From the IMG/VR virus record IMGVR_UViG_3300031957_002393, positions 20,373 to 84,372 of that record: a stretch of DNA of 64,000 bases. One strand, written 5' to 3'. Numbering within the stretch: position 1 is the first letter of the stretch; every line of letters starts with the position of its first letter. The DNA is from a virus. Taxonomy: Duplodnaviria; Heunggongvirae; Uroviricota; Caudoviricetes. The notes beneath the pieces were generated by a model, which saw nothing but the letters and a program-made list of their open reading frames with translations, was not told the origin of the DNA and ran no database searches. Positions 1-64,000 of this stretch are shown piece after piece. The position numbers and the translations under genes are program-made.

Positions 1-986
1 GGCACGGGCCGATTGCGTTGTACAGGAGCCCCGAGGTCCCCATCAGCCCAGCCCCCATGAATAACACCATTGACTGCATGGGACTCATACGCCAGACGAG
101 GTGTAGGGTCAGAGTTGCGCATGTCACCTGTCTGGTAGATGAGTACCTTGAGCGCATTCTCTGGCGCTGTACCCGACAGGCGAACACGCGCACCGCGTTG
201 AAGGTCAGACACCGTGGTGCCCAACTGGTTAGACTCGGACACCGATGTACCTGTAGGGTCGCCGCCCCTGTTGTCCAATGCCCGAAGGGGACCGAAAGCA
301 ACACGCTCTGATAGCTCAGAAGAAGCGCTGCGGTTACCGAACGGATCCTCGTATACGGCGCACACCTTCCATCGACCACGAAGGGTACCGCTATCCGCAC
401 CCGAGAGCTTATCGCCGGGTGTGCCCAAGCCGCCAGGGAAGCAATACCCGAAAGAGCCAGGAGCGTAACGGTTACGCAACGAAGCCGGAGGGTTTGCAGG
501 TCCCTCAAAGTCGGGAGGACTCGGGGTCTCAGTGAAGCCAAGATCCATAGTCATGTAGTTCATGTCGATGAGTTTAGGTCGAACAAACCCATCGCAGTAA
601 ATGACGTAGTTGCCGAAGGTAACCATTTGGGGAGGGAACATGGCATCACGGTCATCGCGAACGCCTGCTACAAGATTCTGCCAAGTATCTCCGTTACGAC
701 GGTGAGCGTAAAGTCTACCCCCTGCAGCAACGAGTAGCATCTCAGCAGTGCCGCCAAACACCATCGCGTGGTGGATAGCATACATATCACCAAAGTCAGT
801 GGGCGAACCGCTCCAATCACTAAGGTGCTTTGGTTCGTAGAGTGTGGGCCCGGCAACCGATCGCAGCGTACCATCAGCTGTTACTTCCATGTTCAAGATG
901 AGTTGAGCGAGAGCAGACGGAGCGTAACGCGCACTCGTCTGCCCACGGGGTAACAGGATGTTTTGGTGCAACGGTGCCGGGCACAT
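1..986 (-). CDS. virion (tail/fibre-like) structural protein, partial; runs off window start
   Basis: Manual minus-strand translation: ATG at 986-984 preceded by in-frame stop (989-987), then open through position 1 (>328 codons, Gly/Pro/Thr-rich). Not in ORF track because no stop in window. Tightly follows upstream gene (stop 1000). Confidence 0.5.
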   Translation of the reverse strand, partial: MCPAPLHQNILLPRGQTSARYAPSALAQLILNMEVTADGTLRSVAGPTLYEPKHLSDWSGSPTDFGDMYAIHHAMVFGGTAEMLLVAAGGRLYAHRRNGDTWQNLVAGVRDDRDAMFPPQMVTFGNYVIYCDGFVRPKLIDMNYMTMDLGFTETPSPPDFEGPANPPASLRNRYAPGSFGYCFPGGLGTPGDKLSGADSGTLRGRWKVCAVYEDPFGNRSASSELSERVAFGPLRALDNRGGDPTGTSVSESNQLGTTVSDLQRGARVRLSGTAPENALKVLIYQTGDMRNSDPTPRLAYESHAVNGVIHGGWADGDLGAPVQRNRPV

Positions 987-999
987 TCATCACCTCTAC

Positions 1000-1503
1000 T
1001 CAGACGCGACCAGCCATCGCACGGAAGGCTTGACGTGCACGTTGAAGCTCTACCTTATCAGCACGAGCCTTGGCGCGCTTCGCTTCGATAGCCGACTCTT
1101 CCTTTCGGTTGGCATAGATAGACTTCTTGTCATCAGCCGTCAGCGTGTCAACGCCTTCAAGAGACAGCACGTCCTCACGCTTCCAGTAGTCAGTCGCCTT
1201 TTCCTCTCCCTCAAGCAGAGGGAAGCGGTGAGGCCAGTTGATCGGTCGGTACTCGTTAGACACCTTCACCCAATCAACCGGGTGCGGTTGAGCGTCAGTC
1301 CACTGAGAAGTAGCGTTGGTGATGGTGTGACCTCCGCCGAGATCGACTTCCCATGCAGTATCAGAGACAGTGCGAACACCGCCAGCACCACGGATTTCAG
1401 GGCGGCTAATCTTGGTGACAATGGCCTCATGCTCCTTAAAAGAAGCATTCCACTTCACACGGGAACCAAAAGCCGGTGGGTTTTCCATGAAGAACGGTTT
1501 CAT
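1000..1503 (-). CDS. hypothetical virion-module protein (167 aa)
   Basis: ORF with ATGA start/stop overlap with upstream 578-aa gene (translational coupling); same operon as capsid gene. Confidence 0.5.
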   Translation of the reverse strand: MKPFFMENPPAFGSRVKWNASFKEHEAIVTKISRPEIRGAGGVRTVSDTAWEVDLGGGHTITNATSQWTDAQPHPVDWVKVSNEYRPINWPHRFPLLEGEEKATDYWKREDVLSLEGVDTLTADDKKSIYANRKEESAIEAKRAKARADKVELQRARQAFRAMAGRV

Positions 1504-3236
1504 GCGATAGTTACCTTCGAGCGGGGTTGGTAGGGGTGACTGCGGCGAATCGAGCCAGGAACGATCTCCCCCGCTGTGGAGCCTTCGTTGGCCGCCAGAT
1601 TAGCCGCTGCCTCATAGTAACGGGTTTCGGAGTTGTTGGCAGCGCTCTCGTCACCATCAATCCGTTGAATTTGTGACATGACCTTGTAGAACAGGGCGTT
1701 GAGCCCCGGGCGCTTGAGCTTGACGTAGTGGTAGTCATGCGTCATCTCGTGGGGCACACGGCGCACACGGCACCGTAGGGAGGTGTCAGCATCAGGCATA
1801 CCATGGTAACCATAACCGTAGTAGCCGACAGAGGGCACAAGCGGCACCTCAAAGTCAGGCACGACACTGCCATCCCATTCATACGCGCCGTAACGAGGCA
1901 CACCACTAACAGTAACAGAAGCAGTAGGCTCAACCTCGGTCAACAGGTAGAAGCGTTCGTTAGTGGGGATGTTTTTGTACTTGCCTCCATCCTCCTTCAA
2001 CGCTACGACTCGAATCCACCACGCAATGCGCATGCCGCTACGGCCCCGGAATGTGGTACCGCCGAGTGTCAAGTTATCGTCAAAACCAAGAGCCGCATCG
2101 ACGTTGTAAGCCTCGAACACCACCGATGGAGTAGCGATTACGCTCGGGTCAAAGGTGGCAATGGGCGAAGGAGCCGATTCCCACAAGGGCTCTTGGATAC
2201 CACGGGGACGAACAGCTTCCACCATGTCAGTACGCTTACCCCATCGAATAGTGTAGCAGGCTTCAATCTGAACCTGCGGAAACTCAATAGGTGACGCCCA
2301 ACCAGATTCACCCGCGTGAATGAGCGGTGTAGCGATGGGGTCTGGCAACGCAAACTTGTTCTCACGCCAAATGACACGCAGGTCAGATGTAGACGAACCG
2401 ATGTTATTGCGGTAGGTGAGATACTTTGCAGCGGTAGAAGCTTGCACCTCTTCGATAGGAGCCTCACGTCCCTCACGAGTCTCGTAAGGGTAGGGCTTAA
2501 CTTCACGCGTATCGCCAGGGAACCACAAATGCTTTTGGTAAATGATGACGTTGGTGACGACAGAGATTGCGTCGAAGGGGCACGGGTCCACAATCGACAC
2601 GTAGTAAGCGTAAGTCAAAGGAACAGAGCCTACGATTGCTTCACGCCACCATTCACGGGATTGGATGTCAAACGATTGACCGTCAGCAGTGTTTACACGA
2701 AGCCAATAGCGACCATCCCACGTACCGAGGATGTTAGGCACCCAATCAGTAAGAGTGCCATCGGCAGCAGTACGGAACTCAAGAACACGATCATTAATGA
2801 TCGCGGGAGGCGAGTGGGACGACGGAATCTTTACACCGACACCAAGGTCGCCAAGGTCAATCACTTTTAGAAGATCAACCTCTTCTTCCTCATGGTCGAA
2901 CGCATCGGGTGCCGCATCGTGCAAATCACCCAACGCCATGTTGATTTCGTCGTTGAACATCGTAATGGTGCTCGACGAATCCAGCGTGTAACCAAGGCGC
3001 TTGGCGATCATCTGGCGGATACGAGTCAACGTTTGTAGCGGTGCAGCCATCGCCACCTCCGAGAGCCAGTGTAGCACGATCCAAAAGGAAACGCCCGCCC
3101 CATCGAGGTGATGAGACGGGCGTAGGGTGGCCGAACGGGGGAAGGAGAGTGATCGGCGCGAGGTTGAGCGGGCTCGGTCTCCGGGCACGACTCGAAGGGG
3201 CACCCAGAGCATAACGCCCTGGGCACCCGGCGTCAA
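1500..3236 (-). CDS. large virion structural protein (578 aa)
   Basis: Long ORF in minus-strand structural operon immediately downstream of 232-aa gene (3237 start/3236 adjacent); protein-like composition. Confidence 0.55.
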   Translation of the reverse strand: MTPGAQGVMLWVPLRVVPGDRARSTSRRSLSFPRSATLRPSHHLDGAGVSFWIVLHWLSEVAMAAPLQTLTRIRQMIAKRLGYTLDSSSTITMFNDEINMALGDLHDAAPDAFDHEEEEVDLLKVIDLGDLGVGVKIPSSHSPPAIINDRVLEFRTAADGTLTDWVPNILGTWDGRYWLRVNTADGQSFDIQSREWWREAIVGSVPLTYAYYVSIVDPCPFDAISVVTNVIIYQKHLWFPGDTREVKPYPYETREGREAPIEEVQASTAAKYLTYRNNIGSSTSDLRVIWRENKFALPDPIATPLIHAGESGWASPIEFPQVQIEACYTIRWGKRTDMVEAVRPRGIQEPLWESAPSPIATFDPSVIATPSVVFEAYNVDAALGFDDNLTLGGTTFRGRSGMRIAWWIRVVALKEDGGKYKNIPTNERFYLLTEVEPTASVTVSGVPRYGAYEWDGSVVPDFEVPLVPSVGYYGYGYHGMPDADTSLRCRVRRVPHEMTHDYHYVKLKRPGLNALFYKVMSQIQRIDGDESAANNSETRYYEAAANLAANEGSTAGEIVPGSIRRSHPYQPRSKVTIA

Positions 3237-3935
3237 CTACCCGAGGCGAATACGGCCGGTGTTGGTGGCCGTAATGGCCGCCATGCCGGTACCAACGGGA
3301 CCACCCGCAGCCTTCTCCCACCGAGCAATGATGACATCGCCAGTGGTAGCCGTGCCGCCCGTGTTATCCACCACATCATCGTCGATACTCACAACCTCAG
3401 ACGTACGGTCAGTGATCAGACCCGAAGTACCGTCCTGCTCAACAAAGCTGATGAGACGATCCTCAGCCTTGATGCCGGTGATGGCGTGGGCACCAGCAGC
3501 GCCGCCAGCACGCTGAAAACGACCTTCACGGGCCACAGCGGTGATGAAGCCGCCAGCAGTACCGCCCATAGCAATCGGCAGGTCAGCGGTAATACCACCG
3601 GTACCAGCTAGAGCAAGGCACTCACCCCGAACAACAACCCAACCGACGTAACCGACACCGATAGCGGCAACGGTCACACCCTGGAATCGCTCATGCGGAG
3701 AGTCAGTGGACGAAAGCTCGACGTGGGACGAAACAGTCTCTCCATCCTCAGTCACAACAGAGCGAGCTGCAGCGATAGAGGAAGCAGAGGTGTTCTTGAC
3801 GAGCTTGACCTTCTGCGGGCCGTAGGTAGGATCGTCGTATTCGTGAATACGTCCGAGGTAGTTGTCGATGGAAGGGAGAGAAGTCGAAAGGACAGTCTCA
3901 CCCATAGGAATCGGAAGTGTAGTTTCAACAGCCAC
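3237..3935 (-). CDS. Gly/Ala/Thr-rich structural protein (232 aa), possible head decoration/fibre
   Basis: ORF 13 nt downstream of putative capsid gene; repeated GGTAGG / GGAAGA glycine-rich segments. Confidence 0.45.
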   Translation of the reverse strand: MAVETTLPIPMGETVLSTSLPSIDNYLGRIHEYDDPTYGPQKVKLVKNTSASSIAAARSVVTEDGETVSSHVELSSTDSPHERFQGVTVAAIGVGYVGWVVVRGECLALAGTGGITADLPIAMGGTAGGFITAVAREGRFQRAGGAAGAHAITGIKAEDRLISFVEQDGTSGLITDRTSEVVSIDDDVVDNTGGTATTGDVIIARWEKAAGGPVGTGMAAITATNTGRIRLG

Positions 3936-3947
3936 AGTAACCTCCTC

Positions 3948-5057
3948 TTAGGCGTCGATGTTAGCGGTAACACCATGGCCCTTGAGGTTCTCAACGAACC
4001 AGTTGCCATGGAGGAAGAGCTTGCAAACGTAGATACGCTGCTGGCCAGGATCCTCAACGAAGTCATCCTGCAGACCCTTAATCATAGCGGCCTTGTCGGA
4101 ACCACCCTTGAGCAAGGAGAAGAAGAAGATGCTTCGAGTGTTGAGGTGCAGCGCAACACCGCCCTGCGCAGACGAAGTAGTGTACTGCGACGGGTCGATG
4201 TACGGGGAGCTAAAGGCACGCACACCGGGGCCGAGCTGCGTCACGTAGGTCATAGCCTCCATGTCTCGGCCGTTGTCCTTCGTGTTCACAATCTGAAGGT
4301 TGGAGACAATGCTCGCCTGCAGGTTCACGAAAGCGGCGCTGGACATAGCGACGAGATCAGCGCCGTTGCCTCCAGTGATATCGTGGACTCGCGTAAGACG
4401 CTGAGTCTCAATCATCGAGGCGAAACCATCAGTCGACCAGTCGGTAGCCACTTGGTACTGGTTGTAGTGCTCGTTCGCCGTGTTCTTGGCGAGATTCATC
4501 ACAAGCTGACCAGCACTCGTCTGGTTAGCAGGAGTGTCGTAGTCGAGCAGTCCGTGGATGTTACCGGTCTTAGTCCCAGTAGAATGGTCACCATCGAGGG
4601 TAAGCATGTTCTTGAGCTGACCGGCCGCAAACACACGAGCCTGCGTCTGACCGCCGATGAAGTGGCCCATGATGTCCTGAACCCAACCACGCCCAGCCAC
4701 ACCCTTACGCTTCTTCACGAGGTCATAAACCTCAGCGTTCTGGGTACCGATCTTGTCCATCTCCACCTGGGTGAGAACAATGTCGGAAGCGAGAGCAACG
4801 GGAGAGACCTTGACCAGCTCGGTCACGTTGTACGAAGACCGAGGCACAGTGGTGAGACCGGTATCATCGATCTCAACACCCTGAGTACCGGCACGAGGGA
4901 AGAGCGCCTGCTCAAACTCGTAGCCGCCACTCTTGCGCTTCACGTTACCCTGGGTAACCAGCTTCTCAAGGATGGGGTCGTTCTGGGTGAAGTTGATGTA
5001 GTCGTTCTTGAACCACTCACGGTTCGCCATGTTGATTACGTCGAGATGCCCACTCAT
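3948..5057 (-). CDS. putative major capsid protein (369 aa)
   Basis: First gene of minus-strand operon divergent from terminase-portal-scaffold operon; size and composition compatible with HK97-fold coat protein; no other capsid candidate after scaffold gene. Family not verified. Confidence 0.4.
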   Translation of the reverse strand: MSGHLDVINMANREWFKNDYINFTQNDPILEKLVTQGNVKRKSGGYEFEQALFPRAGTQGVEIDDTGLTTVPRSSYNVTELVKVSPVALASDIVLTQVEMDKIGTQNAEVYDLVKKRKGVAGRGWVQDIMGHFIGGQTQARVFAAGQLKNMLTLDGDHSTGTKTGNIHGLLDYDTPANQTSAGQLVMNLAKNTANEHYNQYQVATDWSTDGFASMIETQRLTRVHDITGGNGADLVAMSSAAFVNLQASIVSNLQIVNTKDNGRDMEAMTYVTQLGPGVRAFSSPYIDPSQYTTSSAQGGVALHLNTRSIFFFSLLKGGSDKAAMIKGLQDDFVEDPGQQRIYVCKLFLHGNWFVENLKGHGVTANIDA

Positions 5058-5240
5058 TTTGGGCCTCCGGGGAATAGGGGAGAAACAGGGGTCTGTGTCT
5101 CGCGCCTACCCGGACTGACGATGGACCCCTCTCTGGGGCTACCCATGGCGCCGGAACGCTCGCAGTGATAAGGTAGCAGGTACACGAAGGAGCGGCAAGC
5201 AGAAAGTTGGCTGCACCTCAGATGCTACCCAGGTGTCCAC

Positions 5241-6983
5241 ATGACCGTCACAGCCCCCAACGTAGAGATCAACTTGCCGCTGGGCATGAAGTTGTTTCGG
5301 CCCCCGGGAGCCCACGAACGCTATGACGACATGATGGCACAGTTCTTCGCTACGCCTTATGCGTTTTGTTATGTGTGCCCCATCGTCACAATCAACGATG
5401 TCGTTGAGATGATGCAACCCACGGATAATCAGAAACTGGTGGCAACGAAGGCGCAAGACAGTAGGTTTATTTGGGTTAACAAGTATCGTCAGGCGTTCAT
5501 CACTACACTCATGGACATGATGCTTTTGCGTGATTGTATGTACGGGGAAGGCATTCAGGGCGCGTTCGTTGCACAGAAAGAAGACACCCACAAAGAGCAC
5601 ATGCGGCGCATTTCCTTCACGTACAACAAGATGAAAGAGGATCCCATCCTATCAAAGTTCATCGTGCCGTTGAAGAAGAATACAAGCGCAACGATTTCAG
5701 GTATTGAGTTCATTCACGGTGGTGGTATTTGGCCTATCACTGCGGGCTCTGACAGCCCGGGTGTCGGTCGCTCCTTCTCTCGTGTTGTGGAGACAGAGAG
5801 TTGCGAGATGCCCGCCGAAGACTTCCATAGGCTGAACACAAAGTTCTACCCTACGATCACCAAGCGACCCTTCGGTCGTATTTGGCGAGAGAGCACTCCG
5901 GGTAAAGCAGAAACACCCCAACACCGTGCTTGGCTAAAGGCACTCAAGGGTAACAGTCGATTTGAGCCTGTGTTTTTGAAGTGGTGGGAAGATAGCGTCA
6001 ACACGGTACCCTTGAGTGACAAGTTCTCGCCAATCACAGAAGAAGAGAAGGAATACGCTCGACGCCTTAAAGGCATCACAAAGGGGCACGTTTACTTTCG
6101 CCGCTTTGAGATTAGCGACTTCTGTGACGGTGACGAGAATCTGTTTGAGGTCAAGTACCCGAGCGGCCCTCTCAAGGGTTGGACACGCAGCACAGGCACA
6201 GTGTTCGATCAACACCGTCTACAGAAAATGTACGACACGTCAATCAGCGATGACACGGGACGAAACATCAATCATTACTGCCTCGTTGCCAAGAAGCCCA
6301 ACCCTTATCATCGTTACGTTCTGGTAATCGACCCGACGGACTTCGGGGCCACGGGCGATAATGCGGCTATGATCATGTTTGACCGCTGTGACTGGGAAGA
6401 GGTAGCTAAGTGGGAAGGACGGGAAGACCCTACGAAAAGCTACCCCCGTGCAAAGGAAATGTGCAAATACTACAACAACGCCACAATGGTCATCGAGAGC
6501 AACTGCTCTGCCTTCATTGCCTTAGCTACAAGGGATGACGAACCTGACGCTCCACCAATCTACTACGAAAAGAAAGACAAGCCCGGTTGGCGAGCTACAT
6601 CAAAGTCTATTCAGGAAGGTGAGGCCGCGGTTAATGAGCTACTCAAGGAAGAGGTGTTCACATTGAACTTCGCCTCTACCATTGAGCAGATGCTACACTT
6701 CGATGGTAACAAGCGTGACCGACGAGTACGCAATACCCGTGGCGAAAAAAGTCACTTCGATTCGGCGCGCTGCGCTGTCATCGCCGCTCACTGGCTGTAC
6801 AATGGGGGCTACTGCGCCCCCATCTCGGAGGAAGAGCTGCGGAAGCTACGCGAGGCACAAGCCGAGAGAGACGAGGCTATCGCCCGTGAGCGATTCATCG
6901 CTGCGCTCAAGCGCAACGGACGTTACGAGGATCCCAACGCCGACAGCGTGTGGGCACCTGGGGCAGCTCGGAGGATGATGTGA
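5241..6983 (+). CDS. terL: terminase large subunit (putative)
   Basis: 580 aa. C-terminal region has nuclease-like motifs YVLVIDPTDFGATGDNAAMIMFD and MVIESNCSAF (terminase RNaseH-like D...D...E-x-N pattern); directly precedes portal-sized gene. No canonical Walker A seen, start codon uncertain. Confidence 0.5.
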   Translation: MTVTAPNVEINLPLGMKLFRPPGAHERYDDMMAQFFATPYAFCYVCPIVTINDVVEMMQPTDNQKLVATKAQDSRFIWVNKYRQAFITTLMDMMLLRDCMYGEGIQGAFVAQKEDTHKEHMRRISFTYNKMKEDPILSKFIVPLKKNTSATISGIEFIHGGGIWPITAGSDSPGVGRSFSRVVETESCEMPAEDFHRLNTKFYPTITKRPFGRIWRESTPGKAETPQHRAWLKALKGNSRFEPVFLKWWEDSVNTVPLSDKFSPITEEEKEYARRLKGITKGHVYFRRFEISDFCDGDENLFEVKYPSGPLKGWTRSTGTVFDQHRLQKMYDTSISDDTGRNINHYCLVAKKPNPYHRYVLVIDPTDFGATGDNAAMIMFDRCDWEEVAKWEGREDPTKSYPRAKEMCKYYNNATMVIESNCSAFIALATRDDEPDAPPIYYEKKDKPGWRATSKSIQEGEAAVNELLKEEVFTLNFASTIEQMLHFDGNKRDRRVRNTRGEKSHFDSARCAVIAAHWLYNGGYCAPISEEELRKLREAQAERDEAIARERFIAALKRNGRYEDPNADSVWAPGAARRMM

Positions 6984-8671
6984 AGCCAAAGCAACTTAGA
7001 GCCCTCGTTCGGCGACACAAAGAACGATACAGGCAGGAAGAGAAGGATCTATTCGAGCTGAACACTCGATTCTACAATGGTGCCTTCTACGAGAACTCGC
7101 AACAGCGTTTCAGTCTGATGCGCCATGGCTCCACGGGTACGCCTCTTGCTGCTGTCAACCTAATCTTCGCTCTTACGGAATCCGTTTGCTCGTCTATGCT
7201 CGGGCGAGACATCAGTGTTGTAGCGAAGGGAGCAGACGAAAAATCTGAGCAGTTTGAGTTCATCGTTACGCGAATGCTTGCGAATGAGTTCGCACGCAAC
7301 AAGTTCCGTATGACAGCACAGGTGTCGCTAACTGACGCTGTGTTGAATCGACGTGGTTGCTTCAAGGTCATCCCGGATAAAGCCAACCAAGGAGCAAGGA
7401 TTCTTGAGGTGCATCCACGGTACCTCGGTTACTCTCCAGATGCACGGGTGTTAGACGATTCGTCGTACTTCATCCAATGCGTACCTCTGCCGTGGCGTCA
7501 GTTCAAAGCCAACATTGACAGCGGAGCCTACCTGTCACCGAAGAAGGGAGCCAAGCCCGAAGGCTTACCTCAATGGGCAGCAACAGATGAAGAGCAGCGA
7601 CATCGTGATATCTTCGGTTACGCTACCATGTGGGAAATTTACGACACATGGGAAGGCAAAGTTTATCACTACCATGAGTGTAGTGAGCAGGTGTTGTACG
7701 AAGGTCAACCGAGTAACCACCCTTTTGGTATGTTCAGCCTCAACACGAACCAGCGGAACCTCGATGGTTTGAGTGAAGTGGAGTTGATCCTTGAGCAACA
7801 GGTTGCGTTGAATGACTTCCGTTCGACTGTGAATCAACTTGCCTACACGCTCATCCCTCGGATGATGTACGATGCAGGCATGATTGACGAAGACCAGTTG
7901 ACGAGGGTTTTACACGGCTCCGTTGGCGGCTTTGTTCCCGTGAAGCGAAAAGGCAATGCTGTACAGAAGCAGGCGGATTTAAGCCAAATCTTCCGTGAGG
8001 TACCACGGCCGCAGATTCATGGTGACATGATCAACGCCATGAACACAGCGATGTCGGATGCACAGTTTGTAAGCTCACTCATGCCACAGAACCGTGGCCA
8101 AGCGGTTAACATTCGTACAGCTAAGGAAGCCAGTTTGATTGAGGCTCAGGAGAGAAATCGTATCAGCGGGCGCATGGCTAACATGGAAATCAACGGCATC
8201 GTCCCTGTGGCAGAACGGGTACTGTACTACATTAAGAAGTACAGGCAGGGACCGCACACAGTCAAGATGGGTAAGCAGGACTGGCAGCAACTCAGCGGAA
8301 ATGACCTGTTGTCGTTCAAGGGCTCGTATCAGTTAACGGCTCAGTCGCCAGTCAAGACAAACCCAGCCATCATCGCAGAAAACTTAGGTCAACTGCAAAA
8401 CATGCTCGTGCAAAACCCAGACATCAACATGCGTGAGGTCATCGCCCTTATTTTCGAGGGCATGGGGATTCCGAAGGAGCGAGTGTTGCTTTCTCCCGAG
8501 GAAACGGCTAAGATCCAAGAGCAGATGGCCGCACAACAAGCCGCACAACAAGGCGGCGTGAACCCCGACGCCATGGTGGCTGCGAGCGAGCAGGCCGCAC
8601 AAGAAGATCCCTCCGGGGGTCTCGCGACCGCAGAGCAAACGGCTGCTGCAGCCCAGGAGATGATGGGATGA
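6950..8671 (+). CDS. portal protein (putative)
   Basis: 573-aa ORF immediately after terminase (34-nt out-of-frame overlap, GTG start; alternative GTG 6977), followed by scaffold-like genes; assignment by size/synteny only. Confidence 0.45.
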   Translation: MGTWGSSEDDVKPKQLRALVRRHKERYRQEEKDLFELNTRFYNGAFYENSQQRFSLMRHGSTGTPLAAVNLIFALTESVCSSMLGRDISVVAKGADEKSEQFEFIVTRMLANEFARNKFRMTAQVSLTDAVLNRRGCFKVIPDKANQGARILEVHPRYLGYSPDARVLDDSSYFIQCVPLPWRQFKANIDSGAYLSPKKGAKPEGLPQWAATDEEQRHRDIFGYATMWEIYDTWEGKVYHYHECSEQVLYEGQPSNHPFGMFSLNTNQRNLDGLSEVELILEQQVALNDFRSTVNQLAYTLIPRMMYDAGMIDEDQLTRVLHGSVGGFVPVKRKGNAVQKQADLSQIFREVPRPQIHGDMINAMNTAMSDAQFVSSLMPQNRGQAVNIRTAKEASLIEAQERNRISGRMANMEINGIVPVAERVLYYIKKYRQGPHTVKMGKQDWQQLSGNDLLSFKGSYQLTAQSPVKTNPAIIAENLGQLQNMLVQNPDINMREVIALIFEGMGIPKERVLLSPEETAKIQEQMAAQQAAQQGGVNPDAMVAASEQAAQEDPSGGLATAEQTAAAAQEMMG

Positions 8672-9090
8672 GCAGGATCAACTTCTACCACCGAAACTGC
8701 GACGATTGCGGTTACTACGACAGCGAAGCTTTGTACGAGGACGAGAAGAATGACCCGTGCCCATCTTGTGGTGGAAAGCTGTCGCTCAAGTCTGACGTTT
8801 CGCACCTAGCAGGCTTCAAGATTTTCCCTGAGATGAACCTTGGGGGTGTCACGCTCCGCTCTAAGGCAGAGAAGGACGCTTACTTCGCTCAAGCAAGAAA
8901 GGTCGACCCAGGCGCAGAACTCAACGTTACGCATGTAACAGAGCGTCAACAGCAACAGCGTCTCGATGAACAGCGCCACAAGGTCATTAAGGACTTCAAG
9001 GCCAAGGGTCTCGACGCTAAAGCAAAGCAGTTTGAGCAAACATCCTTGAAGCTAGATAAGAAACGCAAGCAAGCGAAGGGGTTAGCATGA
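8668..9090 (+). CDS. zinc-ribbon protein (140 aa)
   Basis: ATGA overlap with portal stop; CDDCGYY...x17...CPSCGG (CxxC-x17-CxxC) then Lys/Gln-rich tail. Confidence 0.5.
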   Translation: MSRINFYHRNCDDCGYYDSEALYEDEKNDPCPSCGGKLSLKSDVSHLAGFKIFPEMNLGGVTLRSKAEKDAYFAQARKVDPGAELNVTHVTERQQQQRLDEQRHKVIKDFKAKGLDAKAKQFEQTSLKLDKKRKQAKGLA

Positions 9091-9563
9091 CGATCATGAC
9101 ACCGAAGCTACAAGAGCTAATGGATGCCGTTCCTGACGACCCATCGCAAGTCATTCCGAATAAACACCTTCGGCCCATTTGGGTCGAGTTAGAGCGGGTT
9201 GCGGCTCGCGCAGATCAACCAACCGACAAGGATAGTAACATGGAAGAGAAGGATGAAGTCGCACCCGTTGAAGGTGGTGACATGGAAGCCGAAGAGAAGC
9301 CGGAAGGCATGGAAGAGGGGAAGCCGGAAGGTGGAAGCTCGAAGGCCAGCGATGAACAGAAGGCGAAGCTCGCAGAGCTTACCCAACTTGACATCGGCAT
9401 GATCGATGAGTTCATCGAGAAGGCGCTGGTAGCCATGAAGGACATGGGACAGGAGCCCTCCATTGACGCCCTCATTGTCCTTCTGGAGAGTGATCCCCAG
9501 ATGGCCGCCAACATGGGCCCTGCGATGGGAATGCGCTCCGATGGCGGCGGAACCGTGTTCTAA
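9087..9563 (+). CDS. highly acidic protein (158 aa), possible scaffold/head-assembly factor
   Basis: ATGA overlap with upstream gene; Glu/Asp-rich (EEKDEVAPVEGGDMEAEEKPEGMEEGKPEGG). Confidence 0.45.
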   Translation: MTIMTPKLQELMDAVPDDPSQVIPNKHLRPIWVELERVAARADQPTDKDSNMEEKDEVAPVEGGDMEAEEKPEGMEEGKPEGGSSKASDEQKAKLAELTQLDIGMIDEFIEKALVAMKDMGQEPSIDALIVLLESDPQMAANMGPAMGMRSDGGGTVF

Positions 9564-9590
9564 GGCGCATTCCGTGTTACACTGACTGCA

Positions 9591-9618
9591 AGGGGCCCAC
9601 ACGGGCCCCTCGCTTTTG
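9591..9618 (+). terminator. rho-independent terminator-like hairpin
   Basis: AGGGGCCC-ACAC-GGGCCCCT perfect 8-bp GC stem followed by CGCTTTTG, 28 nt after stop of 9087..9563. Confidence 0.6.
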
Positions 9619-9639
9619 AACCACGCAGGAGAGTCCCTG

Positions 9640-10728
9640 ATGAGCACGCAGCAAGCCCAAGAGACGCCCATCGAGGGCGGCAACGACACCAGCCAGGACA
9701 CAGGTGCCTCGGGCGCCGGGGTAGACGGCTCGGGTGTTGACACGTCAACAGATAGCGGAGCAGAGGGCGGCGAGGCTATCGAGCCCGCAGAGGGAACCAT
9801 CGACTGGAACGGTGAGGTCGAGTCGCTGCAGAGCGCAGACTGGTTCAAGTCCGATGCAATCCCAGAGGAAGTACGTGGAGCTATTCTCAAAGGCATCCAA
9901 GAGAAAATCAGCAACTATAACCGTCGCACCACAGATGCCTGGACGAAGGCCGCTGAGGAGCGGAAGAAGTTTGAACAGGAGCAAGAGAAGTATCAAGGTG
10001 AGTGGGCGAATAAGCTACAGGACCTTGAGGATCGACGGAACGCATTCCTGCAGGCAGTAGAGAACGAAGGTCAACATGAGGCGTTGACGGCCGAGTTCAA
10101 GAAGATTCAAGCCGAACTACAAGCAAAGAACGAGCGTACATCTGAGCTTGAGACAAAGCTCGAAGCAGCCAACAAACGCTACTCCATCATGGAAGATGAG
10201 ATTCGTGGGGGTGTCAATGACCTCATTGAGCGCTTGAAGAAGGAGAAGATGGAAGTTACACAGCAGCTCGCTGAACGTAACGAAGTCCTGCAGCAAATCG
10301 AGCAACAGCGACTTGAGGCTGAGCACCAGAAGAACTACGAGTACGCAGTTAATCAGGTGCAGAAGTGGCTACCGCACGCAGACAAGATCCAAGAAGCCGA
10401 CATGGACACATTGATTTACGAGGGTAACCAGTTCATGGAACTGTACTACCGTCGTAATGGAGTCGACCCTGATCGCTTCGACCCGAGCAACCCAGAGCAC
10501 ATGAAGGTCAACAAGGGTGCATTGGAGTTCACCGAGCAGCGCCTCAAGCGACTGTACCCGGAACCTGAGAACCCCAACCCTGCTCCCACTGGAGCGCCCG
10601 CTGCAGATGAGTTGGCGAACGGCGGAAAGGGTAGTGTATCGGTAGAGCAAACGGAAACCAAAGCCGATGCGGTGCGGGCAGGACGAAACCCATACGAGCG
10701 GCACATCAAATCCAGTGTCTTCGGATAG
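9640..10728 (+). CDS. scaffold-like coiled-coil protein
   Basis: ATG 9640 with SD GGAGAG 7 nt upstream; acidic N-terminus then long Glu/Lys/Gln-rich heptad-like region (EQEQEKYQGEWANKLQDLEDRRNAFLQAVENEGQHEALTAEFKKIQAELQAK...). Confidence 0.45.
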   Translation: MSTQQAQETPIEGGNDTSQDTGASGAGVDGSGVDTSTDSGAEGGEAIEPAEGTIDWNGEVESLQSADWFKSDAIPEEVRGAILKGIQEKISNYNRRTTDAWTKAAEERKKFEQEQEKYQGEWANKLQDLEDRRNAFLQAVENEGQHEALTAEFKKIQAELQAKNERTSELETKLEAANKRYSIMEDEIRGGVNDLIERLKKEKMEVTQQLAERNEVLQQIEQQRLEAEHQKNYEYAVNQVQKWLPHADKIQEADMDTLIYEGNQFMELYYRRNGVDPDRFDPSNPEHMKVNKGALEFTEQRLKRLYPEPENPNPAPTGAPAADELANGGKGSVSVEQTETKADAVRAGRNPYERHIKSSVFG

Positions 10729-10776
10729 TAGCTGGTTGAGACTGTTCCCCGAAGAGTGACATCGCCGCACAAGAGA

Positions 10777-10803
10777 AAGGCCCCCGATCGACTCGGGGGC
10801 CTT
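10777..10803. terminator. bidirectional terminator hairpin between convergent genes
   Basis: GGCCCCCGA-TCGAC-TCGGGGGCC; T-rich on minus side (TTTCTCTT) and TTCGTCGTT on plus side; sits between stop 10728 (+) and stop 10830 (-). Member of the CCCCCGAGTCGA repeat family. Confidence 0.55.
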
Positions 10804-10829
10804 CGTCGTTAGAGGGTGTTGACGCTCAC

Positions 10830-11915
10830 TCAGCCATTGGCCATCTCTTCTGCATCACGTTGCGCCACGGCTTGGCGAGCCTCACGGAGCTGAGCGCGTT
10901 TACGGTTACGTTGTTGTTGAACGAACGATGCTACATGAACGCCATTGACAGTAAGACTCTGCATGACAGCTCGGTTCTCGGCGTCGAATACAATATGCAG
11001 CTCAAGAGGCACATCACCTTCATCGTCCACAGGAAGGACAACCACGGGACCAAGGCGCTCCAAGGGCAAGGTAGTGTTTTCTTTGCAGACAAACACCAAC
11101 ACCTCCATAGGCCACCCATCAAACTGCATTCGATCACGGTGCCGAGCGATAGCAGTTTGACGTCCGTGTAGTTGAATACGACTGAACGGAACCGCACAAG
11201 CAACAGCACCGTGTAGCTTGTAATGATTCATGGTCGACACAAGCTTGTTGTCACGGTCGATGGGGTGAGGCACCCAACGCTCAGAGGCAGGCCGCAAAGA
11301 AGGGATGCGTTGAATGACCGCTGACAGAGACAGAGCCGAAGACGCGGAGGGGGAGGGGTCAGGTGTTGACGCGTCAAGAGCCTCAGCCTGCAGGGCCGCC
11401 AACGCCCCCTTGAGCCGCGCCAGCTCCGCCGACACCTCAGCCATCACCGAAGGCACCTCGGACGCAACAGGGGAGAGAGACGGCGAAGCATCATCCCCTC
11501 GGGGCGCATCAACCAGCGGCGCGATCTCCTCACCAAGTAGCTCGGGACCAATGGTGTTACCCTGGACTACATCAGCAGGGATTTCGTCAGGGTCATCACC
11601 ATCGTCGTCTAAATCGAAGATAACTACGGCCGACGGGGTGGAATCAGGCAGTGGATCCGTTGCGTCAAACTTAGTCGATAGCCCCCGCGACGCGGAAGCA
11701 TTAGGATCCACAAGCGACGCGGGATCGATCTCTGTGTCAAGCCACGAACGAGTCGAGTTACTTAGCCCTGGAAAGACTTCCTCGAAACCGTCAGGGGGCT
11801 GAAAGGCATCAGGTAGCAGGAGATGAAGGAGAGTAGATTGAATCCACCCATCCTCCTCTGTGTACACACCCGTAGACGCAAGCCGTTCACGGATAAGTTG
11901 TCGTACAGTAGGCAT
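10830..11915 (-). CDS. hypothetical acidic protein (361 aa)
   Basis: ORF at end of leftward operon; Asp/Pro/Ser-rich central region. Confidence 0.4.
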   Translation of the reverse strand: MPTVRQLIRERLASTGVYTEEDGWIQSTLLHLLLPDAFQPPDGFEEVFPGLSNSTRSWLDTEIDPASLVDPNASASRGLSTKFDATDPLPDSTPSAVVIFDLDDDGDDPDEIPADVVQGNTIGPELLGEEIAPLVDAPRGDDASPSLSPVASEVPSVMAEVSAELARLKGALAALQAEALDASTPDPSPSASSALSLSAVIQRIPSLRPASERWVPHPIDRDNKLVSTMNHYKLHGAVACAVPFSRIQLHGRQTAIARHRDRMQFDGWPMEVLVFVCKENTTLPLERLGPVVVLPVDDEGDVPLELHIVFDAENRAVMQSLTVNGVHVASFVQQQRNRKRAQLREARQAVAQRDAEEMANG

Positions 11916-11917
11916 GT

Positions 11918-12451
11918 TTAGCTCCTTTGCTCACCATCACCACGGATTGTACCTGTGGCTTTACGTTGTTGTAGTTTGGCTGCGTTAGATGCGAGCAGAT
12001 CACTCACCTCAAGACCATGAGACTTCGCCAATCTACCCAAACAATCATAAGCCAACTGGCTCCATCGGTTCATCTCCACCGGAGTTAGGGTTCCTGTGTC
12101 GTGTAAGTGGATAAAAAGGCGATGTGACAGTGCATCGAGTTGCATTAGCGGGTCATTGGTGATGGCCCACGGGTGACAACCTCTCTCAGAGCACGGATTC
12201 ACGGCAGCGCCGCTCAAACACAGGGGCACGGTGGCGAAATTGCGGTGAAGTTCGCTTAGATACCAGTAGCAATCAGCGATTTCGCTGGCCACCTTCTCTG
12301 ACGCCCCCGAGTCGCCGCGAATAACCTTCTTCAAGCGCCCAAAAACCTCACCAACCTCGGACTTAAAGCCGAAGACAAGGTACTTAGCCGCATTTTCGTT
12401 AGGGTAAACGGCCGTAGACGCCGTTTGCTGGGAGTATTCAATCCAATCCAT
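11918..12451 (-). CDS. mazG: MazG-like nucleoside triphosphate pyrophosphohydrolase
   Basis: SEVGEVFGRLKK...EKVASEIADCYWYLSEL matches MazG EExxE...E..xDxxWYL metal-binding helices. Confidence 0.55.
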   Translation of the reverse strand: MDWIEYSQQTASTAVYPNENAAKYLVFGFKSEVGEVFGRLKKVIRGDSGASEKVASEIADCYWYLSELHRNFATVPLCLSGAAVNPCSERGCHPWAITNDPLMQLDALSHRLFIHLHDTGTLTPVEMNRWSQLAYDCLGRLAKSHGLEVSDLLASNAAKLQQRKATGTIRGDGEQRS

Positions 12452-12713
12452 AGTAATCAGAGTCCAAAAAGTTAGCGTCGAAGACGTGGTTAATGACAGA
12501 AGACAAGGAATCGCGGATTAAGGGAGATGAAACGGCACCACGTAAGGATACAAGTAAGTCAACGTGGGCTTTTCGCAAAGGGCTCACGTCGATATCGAGC
12601 AATGTAGCCTCACGAGTCACCAAAACCTGATGCTGAACGGCGGTAAAAGTCCCCATTGCCTGGAAACTTGCAACCAATTCGACGTATCGCCAGAATAAAC
12701 TCACCGCATTCAT
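12438..12713 (-). CDS. hypothetical protein (91 aa)
   Basis: ORF overlapping neighbours by 14/4 nt in leftward operon. Confidence 0.35.
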   Translation of the reverse strand: MNAVSLFWRYVELVASFQAMGTFTAVQHQVLVTREATLLDIDVSPLRKAHVDLLVSLRGAVSSPLIRDSLSSVINHVFDANFLDSDYYGLD

Positions 12714-12982
12714 GCGTCACCAAGGGCGCGAGCCTCTGCCTGAACAAACATGTCCCACACCACCTGACATGAACACGATGCCATGTGAGTAGAATAGGAG
12801 TGTAGGAGCGCAGGACACATCGCCGGAGGCATGTGGTTGAACGTCATGCACCAATCAAGGGTAGCTTGACTCAACTTTCCATACACACGATACTCCCACT
12901 CCATCTGCAACAAGCGTGTAATGAAGTTTAGCGCCGCGTTATGAGGGTCAAGCACATTATTGAGGTCAACGGGCTCCATCAT
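12710..12982 (-). CDS. hypothetical protein (90 aa)
   Basis: ATGA-type overlap with upstream RHH gene. Confidence 0.35.
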   Translation of the reverse strand: MMEPVDLNNVLDPHNAALNFITRLLQMEWEYRVYGKLSQATLDWCMTFNHMPPAMCPALLHSYSTHMASCSCQVVWDMFVQAEARALGDA

Positions 12983-13278
12983 TCAACGTCCTCAAGCGGA
13001 AGCGATAGTTGCGTTCCCGTAATAGGACGCTTACCCGCCTTCATCGCGCCTCCGCATTGAAGCCACATGTCACGAAATGTCTCAGGGTCACCATTGGGAT
13101 CAATGGCAGCGGCATTGATCATTGCGGCCAGGGCAGGATGAGCGATTGTACGCATCCAAATAAGCAGGCGCATACCTTCACGGATAGCGGCTGAGCGGTT
13201 GGTGTTGCCCAGGCTCTCATCAAACTCTTCGATAAGGTGCCCGGGGACGGCAATAGAGAAGCGGTGGGTCTCGGCCAT
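12979..13278 (-). CDS. ribbon-helix-helix (CopG/Arc/MetJ-like) transcriptional regulator
   Basis: HRFSIAVPGHLIEEFDESLGNTNRSAAIREGMRLLI = RHH beta-strand + helices; start moved to ATG 13278 (minus-strand SD AAGGAG 6 nt upstream; track ORF extends to 13359). Confidence 0.55.
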   Translation of the reverse strand: MAETHRFSIAVPGHLIEEFDESLGNTNRSAAIREGMRLLIWMRTIAHPALAAMINAAAIDPNGDPETFRDMWLQCGGAMKAGKRPITGTQLSLPLEDVE

Positions 13279-13470
13279 GTAGTAGCTCCTTGCGATCACA
13301 GTGTCGCAGGCATGAGGTTTCATCGTACACGAGCCCACCGTAACCCGCTGGGCGTCCACCGCACAGACATTCAGCGCAAAAAATCACTCGCTTGCACACT
13401 CGCCGCCCCCGAGTTACCTGTGTGAAGGTCGGCGCACAAGGCGCTACGACCAGTGAGGGACCACAGGTCC

Positions 13471-13484
13471 CTTGACACGTCAAG
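13471..13484. promoter_or_regulatory. CTTGACACGTCAAG palindromic site (operator/promoter-like) just upstream of SD of 13501 gene
   Basis: Exact copy of recurrent 12-mer TTGACACGTCAA; contains TTGACA; in divergent intergenic region next to RHH regulator. Confidence 0.5.
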
Positions 13485-13500
13485 ACTTTAGGGAGCAAAC

Positions 13501-14053
13501 CATGCCCATCGTAACCAGTGACGAACATCTGCACATCTTGACGACACTGAAAGGTGCACTCAACGGTAGCGCACGAAAAGACTTCCCTGCAGAGGTGTAC
13601 GATTGCACCTCCGATGACAGCCCTTTCGTTGCGATCGATTGGGTCCATGCAGCTACACGTCAACGACTGCTTCTGTGGCTACTCGATACATGCAACGAAG
13701 TGACGTGGATCAAGAAGGCGGCGCATACAGGCTACCCCATGATCACATGTGCGTTGCTTCAAGACGAGTTCACGATCGACATGGCTTCCCTTTGTTTAGA
13801 CTACGGACCTACAACGGGAGAAGAAGACCAAGCAATCGTGTTGACACAAGCTGTGTTAAGGGCCATTGACGCAATGAAGACAAAGGGTGAGGAAGAAGCA
13901 CCTCCATCGAAGCTACAAGAGATCATGCAACTGCTAACAGACTATGAAGGCGAACGCCTCAAGTACGCAACCCTAGTGACAGACACCAGCGTCAACGTGT
14001 ACAACTACGAACAGAGAAACATCACAACGATTCTACGGGACAATAAGGAGTAG
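13501..14053 (+). CDS. hypothetical protein (184 aa)
   Basis: ATG 13501 with SD AGGGAG 5 nt upstream; track ORF begins earlier at 13472 inside the palindrome. Confidence 0.45.
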
Positions 14054-14056
14054 AGA

Positions 14057-14782
14057 ATGTCGACAGGCATCAACTACAACCTCGACACGGGACTTTACGA
14101 AGTACGCTGCAAGGATCCACTCCCTGTAGAGCAGGGCTACTTGTTTTGTTACCACGCAGCCAAGAATCGAGACATGGCGGAACGGATCGCACGTGAGCAC
14201 GATGGTGTAGTGCGAGCAGCCATCGACTATGAGGCATGCCAGCGAGTACACAAGTTCTGGTCCCTGTTAAGCGGAAAGACTCAACAACCTATACTTACAA
14301 TGGACGTAATGCGAGCAGTCGTGCGAGCAACGTTCAAGGGTCTATGGAGGCAATTGCGTGTGGCTGTAGTCAAAGCGTTAGCACGCAGTCTGCCTTTACG
14401 CGAACAAGATTACAACGCCAACACAATGGCGATCATCTACCTGATTGCAGAGGATGTCAAGAGTCACACGGAGCCCATGACACCAGAGGATAGGGAGGTA
14501 CAATCGCTCATCATCCAGGCGTGTAAGCAAAACGCACGCCTTCGCTACTACTTCGCGGCAGAGTTGAGCATTAACGCAAACCGTAGCGATCGCATGGCAC
14601 CGAACAACATCTGTTACAACATCGCCATGGCGCTGTGGGGTGTAAAGGCAGAAGGTAAATCGCGTAAGGCATGTATGTACTACGACAACGAAGAGTACAT
14701 CAACATGTATCAACACATCAACCAGGATGACGCCCTCGAAGCTACATGGCTGCAGTGGCGAGATGGGACCACAGCCTCTTGA
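14057..14782 (+). CDS. hypothetical protein (241 aa)
   Basis: ORF 3 nt after previous stop; SD AAGGAG upstream. Confidence 0.45.
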   Translation: MSTGINYNLDTGLYEVRCKDPLPVEQGYLFCYHAAKNRDMAERIAREHDGVVRAAIDYEACQRVHKFWSLLSGKTQQPILTMDVMRAVVRATFKGLWRQLRVAVVKALARSLPLREQDYNANTMAIIYLIAEDVKSHTEPMTPEDREVQSLIIQACKQNARLRYYFAAELSINANRSDRMAPNNICYNIAMALWGVKAEGKSRKACMYYDNEEYINMYQHINQDDALEATWLQWRDGTTAS

Positions 14783-14791
14783 CACGTCAAG
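14778..14791. promoter_or_regulatory. CTTGACACGTCAAG palindromic site upstream of SD of 14809 gene
   Basis: Exact 14-bp copy; followed by GAGTAGAAGGAGTAAAAGATG. Confidence 0.5.
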
Positions 14792-14808
14792 AGTAGAAGG
14801 AGTAAAAG

Positions 14809-15174
14809 ATGACGAAGGATCCACAAGCATGGTGCTGCACAAACTGCGGCCACCATTTGGGCGTAGGCATGGAAAATGTGTGCACAATTTGCAAGGTGTG
14901 CACGCAACGCATGTATTGGCAACCATCAGGTTGCTGGGGAATGAAGAAACCACGGGAGGAAGAAGGCATGAGTGACAACGAAGCGACGAAGGACTACATC
15001 AAACAAGCGCTAAAGGAGCAGTTGGCCAGGGAGGTAGAGCGGTGTAACCATATCTGCGAGAAAAGCGTAGAAGCGGAAGTAGCGAGGTACAAAGCAGCCG
15101 CTAAAGCTGCGGGTGTAGACGGTGAGCACAACAACACGACGATTAACGTCGTGGTCACAATCGACTGGTATTAG
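14809..15174 (+). CDS. Cys-rich (zinc-binding) protein (121 aa)
   Basis: WCCTNCGHH...CTICKVCTQ; SD AAGGAG. Confidence 0.45.
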   Translation: MTKDPQAWCCTNCGHHLGVGMENVCTICKVCTQRMYWQPSGCWGMKKPREEEGMSDNEATKDYIKQALKEQLAREVERCNHICEKSVEAEVARYKAAAKAAGVDGEHNNTTINVVVTIDWY

Positions 15175-15188
15175 GAGTAAACACAACC

Positions 15189-15452
15189 ATGGCTGAAGGC
15201 ACGAAGCAACAACTCATAGAAAAGTACAACGAGGCAGTTAACGAACACATCAAACGGATGAAGCATAAGCACCTCAGAGAACTATACAAGTTTGAAGCGA
15301 TCATCTCCGTAGGCAGCGGTGGTAAGTTCCATGCGGTACCAGCGGAATTAGCGATCGCACGGCGCGACAACGTTGACTTCTTGAACACACCTGAACCCAG
15401 CCTAAAGAAGCTGCGTTATTGGGGTAAGAGGTTGAAGGAATTTGAGGGGTAG
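15189..15452 (+). CDS. hypothetical protein (87 aa)
   Basis: ORF with upstream AGGAG; Lys/Glu-rich. Confidence 0.4.
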   Translation: MAEGTKQQLIEKYNEAVNEHIKRMKHKHLRELYKFEAIISVGSGGKFHAVPAELAIARRDNVDFLNTPEPSLKKLRYWGKRLKEFEG

Positions 15453-15517
15453 GAGGAGGCAAATCGACTCGGGGGCGACATGAGCGACACCTCGGGGGCG
15501 ACACCCATCAGCAAAGT

Positions 15518-15531
15518 GTTGACACGTCAAG
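15518..15531. promoter_or_regulatory. GTTGACACGTCAAG palindromic site in noncoding region
   Basis: Third intergenic exact copy within 2 kb; flanked by CTCGGGGGCGACA x2 direct repeat (15490-15505) and CGCCCCCGAGTCTACGGGGGCG hairpin (15559-15580). Confidence 0.45.
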
Positions 15532-15654
15532 AGCACGGGGTGACAGCCCGCGACCACGCCCCCGAGTCTACGGGGGCGAAGGGATAACAACACGAGGAAG
15601 TGAAGAACAGTAGCACGGAGTAACATTGAGTAACAATCACACAGCATCACACCG

Positions 15655-15775
15655 TGATAATTCCAAATTGAAAAATCAAATTTTTTTATTATCATTGATC
15701 AACATAAATAAAACAAGGTTTGCAGCATACGTATAACATAATAGTCAGGTAAATAGGAAAAAGTAGGCGTATTAC
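15655..15775. other. AT-rich island (~120 bp, <30% GC) in otherwise GC-rich genome; candidate DNA-unwinding element/origin or strong promoter region
   Basis: aattccaaattgaaaaatcaaatttttttattatcattgatcaacataaataaaacaagg...; no ORF; followed by TATACGTATA palindrome at 15866. Confidence 0.4.
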
Positions 15776-16011
15776 GAGAGACACATCGCTTAAATCCCGC
15801 GCGCCGCCCTGGGGGGACGGCCTCGGGGGCCTTGAAAAAAATCGTTCCGCACCTCCCTTCGTGTCGATCGGTCATATACGTATACGGGCATGGGGGGTTC
15901 CACTATTCGTGGGGGCACTTAGACTTTCCCCTCGCAAGGGGACGGCGTTAGTGTCAACCGAACACTATACTTATTGTCATCGTGACACTATGTACCGCAC
16001 TGGTAGCTGGC

Positions 16012-16041
16012 ACGAAAAAGCCTCGCAGTGGAAGGCGAGGC
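16012..16041 (-). terminator. rho-independent terminator for minus-strand genes
   Basis: GCCTCGC-AGTGGAAG-GCGAGGC stem-loop; on minus strand followed by TTTTTCG (plus-strand AAAAAG at 16015-16020); 30 nt after stop of 16072 gene. Confidence 0.6.
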
Positions 16042-16071
16042 TATAGGCTTCTGGGTATGGCGACCGGTCGA

Positions 16072-16362
16072 CTATGCGGCCGCGTTCCACCAATGGGGAG
16101 CGCCGAACCGCAGTGCGAGGAAGGTGCGATCGATTTCGTACTTGACGAGCTGCACTGCGAAATGTGCGGCCATGAAGGAAACGTGATCTTCGGAACCATG
16201 GCCCAAAGCGGTCTGCACCGACTTCACGCAAAAGGGCTGGCCGCTTTCGATCATGCTCTCGACGATCTTGCACGCCTTTTCTTTGCGGAGTTCAACCGTA
16301 AACAGGCGATGGTGACGCATAGCGGTGCGACCCGAATGGACGACAGGGTAGGCTGTGAACAT
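16072..16362 (-). CDS. hypothetical protein (97 aa)
   Basis: Start set to ATG 16362 (minus-strand ACAATGGAGATCGATCAATG: SD GGAGAT); track ORF longer (to 16434). Confidence 0.45.
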   Translation of the reverse strand: MFTAYPVVHSGRTAMRHHRLFTVELRKEKACKIVESMIESGQPFCVKSVQTALGHGSEDHVSFMAAHFAVQLVKYEIDRTFLALRFGAPHWWNAAA

Positions 16363-16383
16363 TGATCGATCTCCATTGTGAGA

Positions 16384-16403
16384 CACAGACAGTGTAATCG
16401 ATC
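16384..16403 (-). promoter_or_regulatory. 20-bp direct repeat CACAGACAGTGTAATCGATC (copy 1), ~10 nt upstream of SD
   Basis: Identical 20-mer again at 16720-16739, same position relative to SD GGAGAT of the next gene. Confidence 0.45.
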
Positions 16404-16440
16404 CATCGCTACGCGGCAAGGGATCGATCATCAAGCGATC

Positions 16441-16698
16441 TTAGAAGATGTCGATCGCTTCGCCATTGTCGATCGCTTCGTTGATCGCGTCGCTGAAGTC
16501 GGTGATGTCCCAACCCGTAGTATCAGTCTCACACCAGTAACCACGGGTCATCGGAACTGCTACACCGATGTCATCAAAGCACAACCACGGACCGTTGCGG
16601 GCCATACGGATATCACCGTCCATCATAGCCGAGAGATCGGCCAGCATCTTTGACGAGATGACAGGGTTGTGACGGTCGGCAGAGTGCGGCATGGGCAT
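16441..16698 (-). CDS. hypothetical protein (EAID-repeat C-terminus)
   Basis: Start set to ATG 16698 (minus-strand ACGGAGATTCAAACCATG); tandem GTCGATCGCTTCG DNA repeat encodes EAIDNGEAID. Confidence 0.45.
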   Translation of the reverse strand: MPMPHSADRHNPVISSKMLADLSAMMDGDIRMARNGPWLCFDDIGVAVPMTRGYWCETDTTGWDITDFSDAINEAIDNGEAIDIF

Positions 16699-16719
16699 GG
16701 TTTGAATCTCCGTTGGGGG

Positions 16720-16739
16720 CACAGACAGTGTAATCGATC
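16720..16739 (-). promoter_or_regulatory. 20-bp direct repeat CACAGACAGTGTAATCGATC (copy 2)
   Basis: Exact repeat of 16384-16403. Confidence 0.45.
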
Positions 16740-17127
16740 ACCCGAGGAATGCAAGGGGCAAGATCCACGCGATCGCAACGACACCGATAGAAGCGCCGAT
16801 GGCATTGTGGCGACGGTGCATAGCGTCGATCGTTGACTCGATACCCGCCCACCACAACGGATCGCGAGTGTCTACGATGACTCGCTGGTCGACAGTGATC
16901 GACGCGCCACCGGTCGAGAGGTTGAGAGCGAGTCGACGGGTAGCGATACCCCCGCGTGCACGGGGCACGATCCGCAGCTCGACACGGTAGCTGGAGACCA
17001 GCGCCGCTACACGAGAGGCATAGTGTCGGATCGACACGATCGCCCGGTACCGCGCCCCCTCAGTAGAATCGATCGCGTGGGTCATAGCAGCGAGAGTGAG
17101 AAGTGCGACGATAGCGAGAGGATACAT
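16738..17127 (-). CDS. membrane/secreted protein with N-terminal signal/TM (MYPLAIVALLTLAAMTHA)
   Basis: Start set to ATG 17127 preceded by ACAATGGAGATCATAATG (same SD context as neighbours). Confidence 0.45.
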   Translation of the reverse strand: MYPLAIVALLTLAAMTHAIDSTEGARYRAIVSIRHYASRVAALVSSYRVELRIVPRARGGIATRRLALNLSTGGASITVDQRVIVDTRDPLWWAGIESTIDAMHRRHNAIGASIGVVAIAWILPLAFLG

Positions 17128-17204
17128 TATGATCTCCATTGTGACGCCGATTGTCTATCAGTGATCACTGACAGGTGCCAGTGATCAAAGATGGACGATC
17201 GGAA

Positions 17205-17459
17205 TCAATCACCGTTGACGTATTCCGTGATCGCGTCGCACTCTGCAATGGCCCGATCAAGCGCTTCGGAAAGGATGCCATCGTCAATCTCGGGGCACTT
17301 GCGGGCCAGCTCGATAGCAGTACCGATCGCTGAAAACCGGTGCCAGTGCTCCTTGCACTCTTCTGTAGTGCGCAAGTATTCAGCGACGCGCACAACGGCA
17401 GCATCCCACGCAAGGGGCGTATGTGAGAGGCCAGAAGGCAAAGAATAAAGAGTAGACAT
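17205..17459 (-). CDS. hypothetical protein (84 aa)
   Basis: ORF, first gene of minus-strand cluster; upstream 580-bp noncoding region. Confidence 0.4.
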   Translation of the reverse strand: MSTLYSLPSGLSHTPLAWDAAVVRVAEYLRTTEECKEHWHRFSAIGTAIELARKCPEIDDGILSEALDRAIAECDAITEYVNGD

Positions 17460-18040
17460 GGCGGGATCTCCTTTGATTGAGACACGACACTGCTACCGCA
17501 GCGATCACGGCATGTCCACAAAAGAATCATGTCCATTATATACGCGAAAGGCGACCGCCTATTGCAAGTATTGGGCCAATTGGACATTGGCACGGGGAAT
17601 GCATTAGTGGGAGTGCTTATGGTCCCGTCTCCAGGCGCCGATAGCATAGTGACTATCGACCTTTTCGTCTTTGTTATTGTTATACCTTACGACCCTTTAC
17701 TTATGTTTTATGTGTCTACCTCTACCCTCTTTTCACCTACGCACTGCTACCATGGGGGTTTATGCGGAGTGTATTGTATGGATCATTACTACATGAATGC
17801 CCCGATGACTCGGGGGCGATCGAGTGAGCATTTTTACTTACCAGGGGGGCGCCCCGTCGACTCGCTGGGGCGATCCCGCGGTGATCGTGTTGACTATGAT
17901 CCCCTTGACGCCTGTATTTCCGATGTCGTCCGAAGATTCTTTTAAAACAACCCTTGCCATTGGGGACCCGTAGACATAAGCTCTCTGTGTCGGAAGGGAA
18001 GCGGCGCCCCGCTGCTACCAACGACAGAGGAGATCAAACA

Positions 18041-18565
18041 ATGCCAAAGCGCAAAATTCTGCCCCGTGTTACGTGGCTGCAAGTCACTGGAGACCTGTCA
18101 CCCGAGGACTACGGTGGAATCTTCGCAAGGGGTAGCCTCTCCAGTTACAGCCGCGACTACGATACCGTGGAGATTCTGCGGATCGAACGCAAAACCGATC
18201 TCGTCGGCGCCGATGCCTTGACAGACGACGATCCCGATGCATACTGGACAAGCGAAGCGGAGATCGATCGCAAGGATCTTGCATCCTTGTGGGAAGGTCC
18301 GAAAGGACAAGCTGTGCGGGATCAGTTTGATCCCGCAATGACCTACCCCGACCCTCGCAAGTGCAGTCTGTTCGATCTGGCGTGCCTTGCGTCAGAGCTT
18401 GCACAGTACGGCTACCTCGGGTGGGATGAAACCTCAGACATTTCGGGGCACGAGATTAGCAAGCGTTACCGCTTGCGCGACTACAACGGTCGATCGATCC
18501 GTCGAGCATTCAAGGTCGGACAGAGGGAACATGATCGTGAGGTTGCCGATCACAATCGGCGATGA
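18041..18565 (+). CDS. hypothetical protein (174 aa)
   Basis: ATG 18041 with SD GAGGAGA 7 nt upstream. Confidence 0.45.
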   Translation: MPKRKILPRVTWLQVTGDLSPEDYGGIFARGSLSSYSRDYDTVEILRIERKTDLVGADALTDDDPDAYWTSEAEIDRKDLASLWEGPKGQAVRDQFDPAMTYPDPRKCSLFDLACLASELAQYGYLGWDETSDISGHEISKRYRLRDYNGRSIRRAFKVGQREHDREVADHNRR

Positions 18566-18691
18566 TAGCATAGATCCATGATTCATCATGGATCGTAATG
18601 GTAATCCGCTGGCCCATTGTTGGGTTGCGTTGACGGGCCACCGGGTTACCTTTACGATCAATGAAGATCGTTTCATCGGGAGATACAAGTA

Positions 18692-18961
18692 ATGCCTGTG
18701 GTCAATGATCATCGGCCCGAAGATCGCAAGGGTGATCGATGGGCAGTAGTGGGCACAGATTCTTTCATGTCCGGTACCAGTTTCGCACGGGGCGGGGCCA
18801 GCTATGCGGCCTGGAGTGTGCGGGATCGTGCGGAGCTGGCCATCGCAGAAGCATACGTGAGAGCAAGATCGGACATGCGGCGCGCCCGGATCGTGGATCT
18901 CCACGATTACCGGCCTAAGTGCAAACAGTTTTCGATCTATGCTTACACAGAGCAGAGCTGA
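18692..18961 (+). CDS. hypothetical protein (89 aa)
   Basis: ATG with upstream SD-like GGGAGA. Confidence 0.4.
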   Translation: MPVVNDHRPEDRKGDRWAVVGTDSFMSGTSFARGGASYAAWSVRDRAELAIAEAYVRARSDMRRARIVDLHDYRPKCKQFSIYAYTEQS

Positions 18962-19051
18962 TCCGGTGTTCACGCTTGCATCATAGCGATCGCCTTGCTA
19001 TGGTGCTGGCGTAAGCAACGGAACAAACAACAGGCAGAGGAGATACAAACA

Positions 19052-19525
19052 ATGCGAACAACAGAAGCACGCTACACGATCGGGCAACGCTACTCGCGCA
19101 ACGCTACAGGCAACGGCTACAGGCCCGCTACCTACGGGGAATGGCACGCCGTGACACTGCGATACAAGCGCAACGAGATCACGATCCTTGTGGATCGATC
19201 CATGGTCGATCGTATGATCGTCCGGCGGGTCATCGGCTCGGCTGTGTTCTGTCTCGCCGATACAAACCCTCGTTACGGCACGGCTTCCTTTATCGTGCTC
19301 GATATGGAAACCGAGATCCGGCATGGATCCACGGTTGACATCGGGGACGGGGAAGCATACGATCTGACGGGTACCACGGGTGATCTTTTCTTTCAGGGAG
19401 AAGAGTGGACCGCGTTTCTACACCCTGATATGGATCCGTGCGCTGACAACACCCCAGATCCTTTCGACCTTGACGATCTCACAGTGATCCGACGCGTGAT
19501 CGACTATTGGGGAGAAGTGTGTTAG
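19052..19525 (+). CDS. hypothetical protein (157 aa)
   Basis: ATG 19052 with SD GAGGAGA; leader GTAAGCAACGGAACAAACAACAGG. Confidence 0.45.
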   Translation: MRTTEARYTIGQRYSRNATGNGYRPATYGEWHAVTLRYKRNEITILVDRSMVDRMIVRRVIGSAVFCLADTNPRYGTASFIVLDMETEIRHGSTVDIGDGEAYDLTGTTGDLFFQGEEWTAFLHPDMDPCADNTPDPFDLDDLTVIRRVIDYWGEVC

Positions 19526-19679
19526 ACGGTTGACATTGCAGCGCTGTAGCGATAGCCCCGTCGACTCGGGGGCTACATAGGCCACAAGATCCGGTGCCTA
19601 CCTTTGGGTATCGTCCACCTGGACGGTACCGTTAGGTAACCATCGGGCCGCATAGGCTCACACTCTGGAGATACAAGCA

Positions 19680-20069
19680 ATGCCATACTATAACGAATAC
19701 CCGCACGATCACGCGCACCGTCGATCGATCCCCACGATCCATATCGGACAGTATCAGACCGGCGCGTGCCCTGTCTGCGGTGAAGATACCGATGACAGCC
19801 GCGATACGTGCACCCATTGTGACGAGGAGATCGATCGCTTGATTGATCCTGTTACCGTGTGGGGCGCCCGGTGCATGATTCCGGGATGCTTGCCGGAAAG
19901 TGATACGGTGTTCTTCGGGGATAGCGGATCTCCATTGTCCGCAATGCTGGAATACCTCCAGCTCTTCGATCTCCCGGGAGATCCGGTGTGCATTGAATCG
20001 CTTGCGGCTCTCACTGAAGCACGCTACGATAGCGATCACAAGGCTCTCACGGAATGGATCAAGGGCTAA
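19680..20069 (+). CDS. Cys-rich zinc-finger protein (129 aa)
   Basis: CPVCGEDTDDSRDTCTHCDEE; SD GGAGAT. Confidence 0.45.
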   Translation: MPYYNEYPHDHAHRRSIPTIHIGQYQTGACPVCGEDTDDSRDTCTHCDEEIDRLIDPVTVWGARCMIPGCLPESDTVFFGDSGSPLSAMLEYLQLFDLPGDPVCIESLAALTEARYDSDHKALTEWIKG

Positions 20070-20170
20070 CCCGGGGGTAATCTTTTCAGCGGAAATTGTT
20101 TGACACTACGATAGCCGCTGATTAGATCACCTTCGGAAAGCAAAGCAACCCAAACAAAGGAGATCGAACA

Positions 20171-20761
20171 ATGGTTGCAAACATCCACCGCCCACACTCT
20201 CACTACCTCGATTACAACCGCAAGCTGCCTGCGGATATCCGGGGCATGGTCGAAAGGATCCACGCTCTCACCGGTGACGCTTCTTTCGGGATCCGGCTAC
20301 ACGCTCCCGGCGGAGGTAAAGCCTACTACAGTATGGTCAAGGTTGACACGTCAACCCCCTGCGGCTACGCGGAAAGCGCACGGCGCCAGAGCTTCACCGG
20401 GCTGGGCCATCTTCGGATCGCTTTGTCAGGATACCTTGCCGCTTTGGAGGAAAAGCTCATGATCGCTACCGTCGTGTGCCTGCATTGGCAGGGGCGCAAC
20501 GATCGTGAAAGCCAGAGCACGGGTAAGATCATGGTCAACGGTCAACCGCTCTGCTACAAAGATGGCGCCCAGGTGCCTGCTCTTTACGACGGCTGCCATC
20601 ATCGCACGGATCACGGTGACGTTCGCCGCATCCTGACTGCGCGGGGCTACAGCGCTTTGATCGACATCGACGTGATCGCTATTCCGGTCGCACGAAAGGG
20701 CGATCTCTACGGTGACTCCGCTCCGCTATGGTCTATCATGGACAAGATCAACGGCGAATAA
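20171..20761 (+). CDS. hypothetical protein (196 aa)
   Basis: SD AAGGAGAT 7 nt upstream; contains an internal TTGACACGTCAA copy. Confidence 0.45.
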   Translation: MVANIHRPHSHYLDYNRKLPADIRGMVERIHALTGDASFGIRLHAPGGGKAYYSMVKVDTSTPCGYAESARRQSFTGLGHLRIALSGYLAALEEKLMIATVVCLHWQGRNDRESQSTGKIMVNGQPLCYKDGAQVPALYDGCHHRTDHGDVRRILTARGYSALIDIDVIAIPVARKGDLYGDSAPLWSIMDKINGE

Positions 20762-21017
20762 ACAACGATCTTTCCCTTGCATCATAGGTCGACATCGATT
20801 AAGGTGTGAGGGAGAGAAAGAAAACAAGGCTCTATCCGAGAGCCGCATAGCATACACGAGCACGGGGATCGGCGTTGATCTCCACCTTCGGACGGGATCG
20901 ACGGTCCATCATGGATCTCTCTCGCTCGGGACACTAACCATTGTGCGCCAGATACCTCGTGTTACGTGTGTGCTATCCGATTCTCGGCAAAGTCAAAGGA
21001 CTATATAGGAGTGAAAC

Positions 21018-21428
21018 GTGTACCTGTTCATCATCAGGGGCTTGCCCGGTAGCGGTAAGACCACGCTCGCAAACACGATCAACCCTTACGGGTTGTGCGT
21101 CGCTGCGGACGATTACATGGTTAACGCTAACGGCAGCTACGCTTTCGATCCGAAGCGGCTAAGCGAGTGCCACCGCGCGTGCCTGGACGCCGTGATCCGT
21201 GACATGATCGACGGTGATACCACGACGCCGATCGCCGTGCACAATACCTTCTCGCGCCCGTGGGAATGGCGAGACTACATCGACGCTGCGGTGGAGCACG
21301 GTTACACGCCCATTGTGATCGACCTTTACGATCGGGGCATGTCCGATCGTGAGCTGGCCGAAAGCACGGTGCACGGTGTGCCCGTGGAGACCATCGCCTC
21401 CATGCGCAGCCGTTGGTACAGGGGATAG
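21018..21428 (+). CDS. P-loop NTPase / small kinase (AAA_33 / polynucleotide-kinase-like)
   Basis: GTG start after SD AGGAG; N-terminal Walker A FIIRGLPGSGKTTLA. Confidence 0.5.
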   Translation: MYLFIIRGLPGSGKTTLANTINPYGLCVAADDYMVNANGSYAFDPKRLSECHRACLDAVIRDMIDGDTTTPIAVHNTFSRPWEWRDYIDAAVEHGYTPIVIDLYDRGMSDRELAESTVHGVPVETIASMRSRWYRG

Positions 21429-21532
21429 CTTTCCGGTTGCTACCTTTCGGGTAAAAGGTTATTGACAGATAGCAAGTTACCCGATAAGTAACCATCGGAC
21501 AGTGAACACACTGTAACATAGGAGCAAAAGCA

Positions 21533-22243
21533 ATGGAAACGATCAAGGTCGCAAGCCGTGAGATCAACGGTACCACGTTCACTCTCCAGGCAACGGTGGT
21601 CCCTGATCACGAGCCGGTTACCTACCCCGTCTCTGACCTGATTCTACAGGGAGACACGGTGGTGATCCGCTCCGGATACCGTGCGTATGAACAGGACGTA
21701 GTCCACGAATACATGATCACCGATACGGGCCCCGATCTCTGCACCGATCTGCGAATCGACGGCGCCTATCAGGTGGAGCGACCGTCACACGTTGACGGAT
21801 CGTGGTTCAAGGCGAGCGCACGGATCCGGCAAGGCGCCAGCTTCGACGGCTCAGAGCTGATCGTGTGGCGCAAGCTCACTGACTTCTATGTCAGTGACGA
21901 TCACCCGCTCGACAAGGCGATCGCAAACTGGCGAGAGCACGTTACCGACATCGCAAGTGGTAATCTGTCCCCTTGGGAGGTCATCGTGGAGCTACACGTC
22001 ACTCACCCTGACGGCTCCGAAGAGACGCGCGAGATCGATCGAATGGGATCGGGGTGGTGGGAAAGCGGTACGTCCATGGTAGACATTGCAGTCGGTTCGG
22101 GCGCCATCGCTACCCCGGACAGTGACACGGCGCACAAGGGTCTCAACCGCGAGATCAAGGAATGGATCGATTACAAGCGAGCCCGCATGAACGCTGCTAT
22201 GACATCATGGGCAGACGCCGATCGGATCCGGGCCGCTTTGTGA
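21533..22243 (+). CDS. hypothetical protein (236 aa)
   Basis: SD TAGGAG 7 nt upstream. Confidence 0.45.
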   Translation: METIKVASREINGTTFTLQATVVPDHEPVTYPVSDLILQGDTVVIRSGYRAYEQDVVHEYMITDTGPDLCTDLRIDGAYQVERPSHVDGSWFKASARIRQGASFDGSELIVWRKLTDFYVSDDHPLDKAIANWREHVTDIASGNLSPWEVIVELHVTHPDGSEETREIDRMGSGWWESGTSMVDIAVGSGAIATPDSDTAHKGLNREIKEWIDYKRARMNAAMTSWADADRIRAAL

Positions 22244-22333
22244 ATCGTGTGTTCACACTGGCATAGTGACGATCACTTTGTTACTATGCCTCTGTAAGCA
22301 AACGGTGCAACAAAGGTACCATAGGAGCGAGCA

Positions 22334-22939
22334 ATGGAACGAAAAGAATTCACGCCGGCGGAAGCCTACGATCTCGTCAAGGGGTTTGCGTTGCGCAGTC
22401 CCTACAGCAAGTGGGCGCTACCCGCGATGACACCCGAAGCAAGGGCGAACCTTGCAGCGGTCTGCGGATACCTTCTCGGGTCCGACAAGGACAACGCCAT
22501 GATCACCGCGTCGCGCCTTGTGGAGAAGATGGAATACTTGCGTACCTACGGGGGCGAACGAAACGTCGAAATGATCGATATGGATCGACATTGCCAGGAG
22601 GAGATCGACGACGCACCGCGCTACCGTGTCGACGTGCCCAGCTTCCGTGTGCTTGTGAGCTGTGCTGGTGAGATCGGATCCTTCGGTGTCCGATGGTTCC
22701 GACACGAGCCTGACGAGTCCGCACTACCTCGGCGGTGGGCGGCTCCTGACACGTACCCGGTCGACGTGTGGGATTCTCTGCCCCGCGATACCCGTGGGCC
22801 TGCGATCCTTCGGACCGTGCGCAGAGAAGACGGCACCTATGCTCGACTCTACCCTACTTACCGTGAGTGTATGTCGGGCATGATGGTGGCGCGAGGGCTG
22901 CTCACTGAGCCCACGGCGGAATGGTCGATTCACACCTGA
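22334..22939 (+). CDS. hypothetical protein (201 aa)
   Basis: SD TAGGAG; leader GTAAGCAAACGGTGCAACAAAGG. Confidence 0.45.
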   Translation: MERKEFTPAEAYDLVKGFALRSPYSKWALPAMTPEARANLAAVCGYLLGSDKDNAMITASRLVEKMEYLRTYGGERNVEMIDMDRHCQEEIDDAPRYRVDVPSFRVLVSCAGEIGSFGVRWFRHEPDESALPRRWAAPDTYPVDVWDSLPRDTRGPAILRTVRREDGTYARLYPTYRECMSGMMVARGLLTEPTAEWSIHT

Positions 22940-23020
22940 AAGTATGTTGCTTTCCTTTACCGTCCGGTTATATTATCGGGCGGGTAAGCAAGGTAACAAA
23001 CAATAACACAGGAGGAAACG

Positions 23021-23530
23021 ATGGAAAAGTTTATGGTGATCGCTCTACAGGAAACGGGCCCGTTCCTTTCGGGTTTCGACGGCCACGTCACTATGCGCAC
23101 GCTGTACGCTACGCAAGGGATCGATGACTGTTTCAGGTACTGTAGCCCGCAGATCCTTATCGACCTGACGCCGATCCGGTGTGAGATCGTGGGAGCGGAA
23201 GGTATAGAAGAGGTACACACGATCTTCCCTGGAGACTCCGAAGAGGAGCAACGGGAAGCAATGTTCGAGGAGGAATTGGCATGCCTTACTACTCAGGGCG
23301 ATAGCGCCGTGGTCCCTTTCGATACCATCGTGGACCATTACAAGCTGGCACGGGTAGCGGAAGCAAACGGACGAAACGGTGCATGGACGATCGATGACAT
23401 GGCTCAGTGTATGCGCGTGCCTCACGAGGTGATCGAATTGGATCCCGATGACTCTTCGGAGATCGCAGAGGGTAAACCGTGGTACGATACAGTAATGGAA
23501 TTGGAGGCGGAAGGGGCGATCGCTCTGTAA
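23021..23530 (+). CDS. hypothetical acidic protein (169 aa)
   Basis: SD AGGAGGA; leader GTAAGCAAGGTAACAAACAATAACAC. Confidence 0.45.
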   Translation: MEKFMVIALQETGPFLSGFDGHVTMRTLYATQGIDDCFRYCSPQILIDLTPIRCEIVGAEGIEEVHTIFPGDSEEEQREAMFEEELACLTTQGDSAVVPFDTIVDHYKLARVAEANGRNGAWTIDDMAQCMRVPHEVIELDPDDSSEIAEGKPWYDTVMELEAEGAIAL

Positions 23531-23616
23531 TCGAAGGTTCACACTTGCACCTTAGCGATCCGATTGTTAAGGTGTATGCGTGAGCAATCGACTACACAAA
23601 GGAATAAGGGGAAACG

Positions 23617-23889
23617 ATGGCTTTGACCTTTGACGAATACCTCACTTCGGTTAAGCCCGAAGTAGCGGAAGCTGTGCGAAAGCACTTCAACCCGGCAGAC
23701 TGGACGCTCACTTTCGATCAAGCCGATGACGAATACAGAGGATCCAACGATCCCGCATGGCCCGCATACTGTTACGTGTGGCGTGATAGTGCCGTGCGCT
23801 TCACTGTCAACGGGTTTGGTCCGTCAAGCGCCTTCGCTGCTATGCACGGGCTACCTTTCCCTCTCTCCGACGCTGAGCTGAACACTTAA
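23617..23889 (+). CDS. hypothetical protein (90 aa)
   Basis: SD AAGGGGA. Confidence 0.4.
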   Translation: MALTFDEYLTSVKPEVAEAVRKHFNPADWTLTFDQADDEYRGSNDPAWPAYCYVWRDSAVRFTVNGFGPSSAFAAMHGLPFPLSDAELNT

Positions 23890-23893
23890 ACCT

Positions 23894-24196
23894 TTGGAGA
23901 TCGTCGTGGAAAAAATGATCGCCATTCAAGCAACGGTTACCCGTACCAATGTCCAGGGCTGGTCGAGTAGCGTACAGATCCCCACGTTCTATGTTGACAT
24001 GGGCGATGTATACGCGGTCCAGTTACAACGCGGTTACTCCGAAGCCACGGCAGAGCAGATCGCAACCGACGCGGCGGCCATGCGGGCCGTCGGGATTCTC
24101 GACCCTCACAACGATGCGGATTGCGTTAGCGTTGACGCGCTCTCACCTGAGCCTCACCGCTGCTACAGTAGCTACACAACAGACAAGCGGAGCTAA
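23894..24196 (+). CDS. hypothetical protein (~95-100 aa; start 23894/23906/23915 uncertain)
   Basis: ORF with SD GGAGAT at 23896. Confidence 0.35.
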   Translation: MEIVVEKMIAIQATVTRTNVQGWSSSVQIPTFYVDMGDVYAVQLQRGYSEATAEQIATDAAAMRAVGILDPHNDADCVSVDALSPEPHRCYSSYTTDKRS

Positions 24197-24198
24197 TC

Positions 24199-24459
24199 AT
24201 GTCACTCACTTGGAACGCAAAGGATCGCACGTTGGGTGGTCACACTCACGCTGACCTTGACGATCAGGGATACGTGAGGCTATACTCTATCGAGCACTGC
24301 GAACACTGCGGCTGTGAGTGTATGGCACCCAATCCGATCAAGTGCTTCACGGGACCGCAGATCCTCGCGCTTGCGATCGGCATGGTCAATCGCCGAGCCC
24401 CGGCTTCCGAGCTGTACGCCAATGAAGACGGCGAGGCGGTGTGCGACAAGTGCTATTAG
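24199..24459 (+). CDS. Cys-rich protein (86 aa)
   Basis: HCEHCGCEC...CDKC. Confidence 0.4.
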   Translation: MSLTWNAKDRTLGGHTHADLDDQGYVRLYSIEHCEHCGCECMAPNPIKCFTGPQILALAIGMVNRRAPASELYANEDGEAVCDKCY

Positions 24460-24517
24460 GATCCGGTTGACGATTCCTAATCCAACGGTTACGATGATTC
24501 CACGGGAGTAAACTACA

Positions 24518-24862
24518 ATGGAAAACAAAGTCTACACGAGCGCAGAGATCCTTGCGATGGACGTTACCGCGCTGGCCGACATACTGTGCGAGTCCGATCA
24601 CTTCCTGTACCGCTTGACGGAAGGCGAGGCGGGATGGTTCGGGTTTGTTGACGGGCGCTATGCGATCGCCGACGCCATCTACTATGCACGGGTCGACATG
24701 GATCCGATCGAAGAGGGAACCGTCATTGACGTGGGAGGGTGCGGCGGCTACGCTGCTATCCGACAAGCGCTTACCGACGACGGAACCGACCGCGCTACCA
24801 TGCTCTCCGACGACACTGCTCTACAGCGGATCGTGTGGATCATCGGACCCGAAGAGGAGTAG
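24518..24862 (+). CDS. hypothetical protein (114 aa)
   Basis: SD GGGAGTA. Confidence 0.4.
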   Translation: MENKVYTSAEILAMDVTALADILCESDHFLYRLTEGEAGWFGFVDGRYAIADAIYYARVDMDPIEEGTVIDVGGCGGYAAIRQALTDDGTDRATMLSDDTALQRIVWIIGPEEE

Positions 24863-25101
24863 GGCGGGTCACTGCCTACGGGGTCACCTCCTGACACACC
24901 GCTGCAAGTGAAAGTCAGTTCCAAGTAGCAGCAGGGACCACGCGCCCAAAGGAACCCAACATGCCAGAAGTAGAAAAGGTCCTCGTGCGCTCTGGTGACG
25001 TTGACGTGTGAACACCGATGACTCGTGGCGTTCGGGGGCGTTATCCCCCAGTCGACTCGCCAAAAGGCGACAACACAAAAGCAATACCAGAGGAAAGCAA
25101 C

Positions 25102-25362
25102 ATGAGTAACAACACCACCATCATTCGTGAGCGATGGGACAACAGGATCGACGAATACGTGCCTTACATCTGGACGGAAGGTGACACAGTGTGTATGGAT
25201 CCGGGGTCCGATTGGGCGTCGGGTACGCTCGAACACAACGGGTTCAAGTGGAATAAGGAAGGCACCTACATGGTCAAAGAAGAAGACGAAAACTACACCG
25301 CTCGTCAGATTGCGATCATTGTCGCTAATGGTGGAGCTGGTAGCACGAGGAGTGCATCGTGA
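25102..25362 (+). CDS. hypothetical protein (86 aa)
   Basis: ATG 25102 after AGAGGAAAG. Confidence 0.4.
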   Translation: MSNNTTIIRERWDNRIDEYVPYIWTEGDTVCMDPGSDWASGTLEHNGFKWNKEGTYMVKEEDENYTARQIAIIVANGGAGSTRSAS

Positions 25363-25934
25363 GCAACAACGAAACCAACCCCGATCGACTGTGCATCGGC
25401 CCGTATGTCAACATGCACGGCCAGGAGCGACGGCCCGTGTGCCTTGGGGACTACGTGTCCGGTGATCGTGCAGGCGATACTTTCCGAAACAAGCGAGGCA
25501 GGGTGATCGGCTTCACCGACTGCGACGATGGTAGCTGCCTTGCGGTAGTACAGATCGAAGGCGAGCAGAACAGACTGTTCACCCGCTACGATCTCCGGCT
25601 ACTGTGCGAAGAAGCGCACCCGTGCATCGGTGAGAGCCTACACGATCCAGCTGCACCTGCAATGTGTAACCTACCTGACGCTTACATCTTCGCTGTCCAC
25701 GGGACACTGTCCGGCGAAGAGGTAGACCAGGAAGCAGACTACCGAGTGCAGGAACAGGTGTTCAATGGATCGCGCTCGGGATGGATCGTGTGGCAGTATA
25801 CTGTGCCCGGGGGTGACTCTGCGCTCGTAGGGTGCGGTCGCCCGACAAGCGACGACAAAGAACTGAATTACCCGCGTGACTTTGTTGGATCCGACGCACT
25901 ACAGATTATGCGGTGGGCGGGCATGAACGTTTGA
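25359..25934 (+). CDS. hypothetical protein (191 aa)
   Basis: ATGA overlap with previous gene. Confidence 0.4.
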   Translation: MSNNETNPDRLCIGPYVNMHGQERRPVCLGDYVSGDRAGDTFRNKRGRVIGFTDCDDGSCLAVVQIEGEQNRLFTRYDLRLLCEEAHPCIGESLHDPAAPAMCNLPDAYIFAVHGTLSGEEVDQEADYRVQEQVFNGSRSGWIVWQYTVPGGDSALVGCGRPTSDDKELNYPRDFVGSDALQIMRWAGMNV

Positions 25935-26091
25935 GCCTTTGCGTATTCCGTTTGGTGTCCGAGGAATCAGGCTTTAAACTACACGAGCCGATGCCTCATG
26001 GTTCCTCGGGTGCCTCACCGAAAGCACAACGGTAACCACTGGACAACAACGATCACCGCTGTTATAGTGACAGTGAACAAAAGAGAGTAGA

Positions 26092-26298
26092 ATGGAAACC
26101 ATCGTTACCTTCGTCAACATCCTCGCCTGGATCACTTTCGCAGTGACTACGATCTGCACGCTGGGGGGGCTTTACGAAGTGGCATTCCAGTCCCCGTTTG
26201 ATCGAGCACTGTTCGGTCGACGCACCCTGATGTATCGGTGGCCCATTGCGGCTACGATTTCCGGTGCGTGGCTACTGGCACAGTACATCAACACCTGA
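26092..26298 (+). CDS. small membrane protein (68 aa, 2 TM)
   Basis: Hydrophobic helices ILAWITFAVTTICTLGGL and WPIAATISGAWLLAQ. Confidence 0.4.
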   Translation: METIVTFVNILAWITFAVTTICTLGGLYEVAFQSPFDRALFGRRTLMYRWPIAATISGAWLLAQYINT

Positions 26299-26350
26299 TA
26301 CCACACGATCCACACGAGCAACAAAGCCCACAACAACAAAGGAACCGACA

Positions 26351-26632
26351 ATGCCTAAGCGTCAACCCTTCGTCACCCTCTCCACGCTCGCCGGTCATCG
26401 TGTGATGGCACAGCACAAAGGTACGGTGCGACTCCGAAACGACAACAACGGTCGAGAGTGTGTGGTCAACGTGAGCCGCAATGGTCATCGGGTGCAGAGC
26501 TGTACCTTCGACAGCCCCAACACCGGTGGTCAGTGGCACAGCGCGGCGACCCCGAGCGGCATCGACTACGTTGCTTCGTGGGTCTCTCCCTCTACTGCAC
26601 GTCGACGTTTCAAGTGTGAGACGGGGGTGTAG
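26351..26632 (+). CDS. hypothetical protein (93 aa)
   Basis: ATG 26351 after AAAGGAAC. Confidence 0.4.
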   Translation: MPKRQPFVTLSTLAGHRVMAQHKGTVRLRNDNNGRECVVNVSRNGHRVQSCTFDSPNTGGQWHSAATPSGIDYVASWVSPSTARRRFKCETGV

Positions 26633-26697
26633 GTGAGGCCGTGTGACAACGATCCCTCGTGATTGCACGAGGGTAACAACGGTAACAGGAGAGTAAC

Positions 26698-27213
26698 ATG
26701 TCTGACGGATTCAACCTCATCGGCGCCTATGTTCGCATGAACGGCGACGATGAACACTGGCGTATCATTCGACTGCTTGACACACCTGACGGGCAACGTC
26801 CGCTATGCGTCAACATGACCACGGGCGCGATGATGGACATTGGGTGGCAATATCTTGCCCTCGTGAATATCAGCGCTGTGGAGTCGATGGGTGTGAATGC
26901 CGACGATTCCACAATCACTGGCCTCACAGTCGACTCGGGGTCGATGGCTGACAACGCCACTCCCACGAGCCCAGGTCCAGCAGTTCCAAGTGTTGACACG
27001 TCAACAGGCGAGGCAGGGAACACAGCGCCCGGTCCGAGTCGCAACGAGCTGTTGGAGCTACTGATCGATCTCACCGATGCGTGGGCCTATTCTACACCTG
27101 AACAATTCGACGAGGTGTTTAAACATCAAATGTCAGAGCTGATCGAGAAGCACCCGAGCGCATACGCTTCCATTGTCGAATCGCTACGATTCTACATGGA
27201 TAAAGAAGCGTGA
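26698..27213 (+). CDS. hypothetical protein (171 aa)
   Basis: SD AGGAGAG; contains internal GTTGACACGTCAAC copy. Confidence 0.4.
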   Translation: MSDGFNLIGAYVRMNGDDEHWRIIRLLDTPDGQRPLCVNMTTGAMMDIGWQYLALVNISAVESMGVNADDSTITGLTVDSGSMADNATPTSPGPAVPSVDTSTGEAGNTAPGPSRNELLELLIDLTDAWAYSTPEQFDEVFKHQMSELIEKHPSAYASIVESLRFYMDKEA

Positions 27214-27508
27214 CAGCTCTCGGTATCAGTCGACGGGACGTAGAGTCGTTGCGGCTACAAGGGACCTTGTCGAATGGTACGAGGGTTGCAACAGGACGAC
27301 AAGTCTACATGATCGACAATCCGATGGTACACGGAATGTACATCGGTGTCACGCCTGACGGCTACGTCACCATCCTACACGACAACAAGAGTCAATGGGA
27401 AAAAAGTAGTCGACGGGATGAATTCAACCGCCTATGTAGGAAAGTGTACGGTGAGCGGTGGCGTACACGAGTCTACAAGAACAACACAGATGGAAAAAGG
27501 AACACACG

Positions 27509-28075
27509 ATGAACAACGATACCATGAACGCTACTACTTTTGACTTCGGGGATGGTGCCGGTCCTGTGCCTGCGAAGCGTCATATCAACCCCGATGGCAG
27601 CGAAGGTGGATGGGTGGCATCGACCGCAATTGTTGCGGGTAGCGCGTGGGTGTTCGGGAATGCACGGGTGTACGGGGATGCATGTGTGTACGGGTATGCA
27701 CAGGTGTTCGGGAATGCACGGGTGTACGGGTATGCACGGGTGTACGGGGATGCACAGGTGTTCGGGAATGCACAGGTGTACGGGGATGCATGTGTGTACG
27801 GGAATGCATGTGTGTACGGGAATGCACGGGTGTGCACCACCGCTGACTGCGCTTTCGGGAGCACAGGAGATTACGCCTGGACAGCATACACCACTAACAC
27901 AACTACCTTCCTCAAGTATGGGTGTGAAGCACATGCTATCGAGTGGTGGCGTCAGCAGGACAGCAAACTCTCGGTGAAGCACGGTCACGACGAGAACCAT
28001 TGGGCGTATGTCAAAGCAGTCATCGCGATCGCAGAAGTAATCGAAGCCAACAGGGTTAAGGAAGGTGAGGAATGA
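27509..28075 (+). CDS. hexapeptide-repeat (left-handed beta-helix-like) protein
   Basis: 10 tandem V[FY]G[NDY]A[RQC] hexapeptides encoded by 18-bp tandem DNA repeat; ATG 27509 after AAAAAGGAAC. Confidence 0.5.
   Translation: MNNDTMNATTFDFGDGAGPVPAKRHINPDGSEGGWVASTAIVAGSAWVFGNARVYGDACVYGYAQVFGNARVYGYARVYGDAQVFGNAQVYGDACVYGNACVYGNARVCTTADCAFGSTGDYAWTAYTTNTTTFLKYGCEAHAIEWWRQQDSKLSVKHGHDENHWAYVKAVIAIAEVIEANRVKEGEE
27650..27829 (+). repeat. 10 x 18-bp in-frame tandem repeat GTGT(A/T)CGGG(A/G/T)ATGCA(C/T)(G/A)G
   Basis: Direct reading of 27650-27829; encodes the hexapeptide array. Confidence 0.85.
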
Positions 28076-28491
28076 GCAGTAGCAAAGCACATGAGCTTGT
28101 TGCGCAGGATCTCAAGCGACAAATCGAACGTATCGAAGGGATCACAAAGGCAGCAAAAAGCCGAGGGATCACAGACTTCGATGTCACCTGGCCATCGTTT
28201 AACCGCAAGGTAATCATGAGCGGCTACGTCACCTTCGCTTCGATAGAGAGTTTCATGCGCTTGGTGCCTGCCTTCGCAAACGGCAAAGCATACAGCTTTG
28301 AAATCAAAACACACGACGCAAAGTACGTGGAAGTGCAAGCGTCGCAGGGCTCAGATGTGTACATTCGAGTGATCGTAGTCGATGAAGCGGTGCCGCGAAC
28401 ACTTCACACGATCACGAGGATGATGAAGGTTGCCATGCAGCACATCAACAATGTGGATGAGTTCTTTGTCAAAGGGGCTGGTTGCGGTTAG
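28072..28491 (+). CDS. hypothetical protein (139 aa)
   Basis: ATGA overlap with upstream gene. Confidence 0.4.
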   Translation: MSSSKAHELVAQDLKRQIERIEGITKAAKSRGITDFDVTWPSFNRKVIMSGYVTFASIESFMRLVPAFANGKAYSFEIKTHDAKYVEVQASQGSDVYIRVIVVDEAVPRTLHTITRMMKVAMQHINNVDEFFVKGAGCG

Positions 28492-28608
28492 GGAGATAAG
28501 TGCGAACAGAGTCAACACAGTTGACCCCATCGACGAGGCGACAAGTCGACTCGGGGCGGGGGCCAGGGCTACACAGTAACACAACGTATACAGGTAAGGA
28601 GTTCTACA

Positions 28609-28950
28609 ATGCGCATCGAACATGACATGGACATCGATCACTACGGCATCGCACCCCGTGGGCGCCTGCGGCCTCGACACGTCAAGGCCATCACACGGGC
28701 CCAGATTCGGCGCGAGGGAGGCCATGGGCCCGCAGTGGTGGTGCAGGTGGGAGATGGAGGTAGGAGCCAGCGGGAGGCAGAGACGGCGGAGGACGTGCGG
28801 GTGCCTGCAAGGGACAGCGGGTGGATGGAACCCGTGGGTGTGGCTACCCCGGGGATGCACGTTGATGCAGCCCTTGGTGCAGGTATCATGGGAGCTGCGA
28901 TCGCTGTATTGATCTGGTTGCCGAGTGTAGTCCGATCGCTTACGGGGTGA
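28609..28950 (+). CDS. hypothetical protein (113 aa)
   Basis: SD AGGAG 9 nt upstream. Confidence 0.35.
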   Translation: MRIEHDMDIDHYGIAPRGRLRPRHVKAITRAQIRREGGHGPAVVVQVGDGGRSQREAETAEDVRVPARDSGWMEPVGVATPGMHVDAALGAGIMGAAIAVLIWLPSVVRSLTG

Positions 28951-28975
28951 ATGGTCGCACAAAAGGAACGAACGC

Positions 28976-30196
28976 ATGAACAACAATGATTCCACGGGGG
29001 AGTGCATGGAACTATACGATCAAGTTTTCAAGGTGCCAGCCATGCAACAATGGTTACAAGAGCACGAAGCCAATATCGACTTCATCTGTGTGAGATGTAC
29101 GCTATCCCACGGGGACAAAGGGTACCATGTGATCGGTGTCCGTGGACCCACGGGCCTTACCTTCTACCTGTGGAGCATTCAACATAACGACAGTGTTAAG
29201 GCTACGCCTTACTACGGTTGGCACACACTCAATCTCAATCACTGCAAAGTTACTGCGGTGGCGTGGAATGAAGAGGGTGTGCAGGTTCCATGCAAGGTAC
29301 CACGTTGGGCACTCTTCTCTCTTGCGTGCAGAGCTGCAAGTGTCGAAGGTTACAAGGGTGAGCCTACCAACCGCTTTCACACGGGCGCGCACGGGAAGCT
29401 GAAGTACACATACGGCAAGCAAGAAGACGTAGCTATGCCCCCAAGGTACGATCACCGTGACATGTTCACTGTGACAGAGGTGCAATGGGATGTTAGGTAT
29501 GACACCACGGAGGAAGACATGACTACACCGAAGCAACTACAGCCCGGGGAAGTAGTTGAAACAGAGGAGCTAAGGGAACGCATCGTTCACATGGACGAAT
29601 GCTACTTCGAGCGAGAGGAGAGACAGCGTAACCCTGTTGGTGGCTACACAGAACTCAAGTGGGTCAAGTCTGCGGGGCGATACTACGAGCGACTCTCAGC
29701 TAAGCGTGAATGGGTATCGATCGGAACGATGCTAAAGGTGTACGGTTTCTGTGTCAAGTGGCGTATCGTTTCGCCCCCGAGTCAACTGTGCACCACCGAC
29801 AACATGAGCGACAAGGTAGAAGCCATGAGCGACAACACGGACAAAGTCAACGACACGGTGCCTGTGGACACGATCACTATCACTCTCACGCTACCTGTAC
29901 CCATCGGTACGGGGAAGCTGGTCGACAAGAAGCGATTGCTCGACTACTTTGCCTCACTTATGCACGATGAGGCGTTTAGGGACGCATGTAGCATGGTCGA
30001 TGCGGGCATTAGTGTGTGCGACACCCACAGCGTAGAAAACGGTGGGTCAGTAGGTGCGTGGATCCGTGAACGATCCTATGTCACCACGAAGGATGACGCC
30101 CCCGAGTCGACTGGAGTAGCATCTGACCTCAACGCCCCCGAGTCTACTGGGCGCACAAAGGGAACGATGCTACGATCAGCTCCTCCGTGTAAGTAA
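28976..30196 (+). CDS. hypothetical protein (406 aa)
   Basis: Long ORF; contains two CGCCCCCGAGT repeat copies near 3' end in-frame (DAPESTG x2). Confidence 0.4.
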   Translation: MNNNDSTGECMELYDQVFKVPAMQQWLQEHEANIDFICVRCTLSHGDKGYHVIGVRGPTGLTFYLWSIQHNDSVKATPYYGWHTLNLNHCKVTAVAWNEEGVQVPCKVPRWALFSLACRAASVEGYKGEPTNRFHTGAHGKLKYTYGKQEDVAMPPRYDHRDMFTVTEVQWDVRYDTTEEDMTTPKQLQPGEVVETEELRERIVHMDECYFEREERQRNPVGGYTELKWVKSAGRYYERLSAKREWVSIGTMLKVYGFCVKWRIVSPPSQLCTTDNMSDKVEAMSDNTDKVNDTVPVDTITITLTLPVPIGTGKLVDKKRLLDYFASLMHDEAFRDACSMVDAGISVCDTHSVENGGSVGAWIRERSYVTTKDDAPESTGVASDLNAPESTGRTKGTMLRSAPPCK

Positions 30197-30229
30197 AAAG
30201 GTATTACGCGGTGAGTGTCGACACACATG

Positions 30230-30895
30230 TCACTCGTCGGGTCTCAGCCAATCGGGTACAGTGGTGTCGACATGATCACTTTCATTCAATCGACTCGGGG
30301 GCGTAGTAGCTGTTGTGTCGATGGTGTCAATGAGCGACGTTGGTGCCACGGGGGTAACGTCGACACGGGGAGGATCCTTTTTCAATCCATCACGTTTTAC
30401 TCCCTCAGTCATCATGCGTAGACGATCGAAGATTTCTGCGATGCCAGCTTCCTCGGGAGACACAGGCTTGTTCTCTCGCAACGCTGCCTCGGTGTCGTAT
30501 TGATACTTCGATGCCACACCTGCGTGAAACAACACCTGCTTCGCTGCGTTGACACGGGCTGTATCTTTCGCTTCCACGTCTTCGGCGATGTCCATTAGTA
30601 CAGTGAGTGCACGGGGACCAAAGCCGATAGCTTTCTGAGCGATCGACAAGCGTTGCGATTCCATGTACGCCACTCGTGCACGACGGAGAGCGGGGTGGCA
30701 CGAGAGACCCGATGTGAAGGATAACAAACTGAGGCCAAGGGACGTTGCGATTGCCGGATCACTTTGACCCTCGGACAACAAGCGTATACATTCCTCGACC
30801 ATCATGGCGTTGTGGACCCACGGGGGTGCACCCGGCGCAATGTTGTATTCGGGTACATTAACGGTAGTCATTGTGCCACTGGTAACTTTAGGCAT
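30230..30895 (-). CDS. terminase small subunit-like HTH DNA-binding protein
   Basis: ECIRLLSEGQSDPAIATSLGLS (HTH) and RALTVLMDIAEDVEAKDTARVNAAKQVLFHAG resemble Terminase_2/TerS C-terminal motif; start set to ATG 30895 (minus-strand SD GGAG). On opposite strand and 24 kb from terL. Confidence 0.4.
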   Translation of the reverse strand: MPKVTSGTMTTVNVPEYNIAPGAPPWVHNAMMVEECIRLLSEGQSDPAIATSLGLSLLSFTSGLSCHPALRRARVAYMESQRLSIAQKAIGFGPRALTVLMDIAEDVEAKDTARVNAAKQVLFHAGVASKYQYDTEAALRENKPVSPEEAGIAEIFDRLRMMTEGVKRDGLKKDPPRVDVTPVAPTSLIDTIDTTATTPPSRLNESDHVDTTVPDWLRPDE

Positions 30896-31655
30896 AGTTG
30901 GACTCCATGGATGAAGGTAGCTGCGTTGAACTCGGGGGTGACGGCAAGAAACGGCATGGGCAGAAAGCATATTCGACTCGGACACCCCTTCGACTCGGGG
31001 GCGACCACGAGTCATCGGGGGTAGCGCGTCGCCCAGGCGAGTCGACTGTGCAAGTCGCCTGAGGGAGTAGAAGGTGGAAGCATGGAGCGCCACGGCACAC
31101 ACAGAGTACCACGGACAGTGGGGTTTGTCGATCAGGTAGGCATATCCCTACGGGATTCTACGGGGGAGGGGTCACCTGCTCCATTACGAGAGTGTCGGCC
31201 GTCAGCGGATTCTCGGGGGGCTAAATGGAGAAACCTCGTACTTCCCCTACCCCTACCTCATTTCTACTACTCTACTACTACTCGACTACGATCACTCTCT
31301 CGTGAAGAAGTGCTACGGAGTAGGCGAGGTTTTGATCGGTACTATAGGGGCTGTAGAAAACTTCTGAGCGAACGTGACAGCCGTGTGACACCGAGCTGTC
31401 AAAATCGCCGAGAGTGTAGTAGCGGCCGACATTCTCTTAATGGAACCCGCGTTTCCTCCGTGCAACTACCTACCGCCATTACGACTATGACCGTCACCAC
31501 AGCACTCTCGCGGAATCGTGCCATATGGCCCGCAGTTTGTGAGGGCTTGTGCGTAGTCACACGGTGTAACTCCCTGTACCACACTTCCACAAAGACGTTG
31601 CACCCTGCTACCCAATGGGCTACAATGTGTGCACCATCCTCATGGAGACACACCG

Positions 31656-31964
31656 ATGCAGTTGTTTAAGTCACCTCGTCGACGACGAGTCAGGTACCAT
31701 GGTACCTTGCCTTTCCACAAGAGTTGTAGGGTGTACGACTGTGAAGTCATGATCCCCTACAGAGGCAAAGAGTACAGATACGTCGCTGTCATGCGATCAC
31801 AGGTACCGGGGCTTGAATCAGGTCTCACACTTTACTTCGTGTACGAGAGTGAAGATGGGCGACAGCGGTTGCGGGGACCTGTGGGATGGTGCGACACAGT
31901 GAGCTACAAGTCTGCGTTGCGATCGATCAACATGGTTCTCGTGGGTGACGATGGATCTTCATGA
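31656..31964 (+). CDS. hypothetical protein (102 aa)
   Basis: ATG 31656 ORF embedded in repeat-rich noncoding region. Confidence 0.3.
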   Translation: MQLFKSPRRRRVRYHGTLPFHKSCRVYDCEVMIPYRGKEYRYVAVMRSQVPGLESGLTLYFVYESEDGRQRLRGPVGWCDTVSYKSALRSINMVLVGDDGSS

Positions 31965-32423
31965 ACATGTTGACATGCTCCCACGGGGATGCTACCATGT
32001 GGATATAGACAGTCGCCCCCGAGTTGACTGTGCGCTCCTGGCGAGTAAACGGGGATAACAGGATTAACAACATTCGCCCCCGAGTTATCTGGGCGATATA
32101 GAAGGGTCAACGGGGCTAACACTACAAAGATGACACGATTGAGCACCGGCCATGATGATCGCCCAGGCGAGGCAACTGTGGTCAGTGGCATGGTAATCAC
32201 TACACCACAACGACATGTTACCCCCATCGACTCGGGGGATGAGGGTTGTTGCTTCTTACTACCACAGTCAACTCGGGGGCGATCACCGGTTGACACTCTT
32301 CGGGCCCGGTGTTACATGAGAATCGGGGTGAAAAAGTAACACCATCCTACAAACAACAACTGACGCCCCCGAGTCAACGGGGCAACATGACGATACCTTC
32401 CACACCACTACAAAGGTAAAACA

Positions 32424-32999
32424 ATGACCTACAGTAACGATGACTACAAAGAACTACAGCACTCCATCATCGCACAGGTAGCAGGGTTCAAGAGGACACG
32501 CAGCTCAAGCTGCGGAGCATGGTTCACGGACGAGTATCGTGGGATGGTGGATGGCAAGGAAGATGTCATTCGTGTGTCAGGTGCCGTTCACGAGCGACGA
32601 GACCTGTTGCTCAATGAGCTACGGCGGCTGAACATTCTTCCATCCCCGACGGATTGTTGGGTCGCATGGGTGAAGGAACTGAATGATCTTCGCGACGTTA
32701 TGTACAGTGAGCTACGGGCTCTACATCGACAGGGGATTGAGGAACGTGCACTCATGTGCCTCAACAACACTATGGGTCCCGATGCAACTCATGCCGTAGT
32801 ATGGTATCGTGGACAGGTGCCGATGGAGATTAAGGACCTGTCTACCAACGGGGGCGATGAGGATTGGTTCATGGTCTACACGGACTCGTTCACTTATGGT
32901 CAACCATCGTGGGCAGAGGAAGGCAGCTCCTTTGGTTGCTGCTGTGTCGAAGAGCATGTGATCGGTGACTACACTGTTCTTATCGGTTGTCACTCGTGA
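32424..32999 (+). CDS. hypothetical protein (191 aa)
   Basis: ORF after AAAGGTAAAACAATG. Confidence 0.4.
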   Translation: MTYSNDDYKELQHSIIAQVAGFKRTRSSSCGAWFTDEYRGMVDGKEDVIRVSGAVHERRDLLLNELRRLNILPSPTDCWVAWVKELNDLRDVMYSELRALHRQGIEERALMCLNNTMGPDATHAVVWYRGQVPMEIKDLSTNGGDEDWFMVYTDSFTYGQPSWAEEGSSFGCCCVEEHVIGDYTVLIGCHS

Positions 33000-33173
33000 A
33001 TGCACTCGACCATGAACGTGAGCGAATCCGTTTTCGTCAACGTCTTCTCGCTTGCAATGGAGGCCCAGAGTGGTTACTACACATCATCAAGCTGTTCGGC
33101 TGTCACGAGCAACGACTCGGCCCGGGTGACTTCGGGCTGCCACAACACATCATGCAGCAGATGAGGTGAAACC

Positions 33174-33749
33174 ATGACCACTGCAACGCCTGAACAACTC
33201 GCTGCCCTGGTACTACCGGCAACGCTGCCCGGTGTGGTGCGTCCATTCACGCCTCTTCGACCTCCAGCCGGGAGCAAATGGGATTCGACGTGGATTCGCG
33301 GCTGTGCGCTCGAAGTCGATTGGGATGTGGAGCCGGTTAACGGCAAGCCGTCCCCTCCTGAACTTTTCGGCGACGTGGCCTATCAGTACATGTCGAAGCA
33401 TGGCATGACTCTGCCTTGCGTTGTGGACAGCATGTGTCTGCGGCACTGGCTTGTCGACCTGACCGATGCAACTGCCAGGGCGCATGTGGCGTGGGCGGTC
33501 GCGTCAGCGTGTGGGCTGGAGGAGCCACTCAAGGCCGTCTACGCCCCAGGGCGCTCCGTGCTGACCGGGGAGGTCGGCTTTGGTATCATCACGCAATCGG
33601 CCGAAGAAGGGGAAGACTCTCGGTGGTTCTGGGACGAGGTCAGTGCGCTCAACATGCACGACGACACCCGCCTCCCAGACGGCTCCCGCTGTGTCGACGC
33701 CGAAGCCCTCCGGCTCGTCGCGCTGCAAGTGCTCGGGGATAAGCCTTGA
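33174..33749 (+). CDS. hypothetical protein (191 aa)
   Basis: ORF with SD-like AGGTGA. Confidence 0.4.
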   Translation: MTTATPEQLAALVLPATLPGVVRPFTPLRPPAGSKWDSTWIRGCALEVDWDVEPVNGKPSPPELFGDVAYQYMSKHGMTLPCVVDSMCLRHWLVDLTDATARAHVAWAVASACGLEEPLKAVYAPGRSVLTGEVGFGIITQSAEEGEDSRWFWDEVSALNMHDDTRLPDGSRCVDAEALRLVALQVLGDKP

Positions 33750-34021
33750 CAAAGCGTGAACACCCGTAGTTAGACGAGCGAGGAGAAGAAGTTACGAGGT
33801 ACACGTTTCACCCGATCGCACCGTGTTACCCCGAAGACTACACTCCACGTTACTTAACCCGAGTTGACTGTGCTCGTTGGCGCATGAAACTCTTGACATG
33901 TCAACCCCTACACCGTGTGACTTTCGCTTGCCGCCCGTGCCTACCGTGTTACCCTTGGTGCGGGATGCAGGATCCCAGGGCGTTGAGGAACCATAACACT
34001 TTTTCACACAGGAGCATAACG

Positions 34022-34321
34022 ATGCGCATGTACACAATGATCACCGCACTACTCATTGCCTGTGGTAGCGGCGGCAACGATGACGACAATGCCTACATGG
34101 ACACGGGCTATGATACAGTCGTTGAATGTGAGACAACTGCTCACAAGCTCGGCTATGTTGACGGGTGTGAAGCAGGTTCAGCCAATGGTCGCTCATGTGC
34201 CTATGGTGAGCGCGATCGAATCGTTGCCATTCGCTCACGCAACGAATACACACAGGCTTACGTCGAAGGCTTTGTCGATTGCTTCGATTCTGCCGTCATC
34301 ATCGAACAACTCTGTAACTGA
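34022..34321 (+). CDS. lipoprotein (99 aa)
   Basis: MRMYTMITALLIACGSGGN: signal peptide with lipobox LIAC; SD AGGAG. Confidence 0.5.
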   Translation: MRMYTMITALLIACGSGGNDDDNAYMDTGYDTVVECETTAHKLGYVDGCEAGSANGRSCAYGERDRIVAIRSRNEYTQAYVEGFVDCFDSAVIIEQLCN

Positions 34322-34331
34322 GGAAGCCAAG

Positions 34332-34805
34332 GTGACCCGTGATAAAACATCAGGCATGTATCCGATCGAAACAGTTACAAGGTACCGTGTTCTCTCCGAA
34401 GAGTATTCACGCCTGGAGGATGCAGAGTTCTTTAGGCAGTCGATCATTGATGTCGAAGAAGCCAACGAGATGTGGAAGGCGGGAGCGACATTGGCAGAGG
34501 TAGCTGAGCGTTTTCCTCTAACCTTCTGCTCCACGAAAGAGAGGTTCACTCGTGACGGTGTCGACTTGCGCAACGCAGAGAAGTTGGCGTCGATTACAGT
34601 TCATCACCGATTTGTGATTTCGCATTGGCAGTGCTCGGATAAGCCTATCTACCAAGCTTCTGCGTTTATACCACACTCACGTCAATATGGGTGGCGCCTA
34701 CGTGTGTTTGGAACCAAACCGACAGGTGGGCTTAACAGAGTGTACGGTGAAACATTGCGACTGCCTACCCTGGCTTTGTTCAACTTTACACTGCCTGCAA
34801 CATGA
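34332..34805 (+). CDS. hypothetical protein (~157 aa; GTG 34332 or ATG 34359)
   Basis: ORF with SD GAGGAAG. Confidence 0.35.
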   Translation: MTRDKTSGMYPIETVTRYRVLSEEYSRLEDAEFFRQSIIDVEEANEMWKAGATLAEVAERFPLTFCSTKERFTRDGVDLRNAEKLASITVHHRFVISHWQCSDKPIYQASAFIPHSRQYGWRLRVFGTKPTGGLNRVYGETLRLPTLALFNFTLPAT

Positions 34806-34913
34806 CTCTCGTAATACCCTCGCTAAGTGAAAAAGTTCCTTGCATGTACTGCGGCGCTACGATAAACCATCCATGTACCGACAAGCTCAAGCGTCCGTTA
34901 GGATGGTATCATA

Positions 34914-35342
34914 TTGAGCGTCGTCGAGCCGCAACGCTTCACATTCGCACAGGTAAGCACAGTGAAAGACAAACCTGCACCCAACGTGAACTATCGGTTC
35001 TGCGGTAAGTGTTCTCAGGAACGCTACCGTAGAGAGGATGTCAAGGAAGCAGCTCGTGAGGCAGATAAACTAAGGGCCGATGTTGCTCAGTTGACTCTTG
35101 ACGTGTCAAGGCTTCGAGCTGAAAACAAACGCATTCGGGATCGTCTGCGTGTAGCACTGGACAACGCTGCTTATTGGCAGAGCCTTGCCACTCGTCGCTC
35201 CCGAGTCGATGGGGGCGATGTGTCACCCCTACCCCTCGCTACAATCAAAAAGCTTTTGGCCTTGTGTCACCCCGATCGCCATGATAACAGTGAGCTGAGC
35301 AACGAGGTTACACGTTGGCTCATTAACCAGAGGAAAAAATGA
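34914..35342 (+). CDS. J-domain (DnaJ-like) protein
   Basis: C-terminal IKKLLALCHPDRHDNSELSNEVTRWL contains HPD tripeptide in J-domain helix II/III context; N-terminal coiled coil; start uncertain (TTG 34914); overlaps out-of-frame Zn-ribbon ORF 34802..35008. Confidence 0.45.
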   Translation: MSVVEPQRFTFAQVSTVKDKPAPNVNYRFCGKCSQERYRREDVKEAAREADKLRADVAQLTLDVSRLRAENKRIRDRLRVALDNAAYWQSLATRRSRVDGGDVSPLPLATIKKLLALCHPDRHDNSELSNEVTRWLINQRKK

Positions 35343-35788
35343 ACAGAGATGAATACATTGACATGATCGTAGAGTCGTCGACGAGCGTGTATCGACTGCA
35401 AAGCAATACACTGCTCATTGCAGCGGTGTGGGATACTGTGCAAGCAATGGCAGATGAAGACAAACCTGTAACCGTGGAACTGTCGGATAAGCAGTCGATC
35501 AAGTTGACGTGGGATGATCGCTTTGTTACGGTCAACGGGCATCACATTAAGGAAGGTAAGCTGTTCCTATCGGCGGGCTTCCACAAGCCGTTTAGCTTTA
35601 CACCTCACAACTACCTCAAGCTATCGCTGCTGTTTCGTGGGTACATGCTTATGCCGGAAGGCACAACCCTGCTGACACCACGAGACCTCATTAACGTTGA
35701 AGATTTGCATGACACCATCGACATCGTGTGTTATGCTCTTGACCGAGCGGACTCACTGCTCAAAGCACAGGAGAAGAAGGATGCTTAA
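35339..35788 (+). CDS. hypothetical protein (149 aa)
   Basis: ATGA overlap with upstream gene. Confidence 0.4.
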   Translation: MNRDEYIDMIVESSTSVYRLQSNTLLIAAVWDTVQAMADEDKPVTVELSDKQSIKLTWDDRFVTVNGHHIKEGKLFLSAGFHKPFSFTPHNYLKLSLLFRGYMLMPEGTTLLTPRDLINVEDLHDTIDIVCYALDRADSLLKAQEKKDA

Positions 35789-36596
35789 TCCCATGTGGGA
35801 CAAGGTTGCACCATACTGCGAGTTTGTTAAGGCTCGACATATTGCTAAGGCATGTGGGTTCTCACATACCACTGCGTTCAAGAAGCGTGTCAATGAGATG
35901 CAGCGACGTGGCGTGAAGGCGCAAACTCCGCGAGGACGCAACGCTGATAAGGGATGGGAGTTTGAATACATGCAGGGCCATGTGCCTGTGGATGTACAGG
36001 AAGCTATCATCAGCTCCATCAACAATCTGAGTGCTACGCCTGCTGTCAAGCCCATGGGTATCAATTCGTCTACTGTTGCTGTGACCGTTGACGGCAAGCG
36101 TTACCCATCGCTGCGGCGTAACATCAAGGGCGCCCCTGCGCCCGTGGAAGCAACGTTCCATGTGCGCCTCGGGGGAGCCATGGCTGCGCAACTTTACGCG
36201 CTGGCGCAGGCGAGCGACAAGCCCCCCGAAGACATTCTCCTTGCGCAGATGGAGAAGCTACTCGGCTCCAACGCTGAGCATGATTGGCCGTCGGCTGTGT
36301 CTTACGCCGGTTGCCGCGACTACCATGAAGCCATGGACACCATCGGACTTGTCGCTGATGACAAGGTTGCTGAGAAGCTGTCGCTGTCGAAGGCTACTAT
36401 TCAGGAGTGGCGTCGTCGCATGAAGCGTAGCGCCCCTACAACCACCAATGCTACGTTCCCCGCCAACGTGTACAACACCCTACAGCGCCACAAGCAGTGG
36501 ATCGGTGTGGCGCCTGACACCTCAGTCGCTGAGGTAACGGGCGTAGACCTGAAGTGGGTTCGCAAGTATCGCAAGATGCAGGACGGTAACGCATGA
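35781..36596 (+). CDS. putative DNA-binding protein (271 aa)
   Basis: ATG 35781 after GAGAAGAAGG; HTH-like segments (ARHIAKACGFSHTTAFKKRV; LSKATIQEWRRRMK). Confidence 0.35.
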   Translation: MLNPMWDKVAPYCEFVKARHIAKACGFSHTTAFKKRVNEMQRRGVKAQTPRGRNADKGWEFEYMQGHVPVDVQEAIISSINNLSATPAVKPMGINSSTVAVTVDGKRYPSLRRNIKGAPAPVEATFHVRLGGAMAAQLYALAQASDKPPEDILLAQMEKLLGSNAEHDWPSAVSYAGCRDYHEAMDTIGLVADDKVAEKLSLSKATIQEWRRRMKRSAPTTTNATFPANVYNTLQRHKQWIGVAPDTSVAEVTGVDLKWVRKYRKMQDGNA

Positions 36597-37003
36597 TCGA
36601 ACCATCGCGAGAAACTGATCGCTGGTTTACATTCGGTCAGTTTACGAAGGGCATTTACTGCCGTGGTTACGTGTACGTGAAGACGGAAAGTGCTGCCCTT
36701 GCACGAGCCCTGGCCCGTGAAGCTGTGGAAGAGTCTGTCGTGAGCATCGCGACTGCTGCTAAGCTGCCTGATTCTAAAGGTCTGCATGCTGTGTGCCTGT
36801 ACGTTCCTGGCAATGGTCACACCGATGGGGTAGAGGCTTGGTTCCGTGAGGTCATCGGCACCTTGATTGACGAGAATTCTGTGAACGATCGCCTTGCGGA
36901 ACCGAAGTGGGTGGGTTATCGTAGCACACGTAACAGTAAGCAAGCGAAAGGCAAAGTGCCCGAGGTTGTCTACAAGAACCGTCGTAGCCGGAGGGAAACA
37001 TGA
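36593..37003 (+). CDS. hypothetical protein (136 aa)
   Basis: ATGA overlap chain 36593/37000. Confidence 0.4.
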   Translation: MIEPSRETDRWFTFGQFTKGIYCRGYVYVKTESAALARALAREAVEESVVSIATAAKLPDSKGLHAVCLYVPGNGHTDGVEAWFREVIGTLIDENSVNDRLAEPKWVGYRSTRNSKQAKGKVPEVVYKNRRSRRET

Positions 37004-37281
37004 GTCATCTACACCGCACCGCAAAGTCCCTGGTCGCAGCTACCAAAGGCTTTGAACGCGACACTGTGCTCACAGGCGCTTGCCGTAGCGTTGAGGGTCT
37101 TGTCGAGCGAATCGACTACACGCCACCAGAATGTAAGGCTGAGGCAAAGTGGCTTGCGCTTCGTAGGCTACAGTCGATTCGTAACCGCATGGACGAGAAA
37201 GACTTTGCATGGCACAAGCGACCTGAATACAGTGCTGTTGTAGCGGCGATGGATTCGCTTACCTCACAGCTCATGGAGTGA
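37000..37281 (+). CDS. hypothetical protein (93 aa)
   Basis: Overlapping start/stop. Confidence 0.4.
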   Translation: MSHLHRTAKSLVAATKGFERDTVLTGACRSVEGLVERIDYTPPECKAEAKWLALRRLQSIRNRMDEKDFAWHKRPEYSAVVAAMDSLTSQLME

Positions 37282-37284
37282 ACC

Positions 37285-37527
37285 ATGCCCCATAGCCACG
37301 GCTACTATGTCCTTCCATGGACGCCTATTGATCAACGACGTAAGGAGACGGAAAACCAAAAGAGTGTCTCCCAGTGGATCGAAGAACTCAAGGAATTGGA
37401 GAAGGCGGTAAAAGCGAAGCAAGCAAAGAAGATCGCAGCAAGCAAAAAGAACTTGCCTCCTGAGCACCGACCAGTTAACCTCAACAAAGAACTAGCACTG
37501 CGCATCCTGCGCCTACAAGGAGAGTGA
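37285..37527 (+). CDS. hypothetical Lys-rich protein (80 aa)
   Basis: Short spacing operon. Confidence 0.35.
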   Translation: MPHSHGYYVLPWTPIDQRRKETENQKSVSQWIEELKELEKAVKAKQAKKIAASKKNLPPEHRPVNLNKELALRILRLQGE

Positions 37528-37530
37528 ACC

Positions 37531-37824
37531 ATGTCTGTTTCTACCATCAAGGCTGTGTGGACCAAGAGTGACGCAACCCGTGAAGCCGAGGACCTTGACC
37601 TCGCCATCGATCTCTTCCGCGCCGAAGCCGACCGTGCCATCACTGTCGCTCGTGGTGACCTTCGCCGAGCCCAGCGTGCCTACACCAAGACGCTTGAGGC
37701 CGCCCGTATCGATCCCAACTTCGACAAGATCGTCACCGCTAGACTCGATGTCAAGGCTGCGGAACTGACCCTCAAGGAAGCTGTAGCTCTTCGCTCTGAG
37801 CTGTTCACTGTTGAGAGTGAGTGA
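37531..37824 (+). CDS. hypothetical protein (97 aa)
   Basis: Short spacing operon. Confidence 0.35.
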   Translation: MSVSTIKAVWTKSDATREAEDLDLAIDLFRAEADRAITVARGDLRRAQRAYTKTLEAARIDPNFDKIVTARLDVKAAELTLKEAVALRSELFTVESE

Positions 37825-38309
37825 TGTTTGCCGTAGGTGACATCGTTGAGCCTAATTACGACAGATCCAATTGGCCCGTGCCTTCATGGTTTTGTCGAGC
37901 GCAACAAGCCAAGATTGTCGCTGTAAACAACGGCTCAGCTTCGATTCAAGTCACTGAGGGTTTGTGGAAAGACTACGTGATCGAAGCTAACTTCGCGTTG
38001 CTAAAGCACGCACAGTTGATTCCTGTAACCGTTACGCCGCAACAACTCACAGACGTGAAGCAGCGGTACCCTGATCAACAGGCTTTCGTCGATAACGATC
38101 CACTGTTTCGTGCGATCATGCAGGCTGATCTTAAAACCTTGGGCGTGGTGTGGGACAGCGTTACCCACTGGCGTGACGAGATTCCTGCGGGTATGCGCGC
38201 TAAGTGCGTTATGCGCGCTAAGTGCGTAAAGTTGACGCATCGGGAGAAGCTGATGTCGCCCTACCGAAAGCGCGAATACACGGTTGCAACCATCCTCATG
38301 CTGAGTTAA
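37821..38309 (+). CDS. hypothetical protein (162 aa)
   Basis: ATGA overlap with previous. Confidence 0.4.
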   Translation: MMFAVGDIVEPNYDRSNWPVPSWFCRAQQAKIVAVNNGSASIQVTEGLWKDYVIEANFALLKHAQLIPVTVTPQQLTDVKQRYPDQQAFVDNDPLFRAIMQADLKTLGVVWDSVTHWRDEIPAGMRAKCVMRAKCVKLTHREKLMSPYRKREYTVATILMLS

Positions 38310-38354
38310 CTTCTACCCCCCGGGCGAAAGCACCTCGGTGCCGTAGCCCCTCGA

Positions 38355-38425
38355 TGGCGCATCGTCTAACGGCAAGGCCCTGGTTTTTGGCACCAGTGAT
38401 GAGGGTTCGAGTCCTTCTGCGCCAG
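38355..38425 (+). tRNA. tRNA-Gln(UUG)
   Basis: Hand-folded: acceptor TGGCGCA/TGCGCCA (U1-A72 as in bacterial tRNA-Gln), AC stem CTGGT/ACCAG, loop TTTTGGC, T-arm GAGGG-TTCGAGT-CCTTC. Confidence 0.65.
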
Positions 38426-38473
38426 CTCTTGTGGGTTCAGTCAACGCTTGCTACGGGAAGGCAGGTACCTTAT

Positions 38474-38542
38474 GGGGTGATAGCTTAATGGAGAGCGGCA
38501 GGCGGCCACCTGCAGGTGAGGGTTCAAGTCCCTCAAACCCCT
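38474..38542 (+). tRNA. degenerate tRNA-like element (possible tRNA pseudogene; anticodon unclear)
   Basis: Good T-arm GAGGG-TTCAAGT-CCCTC and D-loop TAGCTTAATGG but acceptor has 2 mismatches and anticodon loop is 6 nt (GCAGG-CGGCCA-CCTGC). Confidence 0.3.
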
Positions 38543-38546
38543 TCGT

Positions 38547-38620
38547 GATTCTGTAGCTCAGTTGGTTAGAGCGGCTGATTGTTAATCAGCGGGTCGGAGG
38601 TTCGAGTCCTCCCAGAATCG
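38547..38620 (+). tRNA. tRNA-Asn(GUU)
   Basis: Acceptor GATTCTG/CAGAATC, D-loop TAGCTCAGTTGGTTAGAGC, AC stem GCTGA/TCAGC loop TTGTTAA, T-arm GGAGG-TTCGAGT-CCTCC. Confidence 0.8.
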
Positions 38621-38625
38621 CTTTT

Positions 38626-38698
38626 GGTTGTCAAGCTCAGTTGGCGGAGCGCTGGTCTGAAGCACCAGAGGTGCGGGGTTCGATTCCCCGGGCAACCA
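38626..38698 (+). tRNA. tRNA-Phe(GAA)
   Basis: Acceptor GGTTGTC/GGCAACC (one G-U), AC stem CTGGT/ACCAG loop CTGAAGC, T-arm CGGGG-TTCGATT-CCCCG. Confidence 0.75.
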
Positions 38699-38722
38699 TT
38701 TTCTTTTAGGGAGCAATGAAAC

Positions 38723-39097
38723 ATGTACAAGCAGGTACTCATCTATCGACGTGACCTCAAGATGCGGAAGGGTAAGATTGCGGCGCAGTGTGCTCATGCC
38801 GCAGTGAGGTTGTGTGTCCAGTGTTTCACGTCGTCATTCACTGGCATCGATCGGTTGAGGGAATGGTACCATAGCGGCCAGAAGAAGATCGTGCTCAGCG
38901 TCGACACCCTTGAGGAGCTGTACGAGTTGCAGGCCCAGGCGGCTGTTGCAGGGCTACGCAACGCCATCGTGACTGATACAGGTGCGACGGAGTTTCACGG
39001 GGTAGCTACGGTCACTGTACTCGGCATCGGTCCCTGTACAGATGAAGAAGTCGATCCGATCACTCGCAATGGTGATGTTGCAACAAAGCTCGCATGA
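38723..39097 (+). CDS. pth2: peptidyl-tRNA hydrolase, PTH2 family
   Basis: KQVLIYRRDLKMRKGKIAAQCAHAAV matches PTH2 signature (human PTRH2 ...[21 protein letters not shown]...); SD GGGAG; sits between tRNA genes. Confidence 0.75.
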   Translation: MYKQVLIYRRDLKMRKGKIAAQCAHAAVRLCVQCFTSSFTGIDRLREWYHSGQKKIVLSVDTLEELYELQAQAAVAGLRNAIVTDTGATEFHGVATVTVLGIGPCTDEEVDPITRNGDVATKLA

Positions 39098-39117
39098 GGT
39101 TATGATTACATTAACAC

Positions 39118-39190
39118 GGGCCCCTAACTCAATCGGTAGAATACCGTCTTTTTAAGTCGGGGGTTGTGGGTTCGAGTCCCACGGGGCCCA
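39118..39190 (+). tRNA. tRNA-Lys(UUU)
   Basis: Acceptor GGGCCCC/GGGGCCC, AC stem CCGTC/GTCGG (one mismatch) loop TTTTTAA, T-arm GTGGG-TTCGAGT-CCCAC. Confidence 0.6.
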
Positions 39191-39219
39191 TTACTCACAT
39201 AAACCAAAGGATCCATACA

Positions 39220-39855
39220 ATGCAAGGCACTACCATTCACCGCAACCTCCACCGCTGCCACCACCCTAACCTCAGCAGTATTCATGTTGCCCCTGGTGTA
39301 CGAGCGTTTATCGCATCTGGTGATGGGGTTTCGCTGTTCCATCCATCAGGCGCATTCAGTGTTGCGGCCCATGGGCATCGCACGGACATCGATCTGATTG
39401 TGTTGCAAGGTAGCTTGATCAACTGGCTTATGTGGCCAGGTATGTGTGTCGAAGCCAAACCTCATCACTTGGGGTTGTATGAGTTTGATTACGTGTCGGG
39501 CTTGATGTCTGGTGATGCCCCCGAGTTTAAGCCTACGGGATCTGTGCTTCATAGCTCTGCACCTAAAGCCTACTGGCTGCGCCTAGGCATGGGTATGCCG
39601 CTCGGGGCCGATGAGGTGCACACGGTTAGTTGTACGTCCGATGCTATCTGGTTGGTAGTTGAGCGACAGGAGCGACCAGTGCCACGAAAGGTGTACAGCC
39701 CAGTGAACACTGTTGCATCTTACAAGGATCTATATCAGACAATGTCTGATGAAGAGGCACGCGCTTATCTTAGGATCGTGCGAGGTCTTTGCGGCAAGCT
39801 GCGTAAAAAAGATTACACTCTCAACGACATTGACCTTCGCACGGAGCACGCATGA
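39220..39855 (+). CDS. hypothetical protein (211 aa)
   Basis: ATG 39220 with SD AAAGGA 9 nt upstream. Confidence 0.4.
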   Translation: MQGTTIHRNLHRCHHPNLSSIHVAPGVRAFIASGDGVSLFHPSGAFSVAAHGHRTDIDLIVLQGSLINWLMWPGMCVEAKPHHLGLYEFDYVSGLMSGDAPEFKPTGSVLHSSAPKAYWLRLGMGMPLGADEVHTVSCTSDAIWLVVERQERPVPRKVYSPVNTVASYKDLYQTMSDEEARAYLRIVRGLCGKLRKKDYTLNDIDLRTEHA

Positions 39856-40505
39856 ACAAGATCACTCCCCCCTACCCTACGCTACCCGAGTGGGTTGAAG
39901 CGAACAAGCCGAAGGATGAAATGCTGTGGAAGGGGGCATTTGAGCAAAGTGTTCTACGAATGATCGCGCTTACATCTTGGTGTGAAGCCGTTAAGGCACC
40001 TGCTCTGGTTGTCAGCACGCATACGTCCAAGTCGATCACGTTGCCCGTCATTCGATTCCAAACGGATCACGCTGCGTGGTGGATGCGTGATAACTTACAC
40101 GATGTAGAGCTTGCGTTCATGGCTGATCGCCCGATCAACGTTGACCTATCGGGCATCTTTCACTACATGAGTGCCGTCGATTATACGGCGGCGTTGAAGC
40201 GTGCTCGCGGTTGGCATGAGCGCCACGCCAAAGACAGCGAGTCGCTGCGCGATGTCAAACAGGGGTGGCTGCTCAAGTACCCCGACAACCTGGGCTGGTA
40301 CGAGCAGTACGGGGGCGGCAAGCTGGTGCGAGTTGGTGAGGCGGGGAGCCCGGAGGCTGTCTACTATATCCTTAGTAGGTGTTACAGACAGGGCATGGAG
40401 TATCTTGGCCTGCGGGACTGGTGCCCGGGCATGGCGGGAGGTACGATCTCTGTTGACGCCGATCGCGCCATGAAGTTTGTTGCAGCCTTCGAGTCGACCT
40501 GTTAA
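39852..40505 (+). CDS. hypothetical protein (217 aa)
   Basis: ATGA overlap with upstream gene. Confidence 0.4.
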   Translation: MNKITPPYPTLPEWVEANKPKDEMLWKGAFEQSVLRMIALTSWCEAVKAPALVVSTHTSKSITLPVIRFQTDHAAWWMRDNLHDVELAFMADRPINVDLSGIFHYMSAVDYTAALKRARGWHERHAKDSESLRDVKQGWLLKYPDNLGWYEQYGGGKLVRVGEAGSPEAVYYILSRCYRQGMEYLGLRDWCPGMAGGTISVDADRAMKFVAAFESTC

Positions 40506-40551
40506 ACTACTTTCAGGCCCCGATGGCGGAATAGGTAGACGTACGGGCCTT

Positions 40552-41240
40552 TGAGGAGCAATATGACATTGTACGCCGGCTATCGACTTAACGGGCCGTA
40601 TCTTCGACCTGATGGACGTAAGCACTTGGTAGTGGTTAAGCCCAACGGAAAGAAGACGACGCTATCTTACCCTAAGTATCTAATGGAGATGCACTTGGGC
40701 AGGTACTTGCTGCCTAATGAGTCGGTTGATCACATCAACAAGGACTTTACGGATGACAGGCTAGAGAATCTACAGGTTCTCACCCATTCCGAACACGCCC
40801 AACTTGATGCGAAAAGGCTGGTAGCTCAAACTTTTGAATGCCCTTGGTGTGAAAAGGAGTTTGAGCTTGTGGGCAAGAAGTTGTCTTACGCACTATCTAA
40901 CAGAAAGAGAGGCAAAGCTGGACCTTTCTGTGGTAGGAGCTGTGCGGGTAAATACGGCGCTTCCGTGCAAAACGGAGGTAAGCCTATTGCCTGTACCTTG
41001 ATTACTCCAGAGTACACTTGTCATAAGTTCACACAGAGCCTCAATCAAGAAACTGATTGAGTGGACGGCGCTAAGTCGGGGAAACCTTAACAGGTAACGC
41101 TGATGGCAATCCCGAGCTAACCCTAAAGGGTGAGTGTAGAGACTTTACACGCCGCACCTAAAGCTATTAGCTAAGGTGAAGAGAAAGTCCAGACTACAAA
41201 CAAACAGCTTGCGTTTGGCTACGAAAGTAGTAGTGGTAAG
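40552..41240 (+). mobile_element. group I-like intron (689 nt) in tRNA-Leu anticodon loop, carrying HNH homing endonuclease ORF
   Basis: Inserted after U34 (U at -1) and ends with G (41240), as for group I introns; 3' 180 nt contain GGGAAACC and AGACTA core-like strings; same insertion site as cyanobacterial/plastid trnL(UAA) intron. Confidence 0.55.
40563..41060 (+). CDS. HNH homing endonuclease (intron-encoded)
   Basis: ATG 40563 with SD GAGGAG; DHINKDFTDDRLENLQVLTHSEHAQ = HNH motif; C-terminal Cys cluster CPWC...CGRSC (zinc finger). Confidence 0.75.
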   Translation: MTLYAGYRLNGPYLRPDGRKHLVVVKPNGKKTTLSYPKYLMEMHLGRYLLPNESVDHINKDFTDDRLENLQVLTHSEHAQLDAKRLVAQTFECPWCEKEFELVGKKLSYALSNRKRGKAGPFCGRSCAGKYGASVQNGGKPIACTLITPEYTCHKFTQSLNQETD

Positions 41241-41336
41241 AAAAGCCTGTGGCCGATCGGTCGTGTGGGTTCGATTCCCACTCGGGGCACCATTCACACA
41301 AGGGCTGTTAAGCCCGCAACCCAAGGAGACATGCTA

Positions 41337-41984
41337 ATGCATGCGCTATTTCGTTTCGCTCTCCCTGCTGCCCTACTTGTGGCAGCTACAACCGCACCGA
41401 CAGCCGCTGAGGCAGCCACGCCAGAGCCGTGGGCATCCATGCCGATGGGCGATCAGATCAGTTGGCTCCTCCAGTACAACCTTGCGCTGGCGTCTGGCTC
41501 TTGGGCTCGCGTGTGGGCTATCGTCAACGCTTTCGCTGAAGAGATGGGCCTGTCCTACCTTGAAGCCAAGGCCGCGCTGGAAGCCGCTGCTCCAGACTTC
41601 TTCGTCAACGGCAACCTACCTCACCTCATGATCAACATCAACGTGCCTGATGCTGTGCTGAAGCCTGGATGGGATCATGCCCCTCCTGACCTAGCTCTGA
41701 ACATTGACTTTGGTGGCGGTGACGGTTATGAGGGCGGAGGCACGGACGTCTATCAGGTTGAGGTGGATTGCCCCGAGCTGGAGGAAAACGATCCGTCGGT
41801 TGAGTGTGATGACAGCGAGGTGTCTATGACCACCTTTGTTGAGCCTGTTGTCGATCTGGACGGCGCTGATTGGTGCGTCATCTCCACTGACCGCGCAGCC
41901 TACTTCATTGACGTTTCGTGTGATCAGGTTATCAACAGTAACGAGCCGGTGCCTGTCACTGGTATCATCTACCCCACGGAGTAA
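41337..41984 (+). CDS. secreted protein with cleavable signal peptide (216 aa)
   Basis: MHALFRFALPAALLVAATTAPTAAEAA signal; SD AAGGAG 8 nt upstream of ATG 41337 (ATG 41331 also possible). Confidence 0.5.
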   Translation: MHALFRFALPAALLVAATTAPTAAEAATPEPWASMPMGDQISWLLQYNLALASGSWARVWAIVNAFAEEMGLSYLEAKAALEAAAPDFFVNGNLPHLMININVPDAVLKPGWDHAPPDLALNIDFGGGDGYEGGGTDVYQVEVDCPELEENDPSVECDDSEVSMTTFVEPVVDLDGADWCVISTDRAAYFIDVSCDQVINSNEPVPVTGIIYPTE

Positions 41985-41987
41985 AGC

Positions 41988-42185
41988 ATGTGGAAGTTCG
42001 CTGAAAACAACCCTGTGCGTTTTGTTGTTATCATTACCATTATCGCTATCGTGGGTGTCGCTATTGCCTCTGTGATTCCGCAGACCGTTGCTGTGATCAC
42101 GGTTACTCCGTATGAGTCCGGTGGAGGCAAGCTACACATGACGGTCGGTGGAGATGAAGGTGTCGACGCCGACGACAACCGATAG
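41988..42185 (+). CDS. small membrane protein, paralog A (65 aa)
   Basis: N-terminal TM helix; C-terminal ESGGGKLHMTVGGDEGVDADDNR shared with next gene. Confidence 0.45.
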   Translation: MWKFAENNPVRFVVIITIIAIVGVAIASVIPQTVAVITVTPYESGGGKLHMTVGGDEGVDADDNR

Positions 42186-42245
42186 GATCGTGGTGGAGCT
42201 TGGCGCCTCTACTGTCAATGTCTCTATCAACAAGAGAGGTGAGTA

Positions 42246-42455
42246 ATGGAAAAGTTTATGCGCAATAGCCCTTTTGCTTTCGTTCTACTCGTGTTCATCG
42301 TTGCGTCTGTGGTTACCAGTGTTTTCGACATGGTAACTATGACGGCCATGGCCGCTATGGGCGTCAACTTTGAGCAGGGCGGAGGCAAGCTTCATGTCTC
42401 CCTGGGGGGTGACACCGATGCATCTACCGAAAGCGACGCCGACGACAACCGATAG
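42246..42455 (+). CDS. small membrane protein, paralog B (69 aa)
   Basis: Same architecture; C-terminal EQGGGKLHVSLGGD...DADDNR; DNA repeat GACGCCGACGACAACCGATAGGATC at both 3' ends. Confidence 0.45.
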   Translation: MEKFMRNSPFAFVLLVFIVASVVTSVFDMVTMTAMAAMGVNFEQGGGKLHVSLGGDTDASTESDADDNR

Positions 42456-42459
42456 GATC

Positions 42460-42570
42460 ATGTCTCTCATTGTAGTAGTATTTTTCTTTGCGATCCTGTT
42501 CGCTCTGGGTTACGCTGCTACAACGAAGACTGAACTGAGGAAGGTACAACAAGGAGCGCTGCTTGCCTAA
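42460..42570 (+). CDS. tiny single-TM peptide (36 aa)
   Basis: MSLIVVVFFFAILFALGYAA...; weak SD; low confidence. Confidence 0.25.
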   Translation: MSLIVVVFFFAILFALGYAATTKTELRKVQQGALLA

Positions 42571-42854
42571 GTTAGAAAGGAGCCTGTGTGTTGGGAAATG
42601 GCCGTGCTGTCACACGGCAATTCGTCATAGGGTGATGGCTCCTGCTGCGTAAGGGCTTACGTGCGTGCACGGGGACGTGCACGGTCGAAGGCGTGAGACC
42701 TTTGTTTGACGGCGGGTGACGAAAGACACCCGTGGAAACCCGTCAAGTACCGTGATTGCGGACGCAGTGACTACAGTTACGCTATAACGGATAGGCTTTG
42801 TGTGCACGTTGAGCCGAACGAGATCCTGCTTGAAGGATCGAACAATGTGCATTT

Positions 42855-42930
42855 GCCGGGTTAGCTCAGTTGGTAGGGCTGTGGTTTTGTAAACCACCGG
42901 TCGTGGGTTCGAGTCCCTCACCCGGCACCA
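42855..42930 (+). tRNA. tRNA-Thr(UGU), CCA encoded
   Basis: Acceptor GCCGGGT/ACCCGGC, D-loop TAGCTCAGTTGGTAGGGC, AC stem GTGGT/ACCAC loop TTTGTAA, T-arm GTGGG-TTCGAGT-CCCTC (one mismatch). Confidence 0.6.
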
Positions 42931-42952
42931 TTTTTTCTCAGAGGAGGGTGTA

Positions 42953-43441
42953 ATGCAGGTAATCATTGATCCCAGTGAATTTGCGTATGCAGACGAAGAC
43001 GGCTTTGAAGATGCTGTAATTCGTGCAGTAGCGTCTCAACTGCTACGTGAACGTACCATGCGTACAGACATTCAAGCTGCTGTCAAGGAGCTGGTGAAGG
43101 AGAAGGTGCGAGATGAGGTGGCTCCCGTGGTGGACAAGGTGATGACGGAGGAGTTTACTGTCGGTGATCGTTGGGGCAGTAAGCGCAAGACTACTGATCT
43201 CCGAGGCGCTATCGGCCACTACGTGGAAGAGGTGATGAAGGAATACGTTGATCACCATGGCCGAACGACTACTACCGGGCGCACTACTCGGGCAAAGTGG
43301 ATGGCCTCTGAGTTCATCGTTAAGGTGGTCAAAGCCGAAGCCAAGAAGCACGCCGATGAAATGGTGAAGGGCGTTAAGGCAAAGGTTCAGAAGGAACTTA
43401 CTTCTGAGATGGGTGATCGGCTAAAGCGGCTGCTACGTTAA
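42953..43441 (+). CDS. hypothetical Lys/Glu-rich protein (162 aa)
   Basis: SD GAGGAGGG. Confidence 0.4.
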   Translation: MQVIIDPSEFAYADEDGFEDAVIRAVASQLLRERTMRTDIQAAVKELVKEKVRDEVAPVVDKVMTEEFTVGDRWGSKRKTTDLRGAIGHYVEEVMKEYVDHHGRTTTTGRTTRAKWMASEFIVKVVKAEAKKHADEMVKGVKAKVQKELTSEMGDRLKRLLR

Positions 43442-43469
43442 CATCGCCTACACTTAAAGGTACAACATC

Positions 43470-44117
43470 ATGCTGATTCGCGTAGACTCCGATGTTGATT
43501 GGATTGTCAAGACTCACAACGTGAGCATGGAGCATTTGACTGGCGGCTCGGAGCTGCAGGCCATGAAAGACTTTCTGCGCCTGGAGGATGAGGGATGGAC
43601 ATTCAACGCAATGAGCCCAAGGATGGCGGCTTACGGTCATATTGAGGTTGCGGAGTTGCCAGTACAATCTATAGTCGACGGTGCTTACCTGCCTGTGATT
43701 GATCGTAAGCATTTACCAGTTCAACGCTATGCTATAACATGGGTATCGAGTGATCGATTGCAGATTGGCAACCGTTACCATCTGATGAGTGAGATCATGC
43801 GGCGCCTTGAGGCATCGGCAGGTGAGCATTCGATGGTGGAGGCTGCCCAGGAGAAGCACCGTCCTCACATGGGGCACATTTGCCGTCAGCTCGTTCACTA
43901 CCCTTGGCGATCGTACACTCGAAAGAAGTTGCGACGCATGCGGTACCATGATATCAAACGAGCGTGGGATCGTCTCTGCGGTAAAGCGTGGCGAGTAAGA
44001 GTAACAAAATTCGCCTACATCGCAGTTGACGTAGAAACCAAAACCTGTTACTACAGCGGATACCTACCACTCGTGATCAAAGTGATCAAAGGAGAAGTGC
44101 CATGTATGCATTCTTGA
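43470..44117 (+). CDS. hypothetical protein (215 aa)
   Basis: ORF after AAAGGTACAACATCATG. Confidence 0.4.
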   Translation: MLIRVDSDVDWIVKTHNVSMEHLTGGSELQAMKDFLRLEDEGWTFNAMSPRMAAYGHIEVAELPVQSIVDGAYLPVIDRKHLPVQRYAITWVSSDRLQIGNRYHLMSEIMRRLEASAGEHSMVEAAQEKHRPHMGHICRQLVHYPWRSYTRKKLRRMRYHDIKRAWDRLCGKAWRVRVTKFAYIAVDVETKTCYYSGYLPLVIKVIKGEVPCMHS

Positions 44118-44407
44118 ACATCATCGAACCTGCTTACCGTCGAGTCGAAGCTGGTGTTGCTACGCTTGATGCCTTCTACGCTAAGCAAGATGCCGTGGGC
44201 AAGGGAGCGATTGTGATCTGCATGGCGGCCACTGCTGTTCTTTCTACCCTTGCCTTTGTGTGGCTTGCGGGCATTCTGCTGAATAAGAACGGCCTGTTCG
44301 CTGCGGCTATCATTGTTTTTGCATGGTCTTTCTGGACGCTTGTGACCAACAGTGTTACTGTCATCATGTCGGCTATGGACAAGGCCGCAAACATCAACAA
44401 GGACTGA
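44102..44407 (+). CDS. small membrane protein (101 aa, 2-3 TM), possible SPFH-operon partner
   Basis: Hydrophobic helices AIVICMAATAVLSTLAFVWLAGILL and AAAIIVFAWSFWTLV; immediately upstream of SPFH gene. Confidence 0.4.
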   Translation: MYAFLNIIEPAYRRVEAGVATLDAFYAKQDAVGKGAIVICMAATAVLSTLAFVWLAGILLNKNGLFAAAIIVFAWSFWTLVTNSVTVIMSAMDKAANINKD

Positions 44408-44410
44408 ACC

Positions 44411-45223
44411 ATGCGCTACCTACTTCTACTCTCTTCTTTCGCTATGGGTTGCACCGTCATTGAGCCGGGTACCGTGGGAGTCGCTACGGACCTGGGTACT
44501 CTCCGAGAGGCTCCGCTCACTCCTGGCATTAACTTCTACCCGCCCATCTATCGCTCCATCAATGTCTACAGTACGCGGTATGAAGCCTTTGAGGTTGATG
44601 AGGCATCGGCAACCAAGGACAACCAGAAGGTCAACGTCAAGGTGACTATTAGCTGGGCACGTCAGGCTGACGCTGTGCCTATGCAGGAACGAGAGTATCC
44701 GAACCTTGAACAGATGGTGCTCAAGCCTCGACTCGTCGAGGCTATCAAGGCCGCAACGTCCATGTACAGCGCTGACGAGCTGACAGCTCAGCGCGAGATG
44801 GTTAAGGAGAGCATCACGCAGACCATCAGCACTGCCCTTGCGCCTGTCGGTATTGTCGTGGATGATGTCAGTGTGGGCAACTTCGACTTCTCTGAAGCCT
44901 ACGATCGCGCCATCGAAGAGAAGATCCGTGCTCGTGAGGAGTCGAAGCGGGCGGAGGAAGAGCTTCGCAAGGCTGAGGCTGAGGCAAAGAAGAAGATCGT
45001 CAAGGCTACTGCAGACAAGCAGGCGGCTATCCTTGTGGCAGAAGGTCAGGCGGAAGCGCTTCGCATTCAGGGTCAGGCCATCGAAGCCAATCCTGCAGTG
45101 GTTGAGCTTGAGCGCATCAACAAGTGGAACGGTGCGCCTGCTCGTGTTATCATGCTCGGAGAGGGTGGATCTGGTATGGCAGGAACCATGCTGCAGGTGT
45201 CTGCTGGTGCCAGCGCTGAGTAA
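44411..45223 (+). CDS. SPFH/band-7 (prohibitin/HflC-like) lipoprotein
   Basis: Lipobox LLLLSSFAMGC; SPFH core ...KDNQKVNVKVTISW...VKESITQTISTALAPVGIVVDDVSVGNFDFSEAYDRAIEEKIRAREESKRAEEE...VVELERINKWNG. Confidence 0.6.
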   Translation: MRYLLLLSSFAMGCTVIEPGTVGVATDLGTLREAPLTPGINFYPPIYRSINVYSTRYEAFEVDEASATKDNQKVNVKVTISWARQADAVPMQEREYPNLEQMVLKPRLVEAIKAATSMYSADELTAQREMVKESITQTISTALAPVGIVVDDVSVGNFDFSEAYDRAIEEKIRAREESKRAEEELRKAEAEAKKKIVKATADKQAAILVAEGQAEALRIQGQAIEANPAVVELERINKWNGAPARVIMLGEGGSGMAGTMLQVSAGASAE

Positions 45224-45254
45224 CGGGCATTCAACTACAAAGGAGCTACAACCA

Positions 45255-45821
45255 ATGTCTTTTTTGAAGAAACCAGAGGGTGAACGCCCTCGAATCAAAA
45301 GTGTTCTCCACTTCACCGATCTACAAGCTGAACCTCAACCCCCCAAGCTACCTTCTCGTGGTCGTCTACGTGGCGCTGTGACGGACATGGATGATCTTAG
45401 CAGGCAACTTGATAGCTGGGTAGGTTTAGGTCACATTGACAATGAGCGTATGTGCTCCTTCATCGACGCTCTTTCCAGCCTGTGCGGCTACTACGATGAT
45501 GTAGTGGAGAACATGCACCTGACATACGAACATGAACCCGCAGAGCTTGTAGTCTACAACATCGAAGATGAATCAGTTACGGTAGAGCAACAACGTAAAC
45601 TGGAGCAGTACAACAAGGATCGTAAAGCGTGGGATGCTGCTGTCGTTAAAGCCCGTGAACACAATGAATCCATTGCTGATCGGCTTGAGTTGTGGTATCA
45701 GTGGGATGAGCAGGGTAAGATGCTTCGTAATGGCCTGAGTGTTGCACGACACATGGGCTTCGATAACGAGGTTACGGCTAAGATTCAGTCCCGTCTAATC
45801 GAATACGGCCACGAGGAGTAG
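45255..45821 (+). CDS. hypothetical protein (188 aa)
   Basis: ATG 45255 with SD AAGGAG 9 nt upstream. Confidence 0.4.
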   Translation: MSFLKKPEGERPRIKSVLHFTDLQAEPQPPKLPSRGRLRGAVTDMDDLSRQLDSWVGLGHIDNERMCSFIDALSSLCGYYDDVVENMHLTYEHEPAELVVYNIEDESVTVEQQRKLEQYNKDRKAWDAAVVKAREHNESIADRLELWYQWDEQGKMLRNGLSVARHMGFDNEVTAKIQSRLIEYGHEE

Positions 45822-45824
45822 TCA

Positions 45825-46091
45825 ATGCCACGAGTAACCATGAAACCGTGTGCAGAGTGCTTCACATATGGCACCGTTGACTGCCCCATCTGTGACGGTC
45901 AAGGTTACTATCGCTGTGAAGAGTGCCTGGGCCATGGCTTTTACTCTAGCTCCTACGGTACCACGTCTTGTCATGCCTGCGAAGGTGAGGGAATGGTTGA
46001 CTGTGCAAGTTGTCATGCTGCCGGCGAGACAAAGTGTCGCTCCTGCAACGGTGTTGGAGCTGTAGAAGTTGACGATGAAGAGGAAGAGTGA
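45825..46091 (+). CDS. DnaJ-type zinc-finger protein (CxxCxGxG repeats)
   Basis: CPICDGQG, CEECLGHG, CHACEGEG, CRSCNGVG (+CASCHAAG) = DnaJ central Cys-rich domain pattern; acidic tail. Confidence 0.55.
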   Translation: MPRVTMKPCAECFTYGTVDCPICDGQGYYRCEECLGHGFYSSSYGTTSCHACEGEGMVDCASCHAAGETKCRSCNGVGAVEVDDEEEE

Positions 46092-46357
46092 TGCCCAACC
46101 GTCCACTCTACTTCGATCCCTATGTTTTGGCACTGGCCGCGAAGCGGCCCCACGGCCCCTTTCGCCTTGGCAGTGACCTTGGGGCAGACCCTGTACTAAG
46201 AGACATGCGTAAAGCAATGGTTATCAAGTATCGGCCACCGGGCGATACGTGGTGGCTGCGGGTAATGATGTTGATCTACGGTGACGCATTGAGGTCAATG
46301 GATGATCTACATGAAGTCAACGAGATCGATAGTCCTTACCTGCAATGGGCATTGTGA
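46088..46357 (+). CDS. hypothetical protein (89 aa)
   Basis: ATGA overlap. Confidence 0.35.
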   Translation: MMPNRPLYFDPYVLALAAKRPHGPFRLGSDLGADPVLRDMRKAMVIKYRPPGDTWWLRVMMLIYGDALRSMDDLHEVNEIDSPYLQWAL

Positions 46358-46719
46358 TGAGTAACGTGGCACCCTACGGCATCTTCATTGACAACGGCTG
46401 TACCATCACAGGTGACACAGTTGATGAGGTGCTTGGCGCGTGGTTTGAGTGCTTTGCTCTTGACATGTCAACCCCTCAGCGAGTGGAGCTGGAGCTGTTG
46501 ACGAGGCCGCGCTTCTGCCGTGGAGGGTGTGACGACGTATCATCTCACACCTGCAACAACCATGGTCTGCACGACGTAGATTATGGTTCATGCGGAAAAC
46601 CTGTCCTTTTACCCTTGCTTCTCTCCTATACATCGGTTACTGCAATTGAGCTGATTGTCGACGGTGACAGTTGGCGTCTACTCGAACCCCATGAAGAATG
46701 GATCAACAATGACTCGTGA
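46345..46719 (+). CDS. hypothetical Cys-containing protein (124 aa)
   Basis: Overlapping start. Confidence 0.35.
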   Translation: MGIVMSNVAPYGIFIDNGCTITGDTVDEVLGAWFECFALDMSTPQRVELELLTRPRFCRGGCDDVSSHTCNNHGLHDVDYGSCGKPVLLPLLLSYTSVTAIELIVDGDSWRLLEPHEEWINNDS

Positions 46720-47320
46720 CGAAGCAATCAAGCAGCTACAGAAGTGGGCTGCGCAGACCTCTTACACCTTCGATGATCTAGTTAACCTGCAGGTGTTCGA
46801 GATTGAAGTCAGTGGTCACATTGACATCGCTGAGACTGCGGTATTGATCGAAGACTACTGGACCTATGCCTGCAAAGATCCTTATGGCACTGAAATTCCA
46901 TTCAATGCGCTACATGCTGTATCCCTATCTCCGTTTGAGATCCGGCGCATCAACCGTAGCAACCAGCGCCTTGCTCGTTCGTGGGGAGGCAAGCGTAACT
47001 GTCGTGTAGGAGGAGCAGAGGCGACAGTGAAGAACCTTGTCGGCCGAGAGGTTGCGGCGAAGCTCATGGATGTACGGGCCCGCATCCTGCAGGAGTGGGA
47101 GCGTCGAGGCTTGAAGGAGTACAAGCCGTGGGTGATCATCGTTGATGGTCAGGCGCGACGCTACAAGGGAGCGAAGCCGTTCCTACAGGCCGCTCGTGAC
47201 TTGCAATCCCCTCTCGTCGAGTATCGCTACGCTGATGGCAAGGGGGACCTCGGCGCTGATACTCCTGGTTCGCTACTGGAAAAGGTCTGTCTTCGTGGTC
47301 TATTCCGTGGGCGTGTGTAA
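46709..47320 (+). CDS. hypothetical protein (203 aa; start 46691/46709 uncertain)
   Basis: ORF overlapping previous stop. Confidence 0.35.
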   Translation: MTRDEAIKQLQKWAAQTSYTFDDLVNLQVFEIEVSGHIDIAETAVLIEDYWTYACKDPYGTEIPFNALHAVSLSPFEIRRINRSNQRLARSWGGKRNCRVGGAEATVKNLVGREVAAKLMDVRARILQEWERRGLKEYKPWVIIVDGQARRYKGAKPFLQAARDLQSPLVEYRYADGKGDLGADTPGSLLEKVCLRGLFRGRV

Positions 47321-47495
47321 TGCAGGTGGCCTGGGGCGATTTTGCCCTTGGTGTCTGCTTTATGCTTTGGGTAATGATGTTTATCGTTGACTGCGGCAAG
47401 CATAACGATGGACAAGAAGAAGTCGTAGACGCGTGTGAGACTGAACTACAACAACAAATCGAGCTGCTGAAAGCATGCGGCTGCGGAGAATCGTG

Positions 47496-48110
47496 ATGTC
47501 CGACATTCAAAACCTTACCATCTCTTCCGAGGTTGATCTCTCTACGATCGCTACGGCCATGGAGCACCGCATTGAGCAACAGCTTGAAGCGGAGTACACC
47601 CGGATTAAGGAAGTGGCAGGTCAACACACGCGTGAATTCGAGAATGCAGAGGAAGCTCTGTGTGACACACTGCAAGAGCATATGCCTGACTACACGCGCG
47701 CACTTATTGCAATGGGTTATGATGTTGTAGTTGTTCCCACTCGACCCTGTGAACGTCACCCGCGCTATAGCTTCTACATTGAAGTCACGGCTAACCATTA
47801 CCTTCAAGAAAGTGATCGACGGACACAGGGCTTTGTTCGTACCAACGGGGGCATCTCTACTTGGTGGGATGTCAGTAGTGATCATCTTGAGGAATGGGGT
47901 CTATTGAGCGAATTTGTGTCGCTTAGGCGCCTGTTTGATCGCCATAAGCAGTCGGAGTCTGCGTTGACCAAGGCGTACGAGCGTTACAAGAACAAGCGTG
48001 AGATCGCACGCAAGGCAAAGAATGAGTTCCTTGCGAACCTTGTGGAACTTCATATGCCGAACGTGGCTCAGATCATGGGCACGTCGAAGGCTAAGGCCCT
48101 GGAGGGATAA
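47496..48110 (+). CDS. hypothetical protein (204 aa)
   Basis: ATG 47496 with SD GGAGAA 6 nt upstream. Confidence 0.4.
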   Translation: MSDIQNLTISSEVDLSTIATAMEHRIEQQLEAEYTRIKEVAGQHTREFENAEEALCDTLQEHMPDYTRALIAMGYDVVVVPTRPCERHPRYSFYIEVTANHYLQESDRRTQGFVRTNGGISTWWDVSSDHLEEWGLLSEFVSLRRLFDRHKQSESALTKAYERYKNKREIARKAKNEFLANLVELHMPNVAQIMGTSKAKALEG

Positions 48111-49042
48111 TGTTCGATCCAACCCTGTATGGTTACAACTCTGAACATTTCAATGTCACTGTGCGAGCGGATAGTATCGGACCCAATGGCGTTCGTCTGA
48201 CTACCCTGGAGTGTACATACCCAGACATCATCCACACTCATGTGCTAACGCACCGTGTCTTCTCCCGTAACACCTCCAGCAGTCGAGCAATCCCTACCCG
48301 AAAGCTACTCGGTCGACTCAAGAACCATGTGTTGCCGCTGGTATGGCGCCGTAATCAACGAGGTATGAGCGGAGGAGAAGCGTTTGACCACATGCAAGCA
48401 GGTCGACTAGACTTTATTGTAGATCAATTGGTTGAGGTAACTCGCTTGTCGGTGGGTGAATTGCGCGAACACAAGGTAGCGAAGGAGACAATCAACCGCT
48501 ACATTGAGCACTTCCTCACCCGCACGGTCGTCATCACTTCTACTGAGTGGCAGAACTTCATCAACCTGCGTACAGCGTCGAATGCGCAACCAGAGGTGCA
48601 ACTCTTGGCGACCTTGGTTCGTCAAACCCTTGACACGTCAACCCCTACTACACTGCACCCTCTCCAATGGCACATGCCCTTCATCGACGCTGAGGCAGCG
48701 CAACTGCCCGAGGCTGATCGGCTAAAGGTCTCTGTGGGCCGCTGCGCTCGGGTGAGTTACCTTACCCACGATGGAGAGAGGGATCCGATGAAGGACATTG
48801 CCTTGGCTGATCGACTCCTGGCTGACGGTCACATGTCGCCATTCGAGCATGTAGCTCAGTGTCTACCCCCGGATACATTCGGCATGAGGCTCGATGGTTT
48901 CACTGTTGACGCTTTGCTTGCGTGGAAGGTAGGGTTCACGGAAGCTGAGCTACTCACGTCTAAGCTCTGGTCCGGTAACCTACGTGGTTGGCGCCAGTAC
49001 AGGAAGACTATCCATGGTGAAAGTACCTTCACTCCCTCATGA
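48110..49042 (+). CDS. thyX: flavin-dependent thymidylate synthase ThyX-like
   Basis: LTHRVFSRNTSSSRA fits ThyX signature RHR-x7-S-x-R (HRVFSRNTSSSR vs HRMFSFNQQSQR); FINLRTASNAQPEVQ downstream motif. Confidence 0.55.
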   Translation: MFDPTLYGYNSEHFNVTVRADSIGPNGVRLTTLECTYPDIIHTHVLTHRVFSRNTSSSRAIPTRKLLGRLKNHVLPLVWRRNQRGMSGGEAFDHMQAGRLDFIVDQLVEVTRLSVGELREHKVAKETINRYIEHFLTRTVVITSTEWQNFINLRTASNAQPEVQLLATLVRQTLDTSTPTTLHPLQWHMPFIDAEAAQLPEADRLKVSVGRCARVSYLTHDGERDPMKDIALADRLLADGHMSPFEHVAQCLPPDTFGMRLDGFTVDALLAWKVGFTEAELLTSKLWSGNLRGWRQYRKTIHGESTFTPS

Positions 49043-49373
49043 TCAGTTCAAAGCCTTCATGGAGTTGTTGATGGCACAGAAGCGCACAGCGAACTACCTT
49101 ATCGGCCGATTAAAGCTTCAGCAAGAAAACACTGATCGCATGAAAGCCATGTTGCAGTGGCTCGATAATCAAGGCATTGCGACGATTTCAACCAACGTAA
49201 ATACCACTCGTTGTTATGTGACTATCTATGAGCGTGACTTCCAAAAGCTCGTGCGGAAGTTTCAACTAAAGGTCACTGAGGAACACACCAACAACGGCTA
49301 CACCTACGCTAACGCTAAGTTCAATGGGTGTTATCTACGTTGCCTGCTACCCGGCCGGAGGACAAACTGGTGA
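49014..49373 (+). CDS. hypothetical protein (119 aa)
   Basis: ATG 49014 with SD AGGAAG 7 nt upstream. Confidence 0.4.
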   Translation: MVKVPSLPHDQFKAFMELLMAQKRTANYLIGRLKLQQENTDRMKAMLQWLDNQGIATISTNVNTTRCYVTIYERDFQKLVRKFQLKVTEEHTNNGYTYANAKFNGCYLRCLLPGRRTNW

Positions 49374-49828
49374 ACACGTATAACGACATGACCGTTCCTT
49401 ACATGCTACTACAGCCAGGGATGCCTGACCCCCAAGGTTACACTGTTGCGTGCAGTCACCCTGATGACGGCGATGCGGTCATTGGCCTGTGTATAGGTGT
49501 GACTCGATCACTTGAGGGCAAGGTGACTCGTCTCCGTATTAATGGCTTTGACGAGGAGAGTCAGGGCCCGTTCACCGAGATCGTGTTCAACCCCTGTTTC
49601 GTCAGGGTTATCAACCAAAGTTACAGGTATGAAGCTGATGAGGTGTTTGCGCATCATCGTAAAGACACGATGTACGAGGTGATCACTATGGTCAACATGC
49701 GTCACCCGAGTGACCGCTTTCCGCGTGGTGTCGTGTTCGATGAAGTCGATCGCGACTACGATTCTCCGTACCACAAGTCGCTGGATCGTTTCCGAGCTAC
49801 AATGCTGCTGCCAAAGGATGTACAATGA
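49370..49828 (+). CDS. hypothetical protein (152 aa)
   Basis: GTG 49370 after SD GGAGGA; GTGA overlap. Confidence 0.35.
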   Translation: MNTYNDMTVPYMLLQPGMPDPQGYTVACSHPDDGDAVIGLCIGVTRSLEGKVTRLRINGFDEESQGPFTEIVFNPCFVRVINQSYRYEADEVFAHHRKDTMYEVITMVNMRHPSDRFPRGVVFDEVDRDYDSPYHKSLDRFRATMLLPKDVQ

Positions 49829-50412
49829 CTGACCACGAGTCGACTGAGGTTGAATCTCATACTTCAAGCGTAGAATCCCACAAGTTCGGTTCACACAAGT
49901 GGCATGACTGCGCGGTGCATGGGCATATGCAGAACGCCGAGCAGTGTTCTATTTGTCGGGGAGGTTTAAGTTACTGCGTTGTTTGCGGTCACGCTGAGGG
50001 GGCAATCGCAGACTACAATGTGTGTCCGGGTGAAGTTGACCTTACATCCTCTGACTGTATGGATAAGCTGAGGTCTTTTCACTACAGCGTGGCGCCTCTA
50101 TTTCGTGCTGCAAACGTATATGACTTCTGGGATCAGTGGGAGATTGATCGGCTTGAAGCGCAAGGATTCACTCCCGTGCGCCACGACCTCCCTCAACTGT
50201 TTTGGTTCTGGGACTACGGTGCTTGGCAGTACCTTGTTCGTATCGTTAGTGTGACGCCCCACATTCTCACGCTGCAGTTTGTGGACCCTCCGAGTGATAA
50301 GTTATTCACGCTTGAGGATTGGCAGGACAACGCAAAACACTACGCTCCGTTGGGTATGTACGATCCATATGGCGCGATTGGCTGTTATACTGTGACAGAA
50401 GATGTTGATTGA
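49825..50412 (+). CDS. hypothetical Cys/His-rich protein (195 aa)
   Basis: ATGA overlap; HDCAVHGHMQNAEQCSICRGGLSYCVVCGH. Confidence 0.4.
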   Translation: MTDHESTEVESHTSSVESHKFGSHKWHDCAVHGHMQNAEQCSICRGGLSYCVVCGHAEGAIADYNVCPGEVDLTSSDCMDKLRSFHYSVAPLFRAANVYDFWDQWEIDRLEAQGFTPVRHDLPQLFWFWDYGAWQYLVRIVSVTPHILTLQFVDPPSDKLFTLEDWQDNAKHYAPLGMYDPYGAIGCYTVTEDVD

Positions 50413-50558
50413 TCTCGTCATCATTCTCGTCGCTCAGCCGTTCATCACCGTAGCCCTTTTCTTGACGATCATCATGATCCTTTTTGCTGCAGGCACTGGC
50501 ATCACTTCGCTGTTCGAGTTACTTGGGTGGCGTAAACCAACTAACTACGAGGAGTACG

Positions 50559-50903
50559 ATGTTTGAACTTACTTTGATCATCTTCATGTGCGTGTTTATC
50601 GGCTGTGCTCTTGTATACAGGTGGCTGTGGCAAAAGGCTGAGCGATCTGCTGACGTTTTACGTAATCGCGTGAGTGATTATGTTTGGCGCTATGATGATC
50701 TCATGCGAGAGATGGTCGCTTTGGAGCGTGTGGAGCATGCACTACGTTCTGCATGGGAAGATGCCTATAAGGAAGCTGGGCGCTTGGAGCGTAGTGAGAT
50801 CGATATGGACGATTACATGATCCTGATGACCGAGCTGGATTGTCAAGTCTACGCGGTGACTCGCAAGTATGAGAACCGTGAAGACGAAGAAGGAGAAGAG
50901 TGA
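50559..50903 (+). CDS. membrane-anchored protein (114 aa)
   Basis: ATG 50559 after GAGGAG; N-terminal TM LTLIIFMCVFIGCALVY. Confidence 0.4.
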   Translation: MFELTLIIFMCVFIGCALVYRWLWQKAERSADVLRNRVSDYVWRYDDLMREMVALERVEHALRSAWEDAYKEAGRLERSEIDMDDYMILMTELDCQVYAVTRKYENREDEEGEE

Positions 50904-51145
50904 TGCGTTTTGAACGCGTCTATTGCGCTAACTGGCGTGTCAAGTGGCAGGCAGAGACCGACGACGGGCTTACGCTACTTGTTGTACGCGATCGCAGACC
51001 CCTTCGCTGGTGGTGGCGCCTTCGTCGAGGTAAGCGTAATCTCGCAAAAGGTAACGCTCGGGATACACGAGATGGCATCAAGCGTGTTATGAAGGCAATG
51101 CGTCAGTACAGTAAAAAACATGAGCCCATTGAAGGAGAAGAGTGA
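50900..51145 (+). CDS. hypothetical basic protein (81 aa)
   Basis: ATGA overlap. Confidence 0.35.
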   Translation: MMRFERVYCANWRVKWQAETDDGLTLLVVRDRRPLRWWWRLRRGKRNLAKGNARDTRDGIKRVMKAMRQYSKKHEPIEGEE

Positions 51146-51543
51146 TGGAAGACAGTAAGGTGTTTGATCTCGTCGGGGATCTCAAAGAGAAGTTGACACT
51201 GATTCATAACGCTAACAGTCAGCAGGGAGCGCCTGTTACCAGAGAGGATCTACAGTCAGCGATCGAACAGCTCGGGGACAGATGGATGCGGCCCTGGCTA
51301 TTGACACGTCAAGGGAAACTTGACCTCTCGTCGCCTGACGCAGAAGCGATGATCATTGAGACCTTGGGTGATCATCGTATTACGATCGATCGTGCAGAGA
51401 ACGGATACGTGGCTACTTTCATCTCATCGGGCACGGATGTTGTTGCACCTTTCGTTGCAGGAGGTTATTACCCCAACAAGGCACTTGCGGTCGCAGGCGT
51501 CTACATCAAAGCGTGGAAGCTCAACTTCCCCGGAGAAGAATAG
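51142..51543 (+). CDS. hypothetical protein (133 aa)
   Basis: ATGA overlap; internal TTGACACGTCAA copy. Confidence 0.35.
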   Translation: MMEDSKVFDLVGDLKEKLTLIHNANSQQGAPVTREDLQSAIEQLGDRWMRPWLLTRQGKLDLSSPDAEAMIIETLGDHRITIDRAENGYVATFISSGTDVVAPFVAGGYYPNKALAVAGVYIKAWKLNFPGEE

Positions 51544-51743
51544 TGGCAAAGCTCAAGGCTCGTTTCATCGTAGAGGGTTACCGTCACCACAGGTGGAACC
51601 AAGAAGGTCGGCGTAAGTTCAAGACGATCAACGATGCCTTCAACTACATGGGCAATGGTTGGTTCCGTGTTCTCGAAACTTCCGAGTGGCGAATCCGCAA
51701 CACCAAGACGGGTGAAGTGATCTACATTGACAAGGTAGCGTAG
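51543..51743 (+). CDS. hypothetical protein (66 aa)
   Basis: GTG start overlapping stop, SD GGAGAAG. Confidence 0.3.
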   Translation: MAKLKARFIVEGYRHHRWNQEGRRKFKTINDAFNYMGNGWFRVLETSEWRIRNTKTGEVIYIDKVA

Positions 51744-51745
51744 CC

Positions 51746-52165
51746 TTGTTACCTAATAAGAAACGCACCCAAAGGAGACGACAGTTGTACAACCTTCAAA
51801 CACTCAACCGACGCGCACTGCTCGAAAGCTACCTTATGTTGGTAGCTGAGCGTGGAGCCTTGTTTCCTCGTAAAATCGAGATCGAGCACGCTGATCTCGT
51901 AGACTCTCTGCATGAACAGCTCTGCGTCAATTTCTTCGACAACCCTACAATGCGCACGGTCATGACTCCTCTTGTTGCCCTGATTGATGCGGCCCCTGAT
52001 CAGCAGAAAGCAACTATTGCCGTAAATGCTGCCGCCATTATTTACGGCGAAATGGGGCTGTTGGATTCTACGGCTGACAGCGTGAAAGACTACTGCGCTA
52101 AGTTGGCCGAGGCGCTACAAAAGGAGTCGGATGATGCTACGAACGTTCAACCAGACGACGCTTGA
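51746..52165 (+). CDS. hypothetical protein (139 aa)
   Basis: ORF 3 nt after previous stop. Confidence 0.35.
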   Translation: MLPNKKRTQRRRQLYNLQTLNRRALLESYLMLVAERGALFPRKIEIEHADLVDSLHEQLCVNFFDNPTMRTVMTPLVALIDAAPDQQKATIAVNAAAIIYGEMGLLDSTADSVKDYCAKLAEALQKESDDATNVQPDDA

Positions 52166-52781
52166 CATACTACACGCGGTACCGTCCAACACGTACATGC
52201 ATGCCAAAGCTATTGCGGTCAAAGCGGGTTACGCCCGAACGGCAGTTAGCAACCACCTTCGGCTGCTTGAAGCCCTTCGCTGGGTGAATGTGAAGTGGGC
52301 GGATACTCCCCGAGCGCGTTATAAGTACCGTCTGTCTCAGGCGGGTGCTCAGGTACGCGCTACGACCCACAACATTGAGCACACGATTCCACTTTGGGTT
52401 TTTGAAGAGATCCGTCACATCTCATCGGTGCCTGATCACGACCATTTCTACGCTCTTCGAGACCTGGGCTTGTTGGCTGTTGATGGCGATTGCATAGCTG
52501 TGACTGATGCAGGGGAGTTTGCACGTAAAAATATCCGCAGCTACGGTCACTCAACCGTCATGCCTCTGTTTCCTTGGATGTTCGATCTGATGAAGTATAT
52601 TAACGACACCGAGATCGACAACCCTAGCACGCTCATTGCAGGAGGGCGTTGGCCAAACGTTCCAAGAGGCGTAGAAGCGTTGAAGTCGTGGGGGCTTGTG
52701 GAAGAGTTCCATAAGCCGTGGAGCGTTCACATCACTTCGGCTGGAGTGAAGTTGCTCATGTCACTAAAGGAGCGTGTGTGA
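52131..52781 (+). CDS. winged-HTH (ArsR/MarR-like) transcriptional regulator
   Basis: HAKAIAVKAGYARTAVSNHLRLLEALRWVNV...YKYRLSQAG = HTH + wing. Confidence 0.4.
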   Translation: MMLRTFNQTTLDILHAVPSNTYMHAKAIAVKAGYARTAVSNHLRLLEALRWVNVKWADTPRARYKYRLSQAGAQVRATTHNIEHTIPLWVFEEIRHISSVPDHDHFYALRDLGLLAVDGDCIAVTDAGEFARKNIRSYGHSTVMPLFPWMFDLMKYINDTEIDNPSTLIAGGRWPNVPRGVEALKSWGLVEEFHKPWSVHITSAGVKLLMSLKERV

Positions 52782-52918
52782 TGCATGATCCTACCGGTTT
52801 CGAGTCCGTGCCGTCGCATTACGCCGATGACGCGGGACGTGAAGTTATTGATGTTATCCGCGAACACTTGACTAAGGAAGAGTTCATTGGTTCCTGTGTA
52901 GGTAACAGGATGAAGTAG
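52781..52918 (+). CDS. small hypothetical protein (45 aa)
   Basis: ATG after SD AAGGAG 8 nt. Confidence 0.3.
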   Translation: MHDPTGFESVPSHYADDAGREVIDVIREHLTKEEFIGSCVGNRMK

Positions 52919-53105
52919 CAACTACGTGCAGGTAAGAAACCGGGCACAGATGACGCAAAGAAGGCAGCGTGGTATCGACAGATGGCGAAACATGTGAGTG
53001 ATCCCGACAAGTACGATGATCCACGCGTAAACAGGAAGTAGGCACTGAAAACCGCCTGCTCCTCTGCCTTTTCGCTGTTACAGTGGGGGCTGAGGAGGTG
53101 TGCGC

Positions 53106-54692
53106 ATGGTGACTACGACCGGTATCATTACTGATGAGACTACGCAGATTCTCTCATGGACGGGGGAGCCCTGGCTCGACCGTCGACGAGAGGCCAAGCG
53201 GACGGGCAAGTCGGGTACAGGGCGGGCCGCCCTTCGTCGCTGGCTACTCCTGCAGGGGTGGGTCGACCTGCAGGGCTCTGCTCCATCGGAACGCGCTGTG
53301 CGGCAATCTCTGCGCCTCATGGACGCCGAGCTGGAGCGAGAGGCGACGGATCCAGGCTACACCAGTTGGGTGAGGGAGTCGAGAGGAATCCCCTCAGTGG
53401 ACGCTACGGGTCCTGTACGTACTTCTACACGAGGAGGCAAGACTGTCGATCCTGACCTCATCGACATTGAGCAGCTTGAAGATGGTGTCAGAGCAGCCGG
53501 AACGTCGCTGTTCAAGATGCTGCAACCAGAAGAGATTGCAGAGAGAATCGGCCTGGACCCCGCTCGCTATGAGGCTCGGCCGGTAAAGGTAAAGCATTAC
53601 TCGGGCTTTATGAAAGGTCCCGACGGTAACCCTGTCACAGTGCCGTTGTTCAGCTACACGGTTGAGTTCCATCGACGCTTGATTCAGCCTGAGACACTGA
53701 ACACTACAATCAACGTGACTATGGTAGATGATGGCTTGTTTGAGGAACCGTCGCTTGACTATGAGAGAGCGTTGTTCATTGGGGATATGCACTTTGGGTA
53801 CAGATGGGAGGACATGAAGTGTAATAAGCTGATCCCCATGATGAACCTCGAAGCCTTCGACGCTTTGCTGCAGTATATTAGGATCCGTCGACCGCATTAC
53901 ATTATCTTCATGGGCGACGACCTCGATAACCCTGAGAGCGGTCGACATCCTCACAGTGCATTATTTCGCGGCACATTGACGCCAGCGGCTCACACGTTGA
54001 TGTGGGCTTACGGTGCAGTGAGACAGGCGGCAGGCGAAGAATGTACAATCGTCAAGCTTATGGGCAATCACGATGCAAGGACTGTGCGATCCCTTGAGAT
54101 GACACACCCTGAGTTAGCGCACTATAAGCCTGCCGATTCACCCCACAGTAATGTGGGGTTCAGTGCGTTAATGGGTAACGCTTTTCAGGCTCTAAACATC
54201 CATGTGCCGCAGCATGAGCACCTCGGTGAAGAGCATGGGGCTGAATACTGGTTGTGGTTAGACGACGCTCAAGTGCCGACACATGCGTCGCACGGCTACG
54301 CTATAGGCAAAGGCATGAAGCTGGCGCAGAAACTATTGGATCAGCCTGGAGCGTTTCATAGGGTTTGTGGACATGTACACAAAAAGTTCATCGCTCATCG
54401 CACAGAGGTGATCGCGGGTTACGGCACCGTTGACATCACGGCTTTTTGTCCAGGAACCTTAGCCTACAACGATAAACGAGTACCGGCGAACAATCGAGGC
54501 AAAGGTCACGAGGACTGGCAGTATGGTTTTGCAGAACAGTTACTTGACATGAAGACAGGTCTCACTTCTACCGCAGTGTACGACATCGTGAAGGGTCGAC
54601 ACATTCATCTCCCAGAGGGAGGGGTGATCACAGGTGTCGCCCGGACAGAGGCCATCGCCCAGGCTACAGGCATCAGAGCTATCCACGGCTGA
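53106..54692 (+). CDS. calcineurin-like metallophosphoesterase domain protein with ~230-aa N-terminal extension
   Basis: ATG 53106 after GAGGAGG; MPP motifs ALFIGDMHFG / IIFMGDDLDN / LMGNHDAR / CGHVHKKF. Confidence 0.5.
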   Translation: MVTTTGIITDETTQILSWTGEPWLDRRREAKRTGKSGTGRAALRRWLLLQGWVDLQGSAPSERAVRQSLRLMDAELEREATDPGYTSWVRESRGIPSVDATGPVRTSTRGGKTVDPDLIDIEQLEDGVRAAGTSLFKMLQPEEIAERIGLDPARYEARPVKVKHYSGFMKGPDGNPVTVPLFSYTVEFHRRLIQPETLNTTINVTMVDDGLFEEPSLDYERALFIGDMHFGYRWEDMKCNKLIPMMNLEAFDALLQYIRIRRPHYIIFMGDDLDNPESGRHPHSALFRGTLTPAAHTLMWAYGAVRQAAGEECTIVKLMGNHDARTVRSLEMTHPELAHYKPADSPHSNVGFSALMGNAFQALNIHVPQHEHLGEEHGAEYWLWLDDAQVPTHASHGYAIGKGMKLAQKLLDQPGAFHRVCGHVHKKFIAHRTEVIAGYGTVDITAFCPGTLAYNDKRVPANNRGKGHEDWQYGFAEQLLDMKTGLTSTAVYDIVKGRHIHLPEGGVITGVARTEAIAQATGIRAIHG

Positions 54693-54701
54693 GGAGGCAC
54701 C

Positions 54702-55016
54702 ATGCTGATCGGAGCCCCGGTAGAGATCACTGTAGATGAGCTTCGCGCTGCCATGCAGTCCATCTTCCTCCTGTGCACGGAGCTGTCGGACTGCACGCCT
54801 GACGATCTCAGCTTCGGAGAGCTGTACGAGACCGAGGATGAAGAAGTGTGCGCCTATGTGTACAAAGATGGAGAGCCCATCCTCCTGCTCCTCGTTGAAG
54901 ACGATGCGTCCATGCGCATCTTTGTTGTTACGGAAGGTGAAGACACCGTGGACAAGGGAGTGCCGCTCTCGTTCGGTGGACGACGGCTCCACGTAGATCG
55001 GATCGGATTCGCATAA
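54702..55016 (+). CDS. hypothetical acidic protein (104 aa)
   Basis: SD GAGGAGG. Confidence 0.4.
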   Translation: MLIGAPVEITVDELRAAMQSIFLLCTELSDCTPDDLSFGELYETEDEEVCAYVYKDGEPILLLLVEDDASMRIFVVTEGEDTVDKGVPLSFGGRRLHVDRIGFA

Positions 55017-55127
55017 AAAAGTGGTTGCGCGCTCGGGCAGGGGGGCATAAGGTATGAGTGTCGCCGGGAGGGAGAGCATCAACCGCCCCGACACTTCAAC
55101 CAAACCCCATTGAAAGTGAGTTGTACC

Positions 55128-55646
55128 ATGTCCGAGATCGATTTTGTTGCCCTCCAGGCCCAGCAGTCCCAGCTTTCCGAGGACCGCGCTGCCCTTGATT
55201 CCCGCGTGAAGGCCGCTGTTGCCGAGCTACAGGCTGAGCAGGCGGTTGCCATTCAGGAGCTTGAGGCTTCGTTTGCCGGTGAGTACGCCGAGCTGGACGC
55301 TCGTGCCGAGGAGATGCGCAACGCTCTCCGTGGTTCCCCTCTGTTCGATCTTGTCGCCAAGACCGTCGAGGAGGAGCGTGCCAGCGCCCGTGAGTCCGCG
55401 CGTGAGACCAGCCCCCGTGATGTCCTGTCCTACATCGTTGACAACGAGGGCCCCTCCAGCTCCGGTTACGGTGAGATCGGTGAGCACTTCGGTATCACTA
55501 CGCAGACCGCCCGTACCCGCGTCGAGAAGCTGCTTGAGGCGAAGCTCGTGGTCAAGAAGCAGAACCCTGACAACGCCCGCCGCGTTTACTTCGTGGCTGT
55601 CGACGAGGCTCGTGCCGAGTACGACGCCAGGGCTGACGAAGAGTAA
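55128..55646 (+). CDS. coiled-coil protein with C-terminal winged-HTH
   Basis: ATG 55128; EIGEHFGITTQTARTRVEKLLEAKLVVKK HTH-like. Confidence 0.35.
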   Translation: MSEIDFVALQAQQSQLSEDRAALDSRVKAAVAELQAEQAVAIQELEASFAGEYAELDARAEEMRNALRGSPLFDLVAKTVEEERASARESARETSPRDVLSYIVDNEGPSSSGYGEIGEHFGITTQTARTRVEKLLEAKLVVKKQNPDNARRVYFVAVDEARAEYDARADEE

Positions 55647-55695
55647 TCACTCTGGGGGCTGAGCGTCCCTGCTCCCTCAACTCCGCTCGCCCCCC

Positions 55696-55723
55696 GGGGC
55701 CCCTGGCAATGGTCAGGGGCCCC
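55696..55723. terminator. bidirectional terminator hairpin between convergent genes
   Basis: GGGGCCCCTG-GCAATGGT-CAGGGGCCCC perfect 10-bp stem followed by ACTTCTTTGGG; between stop 55646 (+) and stop 55755 (-). Confidence 0.6.
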
Positions 55724-55754
55724 ACTTCTTTGGGCGCTGTGTGTTGTTCTCCTT

Positions 55755-57977
55755 TTACACACCCTGGTCGAGCACTCGTGCAGCAGCCTTTGCGTCCCCG
55801 ATATCCGACGGGTCCATTGAGCTAAACAAGGGTCCGATCTTCTCCCACGACAATTGCCACCCGAGCTGGTCACTGTACCTCAGCTTACCATCGGGTCCGC
55901 TGAACTTGTACCTGCCAGTACGGATACCATACTTGAAGTAGTCATTGTTGCTCATCTCAAGGTCATGCCTCGTGGCTTCGTCATTGAGCACCTGAATGAC
56001 ACCCTTGTTGCCCCATTCGTTAATCAGGCTCCGGCCGTCAAACCCGCTGTCCGAGAACTGCATAAATGCGGCTAGCCCAACTCGTGTAAGCAGCAAGTGG
56101 TCTTGATCGGAGCGCGGCCATACAGCATAGATACGAGAAGGCAAGTCCTCGTTTCCCAGGCCGAGCACACACGCAGGCTGACTCTGCAGCCAAGCGCCCA
56201 GGTTGAGAAGCTGGTTCTCTGTCTCGTTAGAAGCGTCCCCCACGTTCATGATCGCTTCCTTGAACTTGAGATCAATGGCCGCCATGCCGCAACGAGGCAT
56301 CTCGAAAATCTGACCTGAATCGTCCATGAGAGCATGTTGAAAGAACCACATGGCTGTGTCGATTAGGGCGATGTAGTTTGCACAACGGGTCATCTCACTG
56401 CACGAGGAATACAGGGTGTACATATCCCTCGCTTCCTTGTAGTGGTCGATGATCGCTTCACGCCATTGTTCATTGGCCCACAGCTCTACAAAGTACCGTA
56501 GGAACAGGTATCCGACGTAGCCTTGACAACGTGTACCAAGTTCGTTAATGCGTTTGATCTTGTCATTCGCCTCTGGTCCGAATGCTCCCGTGGGAGGTGA
56601 GCGAACAGGCACCAATCGAGCCCTCATACCCGCAGCTCCCTTTGCTCGGTAGAGAAGACCTGACTCGTCCGTGGATCCGGCTACTGTGGCACATGTGTGT
56701 TCAGCGGCCAGAGTGTAATCTGCTGTGGCCCCTGAGCGAACATCCCCGTCATTGATGAAGTAAGCGATTTGTTGTGCACCCTTAATACCTTTGACGCCCC
56801 GGTAACCTTCTCGACGCTTCAACTCCTCGAACCCGACGAACATGTTGTTGAACACGCCCGTGAGAATCTGCATCTTGAGGTTCGTAGACTCCCATGAAAT
56901 CTTGAGTTTCGTGGGGTCGCCGTTGACCGTCAACATCACATTCTGCATGGTCGTCTTGCCTGTACCAGACCGACCACCCATGTCAACAGTGAAGCCTTCT
57001 GCGCCGTAGTTTTTCAACGGCTGCACAAGGAATGCAGATAGAGATGCACAGACACCGATGTACAACCATGGAAACTCGCTAAGCGCAGCGATCCATTCTT
57101 GTGCGTGTACCTGCAGAGGTCCGCCAAGGTCGTAGATAGGTGGAATGCCTGCGACATTAGGCGCGTTGCGAATGTTCTCAAAGAACACGCCTGGGTCTTC
57201 ATTAGCTGCTGGCGCAACGACCGTGTGAGGCAGAATGAAGTAACGGTCCTTATACCAACCCAAGCTCTCAGAAATCTGATATCGCGGGATTGTTTTTTTG
57301 TTAGCACGTCGAAAGGTACTAATGTACTTCACAAAGCCTTTCGAGTTGAGAGTGTCTACAGGCACACCCTTGTTCGCCAGCTTACTTGCGTACCGTGTGA
57401 AAGCAACGTCACCCGCAGCGAAGCTACACGAGATCCATCGGTTCTGGCTCCTATAGGCCAGTGTGAGGAGCTGTTCACTCGAATGGATCGATTGACTTTC
57501 CGACGCTACCAATAGCGGTTCGTCAAGTACAGGTGTCCACACTTCCTCATCGAAGTCATCCAACGTGACCTTAAATACACCATCGTCAGTGATGCGGTAG
57601 CCTTTCGGGTTGATGAGCTTTTCGATCACACTCGTGTGGATGATGTCGTCCGGTGGTAGTGTATCCAATGTTTCTGTGAGCAGAGGTTTGTCATTGATCT
57701 TCGCCTTTACATCATCCAAGGCTGACGCAGTGATCAGCGACTTGAGAGAGTCGACTTCCCTCTTTGCCCCTGTGGCTTTTAGTCGCATCAACACTAACTT
57801 GGCAGCCACCTCCGTCGGCTTCTCCTTGTACAGAGACTGCATCTTGTCGATATGACCGAAGCAGTGCTCCAAGATCGCCTTTGCGTCGGTTGCTGTCTGG
57901 ATCTTGTACTCGGTGAAGACCTGCTCGATCGGAAAAGTCTTGAGGGCATCCCTCACTCGCAGCGCATTTACGCTCAT
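55755..57977 (-). CDS. P-loop NTPase, putative primase/replicative helicase (SF3/D5-like)
   Basis: 740-aa ORF; Walker A DMGGRSGTGKTT, Walker B-like FVGFEEL; lone minus-strand gene in replication module; family uncertain. Confidence 0.4.
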   Translation of the reverse strand: MSVNALRVRDALKTFPIEQVFTEYKIQTATDAKAILEHCFGHIDKMQSLYKEKPTEVAAKLVLMRLKATGAKREVDSLKSLITASALDDVKAKINDKPLLTETLDTLPPDDIIHTSVIEKLINPKGYRITDDGVFKVTLDDFDEEVWTPVLDEPLLVASESQSIHSSEQLLTLAYRSQNRWISCSFAAGDVAFTRYASKLANKGVPVDTLNSKGFVKYISTFRRANKKTIPRYQISESLGWYKDRYFILPHTVVAPAANEDPGVFFENIRNAPNVAGIPPIYDLGGPLQVHAQEWIAALSEFPWLYIGVCASLSAFLVQPLKNYGAEGFTVDMGGRSGTGKTTMQNVMLTVNGDPTKLKISWESTNLKMQILTGVFNNMFVGFEELKRREGYRGVKGIKGAQQIAYFINDGDVRSGATADYTLAAEHTCATVAGSTDESGLLYRAKGAAGMRARLVPVRSPPTGAFGPEANDKIKRINELGTRCQGYVGYLFLRYFVELWANEQWREAIIDHYKEARDMYTLYSSCSEMTRCANYIALIDTAMWFFQHALMDDSGQIFEMPRCGMAAIDLKFKEAIMNVGDASNETENQLLNLGAWLQSQPACVLGLGNEDLPSRIYAVWPRSDQDHLLLTRVGLAAFMQFSDSGFDGRSLINEWGNKGVIQVLNDEATRHDLEMSNNDYFKYGIRTGRYKFSGPDGKLRYSDQLGWQLSWEKIGPLFSSMDPSDIGDAKAAARVLDQGV

Positions 57978-58038
57978 TCCACTCTCCTCGTCCCTGGCGG
58001 GCCTTGTAACTCGGAGCCCGGCGTGTTACAAGGAGATC

Positions 58039-60039
58039 ATGTTGAGCATCATCAAAGCACCGCACACTGTTTTCACAGTGAAGGCGAAGCCTTCGCTCGT
58101 GTCTCCGCTTGAACTCTTGGTCCCAGGGGCGCTGGTCTACGGGCTGCCGGACGGCATCTCACCATATAGCATAGGCTGGGGCAAACTGCGAGTCAGGTGG
58201 GACGCTTCCCACCAATGTTCACACGGCTACGAGGGCCCAGGCCGCGAGCCTCCATCTACGCAAGTCTTCGTAGCTACCCACGGGGCTTGGCTGGTAGAGA
58301 ATTTCCTTATCGCCAACAAGTTCCATTATGAGATCAAGAGGACGAGTGAACCGAAGTTCATCAATCGCAACGATGACGATCTCTCTGCTTACATGCTTCG
58401 CCTCGGTCGAGGTGTGTTACATGAGATGGCGGAAGTGAAGTGGATCAAGCCAGGGTGGGATACGCAGGCATTCGATCGTCAAGCGGAGGCCGTGGGTTAT
58501 GCGATATCTGGTTTGCCTTGTGAGCTATTGACATGGGATGGTGGATCGGGTAAAACCATTGCCGCCATTTTGACCATGTTAGCAATGGGTTACAGGAAGC
58601 GTGGTACCATGGCATGCGTGGTGCCGGGTAACACTCGACCCGGTTGGAGGGATGACTTCGCTAAGGTCAGCACTTTGTATCCATATGTGTGCTGGGCGAA
58701 AGACAAAGGCGGCGGTGGTCTTGCGTTCTTCAAGTACATCGAAGACATGGAACGGAAGGGTGTACCTCCGGTACTTGTGGTAGGCAGAGAGCGTCTACCT
58801 GAATGGTTCAATGCCCTCAAGTCTATCAAGCTGGCGGCTGTGGGTCTCGATGAGATCGATGCCTGTGCTCCCAGCCCTCAACTGTACCGTAACATCAAGT
58901 TTCTACCCGATGGTTCAATGGAAGTCACAAAGAAACGTACTACAGCACGAGGCTCGATTAATCGTGGAGCTGCATTCGTCGAGTTGATGAGTCGTCAAGA
59001 CCTGCGCTTCCGTATGGGTCTCACGGCAACACCGCTTAACAAAGGTGTACCTGACAAGGTGTGGCCCATCTTTAACCTGTTGTGGCCAGGGTCCATGGGT
59101 TTTAGTGACTTCAACTTCAAGCAAAGGTACTGTGGCGGGCAGTTGAATGAATGGGGTAGGTGGGAGTATCCTCGCGGCACGAACATGGGCGAGTTATCTC
59201 AACGCTCTGCTTTCATCCTCCACTATGTCAGCAAAGAGGAATCGGCTAAGGGTAGACCGCCGGTCACATACGGATTGTTGAAGGTCGACAAGTCGTCACA
59301 GGATCGTACAAAAGCTAAGACCATGTTTGACGATAAGATGTCGTGGTCTCAGGCGATTAAGTACGTGGCCAAGAACGAGAAGACGAAGGTTGATGATGGC
59401 TTGGAAGCCGAAGACATTTCGTTACAAAACACAAATCTAACCGAGATCAGCAGCGCTTATGCATGTGCGATCAAGCGAACGGCTGTTACTGAAAAGGCCG
59501 TTGAATACGCTGTGTCCGGCAAGCGTATTATCATCGGCGTCGGTCGCAAGAAAGAGGCTCGTGAATGGGCAGCCGCTTGCGAGGCGTTAATCAAGAAGAA
59601 GATGCAGAAGGGGGCAGATCTTCCACCTGTCTACATGGCAACTGGCGATTATCATCTTGACGATCGCATGGAAACGGTTAGACGCTGGCGTGAGGCCCCT
59701 GGCATCTTGATCATCACCTACCAAGCCATGGGTCGAGGTGTCGATGGGATGCAGCATGCCCATCTCATGATCGCTGCTCAGCTACCAGGGCGTAACACCG
59801 CTACCCTTGAACAGTTCTTCGTTCGTGGCGATCGTGTGGGGCGCAACCACGAGATGGAATGTCTCATTGCTGTGGCTGAGGGAACAGCGGACATGGAGAA
59901 CATTAAGCGGCTGGCCGAAGGCTACGATGCCTTCATCAACTTCTTCCGTGACGATACCTTCACTGACATTAAAAAGTTGCTTGAGGATCGCATGGACGTT
60001 AAGTCGGCTGTGGACGAATGGGCTGACGGTCTTTTTTGA
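58039..60039 (+). CDS. superfamily 2 (DEAD/SNF2-like) helicase
   Basis: ATG 58039 with SD AAGGAGAT; motif I DGGSGKT, motif II GLDEID, motif VI YQAMGRGVDG. Confidence 0.55.
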   Translation: MLSIIKAPHTVFTVKAKPSLVSPLELLVPGALVYGLPDGISPYSIGWGKLRVRWDASHQCSHGYEGPGREPPSTQVFVATHGAWLVENFLIANKFHYEIKRTSEPKFINRNDDDLSAYMLRLGRGVLHEMAEVKWIKPGWDTQAFDRQAEAVGYAISGLPCELLTWDGGSGKTIAAILTMLAMGYRKRGTMACVVPGNTRPGWRDDFAKVSTLYPYVCWAKDKGGGGLAFFKYIEDMERKGVPPVLVVGRERLPEWFNALKSIKLAAVGLDEIDACAPSPQLYRNIKFLPDGSMEVTKKRTTARGSINRGAAFVELMSRQDLRFRMGLTATPLNKGVPDKVWPIFNLLWPGSMGFSDFNFKQRYCGGQLNEWGRWEYPRGTNMGELSQRSAFILHYVSKEESAKGRPPVTYGLLKVDKSSQDRTKAKTMFDDKMSWSQAIKYVAKNEKTKVDDGLEAEDISLQNTNLTEISSAYACAIKRTAVTEKAVEYAVSGKRIIIGVGRKKEAREWAAACEALIKKKMQKGADLPPVYMATGDYHLDDRMETVRRWREAPGILIITYQAMGRGVDGMQHAHLMIAAQLPGRNTATLEQFFVRGDRVGRNHEMECLIAVAEGTADMENIKRLAEGYDAFINFFRDDTFTDIKKLLEDRMDVKSAVDEWADGLF

Positions 60040-60428
60040 TGGAGGGAGCCATGCCTAAATACTCACGACACACGTTGGACACGTTCAACAATGAAATGTT
60101 TGCTGCGCCTGTAGAGGCAGAAGCTAAGCGCTTTGAGAAGGTGCTCAATACCTACGGCCATAAACATGTACGCTTTGTAGTCGACAAGTATGTCAAGGAG
60201 GGGATCGCTCGCACAGGCACAGAGATGCAGGATGTGTTACGTGTGGCACAGGCTACATTCGGCGGCCCTCGTATGATCGCTCTTGACGTGTCAGCAGCTC
60301 TACGCTTTGCAACCTACACTGCTATTGTACGGGTCGAACGACCGTACATGGACCACATTTGGCCCGACGAGACCATCGGTGAAGAGGTACCTGCTGTCAC
60401 AGAAGAGGCTCCGCTGCCGGAAAACTGA
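60036..60428 (+). CDS. hypothetical protein (130 aa)
   Basis: ATGA overlap. Confidence 0.35.
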   Translation: MMEGAMPKYSRHTLDTFNNEMFAAPVEAEAKRFEKVLNTYGHKHVRFVVDKYVKEGIARTGTEMQDVLRVAQATFGGPRMIALDVSAALRFATYTAIVRVERPYMDHIWPDETIGEEVPAVTEEAPLPEN

Positions 60429-60649
60429 TGGATAACTTCAATCGCAATAAACATCAGCATCGTAAAGGCGCCCCATCGTACATGATGTGTGGCAGTGATG
60501 TGTGCGAACCGTTTACGTGCCCAGCGAGTAATAAGCATGAAGCTAAGGTTTGCAAAAAACGATGTAGGCAGCGAGGGAAGGGGTCTTCGCGTCAACGTCT
60601 CAAGCGCTTGGATCGGCAGAGCTTGGAGCGCACAGGAGAGGGCTACTGA
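60428..60649 (+). CDS. hypothetical basic Cys-rich protein (73 aa)
   Basis: ATGA-type junction; low confidence. Confidence 0.25.
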   Translation: MDNFNRNKHQHRKGAPSYMMCGSDVCEPFTCPASNKHEAKVCKKRCRQRGKGSSRQRLKRLDRQSLERTGEGY

Positions 60650-60722
60650 GACACCTGATGGTGGCGCTCGTGGGCGTTGTGGGCTAAGGTGTTCTCCTGC
60701 ACCTCTGCCCGAAGGCCGCCCC

Positions 60723-61754
60723 ATGCCCAGATTAATCAACGCCAGCAAGTCTCGACGTGGTTGGAGCCGCATCGGTAACTTCATTCTTTGTGAATACCTT
60801 GCAGGTGCTATTGAGCGAGGTGCGATTCTCGGCTCACGAGACGCATTGAACAAAGGTAGTTTGGGTCATGCAGGCCAGGCACACCTTCATACAATCGAAG
60901 GGGTTGAACATGGACCCGTTCTCGTGAACGGTGAGCTTGTGGAAGACGCTTCTGACTTCGCTACACCGGAACAAGCGATTGTTATGTTAGCCAACAGTGA
61001 ACTTGAGTATCGTCCCTTCAAGGAAGAGATCCTCGAAATCCACAAGGGGTACATGCAGAAGCGTATGGAAGGCGCAGGTCATGCGATCATGGTTGAGCAG
61101 GAGATGATCGGTGTCATCGGTGAGTGTGACGGTGAAAGCGGTCTACATCTTGTGGCTGATGACCAATGGGATCTATTAGACCCCAGGGAAGATAACCCTA
61201 CACCGCCGAAGACGCTAAAGGCTTTTAGCGGTCGTACAATCAACGTAGTTCCGTTGGATGTCCCCGGACACCCACGGCATGGATGGCCCATCTACATCAG
61301 CCGTCGACTTGACCTTGTGCGACGGAAAGGTAAGTACGGTGAGATCATTGTCGAAGACCACAAGTTCAAGGCGCGCATCAGGGGTGGTTCCTCTAAGCAT
61401 GCGTATCGTGCCGATGGCGGTTTCGTTGCTATTGATGTGCTTTGTCGACAGCGTTTCACATGGGAGTACGGCGGTATCTGGTTGAACCTCATTTCAACCA
61501 ATCCATCCTCTTACGGTGAGCAGAATCGTTTCAAGCTGCCGCCTGCACGAGACAAGGAACTCAAGTTCCCTTACACTCTTTGGTATCGTGAAAACGAGTT
61601 CGCAAAGATGCAGGTGAAGGCGATGACAGGTGAACTGCCCTACGAATACTGGCCCGATCGCTCGGCTGAGAATGGGGCAAACTGCGTATCGCGGTACGGT
61701 AAGTGTTTTCTCTACGATCACTGCTACAAGAACGTACCTCTGCGGTTCAAGTGA
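60723..61754 (+). CDS. PD-(D/E)xK nuclease with Cys cluster (Cas4/RecB-like exonuclease)
   Basis: ATG 60723; D...GEIIVEDHKFK (D-ExK) and C-terminal C-x6-C-x5-C (CVSRYGKCFLYDHC) plus N-terminal Cys. Confidence 0.45.
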   Translation: MPRLINASKSRRGWSRIGNFILCEYLAGAIERGAILGSRDALNKGSLGHAGQAHLHTIEGVEHGPVLVNGELVEDASDFATPEQAIVMLANSELEYRPFKEEILEIHKGYMQKRMEGAGHAIMVEQEMIGVIGECDGESGLHLVADDQWDLLDPREDNPTPPKTLKAFSGRTINVVPLDVPGHPRHGWPIYISRRLDLVRRKGKYGEIIVEDHKFKARIRGGSSKHAYRADGGFVAIDVLCRQRFTWEYGGIWLNLISTNPSSYGEQNRFKLPPARDKELKFPYTLWYRENEFAKMQVKAMTGELPYEYWPDRSAENGANCVSRYGKCFLYDHCYKNVPLRFK

Positions 61755-61844
61755 TCGAGCGAAAAAATCCCCTTGCGTCACCTCGGCGCACACCATAGAC
61801 TACACCACGAAGGGCGGCGCGGGAAGGCGCGGCAAGGAGGGACA

Positions 61845-63008
61845 TTGACTCTATCGTTAGTGCATGGCGACCGTAAGGATAGCATCGGGCTATACGGGTT
61901 GCCGGGAATGAGCAAGAGTGCTCAGATTCAGCTTGGTTTCGAGCGGTGTTTGTTCATCGGCCGATCCATGGATCTACACTCTGTTGCGAAGGATGTGGGC
62001 GCACACCCAGGTGTGTCTCTGCCGGCGATTTACCAACAGGAAGAGCCAAAGGAATGGACCCTCGGTGCTATGCGCGAGCTGCTTGGTTTCATCTTTGAGG
62101 ACTGGAACTCCAACACTGACGGCTTCCGTGAGTTTATGGGTGAGTACGATTGTTTGCTGATCGACGATCTTTCCTTGCAGGCTATTGTCATGCCTGATAT
62201 CATCGAAGAAGAGATTGCCCAGATCGGTGCCGCTCACCCTCTGGCGACTAAGAACGGTAAGCCGAACACATGGCATATCCTCGGAGCTATCGGCAAAGAG
62301 ATGATGCGTCTTTGTAGCCTGGGAGGCAAACTGCCCATGTCGTTTGCGGTGGTGTGCCACGAGCGTGAGGCTTGCACCAACACCAACGGTGATGCGATTA
62401 AGGGTGCGCCGCAGATGCCGACAAAGAATCTCGGACCGAAGATTCAGAGCCTATTCTCTACGTTCCCTCGGGTCGCTAACAACCCAGACTTCATGGACCC
62501 TTGGTCGTCAGCTAACGCTGCCTATAGCTGCAGCTTCTTCGCGGACTCGTTCGATCCTGATTGGGCGTCGCGCGATCGCAGCGGTGTTATCAAGGGGCAC
62601 GGTCCGTCGGACCTGTGGTCCGTGCTTGAGCACGCGGGTATCCGCCACCGTAGAGCCAAAGGTCGTGAGTTTCTTGACGATTTCGTGTTGCAGGCTGCGA
62701 ACCAAGCCGTTAAGATTTGCGGCGAGGGTGCTTCCTTTGCTAACACGATGGACGCTAAGAAGCAGGTTGCTCGTTGGATTACGAAGCAGAACTATGCTTC
62801 CAAGATTCCTGCAGATGCGCCTTCTTCGGTGCCTCGTGACTGGCGACTTAACCGTCTGATTTTCCAGCAGGGCTTTGGTTACGCTTACTACGCTGAGGCG
62901 TCCAAGACCGACCCTCTTGATTTCGATCTGCCTGACGCATCGGTTGTGCAGGCTTCCACTAGCGCAAAGCCCAAGGGTGGGCTCGCGCTTCCTCCCCCGT
63001 CTAAGTGA
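61845..63008 (+). CDS. RecA/DnaB-like P-loop ATPase (recombination/replication)
   Basis: TTG 61845 after SD AAGGAGG; Walker A GLPGMSKS, Walker B CLLIDDLS. Confidence 0.4.
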   Translation: MTLSLVHGDRKDSIGLYGLPGMSKSAQIQLGFERCLFIGRSMDLHSVAKDVGAHPGVSLPAIYQQEEPKEWTLGAMRELLGFIFEDWNSNTDGFREFMGEYDCLLIDDLSLQAIVMPDIIEEEIAQIGAAHPLATKNGKPNTWHILGAIGKEMMRLCSLGGKLPMSFAVVCHEREACTNTNGDAIKGAPQMPTKNLGPKIQSLFSTFPRVANNPDFMDPWSSANAAYSCSFFADSFDPDWASRDRSGVIKGHGPSDLWSVLEHAGIRHRRAKGREFLDDFVLQAANQAVKICGEGASFANTMDAKKQVARWITKQNYASKIPADAPSSVPRDWRLNRLIFQQGFGYAYYAEASKTDPLDFDLPDASVVQASTSAKPKGGLALPPPSK

Positions 63009-63037
63009 CGGGTTTACCCAGAGAAGGAGTGTGAGGG

Positions 63038-63733
63038 ATGGCTATTTCCCTTAGTATGTTTGAGGGCGTTCGTGCTATCGGCGCCACCCAGGATTCCCCC
63101 CTTGGCGGCTCGGCTGTCAGCACGGGTATCTACGAGCTGCCAATCACTGAGGTCTTTGTTCAGAAGACTTCGCAGGGTAGCCCCTTCAAGATGAAGGTGC
63201 ACATCAACGGCATCGACATTCAGTCGGAGTTCATCAACAACCCCGCTGATTCCAAGCCGAAGTTCGCTCAGGTTGAGGCCGGTCGATTCATGGCCATTCT
63301 CCAGGCTTGCACCCGTGATGGCGCCGAGAAGTCGGTCTTCGATGAGCTGCAGCCCGGTGGCGCGCTTGAGTCCTACGCTGACCGCATCGACGAGCTGTTC
63401 CTTGCGCTTGGCTCCGATGAGGTTCCTGCCAAGGTCCGTTGCATCATTCGTGCGGGCTACGCCTGGACGGACAACGAGGGTAACCTTCGCAAGAAGGCCA
63501 AGCTCGTTCACTTCCTGAACGCCAAGGAGTTCGCTGAGAAGTCGGCTCTTGAGGCCAGCGGCGAGCTTGTGATCGAGGACTCGAATGAGTACGAGACGCA
63601 GAAGGCTCAGCGTGAGGGCCGTGATGCTGCGGCTGTGCAGGGCGCTGGTCGTCCGAGCTTCGGTGGGGGTAACAGTGCTCCTACCAGCGGAGGCACCGGC
63701 CGCAAGTTTACTCCCCCGCCTCCGAGCAAGTGA
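63038..63733 (+). CDS. putative ssDNA-binding protein with Gly-rich C-terminal tail
   Basis: SD AAGGAG; C-terminus GRPSFGGGNSAPTSGGTGRKFTPPPPSK; position between ATPase and MTase; function inferred weakly. Confidence 0.3.
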   Translation: MAISLSMFEGVRAIGATQDSPLGGSAVSTGIYELPITEVFVQKTSQGSPFKMKVHINGIDIQSEFINNPADSKPKFAQVEAGRFMAILQACTRDGAEKSVFDELQPGGALESYADRIDELFLALGSDEVPAKVRCIIRAGYAWTDNEGNLRKKAKLVHFLNAKEFAEKSALEASGELVIEDSNEYETQKAQREGRDAAAVQGAGRPSFGGGNSAPTSGGTGRKFTPPPPSK

Positions 63734-63750
63734 GTAAGCGTTGAGTCATC

Positions 63751-63778
63751 GGGGGCCCATGTTAACGCATGGGCCCCC
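63751..63778 (+). terminator. terminator-like hairpin
   Basis: GGGGGCCCATG-TTAACG-CATGGGCCCCC 11-bp stem 18 nt after stop 63733. Confidence 0.55.
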
Positions 63779-63798
63779 ACTTGGTTGAGGGAGCATAA

Positions 63799-64000
63799 AT
63801 GCCAAAGTTTTTCAATTACGCGGGTTCCAAGAAGGATGCTGCCAGGATCATCGCGCTCTACATGCGCAATGCGCTAAGTGAAGGCAAGCCTGTATTTTTC
63901 CCTTTCATCGGCAGCGGCGGCCTCTTCTGGCACCTGATGTACAAGGGGTCATTGGCGAACAACGTTGTCTACGTCAACGATGCCAACCCTTACCTCATCG
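63799..64000 (+). CDS. DNA N6-adenine methyltransferase (Dam/D12-class), 5' partial
   Basis: SD GGGAGCA; NYAGSKKDAARII (cf. Dam WAGGK) and FFPFIGSGGLFW (cf. motif I EPFxGGGAV); continues past window end. Confidence 0.6.
   Translation, partial: MPKFFNYAGSKKDAARIIALYMRNALSEGKPVFFPFIGSGGLFWHLMYKGSLANNVVYVNDANPYLI

What the first reader, a model, noticed from the sequence alone, without database searches (positions are those of the whole stretch)
40517..41292. tRNA-Leu(UAA) gene split at U34/A35 by a ~690-nt group I-like intron that encodes an HNH homing endonuclease
Two tRNA halves 690 nt apart complement each other exactly. The acceptor strands GCCCCGA (40517) and TCGGGGC (41282) pair 7/7. The class-II D-arm and a 15-nt variable arm are present, and CCA is encoded. 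Joining 40551 to 41241 gives the canonical CUUAAAA anticodon loop of tRNA-Leu(UAA). The intervening sequence follows the group I rule (exon U at -1, terminal G). It carries an SD-led HNH endonuclease ORF 11 nt inside its 5' end, and its last 180 nt contain GGGAAACC and AGACUA core-like strings. The insertion point is the same anticodon position as the ancient cyanobacterial/plastid trnL(UAA) intron. Those introns are ORF-less, so this is an endonuclease-bearing, presumably mobile, version at that site inside a phage tRNA island.
Basis: partly seen in the sequence, partly recalled or inferred. Interest (0 to 1): 0.85.

Follow-up and report, generated by a model that had tools for sequence, protein, structure and literature searches.

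The report
Phage tRNA-Leu gene with mobile intron
A phage tRNA-Leu(UAA) gene is split in its anticodon by a 689-base self-splicing-type (group I) intron that carries its own DNA-cutting enzyme gene, and unannotated relatives of this intron are common in phage tRNA genes, which a 2014 review described as intron-free.

Summary
ARAGORN with intron search calls one tRNA-Leu(UAA) at 40517-41292, with a 689-nt intron (40552-41240) after U34. The joined exons give a perfect 87-nt class II tRNA with an encoded CCA.

The intron is a compact group I ribozyme of the tRNA-Leu(UAA) 34/35 family. P1-P9, the U•G 5' splice pair and the terminal G are all present. Across 19 phage relatives, 90.5% of cells pair and 32 of 53 pairs show compensatory changes. 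The Rfam score is only 33.7 bits, against a threshold of 50.

The same HNH-in-L1 architecture recurs in at least five other metagenomic phage contigs. ORF-less relatives split tRNA-Leu and other tRNAs in dozens of IMG/VR contigs, in Agrobacterium phage Atu_ph07 and in a 735-kb phage.

Free-standing homologues of this HNH abut unsplit tRNA-Leu genes, and they intermix with the intron-borne ones in a tree.

This is a new variant of known kinds. Splicing and homing are inferred, not shown.

The parts
40517..40551 (+). tRNA-Leu(UAA) 5' exon: acceptor strand, D arm, 5' strand of the anticodon stem, C32, U33, U34
   Evidence: ARAGORN -i; sequence read
40552..41240 (+). Group I intron, 689 nt, inserted between U34 and A35; last base is G (omega-G)
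   Evidence: ARAGORN i(36,689); Rfam RF00028 33.7 bits, E 1.1e-6, over 41020-41207; covariation across 19 relatives
40553..40558 (+). Shine-Dalgarno GAGGAG, 4 nt upstream of the ATG
   Evidence: sequence
40563..41060 (+). HNH homing-endonuclease ORF: 165 aa plus a TGA stop. It occupies the P1 loop (L1) and reads through the IGS into P2
41034..41038 (+). 3' strand of P1 (CAGAG). The internal guide GAG at 41036-41038 pairs with exon C40549-U40551, giving U40551•G41036 at the splice site. C41034 and A41035 pair with intron U40552 and G40553
   Evidence: GAG is conserved at this alignment position in 18 of 19 relatives (GGG in L014; A1); coordinates; the pairing itself is inferred
41040..41061 (+). 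P2 hairpin CUCAAUCA(A)/(C)UGAUUGAG with a GAAA-type loop; contains the ORF stop codon
   Evidence: the 7 inner pairs all show changes on both sides; recovered by the MFE fold
41066..41071 (+). P3 5' strand (CGGCGC), pairing with 41149-41154 (ACGCCG). The outermost position is a C·A mismatch in this copy
   Evidence: 6 of 6 pairs show compensatory changes; L014 has CGUCG/CGACG
41076..41115 (+). P4-P5 domain: P4 UCGGGG/UCCCGA, J4/5 AAA, P5 CC/GG, P5a CAG/CUG
   Evidence: 100% of P4 cells paired, 3 pairs compensatory; MFE fold
41116..41135 (+). P6: GCU/AGU plus ACCC-UAAA-GGGU
   Evidence: the third pair covaries as GC:8, CG:6, UA:5
41137..41146 (+). R element GUAGAGACUU; the P7 5' strand GACUU is 41141-41145
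   Evidence: invariant in 19 relatives
41149..41154 (+). P3 3' strand
41155..41178 (+). P8: CACCU/AGGUG with an inner AGCU/AGCU
   Evidence: 3 compensatory pairs; MFE fold
41179..41191 (+). S element GAAGAGAAAGUCC; the P7 3' strand AAGUC is 41185-41189
   Evidence: invariant in relatives; the 18-mer TGAAGAGAAAGTCCAGAC hits 60 IMG/VR contigs
41194..41236 (+). Peripheral 3' domain: P9.0 CUAC/GUGG enclosing P9a (CAAAC/GUUUG) and P9 (GCUAC-GAAA-GUAGU)
   Evidence: P9a 5 of 5 and P9 4 of 5 pairs compensatory; MFE fold
41241..41292 (+). tRNA-Leu(UAA) 3' exon: A35, A36, 3' strand of the anticodon stem, 15-nt variable arm, T arm, acceptor strand, discriminator A, CCA
   Evidence: ARAGORN; the T arm also appears as a local Rfam match

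Best explanation
This is a functional phage tRNA-Leu(UAA) gene interrupted between U34 and A35 by a mobile group I intron.

Splicing (inferred). The gene lies in a run of same-strand genes with no promoter-like or terminator-like site nearby, so it is probably co-transcribed with its neighbours. In the transcript, the internal guide GAG (41036-41038) pairs with exon CUU to form P1, with a U•G wobble at the splice site. The compact core (P2-P9, a P3/P7 pseudoknot, GAAA loops in L2 and L9) then folds. An external guanosine attacks the 5' splice site. The freed exon U34 3'-OH attacks after the terminal G41240. The exons are held together mainly by the anticodon stem. The product is an 87-nt tRNA-Leu(UAA).

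Homing (inferred). The 480-nt P1 loop holds an SD-led gene for an I-HmuI-like HNH endonuclease. This enzyme presumably nicks or cuts intron-less tRNA-Leu alleles of co-infecting related phages. Repair from the intron-bearing copy then spreads the intron plus endonuclease gene.

Conflict between the two. The ORF reads through the guide sequence and P2, so translation and splicing of a single transcript should be mutually exclusive.

Shown in silico: the tRNA, the ribozyme architecture with covariation, the HNH family and fold, and recurrence of the architecture. Inferred: splicing, cleavage specificity and homing.
For: - tRNA: ARAGORN -i finds tRNA-Leu(taa) with a 689-nt intron, and the spliced form is canonical.
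- Ribozyme sequence: Rfam Intron_gpI matches the full model at E 1.1e-6.
- Ribozyme structure: on 19 phage tRNA-Leu introns, 90.5% of cells pair, against 28-46% for slid structures. 32 of 53 pairs change on both sides, and 0 of 500 shuffles reach the observed values.
- The MFE fold alone recovers P2, P4-P6, P8 and P9, with z = -2.6.
- Family continuity: the core aligns from phage relatives (61-78% identity) through proteobacterial and acidobacterial introns (58-66%) to cyanobacterial ones (53-58%), all at the same site.
- Recurrence: the same architecture (ORF starting +10 to +15, IGS at the ORF 3' end) occurs in L014 (HNH 56% identical, core about 77%), L086 (52%), L072 (44%) and L038/L048/L064 (38.5%).
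- The closest ORF-less relative, L042 (77.6% core identity), differs essentially by a 9-nt L1 where the window has the ORF.
- No other tRNA-Leu occurs in the window.
- An independent assembly covers the 5' junction.
Against: - There is no experimental or transcript evidence for splicing or cleavage.
- The Rfam score (33.7) is below the curated 50-bit threshold.
- P1 has only 3 exon pairs plus 2 intron pairs. A P10 is not evident, because CA rather than UU precedes the GAG.
- The 480-nt L1 insert separates the 5' splice site from the guide sequence.
- P3 ends in a C·A mismatch, and the loop-proximal position of P2 is an A·C mismatch.
- The ORF overlaps the IGS and P2, so ribosomes could block folding.
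- Only 64 of the 92.5 kb of the source contig were visible, so a second, intact tRNA-Leu elsewhere cannot be excluded.
Confidence: 0.8

Rival explanations
1. The intron splices, but the HNH protein no longer homes the intron. It might be domesticated or used differently, for example as a weapon against co-infecting phages' tRNA-Leu loci, as a driver of tRNA-region recombination or amplification like SegB, or as a splicing helper.
For: Close homologues are free-standing genes abutting unsplit tRNA-Leu genes, both in metagenomic contigs and in cultured phages such as PVP-SE1, Klebsiella phage KP2025 and E. coli podophages. The family therefore works without an intron. Intron-borne and free-standing members intermix in an NJ tree. 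SegB, next to T-even tRNA genes, has non-homing roles (PMC13096335).
Against: The catalytic residues are conserved. The position inside an intron at a conserved tRNA site is the classical homing arrangement. The same HNH-in-L1 arrangement recurs in divergent tRNA-Leu exon contexts, which is what mobility predicts.
Confidence: 0.12
2. The locus is a decaying relic. The tRNA-Leu gene was inactivated by the insertion, the ribozyme no longer splices, and the locus is drifting.
For: The Rfam score is below threshold. P1 is short and there is no P10. There are two terminal mismatches (P2 A·C, P3 C·A).
Against: Both exons are intact: the acceptor pairs 7/7 and all arms are canonical. Every core helix is intact. 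The R and S elements and the terminal G are identical to those of 18 relatives. The HNH ORF is full length with an SD and conserved catalytic residues.
Confidence: 0.05
3. The split gene is an assembly chimera or a chance juxtaposition of two tRNA halves.
For: The window comes from a metagenomic contig with no close relative in INPHARED.
Against: An independent Logan assembly is identical across the 5' junction. L014 and L086, from other samples, have the same architecture. The halves complement each other exactly, and a covarying ribozyme lies between them.
Confidence: 0.01

Closest known systems
[quoted passage not shown]
   Same: Same host gene and same insertion point, 34/35 (PMC13011429). 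The core aligns throughout. It shares the UUGAG-type guide, AAAUUCGGGGAAACC (P4), AAUCCYGAGC (P4'), GUGYAGAGACU (R) and a GAAA L9. P1 is short and the exons are held by the anticodon stem, as in Zaug et al. 1993 (cited in PMC3984707; recalled from knowledge).
   Different: It sits in a phage rather than a cell or plastid. It is much more compact in P6 and P8. Identity to cyanobacterial copies is only 53-58%, and it is closer to proteobacterial and acidobacterial copies. It carries a 0.5-kb endonuclease gene in L1. Rfam scores it 33.7 bits, against 74.9 for a Nostoc copy.
HEG-bearing bacterial tRNA introns: the endonuclease-encoding tRNA-fMet intron of cyanobacteria (Bonocora & Shub 2001; its enzyme is I-SspI, name from my own knowledge), and the 12 long introns of the 2026 survey, including an HNH gene in a Bacteroidota tRNA-Leu(UAA) intron (PMC13011429; PMC3984707)
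   Same: A group I intron in a tRNA anticodon loop that encodes a homing endonuclease. For the Bacteroidota case, it is even the same tRNA and the same enzyme superfamily.
   Different: Those are in cellular genomes and are rare (12 of 333 introns). I could not establish whether the Bacteroidota HNH belongs to the HNH_3 lineage found here or sits in L1, because the supplementary table was not retrievable.
Phage intron-encoded HNH nicking endonucleases I-HmuI, I-HmuII, I-BasI, I-TwoI and I-PfoP3I
Free-standing homing endonucleases in phage tRNA clusters (T4/T6 SegB) and 'collaborative homing' or intron capture (F-CphI next to psbA, mobE/I-TevIII; Bonocora & Shub pathway)
   Same: Homologues of this HNH sit free-standing in phage tRNA islands, abutting tRNA-Leu genes. 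This matches the proposed pre-capture state, in which a free-standing HEG targets an intron insertion site (PMC6083498, PMC2790892, PMC2988022).
   Different: SegB is GIY-YIG and F-CphI is EndoVII-like. The target sites of this HNH family are unknown. The direction of change (capture by the intron, or escape from it) is not resolved.

Membership tests
Group I intron (self-splicing ribozyme) | 5' splice site after a U that forms a U•G wobble with an internal guide sequence (P1) | tested here: met
   U40551•G41036 within CUU|UG / CAGAG. GAG is conserved at this alignment position in 18 of 19 relatives (GGG in L014). The pairing is inferred. There is no covariation, because both sides are almost invariant.
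Group I intron (self-splicing ribozyme) | Terminal guanosine (omega-G) at the 3' splice site | tested here: met
   G41240. The 3' end GGUAAG|AAAA is conserved across relatives.
Group I intron (self-splicing ribozyme) | Conserved core P3-P8 with a P3/P7 pseudoknot and R/S elements, supported by covariation | tested here: met
   90.5% of cells paired, 32 of 53 pairs compensatory, 0 of 500 shuffles as high, slid controls 28-46%. P7 is invariant, so it is uninformative.
Group I intron (self-splicing ribozyme) | Rfam RF00028 gathering score (50 bits) | tested here: not met
   33.7 bits, E 1.1e-6. A Nostoc tRNA-Leu intron scores 74.9 bits. Four other compact phage copies, which also split tRNA-Leu at 34/35, are not reported at all at E<=0.01. 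The general model seems to under-score this compact clade.
Group I intron (self-splicing ribozyme) | Guanosine-dependent self-splicing in vitro or in vivo | not testable with these tools
   No transcript or biochemical data.
tRNA-Leu(UAA) 34/35 intron family (IC3) | Insertion between U34 and A35 of tRNA-Leu(UAA) | tested here: met
   ARAGORN i(36,689) with the anticodon starting at position 35. The same site is used in 48 bacterial copies and is reported in PMC13011429.
tRNA-Leu(UAA) 34/35 intron family (IC3) | Core sequence homologous to bona fide members | tested here: met
   Aligned over 207 shared columns: 53-58% identity to cyanobacterial, 58-66% to proteobacterial and acidobacterial, and 61-78% to phage copies.
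tRNA-Leu(UAA) 34/35 intron family (IC3) | Assignment to subgroup IC3 by subgroup-specific covariance models | not tested
   Subgroup models (GISSD, Group1IntronDatabase) are not available here. The IC3 label rests on homology to the tRNA-Leu family and on the P2/L2-GAAA, L9-GAAA architecture.
HNH homing endonuclease (Pfam HNH_3, I-HmuI-like) | HNH_3 domain above Pfam gathering score | tested here: met
   35.6 bits against 24.8; phrog_14913 E 8e-23.
HNH homing endonuclease (Pfam HNH_3, I-HmuI-like) | Catalytic His...Asn...His retained | tested here: met
   H57 and N69 invariant, H78 in at least 90% of 45 homologues. Motif DHINKDFTDDRLENLQVLTHSEH.
HNH homing endonuclease (Pfam HNH_3, I-HmuI-like) | Fold similarity to a solved member | tested here: met
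HNH homing endonuclease (Pfam HNH_3, I-HmuI-like) | Site-specific nicking or cleavage of the intron-less allele, and intron homing | not testable with these tools
   Requires protein expression and phage crosses.
Bacterial class II tRNA-Leu | Cloverleaf with long variable arm, UAA anticodon and 7-bp acceptor after exon joining | tested here: met
   ARAGORN structure of the spliced sequence: 87 nt, 62% GC.

The most novel reading that the evidence does not exclude
Phage-encoded tRNA genes are a large, overlooked reservoir of compact IC3 group I introns. That would contradict the 2014 review statement that all phage introns lie in protein-coding genes. One HNH lineage tied to tRNA-Leu has switched repeatedly between a free-standing position abutting tRNA-Leu and the P1 loop of the tRNA-Leu intron. 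This would give a natural series of before and after states for how a mobile group I intron is assembled from an ORF-less ribozyme and a free-standing endonuclease (or taken apart again). It would also imply that phage tRNA repertoires are undercounted, and that intron and HNH take part in phage-phage competition over tRNA islands.
Probability: 0.45. Interest if true: 0.75.

Novelty: new variant of a known kind. Interest (0 to 1): 0.6.

Why it matters
First, annotation. Default tRNA finders and Rfam at gathering threshold miss this gene; Rfam also missed four compact phage relatives even at a lax threshold, and the Atu_ph07 copy is unannotated in its GenBank record. Phage tRNA complements are therefore probably undercounted. 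That matters for codon-usage, anti-defence and stop-codon-recoding studies. One relative splits a UCA-anticodon, suppressor-like tRNA.

Second, distribution. The ancient tRNA-Leu(UAA) intron is shown to circulate in phages. Phages are a plausible vector for its patchy spread across bacterial phyla.

Third, evolution of mobile introns. An ORF-less intron (L042), HNH-in-L1 introns, and free-standing HNH genes abutting tRNA-Leu all coexist. Some free-standing copies carry leftover tRNA 5' fragments. This makes the proposed pathway of endonuclease capture by introns directly testable.

Fourth, ribozyme engineering. These roughly 200-nt phage ribozymes are among the more compact natural group I introns (my judgement; no size survey was run here), and might be useful scaffolds.

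Tried and rejected
- Default ARAGORN and Rfam at gathering threshold found neither the tRNA nor the intron.
- BLAST of the locus, of a 20-kb stretch and of the portal protein against INPHARED gave no match. The phage has no sequenced close relative there.
- I first took the hairpin at 41040-41061 as overlapping the guide sequence (GAG at 41059-41061). Comparison with ORF-less relatives and with L038 and L014 showed that this hairpin is P2. The guide is the upstream GAG at 41036-41038.
- MAFFT misplaced a one-base gap in J3/4 for three sequences, which blurred P3. I corrected this in a script. The official count on the uncorrected alignment is therefore conservative for P3.
- My first P5 and P6 pair definitions were wrong because of string-search artefacts, and I redefined them.
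- No sigma-70-like promoter or intrinsic terminator lies around the locus.
- The supplementary tables of PMC13011429 did not yield the Pfam family of the Bacteroidota HNH.
- Nine full-text searches found no paper describing group I introns in phage tRNA genes. The library is incomplete, so this absence is weak evidence.
- I considered and rejected a protein-spliced (bulge-helix-bulge) tRNA intron. The intron is 689 nt, sits at 34/35 rather than 37/38, and has a covarying group I core.

Full report
**Observation.**
- GCCCCGA (40517-40523) and TCGGGGC (41282-41288) are perfectly complementary.
- A discriminator A and CCA follow at 41289-41292.
- Exon 1 ends ...CGGGCCUU at 40551, and exon 2 starts AAAAGCCUG at 41241.

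Default ARAGORN and Rfam at gathering thresholds report six other tRNAs in a 38.3-43 kb tRNA island, but nothing at this locus. With introns allowed, ARAGORN calls a single tRNA-Leu(taa) at 40517-41292 with a 689-nt intron directly after the first anticodon base. It does so on the local region and on the whole window. The joined exons fold into a canonical 87-nt class II tRNA-Leu(UAA).

The window is phage DNA. It encodes a portal/adaptor protein, a thymidylate synthase, a helicase and a metallophosphoesterase that match PHROG families. It has no nucleotide or portal-protein relative in INPHARED. It corresponds to JGI contig Ga0565006_000107 (92.5 kb). An independent Logan assembly is identical across the 5' exon-intron junction.

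**The intron is a group I ribozyme.** A local Rfam search gives Intron_gpI over 41020-41207, matching the full model at 33.7 bits and E 1.1e-6. This is below the 50-bit gathering score.

I therefore tested the structure by comparison. Two 18-mers from the core hit 10 and 60 IMG/VR viral contigs. ARAGORN shows that most of these split tRNA genes in the anticodon loop:
- About 20 distinct tRNA-Leu(UAA) genes are split. Their introns are 201-270 nt without an ORF, or 661-776 nt with one.
- tRNA-Phe, Thr, Arg, Asn, Lys, Met and Tyr genes are also split, as is a tRNA with a UCA anticodon.

I aligned 19 phage tRNA-Leu introns (A1) and wrote the structure from the window sequence: P2, P3, P4, P5/P5a, P6, P7, P8, P9.0, P9a and P9, with P3 and P7 crossing as a pseudoknot. 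The results were:
- 90.5% of cells form standard pairs, against 28-46% when partners are slid by 1-3 columns.
- 32 of 53 pairs change on both sides.
- None of 500 shuffles reaches any observed measure.
- P3 (6 of 6), P2 (7 of 9), P9a (5 of 5) and P9 (4 of 5) are rich in compensatory changes.
- P7 (GACUU/AAGUC) and the R and S elements are invariant.

The MFE fold of 41030-41240 alone recovers P2, P4-P6, P8 and P9, with z = -2.6. L2 and L9 are GAAA-type loops. The intron ends in G41240.

**Where the ORF sits.** In the ORF-less relatives, exon (A)CUU pairs with a conserved ...UUGAG... 6-10 nt downstream, forming a short P1 hairpin. P2 follows directly. In the window the homologous GAG lies at 41036-41038 (CACAGAGCC), just upstream of P2 (41040-41061).

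P1 is therefore C40549-U40551|U40552-G40553 paired with C41034-G41038, with U40551•G41036 at the splice site. The 480 nt between the two strands is the P1 loop.

The ORF (ATG at 40563, preceded by GAGGAG) fills that loop. It reads on through the guide sequence and stops inside the 3' strand of P2 (TGA at 41058-41060).

My first reading placed the guide inside the 41040-41061 hairpin. I rejected it after seeing that this hairpin covaries as P2: L014 has UUCGUCGG-GAAA-CCGAUGAA.

There are weak points. Only three exon pairs form in P1, and no P10 is evident. P2 and P3 each have one terminal mismatch. As reported for the Anabaena intron (Zaug et al. 1993, cited in PMC3984707), exon alignment probably relies on the anticodon stem.

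**The protein.**
- The 165-aa product matches Pfam HNH_3 (35.6 bits, cut-off 24.8) and PHROG HNH families.
- Among 45 homologues, H57 and N69 are invariant and H78 is nearly so. A C-terminal CxxC...CxxxC module is also conserved.
- An AlphaFold model built with this alignment has pLDDT 92.9.
- Sequence and Foldseek searches of PDB found nothing.

**Recurrence and relatives.** The same architecture (tRNA-Leu(UAA), intron at 34/35, this HNH lineage in L1 starting at +10 to +15) occurs in:
- L014 (Logan; HNH 56% identical, core about 77% identical with compensatory changes in P2, P3, P5a, P6 and P9);
- L086 (52%);
- L072 (44%);
- L038/L048/L064 (38.5%).

Other introns of the family carry unrelated HNH genes. 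L074 has one in L1. L053 has an antisense ORF, whose family was not determined, in the P6 region, and the gammaproteobacterial MAG L135 has an antisense HNH gene.

The closest ribozyme is the ORF-less 206-nt intron of L042 (77.6% identity), which has a 9-nt L1.

A capped scan of one genome per species found the same intron site in 48 tRNA-Leu(UAA) genes. These came from cyanobacteria, Acidobacteriota, Proteobacteria, Planctomycetota and others. Identity of the window core falls from phage copies (61-78%) to proteobacterial and acidobacterial copies (58-66%) to cyanobacterial copies (53-58%).

In GenBank phages, the family splits an unannotated tRNA-Leu(UAA) in two records:
- the cultured jumbo phage Agrobacterium phage Atu_ph07 (278-nt intron);
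- the 735-kb metagenomic phage LR756501 (205-nt intron).

Rfam detects a Nostoc copy at 74.9 bits. It does not report the compact phage copies at E<=0.01.

**Free-standing homologues.** All eleven IMG/VR loci found with the protein hold a free-standing homologue inside a tRNA island; none has an Intron_gpI match at E<=0.001, and the one HNH-flanking intron call by ARAGORN (L007, tRNA-Gly) was not examined further. So do six of the eight closer metagenomic homologues whose contexts I looked up.
- In most of the 17 free-standing loci the HNH reading frame ends within about 40 nt of, or overlaps, the 5' end of an unsplit tRNA-Leu (UAA, CAA or UAG). The exceptions seen are L085 (tRNA-Leu(UAA) just upstream), L002 (tRNA-Ala downstream, tRNA-Leu upstream), L004 (upstream, opposite strand) and L007 (none).
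- The list includes cultured phages: Salmonella PVP-SE1, Klebsiella phage KP2025, and E. coli podophages where the record shows 'homing endonuclease | tRNA-Arg'.
- In L015 and L090, a 23-35-nt tRNA-Leu 5' fragment abuts the HNH start codon.
- In a neighbour-joining tree without support values, intron-borne and free-standing members intermix.

This pattern fits the published idea that free-standing endonucleases targeting an intron insertion site can be captured by the intron (F-CphI/psbA, mobE; PMC6083498, PMC2790892, PMC2988022). It fits the reverse process equally well. Neither the direction nor the target sites are established.

**Mechanism.** I judge it most likely (0.8) that the locus is a working tRNA-Leu(UAA) gene whose transcript self-splices by the standard guanosine-initiated two-step route. 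I also judge it likely that the HNH protein nicks or cuts intron-less tRNA-Leu alleles of related phages, so that the intron and its gene are copied in by repair.

No promoter or terminator consensus flanks the locus, so it is probably co-transcribed with its neighbours. Because the ORF overlaps the guide and P2, translation and splicing of one RNA molecule should exclude each other. This is an inference.

The rivals are:
- an endonuclease that now serves competition or recombination rather than homing (0.12);
- a decaying relic (0.05);
- an assembly artefact (0.01).

**Novelty.** Every component is known:
- the tRNA-Leu(UAA) intron;
- HEG-bearing tRNA introns, including one HNH case in a Bacteroidota tRNA-Leu(UAA) (PMC13011429);
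- HNH genes in phage introns.

What seems undescribed is the setting and its scale. [quoted passage not shown] The 2026 survey covered only complete bacterial genomes. Nine full-text searches found no report of group I introns in phage tRNA genes, although the library is incomplete.

I therefore rate this a new variant of a known kind, with interest 0.6.

Noticed in passing
L212 1253-1614 (Agrobacterium phage Atu_ph07, MF403008.1, about 112.9-113.25 kb, minus strand); L211 1460-1750 (LR756501.1): A cultured jumbo phage and a 735-kb metagenomic phage each carry an unannotated tRNA-Leu(UAA) split at 34/35 by a 278-nt or 205-nt intron of the same family. In Atu_ph07 a 'hypothetical protein' CDS is annotated over part of it.
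   Followed up: partly
L034, L052, L068, L073 (IMG/VR); L055, L069, L075: Some viral contigs carry two intron-split tRNAs about 300 nt apart: tRNA-Arg(UCU) with a 205-nt intron and tRNA-Leu(UAA) with a 237-nt intron. Others have a tRNA with anticodon UCA (opal-suppressor-like, called 'SeC' by ARAGORN) split by a 222-nt intron of the same family.
   Followed up: no
L015 about 1960-2000 and L090 about 1475-1500: Directly upstream of free-standing HNH homologues lies a fragment resembling the 5' part of a tRNA-Leu (acceptor strand plus D arm). A complete tRNA-Leu abuts the HNH stop codon. This may be a scar of intron loss or of endonuclease-driven recombination.
   Followed up: partly
L029, L033, L045, L051, L059, L060, L065, L084 (IMG/VR): ARAGORN calls these 'tRNA-Phe(gaa)' with a 202-258-nt intron ending in C. 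Shifting the junction by one base gives U at -1, a terminal G and a CUUAAAA loop (anticodon UAA) on a 76-nt class I body. Their identity is ambiguous.
   Followed up: no
window 38474-38542: ARAGORN reports a tRNA with an undetermined identity and a two-base anticodon call '(gc)'. Rfam tRNA scores it 43.8 bits. It is an irregular anticodon loop in the same tRNA island.
   Followed up: no
window 38723-39097 (= L012 161-535): A gene with a PTH2 (peptidyl-tRNA hydrolase) Pfam hit lies inside the tRNA island, between tRNA-Phe and tRNA-Lys.
   Followed up: no
L099, L122 (Candidatus Pacearchaeota MAG contigs in GTDB): The core pattern also hit contigs labelled as DPANN archaea, where ARAGORN calls tRNA-Asn(GUU) split by 258-nt and 423-nt introns. 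Group I introns are said to be absent from archaea (PMC3984707), so this is either misbinning or noteworthy.
   Followed up: no
L028, L031, L032, L036, L037, L043, L056, L057, L070, L076, L079 and others (IMG/VR): About a third of the viral contigs that hit the S-element 18-mer showed no split tRNA around the hit. GenBank matches include the capsid gene of Pelagibacter phage HTVC120P and the terminase gene of Vibrio phage VEN. The same ribozyme clade therefore also sits in protein-coding genes.
   Followed up: no

What the first reader, a model, noticed from the sequence alone, without database searches (positions are those of the whole stretch)
44102..45223. Phage-encoded SPFH/prohibitin-family lipoprotein with an upstream small multi-TM partner
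ORF 44411-45223 has a lipobox (LSSFAMGC) and a clear band-7/SPFH core followed by a long charged coiled coil (EEKIRAREESKRAEEELRKAEAEAKKK). The preceding 101-aa protein has 2-3 TM helices, reminiscent of SPFH-NfeD/YqiJ-type operon pairs. SPFH scaffolds organise membrane microdomains and regulate membrane proteases such as FtsH/HflKC. In a phage this could serve superinfection exclusion, lysis timing or protection of phage membrane proteins.
Basis: partly seen in the sequence, partly recalled or inferred. Interest (0 to 1): 0.55.

Follow-up and report, generated by a model that had tools for sequence, protein, structure and literature searches.

The report
Phage SPFH lipoprotein with membrane neighbour
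A novel phage carries a diverged copy of a widespread but functionally unstudied phage membrane-scaffold (SPFH/prohibitin-like) lipoprotein gene; the small two-helix membrane protein encoded just before it sits where relatives keep a conserved partner, but it is not recognisably related to that partner.

Summary
ORF 44411-45223 (270 aa) is a bona fide SPFH/Band-7 protein: Pfam PF01145 E=1.5e-28, PHROG 200 'lipoprotein' E=4.9e-50, and a predicted fold matching full-length prohibitin, HflK/C, stomatin and QmcA cage protomers. Its N-terminus fits lipoprotein patterns, and Cys14 aligns with a cysteine kept in at least 90% of the family. ORF 44102-44407 (101 aa) is a two-helix membrane hairpin, 3 nt upstream.

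The upstream protein is not NfeD/YqiJ-like: it has no Pfam match, is predicted all-helical and has no OB domain. It is a true ORFan, with only itself found among 1.84 billion representatives.

Relatives, however, do keep a partner. A small membrane protein lies directly upstream in 34 of 39 non-redundant viral loci and directly downstream in 0 of 39. Across independent lineages the counts are 10 of 16 versus 1 of 15 (p=0.002). Most of these partners belong to an undescribed 2-TM family with a conserved loop motif. The window's protein does not match that family.

The SPFH gene is a new, diverged member (25-31% identity) of a known, widely annotated phage family whose function has not been tested. 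FtsH control, lysis timing and superinfection exclusion all remain speculation.

The parts
44102..44407 (+). 101-aa ORFan membrane protein. It has an N-terminal helical extension of about 33 residues, TM1 at about 35-60, a tight turn at NKNG (residues 60-63), TM2 at about 64-92 and a short tail. It is a candidate partner or client of the SPFH protein on the basis of position and topology only.
   Evidence: ORF. SD-like AGGAG lies 7 nt before the ATG. Hydropathy shows two spans. The single-sequence AF2 model has helix 2-59 and helix 64-100, pLDDT 67.5. No Pfam, PHROG, NCBIfam or PADLOC match. Only itself was found in 5.8 G and 1.84 G protein libraries. It scores 0.2 bits against the partner-family HMM, and 129 of 300 shuffles do as well.
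44405..44413 (+). Gene junction TGA-ACC-ATG. The stop of the 101-aa ORF, one codon, then the SPFH start. Both ORFs are in the same reading frame, and the spacing is compatible with translational coupling.
   Evidence: Sequence. Frames are equal, and TGA is the commonest stop codon in the window (65 of 115), so it is an ordinary stop and not a sign of recoding. Relatives show gaps of 1-3 nt or overlaps at the same junction.
44411..45223 (+). 270-aa SPFH/Band-7 (prohibitin-like) protein, a diverged member of the phage 'lipoprotein' SPFH family (PHROG 200).
   Evidence: PF01145 E=1.5e-28. phrog_200 E=4.9e-50. PDB sequence search: prohibitin-2 E=5.8e-19. AF2 pLDDT 81.3. Foldseek against PDB: prohibitin, HflK/C, stomatin, erlin and QmcA, E from 1e-17 to 1e-10. 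BFVD viral SPFH proteins. 25-31% identity to all relatives. 30% identity, E=2e-22, full length to Pseudomonas phage TL gp12.
44411..44452 (+). Predicted lipoprotein signal peptide and lipobox (MRYLLLLSSFAMG|C); Cys14 is the predicted lipidated residue.
   Evidence: Pattern matches. The Cys14 column is conserved in at least 90% of 62 family members, always immediately before the SPFH domain. Cys14 aligns with the Cys of the canonical lipobox of TL gp12...AITAGC. The hydrophobic stretch is only about 11 residues, too short for a TM span.
44456..44986 (+). SPFH (Band_7) domain, residues 16-192.
   Evidence: Pfam envelope. The model shows beta strands 13-84, helices 86-146 and strand 148-160, at high pLDDT.
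44894..45088 (+). Long charged helix (residues 162-226), equivalent to the coiled-coil wall helix of SPFH cages.
   Evidence: DSSP on the AF2 model. It aligns with the helical wall region of prohibitin and HflK/C protomers.
45017..45133 (+). Most conserved C-terminal segment (residues 203-241), ending in the family motif KW[ND]G. This is the presumed oligomerisation or cap region.
   Evidence: 69% identity over residues 203-241 to the SPFH lipoproteins of about 55 Pseudomonas Bruynoghevirus-type phages. The KW[ND]G motif is present in 110 of 122 family members examined. K238, W239 and G241 are nearly invariant.

Best explanation
ORF 44411-45223 encodes a diverged member of the widespread phage SPFH/prohibitin-like 'lipoprotein' family (PHROG 200).

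Shown: the domain, the fold and the family membership.

Inferred:
- The 13-residue signal peptide is cut at Cys14 and the protein is lipid-anchored on the periplasmic side of the envelope. The inner membrane is most likely, because relatives without the Cys use an N-terminal TM anchor instead.
- Like every structurally solved SPFH protein, it oligomerises through the long helix and the conserved C-terminal KWNG segment into a ring or dome that fences off a patch of membrane.
- The tightly abutting upstream gene (44102-44407) encodes a two-helix inner-membrane hairpin that is made with it and is its likeliest client or adaptor. This is by analogy with the conserved 2-TM protein found at exactly this position in most relatives.
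- The pair belongs to a non-structural, probably early or middle gene block. It most plausibly controls a membrane event during infection, such as keeping a membrane-active, holin-like small protein in check or stabilising membrane integrity. It is not a virion component.

Which membrane event is involved is not known.
For: SPFH identity.

Lipoprotein: the N-terminus fits G+LPPv2 and the PS51257 core pattern. Cys14 is conserved in at least 90% of the family, directly before the SPFH domain. It aligns with the canonical lipobox Cys of phage TL gp12.

Cage-type architecture: the model has the SPFH domain, a 65-residue helix and a short helix, and it matches full-length protomers of prohibitin (8rrh), HflK/C (7vhq, 9cz2), stomatin, erlin and QmcA (8z5g).

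Partner:
- A small TM protein lies directly upstream in 34/39 loci at 90% non-redundancy, 14/18 at 80% and 4/7 at 60%. Directly downstream the counts are 0/39, 0/18 and 0/7.
- Across independent lineages, including cultured phages of Pseudomonas, Vibrio, Yersinia/Serratia, Bradyrhizobium, Rhizobium and Staphylococcus, the counts are 10/16 upstream and 1/15 downstream, Fisher p=0.002.
- Junctions are 1-3 nt or overlapping.
- The partner family has a conserved loop between its two TM helices (F/YPGLTxANTxxN or LMNxxxDxxF). It also includes TL gp10, the L004 62-aa protein, and the L099 and L101 61-aa proteins.
- In kayviruses the same adjacency, holin-like MbpV followed by SPFH MbpS, has been noted in print (PMC7150955).

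The window pair has the same order, a 3-nt gap and a 2-TM hairpin.
Against: The window's 101-aa protein has no detectable homology to the partner family (0.2 bits; 129 of 300 shuffles score as high), and no family member is found anywhere in the 64-kb window (best E=0.15). It has no homologue at all, so there is no conservation evidence that it is even expressed. About 13% of small + strand ORFs in the window are TM-like, and four lie within 38-50 kb, so adjacency in this one genome could be chance. Six of 16 lineages have no upstream TM protein. Cys14 is one residue outside the PROSITE positional rule. Lipidation, localisation, oligomerisation and interaction are all untested. The host is unknown, so the envelope type is assumed. 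No promoter or terminator signal above chance defines an operon.
Confidence: 0.45

Rival explanations
1. The SPFH protein works alone or with host proteins, and the 101-aa ORF is an unrelated neighbour or not a real gene. This region of the phage is rich in small membrane ORFs, and the juxtaposition is coincidental.
For: The 101-aa protein is an ORFan. It does not match the partner HMMs. The local base rate of small TM ORFs is 13% or more. Phages nACB2, AD45-P1, Skarpretter, Toutatis and Fnu1 have SPFH genes with no upstream TM protein.
Against: It has the same position, orientation, tight junction and 2-TM hairpin topology as the partner kept by most relatives. It has a good SD sequence. The upstream-versus-downstream asymmetry across lineages has p=0.002.
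Confidence: 0.3
2. The SPFH protein is an HflK/HflC mimic. It joins or replaces the host HflK/C cage around FtsH on the periplasmic face and alters FtsH proteolysis of phage or host membrane proteins.
For: The only NCBIfam hits are hflC (E=3.4e-10) and hflK (E=1e-6). The predicted periplasm-facing topology is that of HflK/C. The fold matches HflK/C protomers in FtsH complexes (7vhq, 7wi3, 9cz2). HflK/C and FtsH control lambda CII (established knowledge; also raised for Bruynoghevirus SPFH proteins in PMC8540360).
Against: The scores of 39.2 and 28.4 bits are far below the equivalog cutoffs of 134.4 and 159.4. By sequence it is closer to prohibitins (E=5.8e-19) and QmcA (E=1.4e-7) than to HflC (E=7.8e-4). 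It is a single gene rather than an HflK+HflC pair. It has a lipid anchor in place of the N-terminal TM helix of HflK/C. The family occurs in strictly lytic phages and in phages of Gram-positive hosts.
Confidence: 0.12
3. The pair is a lysis or superinfection-exclusion device in the strict sense. Either it is a spanin-like pair (an inner-membrane protein plus a lipoprotein), or it is a holin (the 101-aa protein) with an SPFH regulator that sets lysis timing or blocks DNA entry by other phages.
For: The gene order, membrane protein then lipoprotein, resembles i-spanin/o-spanin. Partner-family proteins have holin-like features: they are small, have two TM helices and carry a very basic C-terminal tail. 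In kayviruses the pair lies beside holA, lysK and tgl. In Vi01-like phages an annotated 'superinfection exclusion protein' sits just upstream of the SPFH gene. In nACB2 the gene lies two genes after rIIB.
Against: The lipoprotein is a 270-aa SPFH fold, not a short o-spanin, and it has no C-terminal TM as a unimolecular spanin would. No endolysin or holin family was detected among the neighbours or the other window ORFs tested. In phage TL the pair lies in the early region at 4.6-6.1 kb of a 45.7-kb genome. The window's 101-aa protein lacks the basic tail. There is no Pfam holin or Imm match.
Confidence: 0.15

Closest known systems
Phage SPFH 'lipoprotein' family (PHROG 200), e.g. Pseudomonas phage TL gp12 and other Bruynoghevirus proteins variously annotated as 'lipoprotein', 'transposase fusion protein' or 'HflK family protein'
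   Same: Full-length alignment (30% identity, E=2e-22). The lipobox Cys is in the same place. Residues 203-241 are 69% identical and include the KW[ND]G motif. The gene lies in a non-structural region, and small membrane proteins are encoded just upstream.
   Different: The window protein is only 25-31% identical to any member. It has a very short signal peptide (Cys at position 14). Its upstream protein is not a member of the 2-TM partner family, to which TL gp10 does belong.
Bacterial SPFH-NfeD operon pairs (QmcA-YbbJ, YqiK-YqiJ; PDB 8z5g)
   Same: A membrane protein gene sits immediately upstream of an SPFH gene. The SPFH protomer fold is very similar (TMq 0.62 to QmcA).
   Different: The upstream protein has no NfeD match and no OB or beta domain. 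The SPFH protein is predicted to face the periplasm as a lipoprotein. QmcA, by contrast, is TM-anchored; that it faces the cytoplasm is established knowledge, not tested here.
HflK/HflC-FtsH complex of E. coli
   Same: An SPFH cage fold on the periplasmic face of the inner membrane, with weak sequence similarity.
   Different: Scores are far below the HflK/HflC equivalog cutoffs. It is a single gene rather than a heteromeric pair. It has a lipid anchor instead of a TM helix. There is no evidence of a link to FtsH.
Eukaryotic prohibitins PHB1/PHB2 (PDB 8rrh, 9o9z)
   Same: They are the closest solved structures both by sequence (E=5.8e-19) and by fold (E=3.6e-17). They share the domain order SPFH, long helix, C-terminal segment.
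   Different: Only 23-26% identity. Prohibitins are TM-anchored heteromers in mitochondria that partner with the m-AAA protease. Nothing comparable is encoded here.
Kayvirus MbpV-MbpS (Staphylococcus phages; PMC7150955)
   Same: A small holin-like membrane protein gene (102 aa) is immediately followed by an SPFH protein gene, with a 0-nt gap in Stab22.
   Different: The host is Gram-positive. The SPFH protein is TM-anchored. The pair sits next to the lysis genes. MbpV has one TM helix and a charged tail. Sequence similarity to the window proteins is low or absent.

Membership tests
SPFH / Band_7 superfamily (PF01145) | Profile match above Pfam's gathering score | tested here: met
   100.5 bits against a cutoff of 23.6, E=1.5e-28, covering profile positions 2-176 of 176.
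SPFH / Band_7 superfamily (PF01145) | SPFH alpha/beta domain followed by a long coiled-coil helix, as in the cage-forming members | tested here: met
   AF2 model with pLDDT 81.3. Foldseek probability 1.00 to prohibitin, HflK/C, stomatin, erlin, QmcA and flotillin protomers.
SPFH / Band_7 superfamily (PF01145) | Assembly into a high-order ring or cage on a membrane | not testable with these tools
   Only a monomer could be modelled. This needs native PAGE, EM or a multimer prediction.
Phage SPFH lipoprotein family (PHROG 200) | Profile match | tested here: met
   phrog_200 E=4.9e-50, 171.7 bits, residues 5-245.
Phage SPFH lipoprotein family (PHROG 200) | Conserved Cys at the end of the N-terminal hydrophobic segment, directly before the SPFH domain | tested here: met
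   The Cys14 column is at least 90% conserved in the 62-sequence alignment A2. N-termini are listed.
Phage SPFH lipoprotein family (PHROG 200) | C-terminal KW[ND]G motif | tested here: met
   KWNG at residues 238-241. The motif is present in 110 of 122 members.
Phage SPFH lipoprotein family (PHROG 200) | Upstream 2-TM partner with the loop motif F/YPGLTxANTxxN or LMNxxxDxxF (a feature defined here) | tested here: not met
   Position and 2-TM topology are met, but the HMM score is 0.2 bits and 129 of 300 shuffles score as high. No member is found elsewhere in the window.
Bacterial lipoprotein (signal peptidase II substrate) | Lipobox with an invariant Cys after a short basic n-region and an uncharged h-region | tested here: inconclusive
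   G+LPPv2 and the PS51257 core pattern both match MRYLLLLSSFAMGC, but Cys is at position 14 and the PROSITE rule asks for 15-35. No dedicated predictor such as SignalP or LipoP was available.
Bacterial lipoprotein (signal peptidase II substrate) | Actual acylation and cleavage | not testable with these tools
   Needs globomycin sensitivity, palmitate labelling or mass spectrometry.
HflK / HflC (TIGR01933 / TIGR01932) | Score above the equivalog cutoff | tested here: not met
   hflC 39.2 bits against 134.4; hflK 28.4 bits against 159.4.
HflK / HflC (TIGR01933 / TIGR01932) | Paired hflK and hflC genes, each with an N-terminal TM anchor | tested here: not met
   There is a single SPFH gene, and no neighbouring gene has a Band_7 domain. 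The N-terminal hydrophobic stretch is only about 11 residues.
NfeD (partner of bacterial SPFH proteins), tested for the 101-aa protein | NfeD C-terminal OB-fold (beta-barrel) domain, or any NfeD Pfam family match | tested here: not met
   No Pfam family at E<=0.1 or at E<=1. The AF2 model is two helices with no strand (low confidence, pLDDT 67.5).
NfeD (partner of bacterial SPFH proteins), tested for the 101-aa protein | Membrane protein gene immediately upstream of, and co-oriented with, the SPFH gene | tested here: met
   3-nt gap on the same strand.
Spanin (i-/o-spanin pair or unimolecular spanin) | A short outer-membrane lipoprotein paired with a TM protein carrying a periplasmic coiled coil, in a lysis cassette. 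Alternatively, a lipoprotein with a C-terminal TM helix | tested here: not met
   The lipoprotein is a 270-aa SPFH fold with no C-terminal TM helix. The upstream protein is a TM hairpin with no periplasmic domain. No endolysin or holin was detected nearby.
Holin, tested for the 101-aa protein | A small protein with at least one TM helix and a charged C-terminus, next to an endolysin, or a match to a holin family | tested here: inconclusive
   It is small and has two TM helices. It has no holin family match, its short tail has no net charge (DKAANINKD), and no endolysin is adjacent.

The most novel reading that the evidence does not exclude
Tailed phages of many lineages carry a minimal, phage-specific SPFH system: a periplasm-facing SPFH cage (lipid- or TM-anchored) plus a co-translated small holin-like membrane protein that it corrals. 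The cage would gate when that membrane-active protein can act, affecting lysis timing, membrane depolarisation, or exclusion of or counter-defence against membrane-targeting abortive-infection systems. On this reading the window pair is a diverged instance whose client has been swapped or has drifted beyond recognition. This would be the first assigned function for viral SPFH proteins, and an SPFH-client pair that does without the NfeD domain.
Probability: 0.25. Interest if true: 0.65.

Novelty: new member of a known kind. Interest (0 to 1): 0.4.

Why it matters
SPFH proteins are encoded by very many phages, and even by giant viruses. Yet every paper found treats them as an unexplained annotation.

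The window adds a very diverged member. More usefully, following it up showed that the core phage family is almost always preceded by a small 2-TM protein with a conserved loop. By the positive-inside rule that loop is predicted to face the periplasm.

This gives a concrete, testable handle on what viral SPFH cages enclose, using cultivable systems: Pseudomonas phage TL gp10-gp12, and kayvirus MbpV-MbpS.

If the pair controls membrane integrity or lysis, it bears on phage-therapy candidates. Several Bruynoghevirus and Kayvirus phages carry it. It also bears on the general question of how SPFH cages select clients.

Tried and rejected
- **Close DNA relative among 50,697 phage records:** none found.
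- **Defence-system identity:** no PADLOC hit for either protein or for the neighbours.
- **NfeD, holin or Imm_superinfect identity** for the 101-aa protein and for partner-family representatives: no Pfam hit at E<=1. Only TL gp10 hits a PHROG of unknown function, phrog_11110.
- **Homologues of the 101-aa protein:** the word-index search and the exhaustive phmmer search found only itself. The one extra hit, P0124, is a 25-residue hydrophobic match and was dismissed.
- **Partner-family membership of the 101-aa protein:** rejected by HMM scoring with shuffled controls. One search is void because hmmsearch failed on incompatible options and a stale table was read. The regexes were wrong and its output was discarded.
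- **A partner-family gene elsewhere in the window:** none.
- **Operon boundaries from promoter and terminator scans:** nothing above the shuffle expectation.
- **Stop-codon readthrough or recoding** to fuse the two in-frame ORFs: rejected as unlikely. TGA is the main stop codon here, and in a fusion the 11-residue hydrophobic stretch after TM2 is too short to span the membrane, so the SPFH domain would stay on the cytoplasmic side.
- **Lysis cassette near the locus:** 30 further ORFs were scanned against PHROGs and no lysis gene was recognised.
- **Gene calling:** the first greedy caller picked the longer antisense ORF 44426-45316 over the real gene. This was corrected by anchoring on the SPFH ORF.
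- **Agrobacterium phage OLIVR1 locus:** left out of the lineage count because the record annotates the opposite strand there.
Full report
**1. What is there**

The window is part of a novel tailed phage. It carries a large terminase (5241-6983), a portal (6950-8671), six tRNAs, an HNH endonuclease, ThyX (48110-49042) and a helicase. It has no close DNA relative among 50,697 phage records, and most of its ORFs match no PHROG. The sequence comes from a 92.5-kb metagenomic contig.

Both ORFs of the finding exist as described on the + strand. The 101-aa ORF (44102-44407) has an AGGAG Shine-Dalgarno sequence. It ends 3 nt before the ATG of the 270-aa ORF (44411-45223), which has an AAGGA upstream. 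The longer antisense ORF 44426-45316 is an artefact; the + strand carries all the homology.

**2. The 270-aa protein**

- Pfam Band_7 (PF01145) matches at E=1.5e-28, end to end.
- PHROG 200, labelled 'lipoprotein', matches at E=4.9e-50.
- The closest solved structures by sequence are the prohibitins (E=5.8e-19), then QmcA, then HflC.
- An AlphaFold2 model built on a 62-sequence alignment has pLDDT 81.3.
- The model matches full-length protomers of every structurally solved SPFH cage: prohibitin, HflK/C, stomatin, erlin, QmcA and flotillin. It also matches many viral SPFH predictions, including giant-virus proteins.
- HflK and HflC equivalog scores are far below cutoff, and no defence-system model matches.
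- The protein is a distant member of its family. Nothing in 5.8 billion clusters other than itself exceeds about 32% identity.

**3. Is it a lipoprotein?**

The N-terminus MRYLLLLSSFAMGC fits the G+LPPv2 pattern and the PROSITE PS51257 core pattern. Cys sits at position 14, one short of the PROSITE positional window. The hydrophobic stretch is too short for a TM helix.

The comparative evidence is stronger. In 62 aligned relatives the Cys14 column is at least 90% conserved and always sits immediately before the first SPFH strand, as '...SC-ERIDAGHEG...'. The window protein aligns from 'GC' onward with Pseudomonas phage TL gp12, which has a canonical lipobox (MKKILGLLAIAALAITAGC). The C-terminal KW[ND]G motif is also shared, and residues 203-241 are 69% identical to about 55 Pseudomonas phage proteins.

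I therefore accept 'lipoprotein' as likely but unproven. More distant relatives replace the lipobox with a TM anchor (nACB2, AD45-P1, Skarpretter). This suggests that the common location is the outer face of the cytoplasmic membrane, which is the topology of HflK/C. That last step is inference.

**4. The 101-aa protein**

It has two hydrophobic spans. A low-confidence single-sequence model shows a helical hairpin with a turn at NKNG and no beta structure. It matches nothing in Pfam, PHROGs, NCBIfam or PADLOC. It has no homologue in either the word-indexed 5.8-billion-cluster search or the exhaustive HMMER search of 1.84 billion representatives. It is not NfeD-like, because the defining OB domain is absent.

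**5. Is there a partner at all?**

This was tested in relatives.

- *Viral loci.* From 253 viral contigs encoding relatives, 80 loci were fetched. With the SPFH ORF anchored, the gene directly upstream is a small TM protein in 34 of 39 loci at 90% non-redundancy, 14 of 18 at 80% and 4 of 7 at 60%. The gene directly downstream never is (0/39, 0/18, 0/7). Junctions are typically 1-3 nt or overlapping.
- *A partner family.* These proteins form two related subfamilies with one shared architecture: a basic N-terminus, TM1, a conserved polar loop (F/YPGLTxANTxxN or LMNxxxDxxF), TM2 and a basic tail. An HMM of subfamily A also recognises TL gp10 (14.4 bits) and the 62-aa protein upstream of a metagenomic relative (9.9 bits), with 0 of 300 shuffles reaching either score. 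It recognises the 61-aa upstream proteins of two further gut and environmental phages (11.5 and 45.3 bits). No library describes this family.
- *Cultured phages.* I fetched ten more independent cultured-phage loci and scored nine. Small TM proteins of unrelated sequence lie one or two genes upstream in six of them: Yersinia and Serratia jumbo phages, Pasto, Stab22, RXM and RHph_X66. Skarpretter, Toutatis and Fnu1 have none upstream. OLIVR1 was not scored because the record annotates the opposite strand.
- *Lineage-level count.* Counting lineages once, an immediate upstream TM neighbour occurs in 10 of 16 and a downstream one in 1 of 15 (Fisher p=0.002).
- *Literature.* It contains one matching remark: in kayviruses the holin-like MbpV directly precedes the SPFH protein MbpS beside the lysis genes. 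Neither protein was tested (PMC7150955).

**6. Where the window stands**

Its 101-aa protein has the right position, orientation, coupling distance and hairpin topology. However, it scores 0.2 bits against the partner HMM, and 129 of 300 shuffles do as well. No partner-family member is encoded anywhere in the 64 kb. About 13% of small + strand ORFs here are TM-like.

The pairing is therefore real for the family and plausible, but not demonstrated, for this genome. The client may have been replaced, may have drifted beyond recognition, or may be a coincidental neighbour.

**7. Mechanism**

- *Shown:* SPFH identity, the cage-type protomer architecture, the conserved Cys, and the conserved upstream membrane partner in relatives.
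- *Inferred:* export and lipid anchoring; assembly of a ring or dome on the periplasmic face of the inner membrane, as all solved SPFH proteins do; and enclosure or regulation of the co-encoded hairpin protein.
- *Partner topology.* The partner family's conserved loop is predicted, by the positive-inside rule, to face the periplasm. That is where the SPFH domain would sit.
- *Biological role.* It is open. The gene lies in a non-structural block between the tRNA/HNH region and ThyX, with no recognisable lysis gene nearby. In TL it is in the early region, in kayviruses it is next to the lysis genes, and in Ackermannviridae it is near rIIB or a 'superinfection exclusion protein'. These contexts all point to control of the membrane during infection, but they do not distinguish lysis timing, exclusion or membrane protection.
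- *The FtsH/HflKC-mimic idea.* It has only weak support.
- *Experimental data.* The only data on a prophage-encoded HflK/C-like protein report it in outer-membrane vesicles of Pasteurella multocida (PMC9872710). That is compatible with an envelope location and says nothing about its role in the phage.

**8. Novelty and verdict**

Phage SPFH 'lipoproteins' are widely annotated: PHROG 200, Bruynoghevirus, Vi01-like phages, Schitoviridae, jumbo phages and giant viruses. The gene is therefore a new, unusually diverged member of a known kind.

The NfeD analogy fails the membership test. The broader idea of an SPFH protein plus a membrane partner holds for the family, and the near-universal 2-TM partner with its loop motif appears not to have been described. 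Function remains untested everywhere.

Interest is moderate. This is not a surprise to a specialist, but it is a useful lead towards the open question of what viral SPFH proteins do.

Noticed in passing
window 41988-42185 and 42246-42455 (+): Two adjacent small paralogous membrane proteins (65 and 69 aa). Each has one TM segment and a shared C-terminal motif, GGGKLH..(S/T).GGD...DADDNR. A third small TM ORF overlaps at about 42394-42570. No family was assigned.
   Followed up: no
window 38355-39190 and 42855-42930 (+): tRNA cluster (Gln, Asn, Phe, Lys, plus Thr further on). ARAGORN reports one odd call at 38474-38542 with a two-base 'gc' anticodon and an undetermined amino acid. It may be a degenerate or unusual tRNA.
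   Followed up: no
window 45825-46091 (+): 88-aa cysteine-rich protein with repeated CxxCxGxG motifs. It gives weak matches to the DnaJ central zinc-finger domain and to GRXCR1/2_C (E about 1e-5 to 1e-6). It lies two genes downstream of the SPFH gene.
   Followed up: partly
window 44426-45316 (-): A 296-aa antisense ORF, longer than the real SPFH gene it overlaps. It is an artefact with no homology, but it misled a longest-ORF gene caller.
   Followed up: yes
window 44102-45223 (+): The 101-aa and 270-aa ORFs are in the same reading frame, separated only by TGA-ACC. TGA is the commonest stop codon in the window (65 of 115), so this is probably coincidence, but readthrough would give a 373-aa fusion.
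   Followed up: partly
L009-L088, L004:1171-1359, L007:1183-1395, L099:4828-5013, L101:4812-4997: An apparently undescribed family of small 2-TM phage proteins with the loop motif F/YPGLTxANTxxN (subfamily A) or LMNxxxDxxF (subfamily B) and a basic tail. It is encoded immediately upstream of SPFH lipoprotein genes in most viral loci. TL gp10 (phrog_11110, unknown function) is a member.
   Followed up: yes
L103:4780-5000 (+): An uncalled small ORF (MRNVNLVTVWIILTML...DLINQPSTIANLVGIAIL...KKN) ends right at the SPFH start in a 174-kb gut contig. It has partner-like features. Gene calls are sparse in this contig, so the gene caller may have had trouble there.
   Followed up: partly
L005 (Acinetobacter phage nACB2), L007 (Pseudomonas phage TL) and similar records: Phage SPFH proteins carry misleading public names: 'protease', 'transposase fusion protein', 'putative transposase' and 'structural protein'. 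In Agrobacterium phage OLIVR1 the record annotates the opposite strand across the SPFH ORF.
   Followed up: partly
window 1-64000: Of 39 ORFs scanned against PHROGs, only nine matched any family: portal, metallophosphoesterase, helicase, ThyX, HNH, the SPFH protein, weak matches for the terminase ORF and a possible HTH protein, and one family of unknown function. The phage is very distant from described phages. Its large terminase is only about 22-25% identical to KVP40-type terminases.
   Followed up: partly
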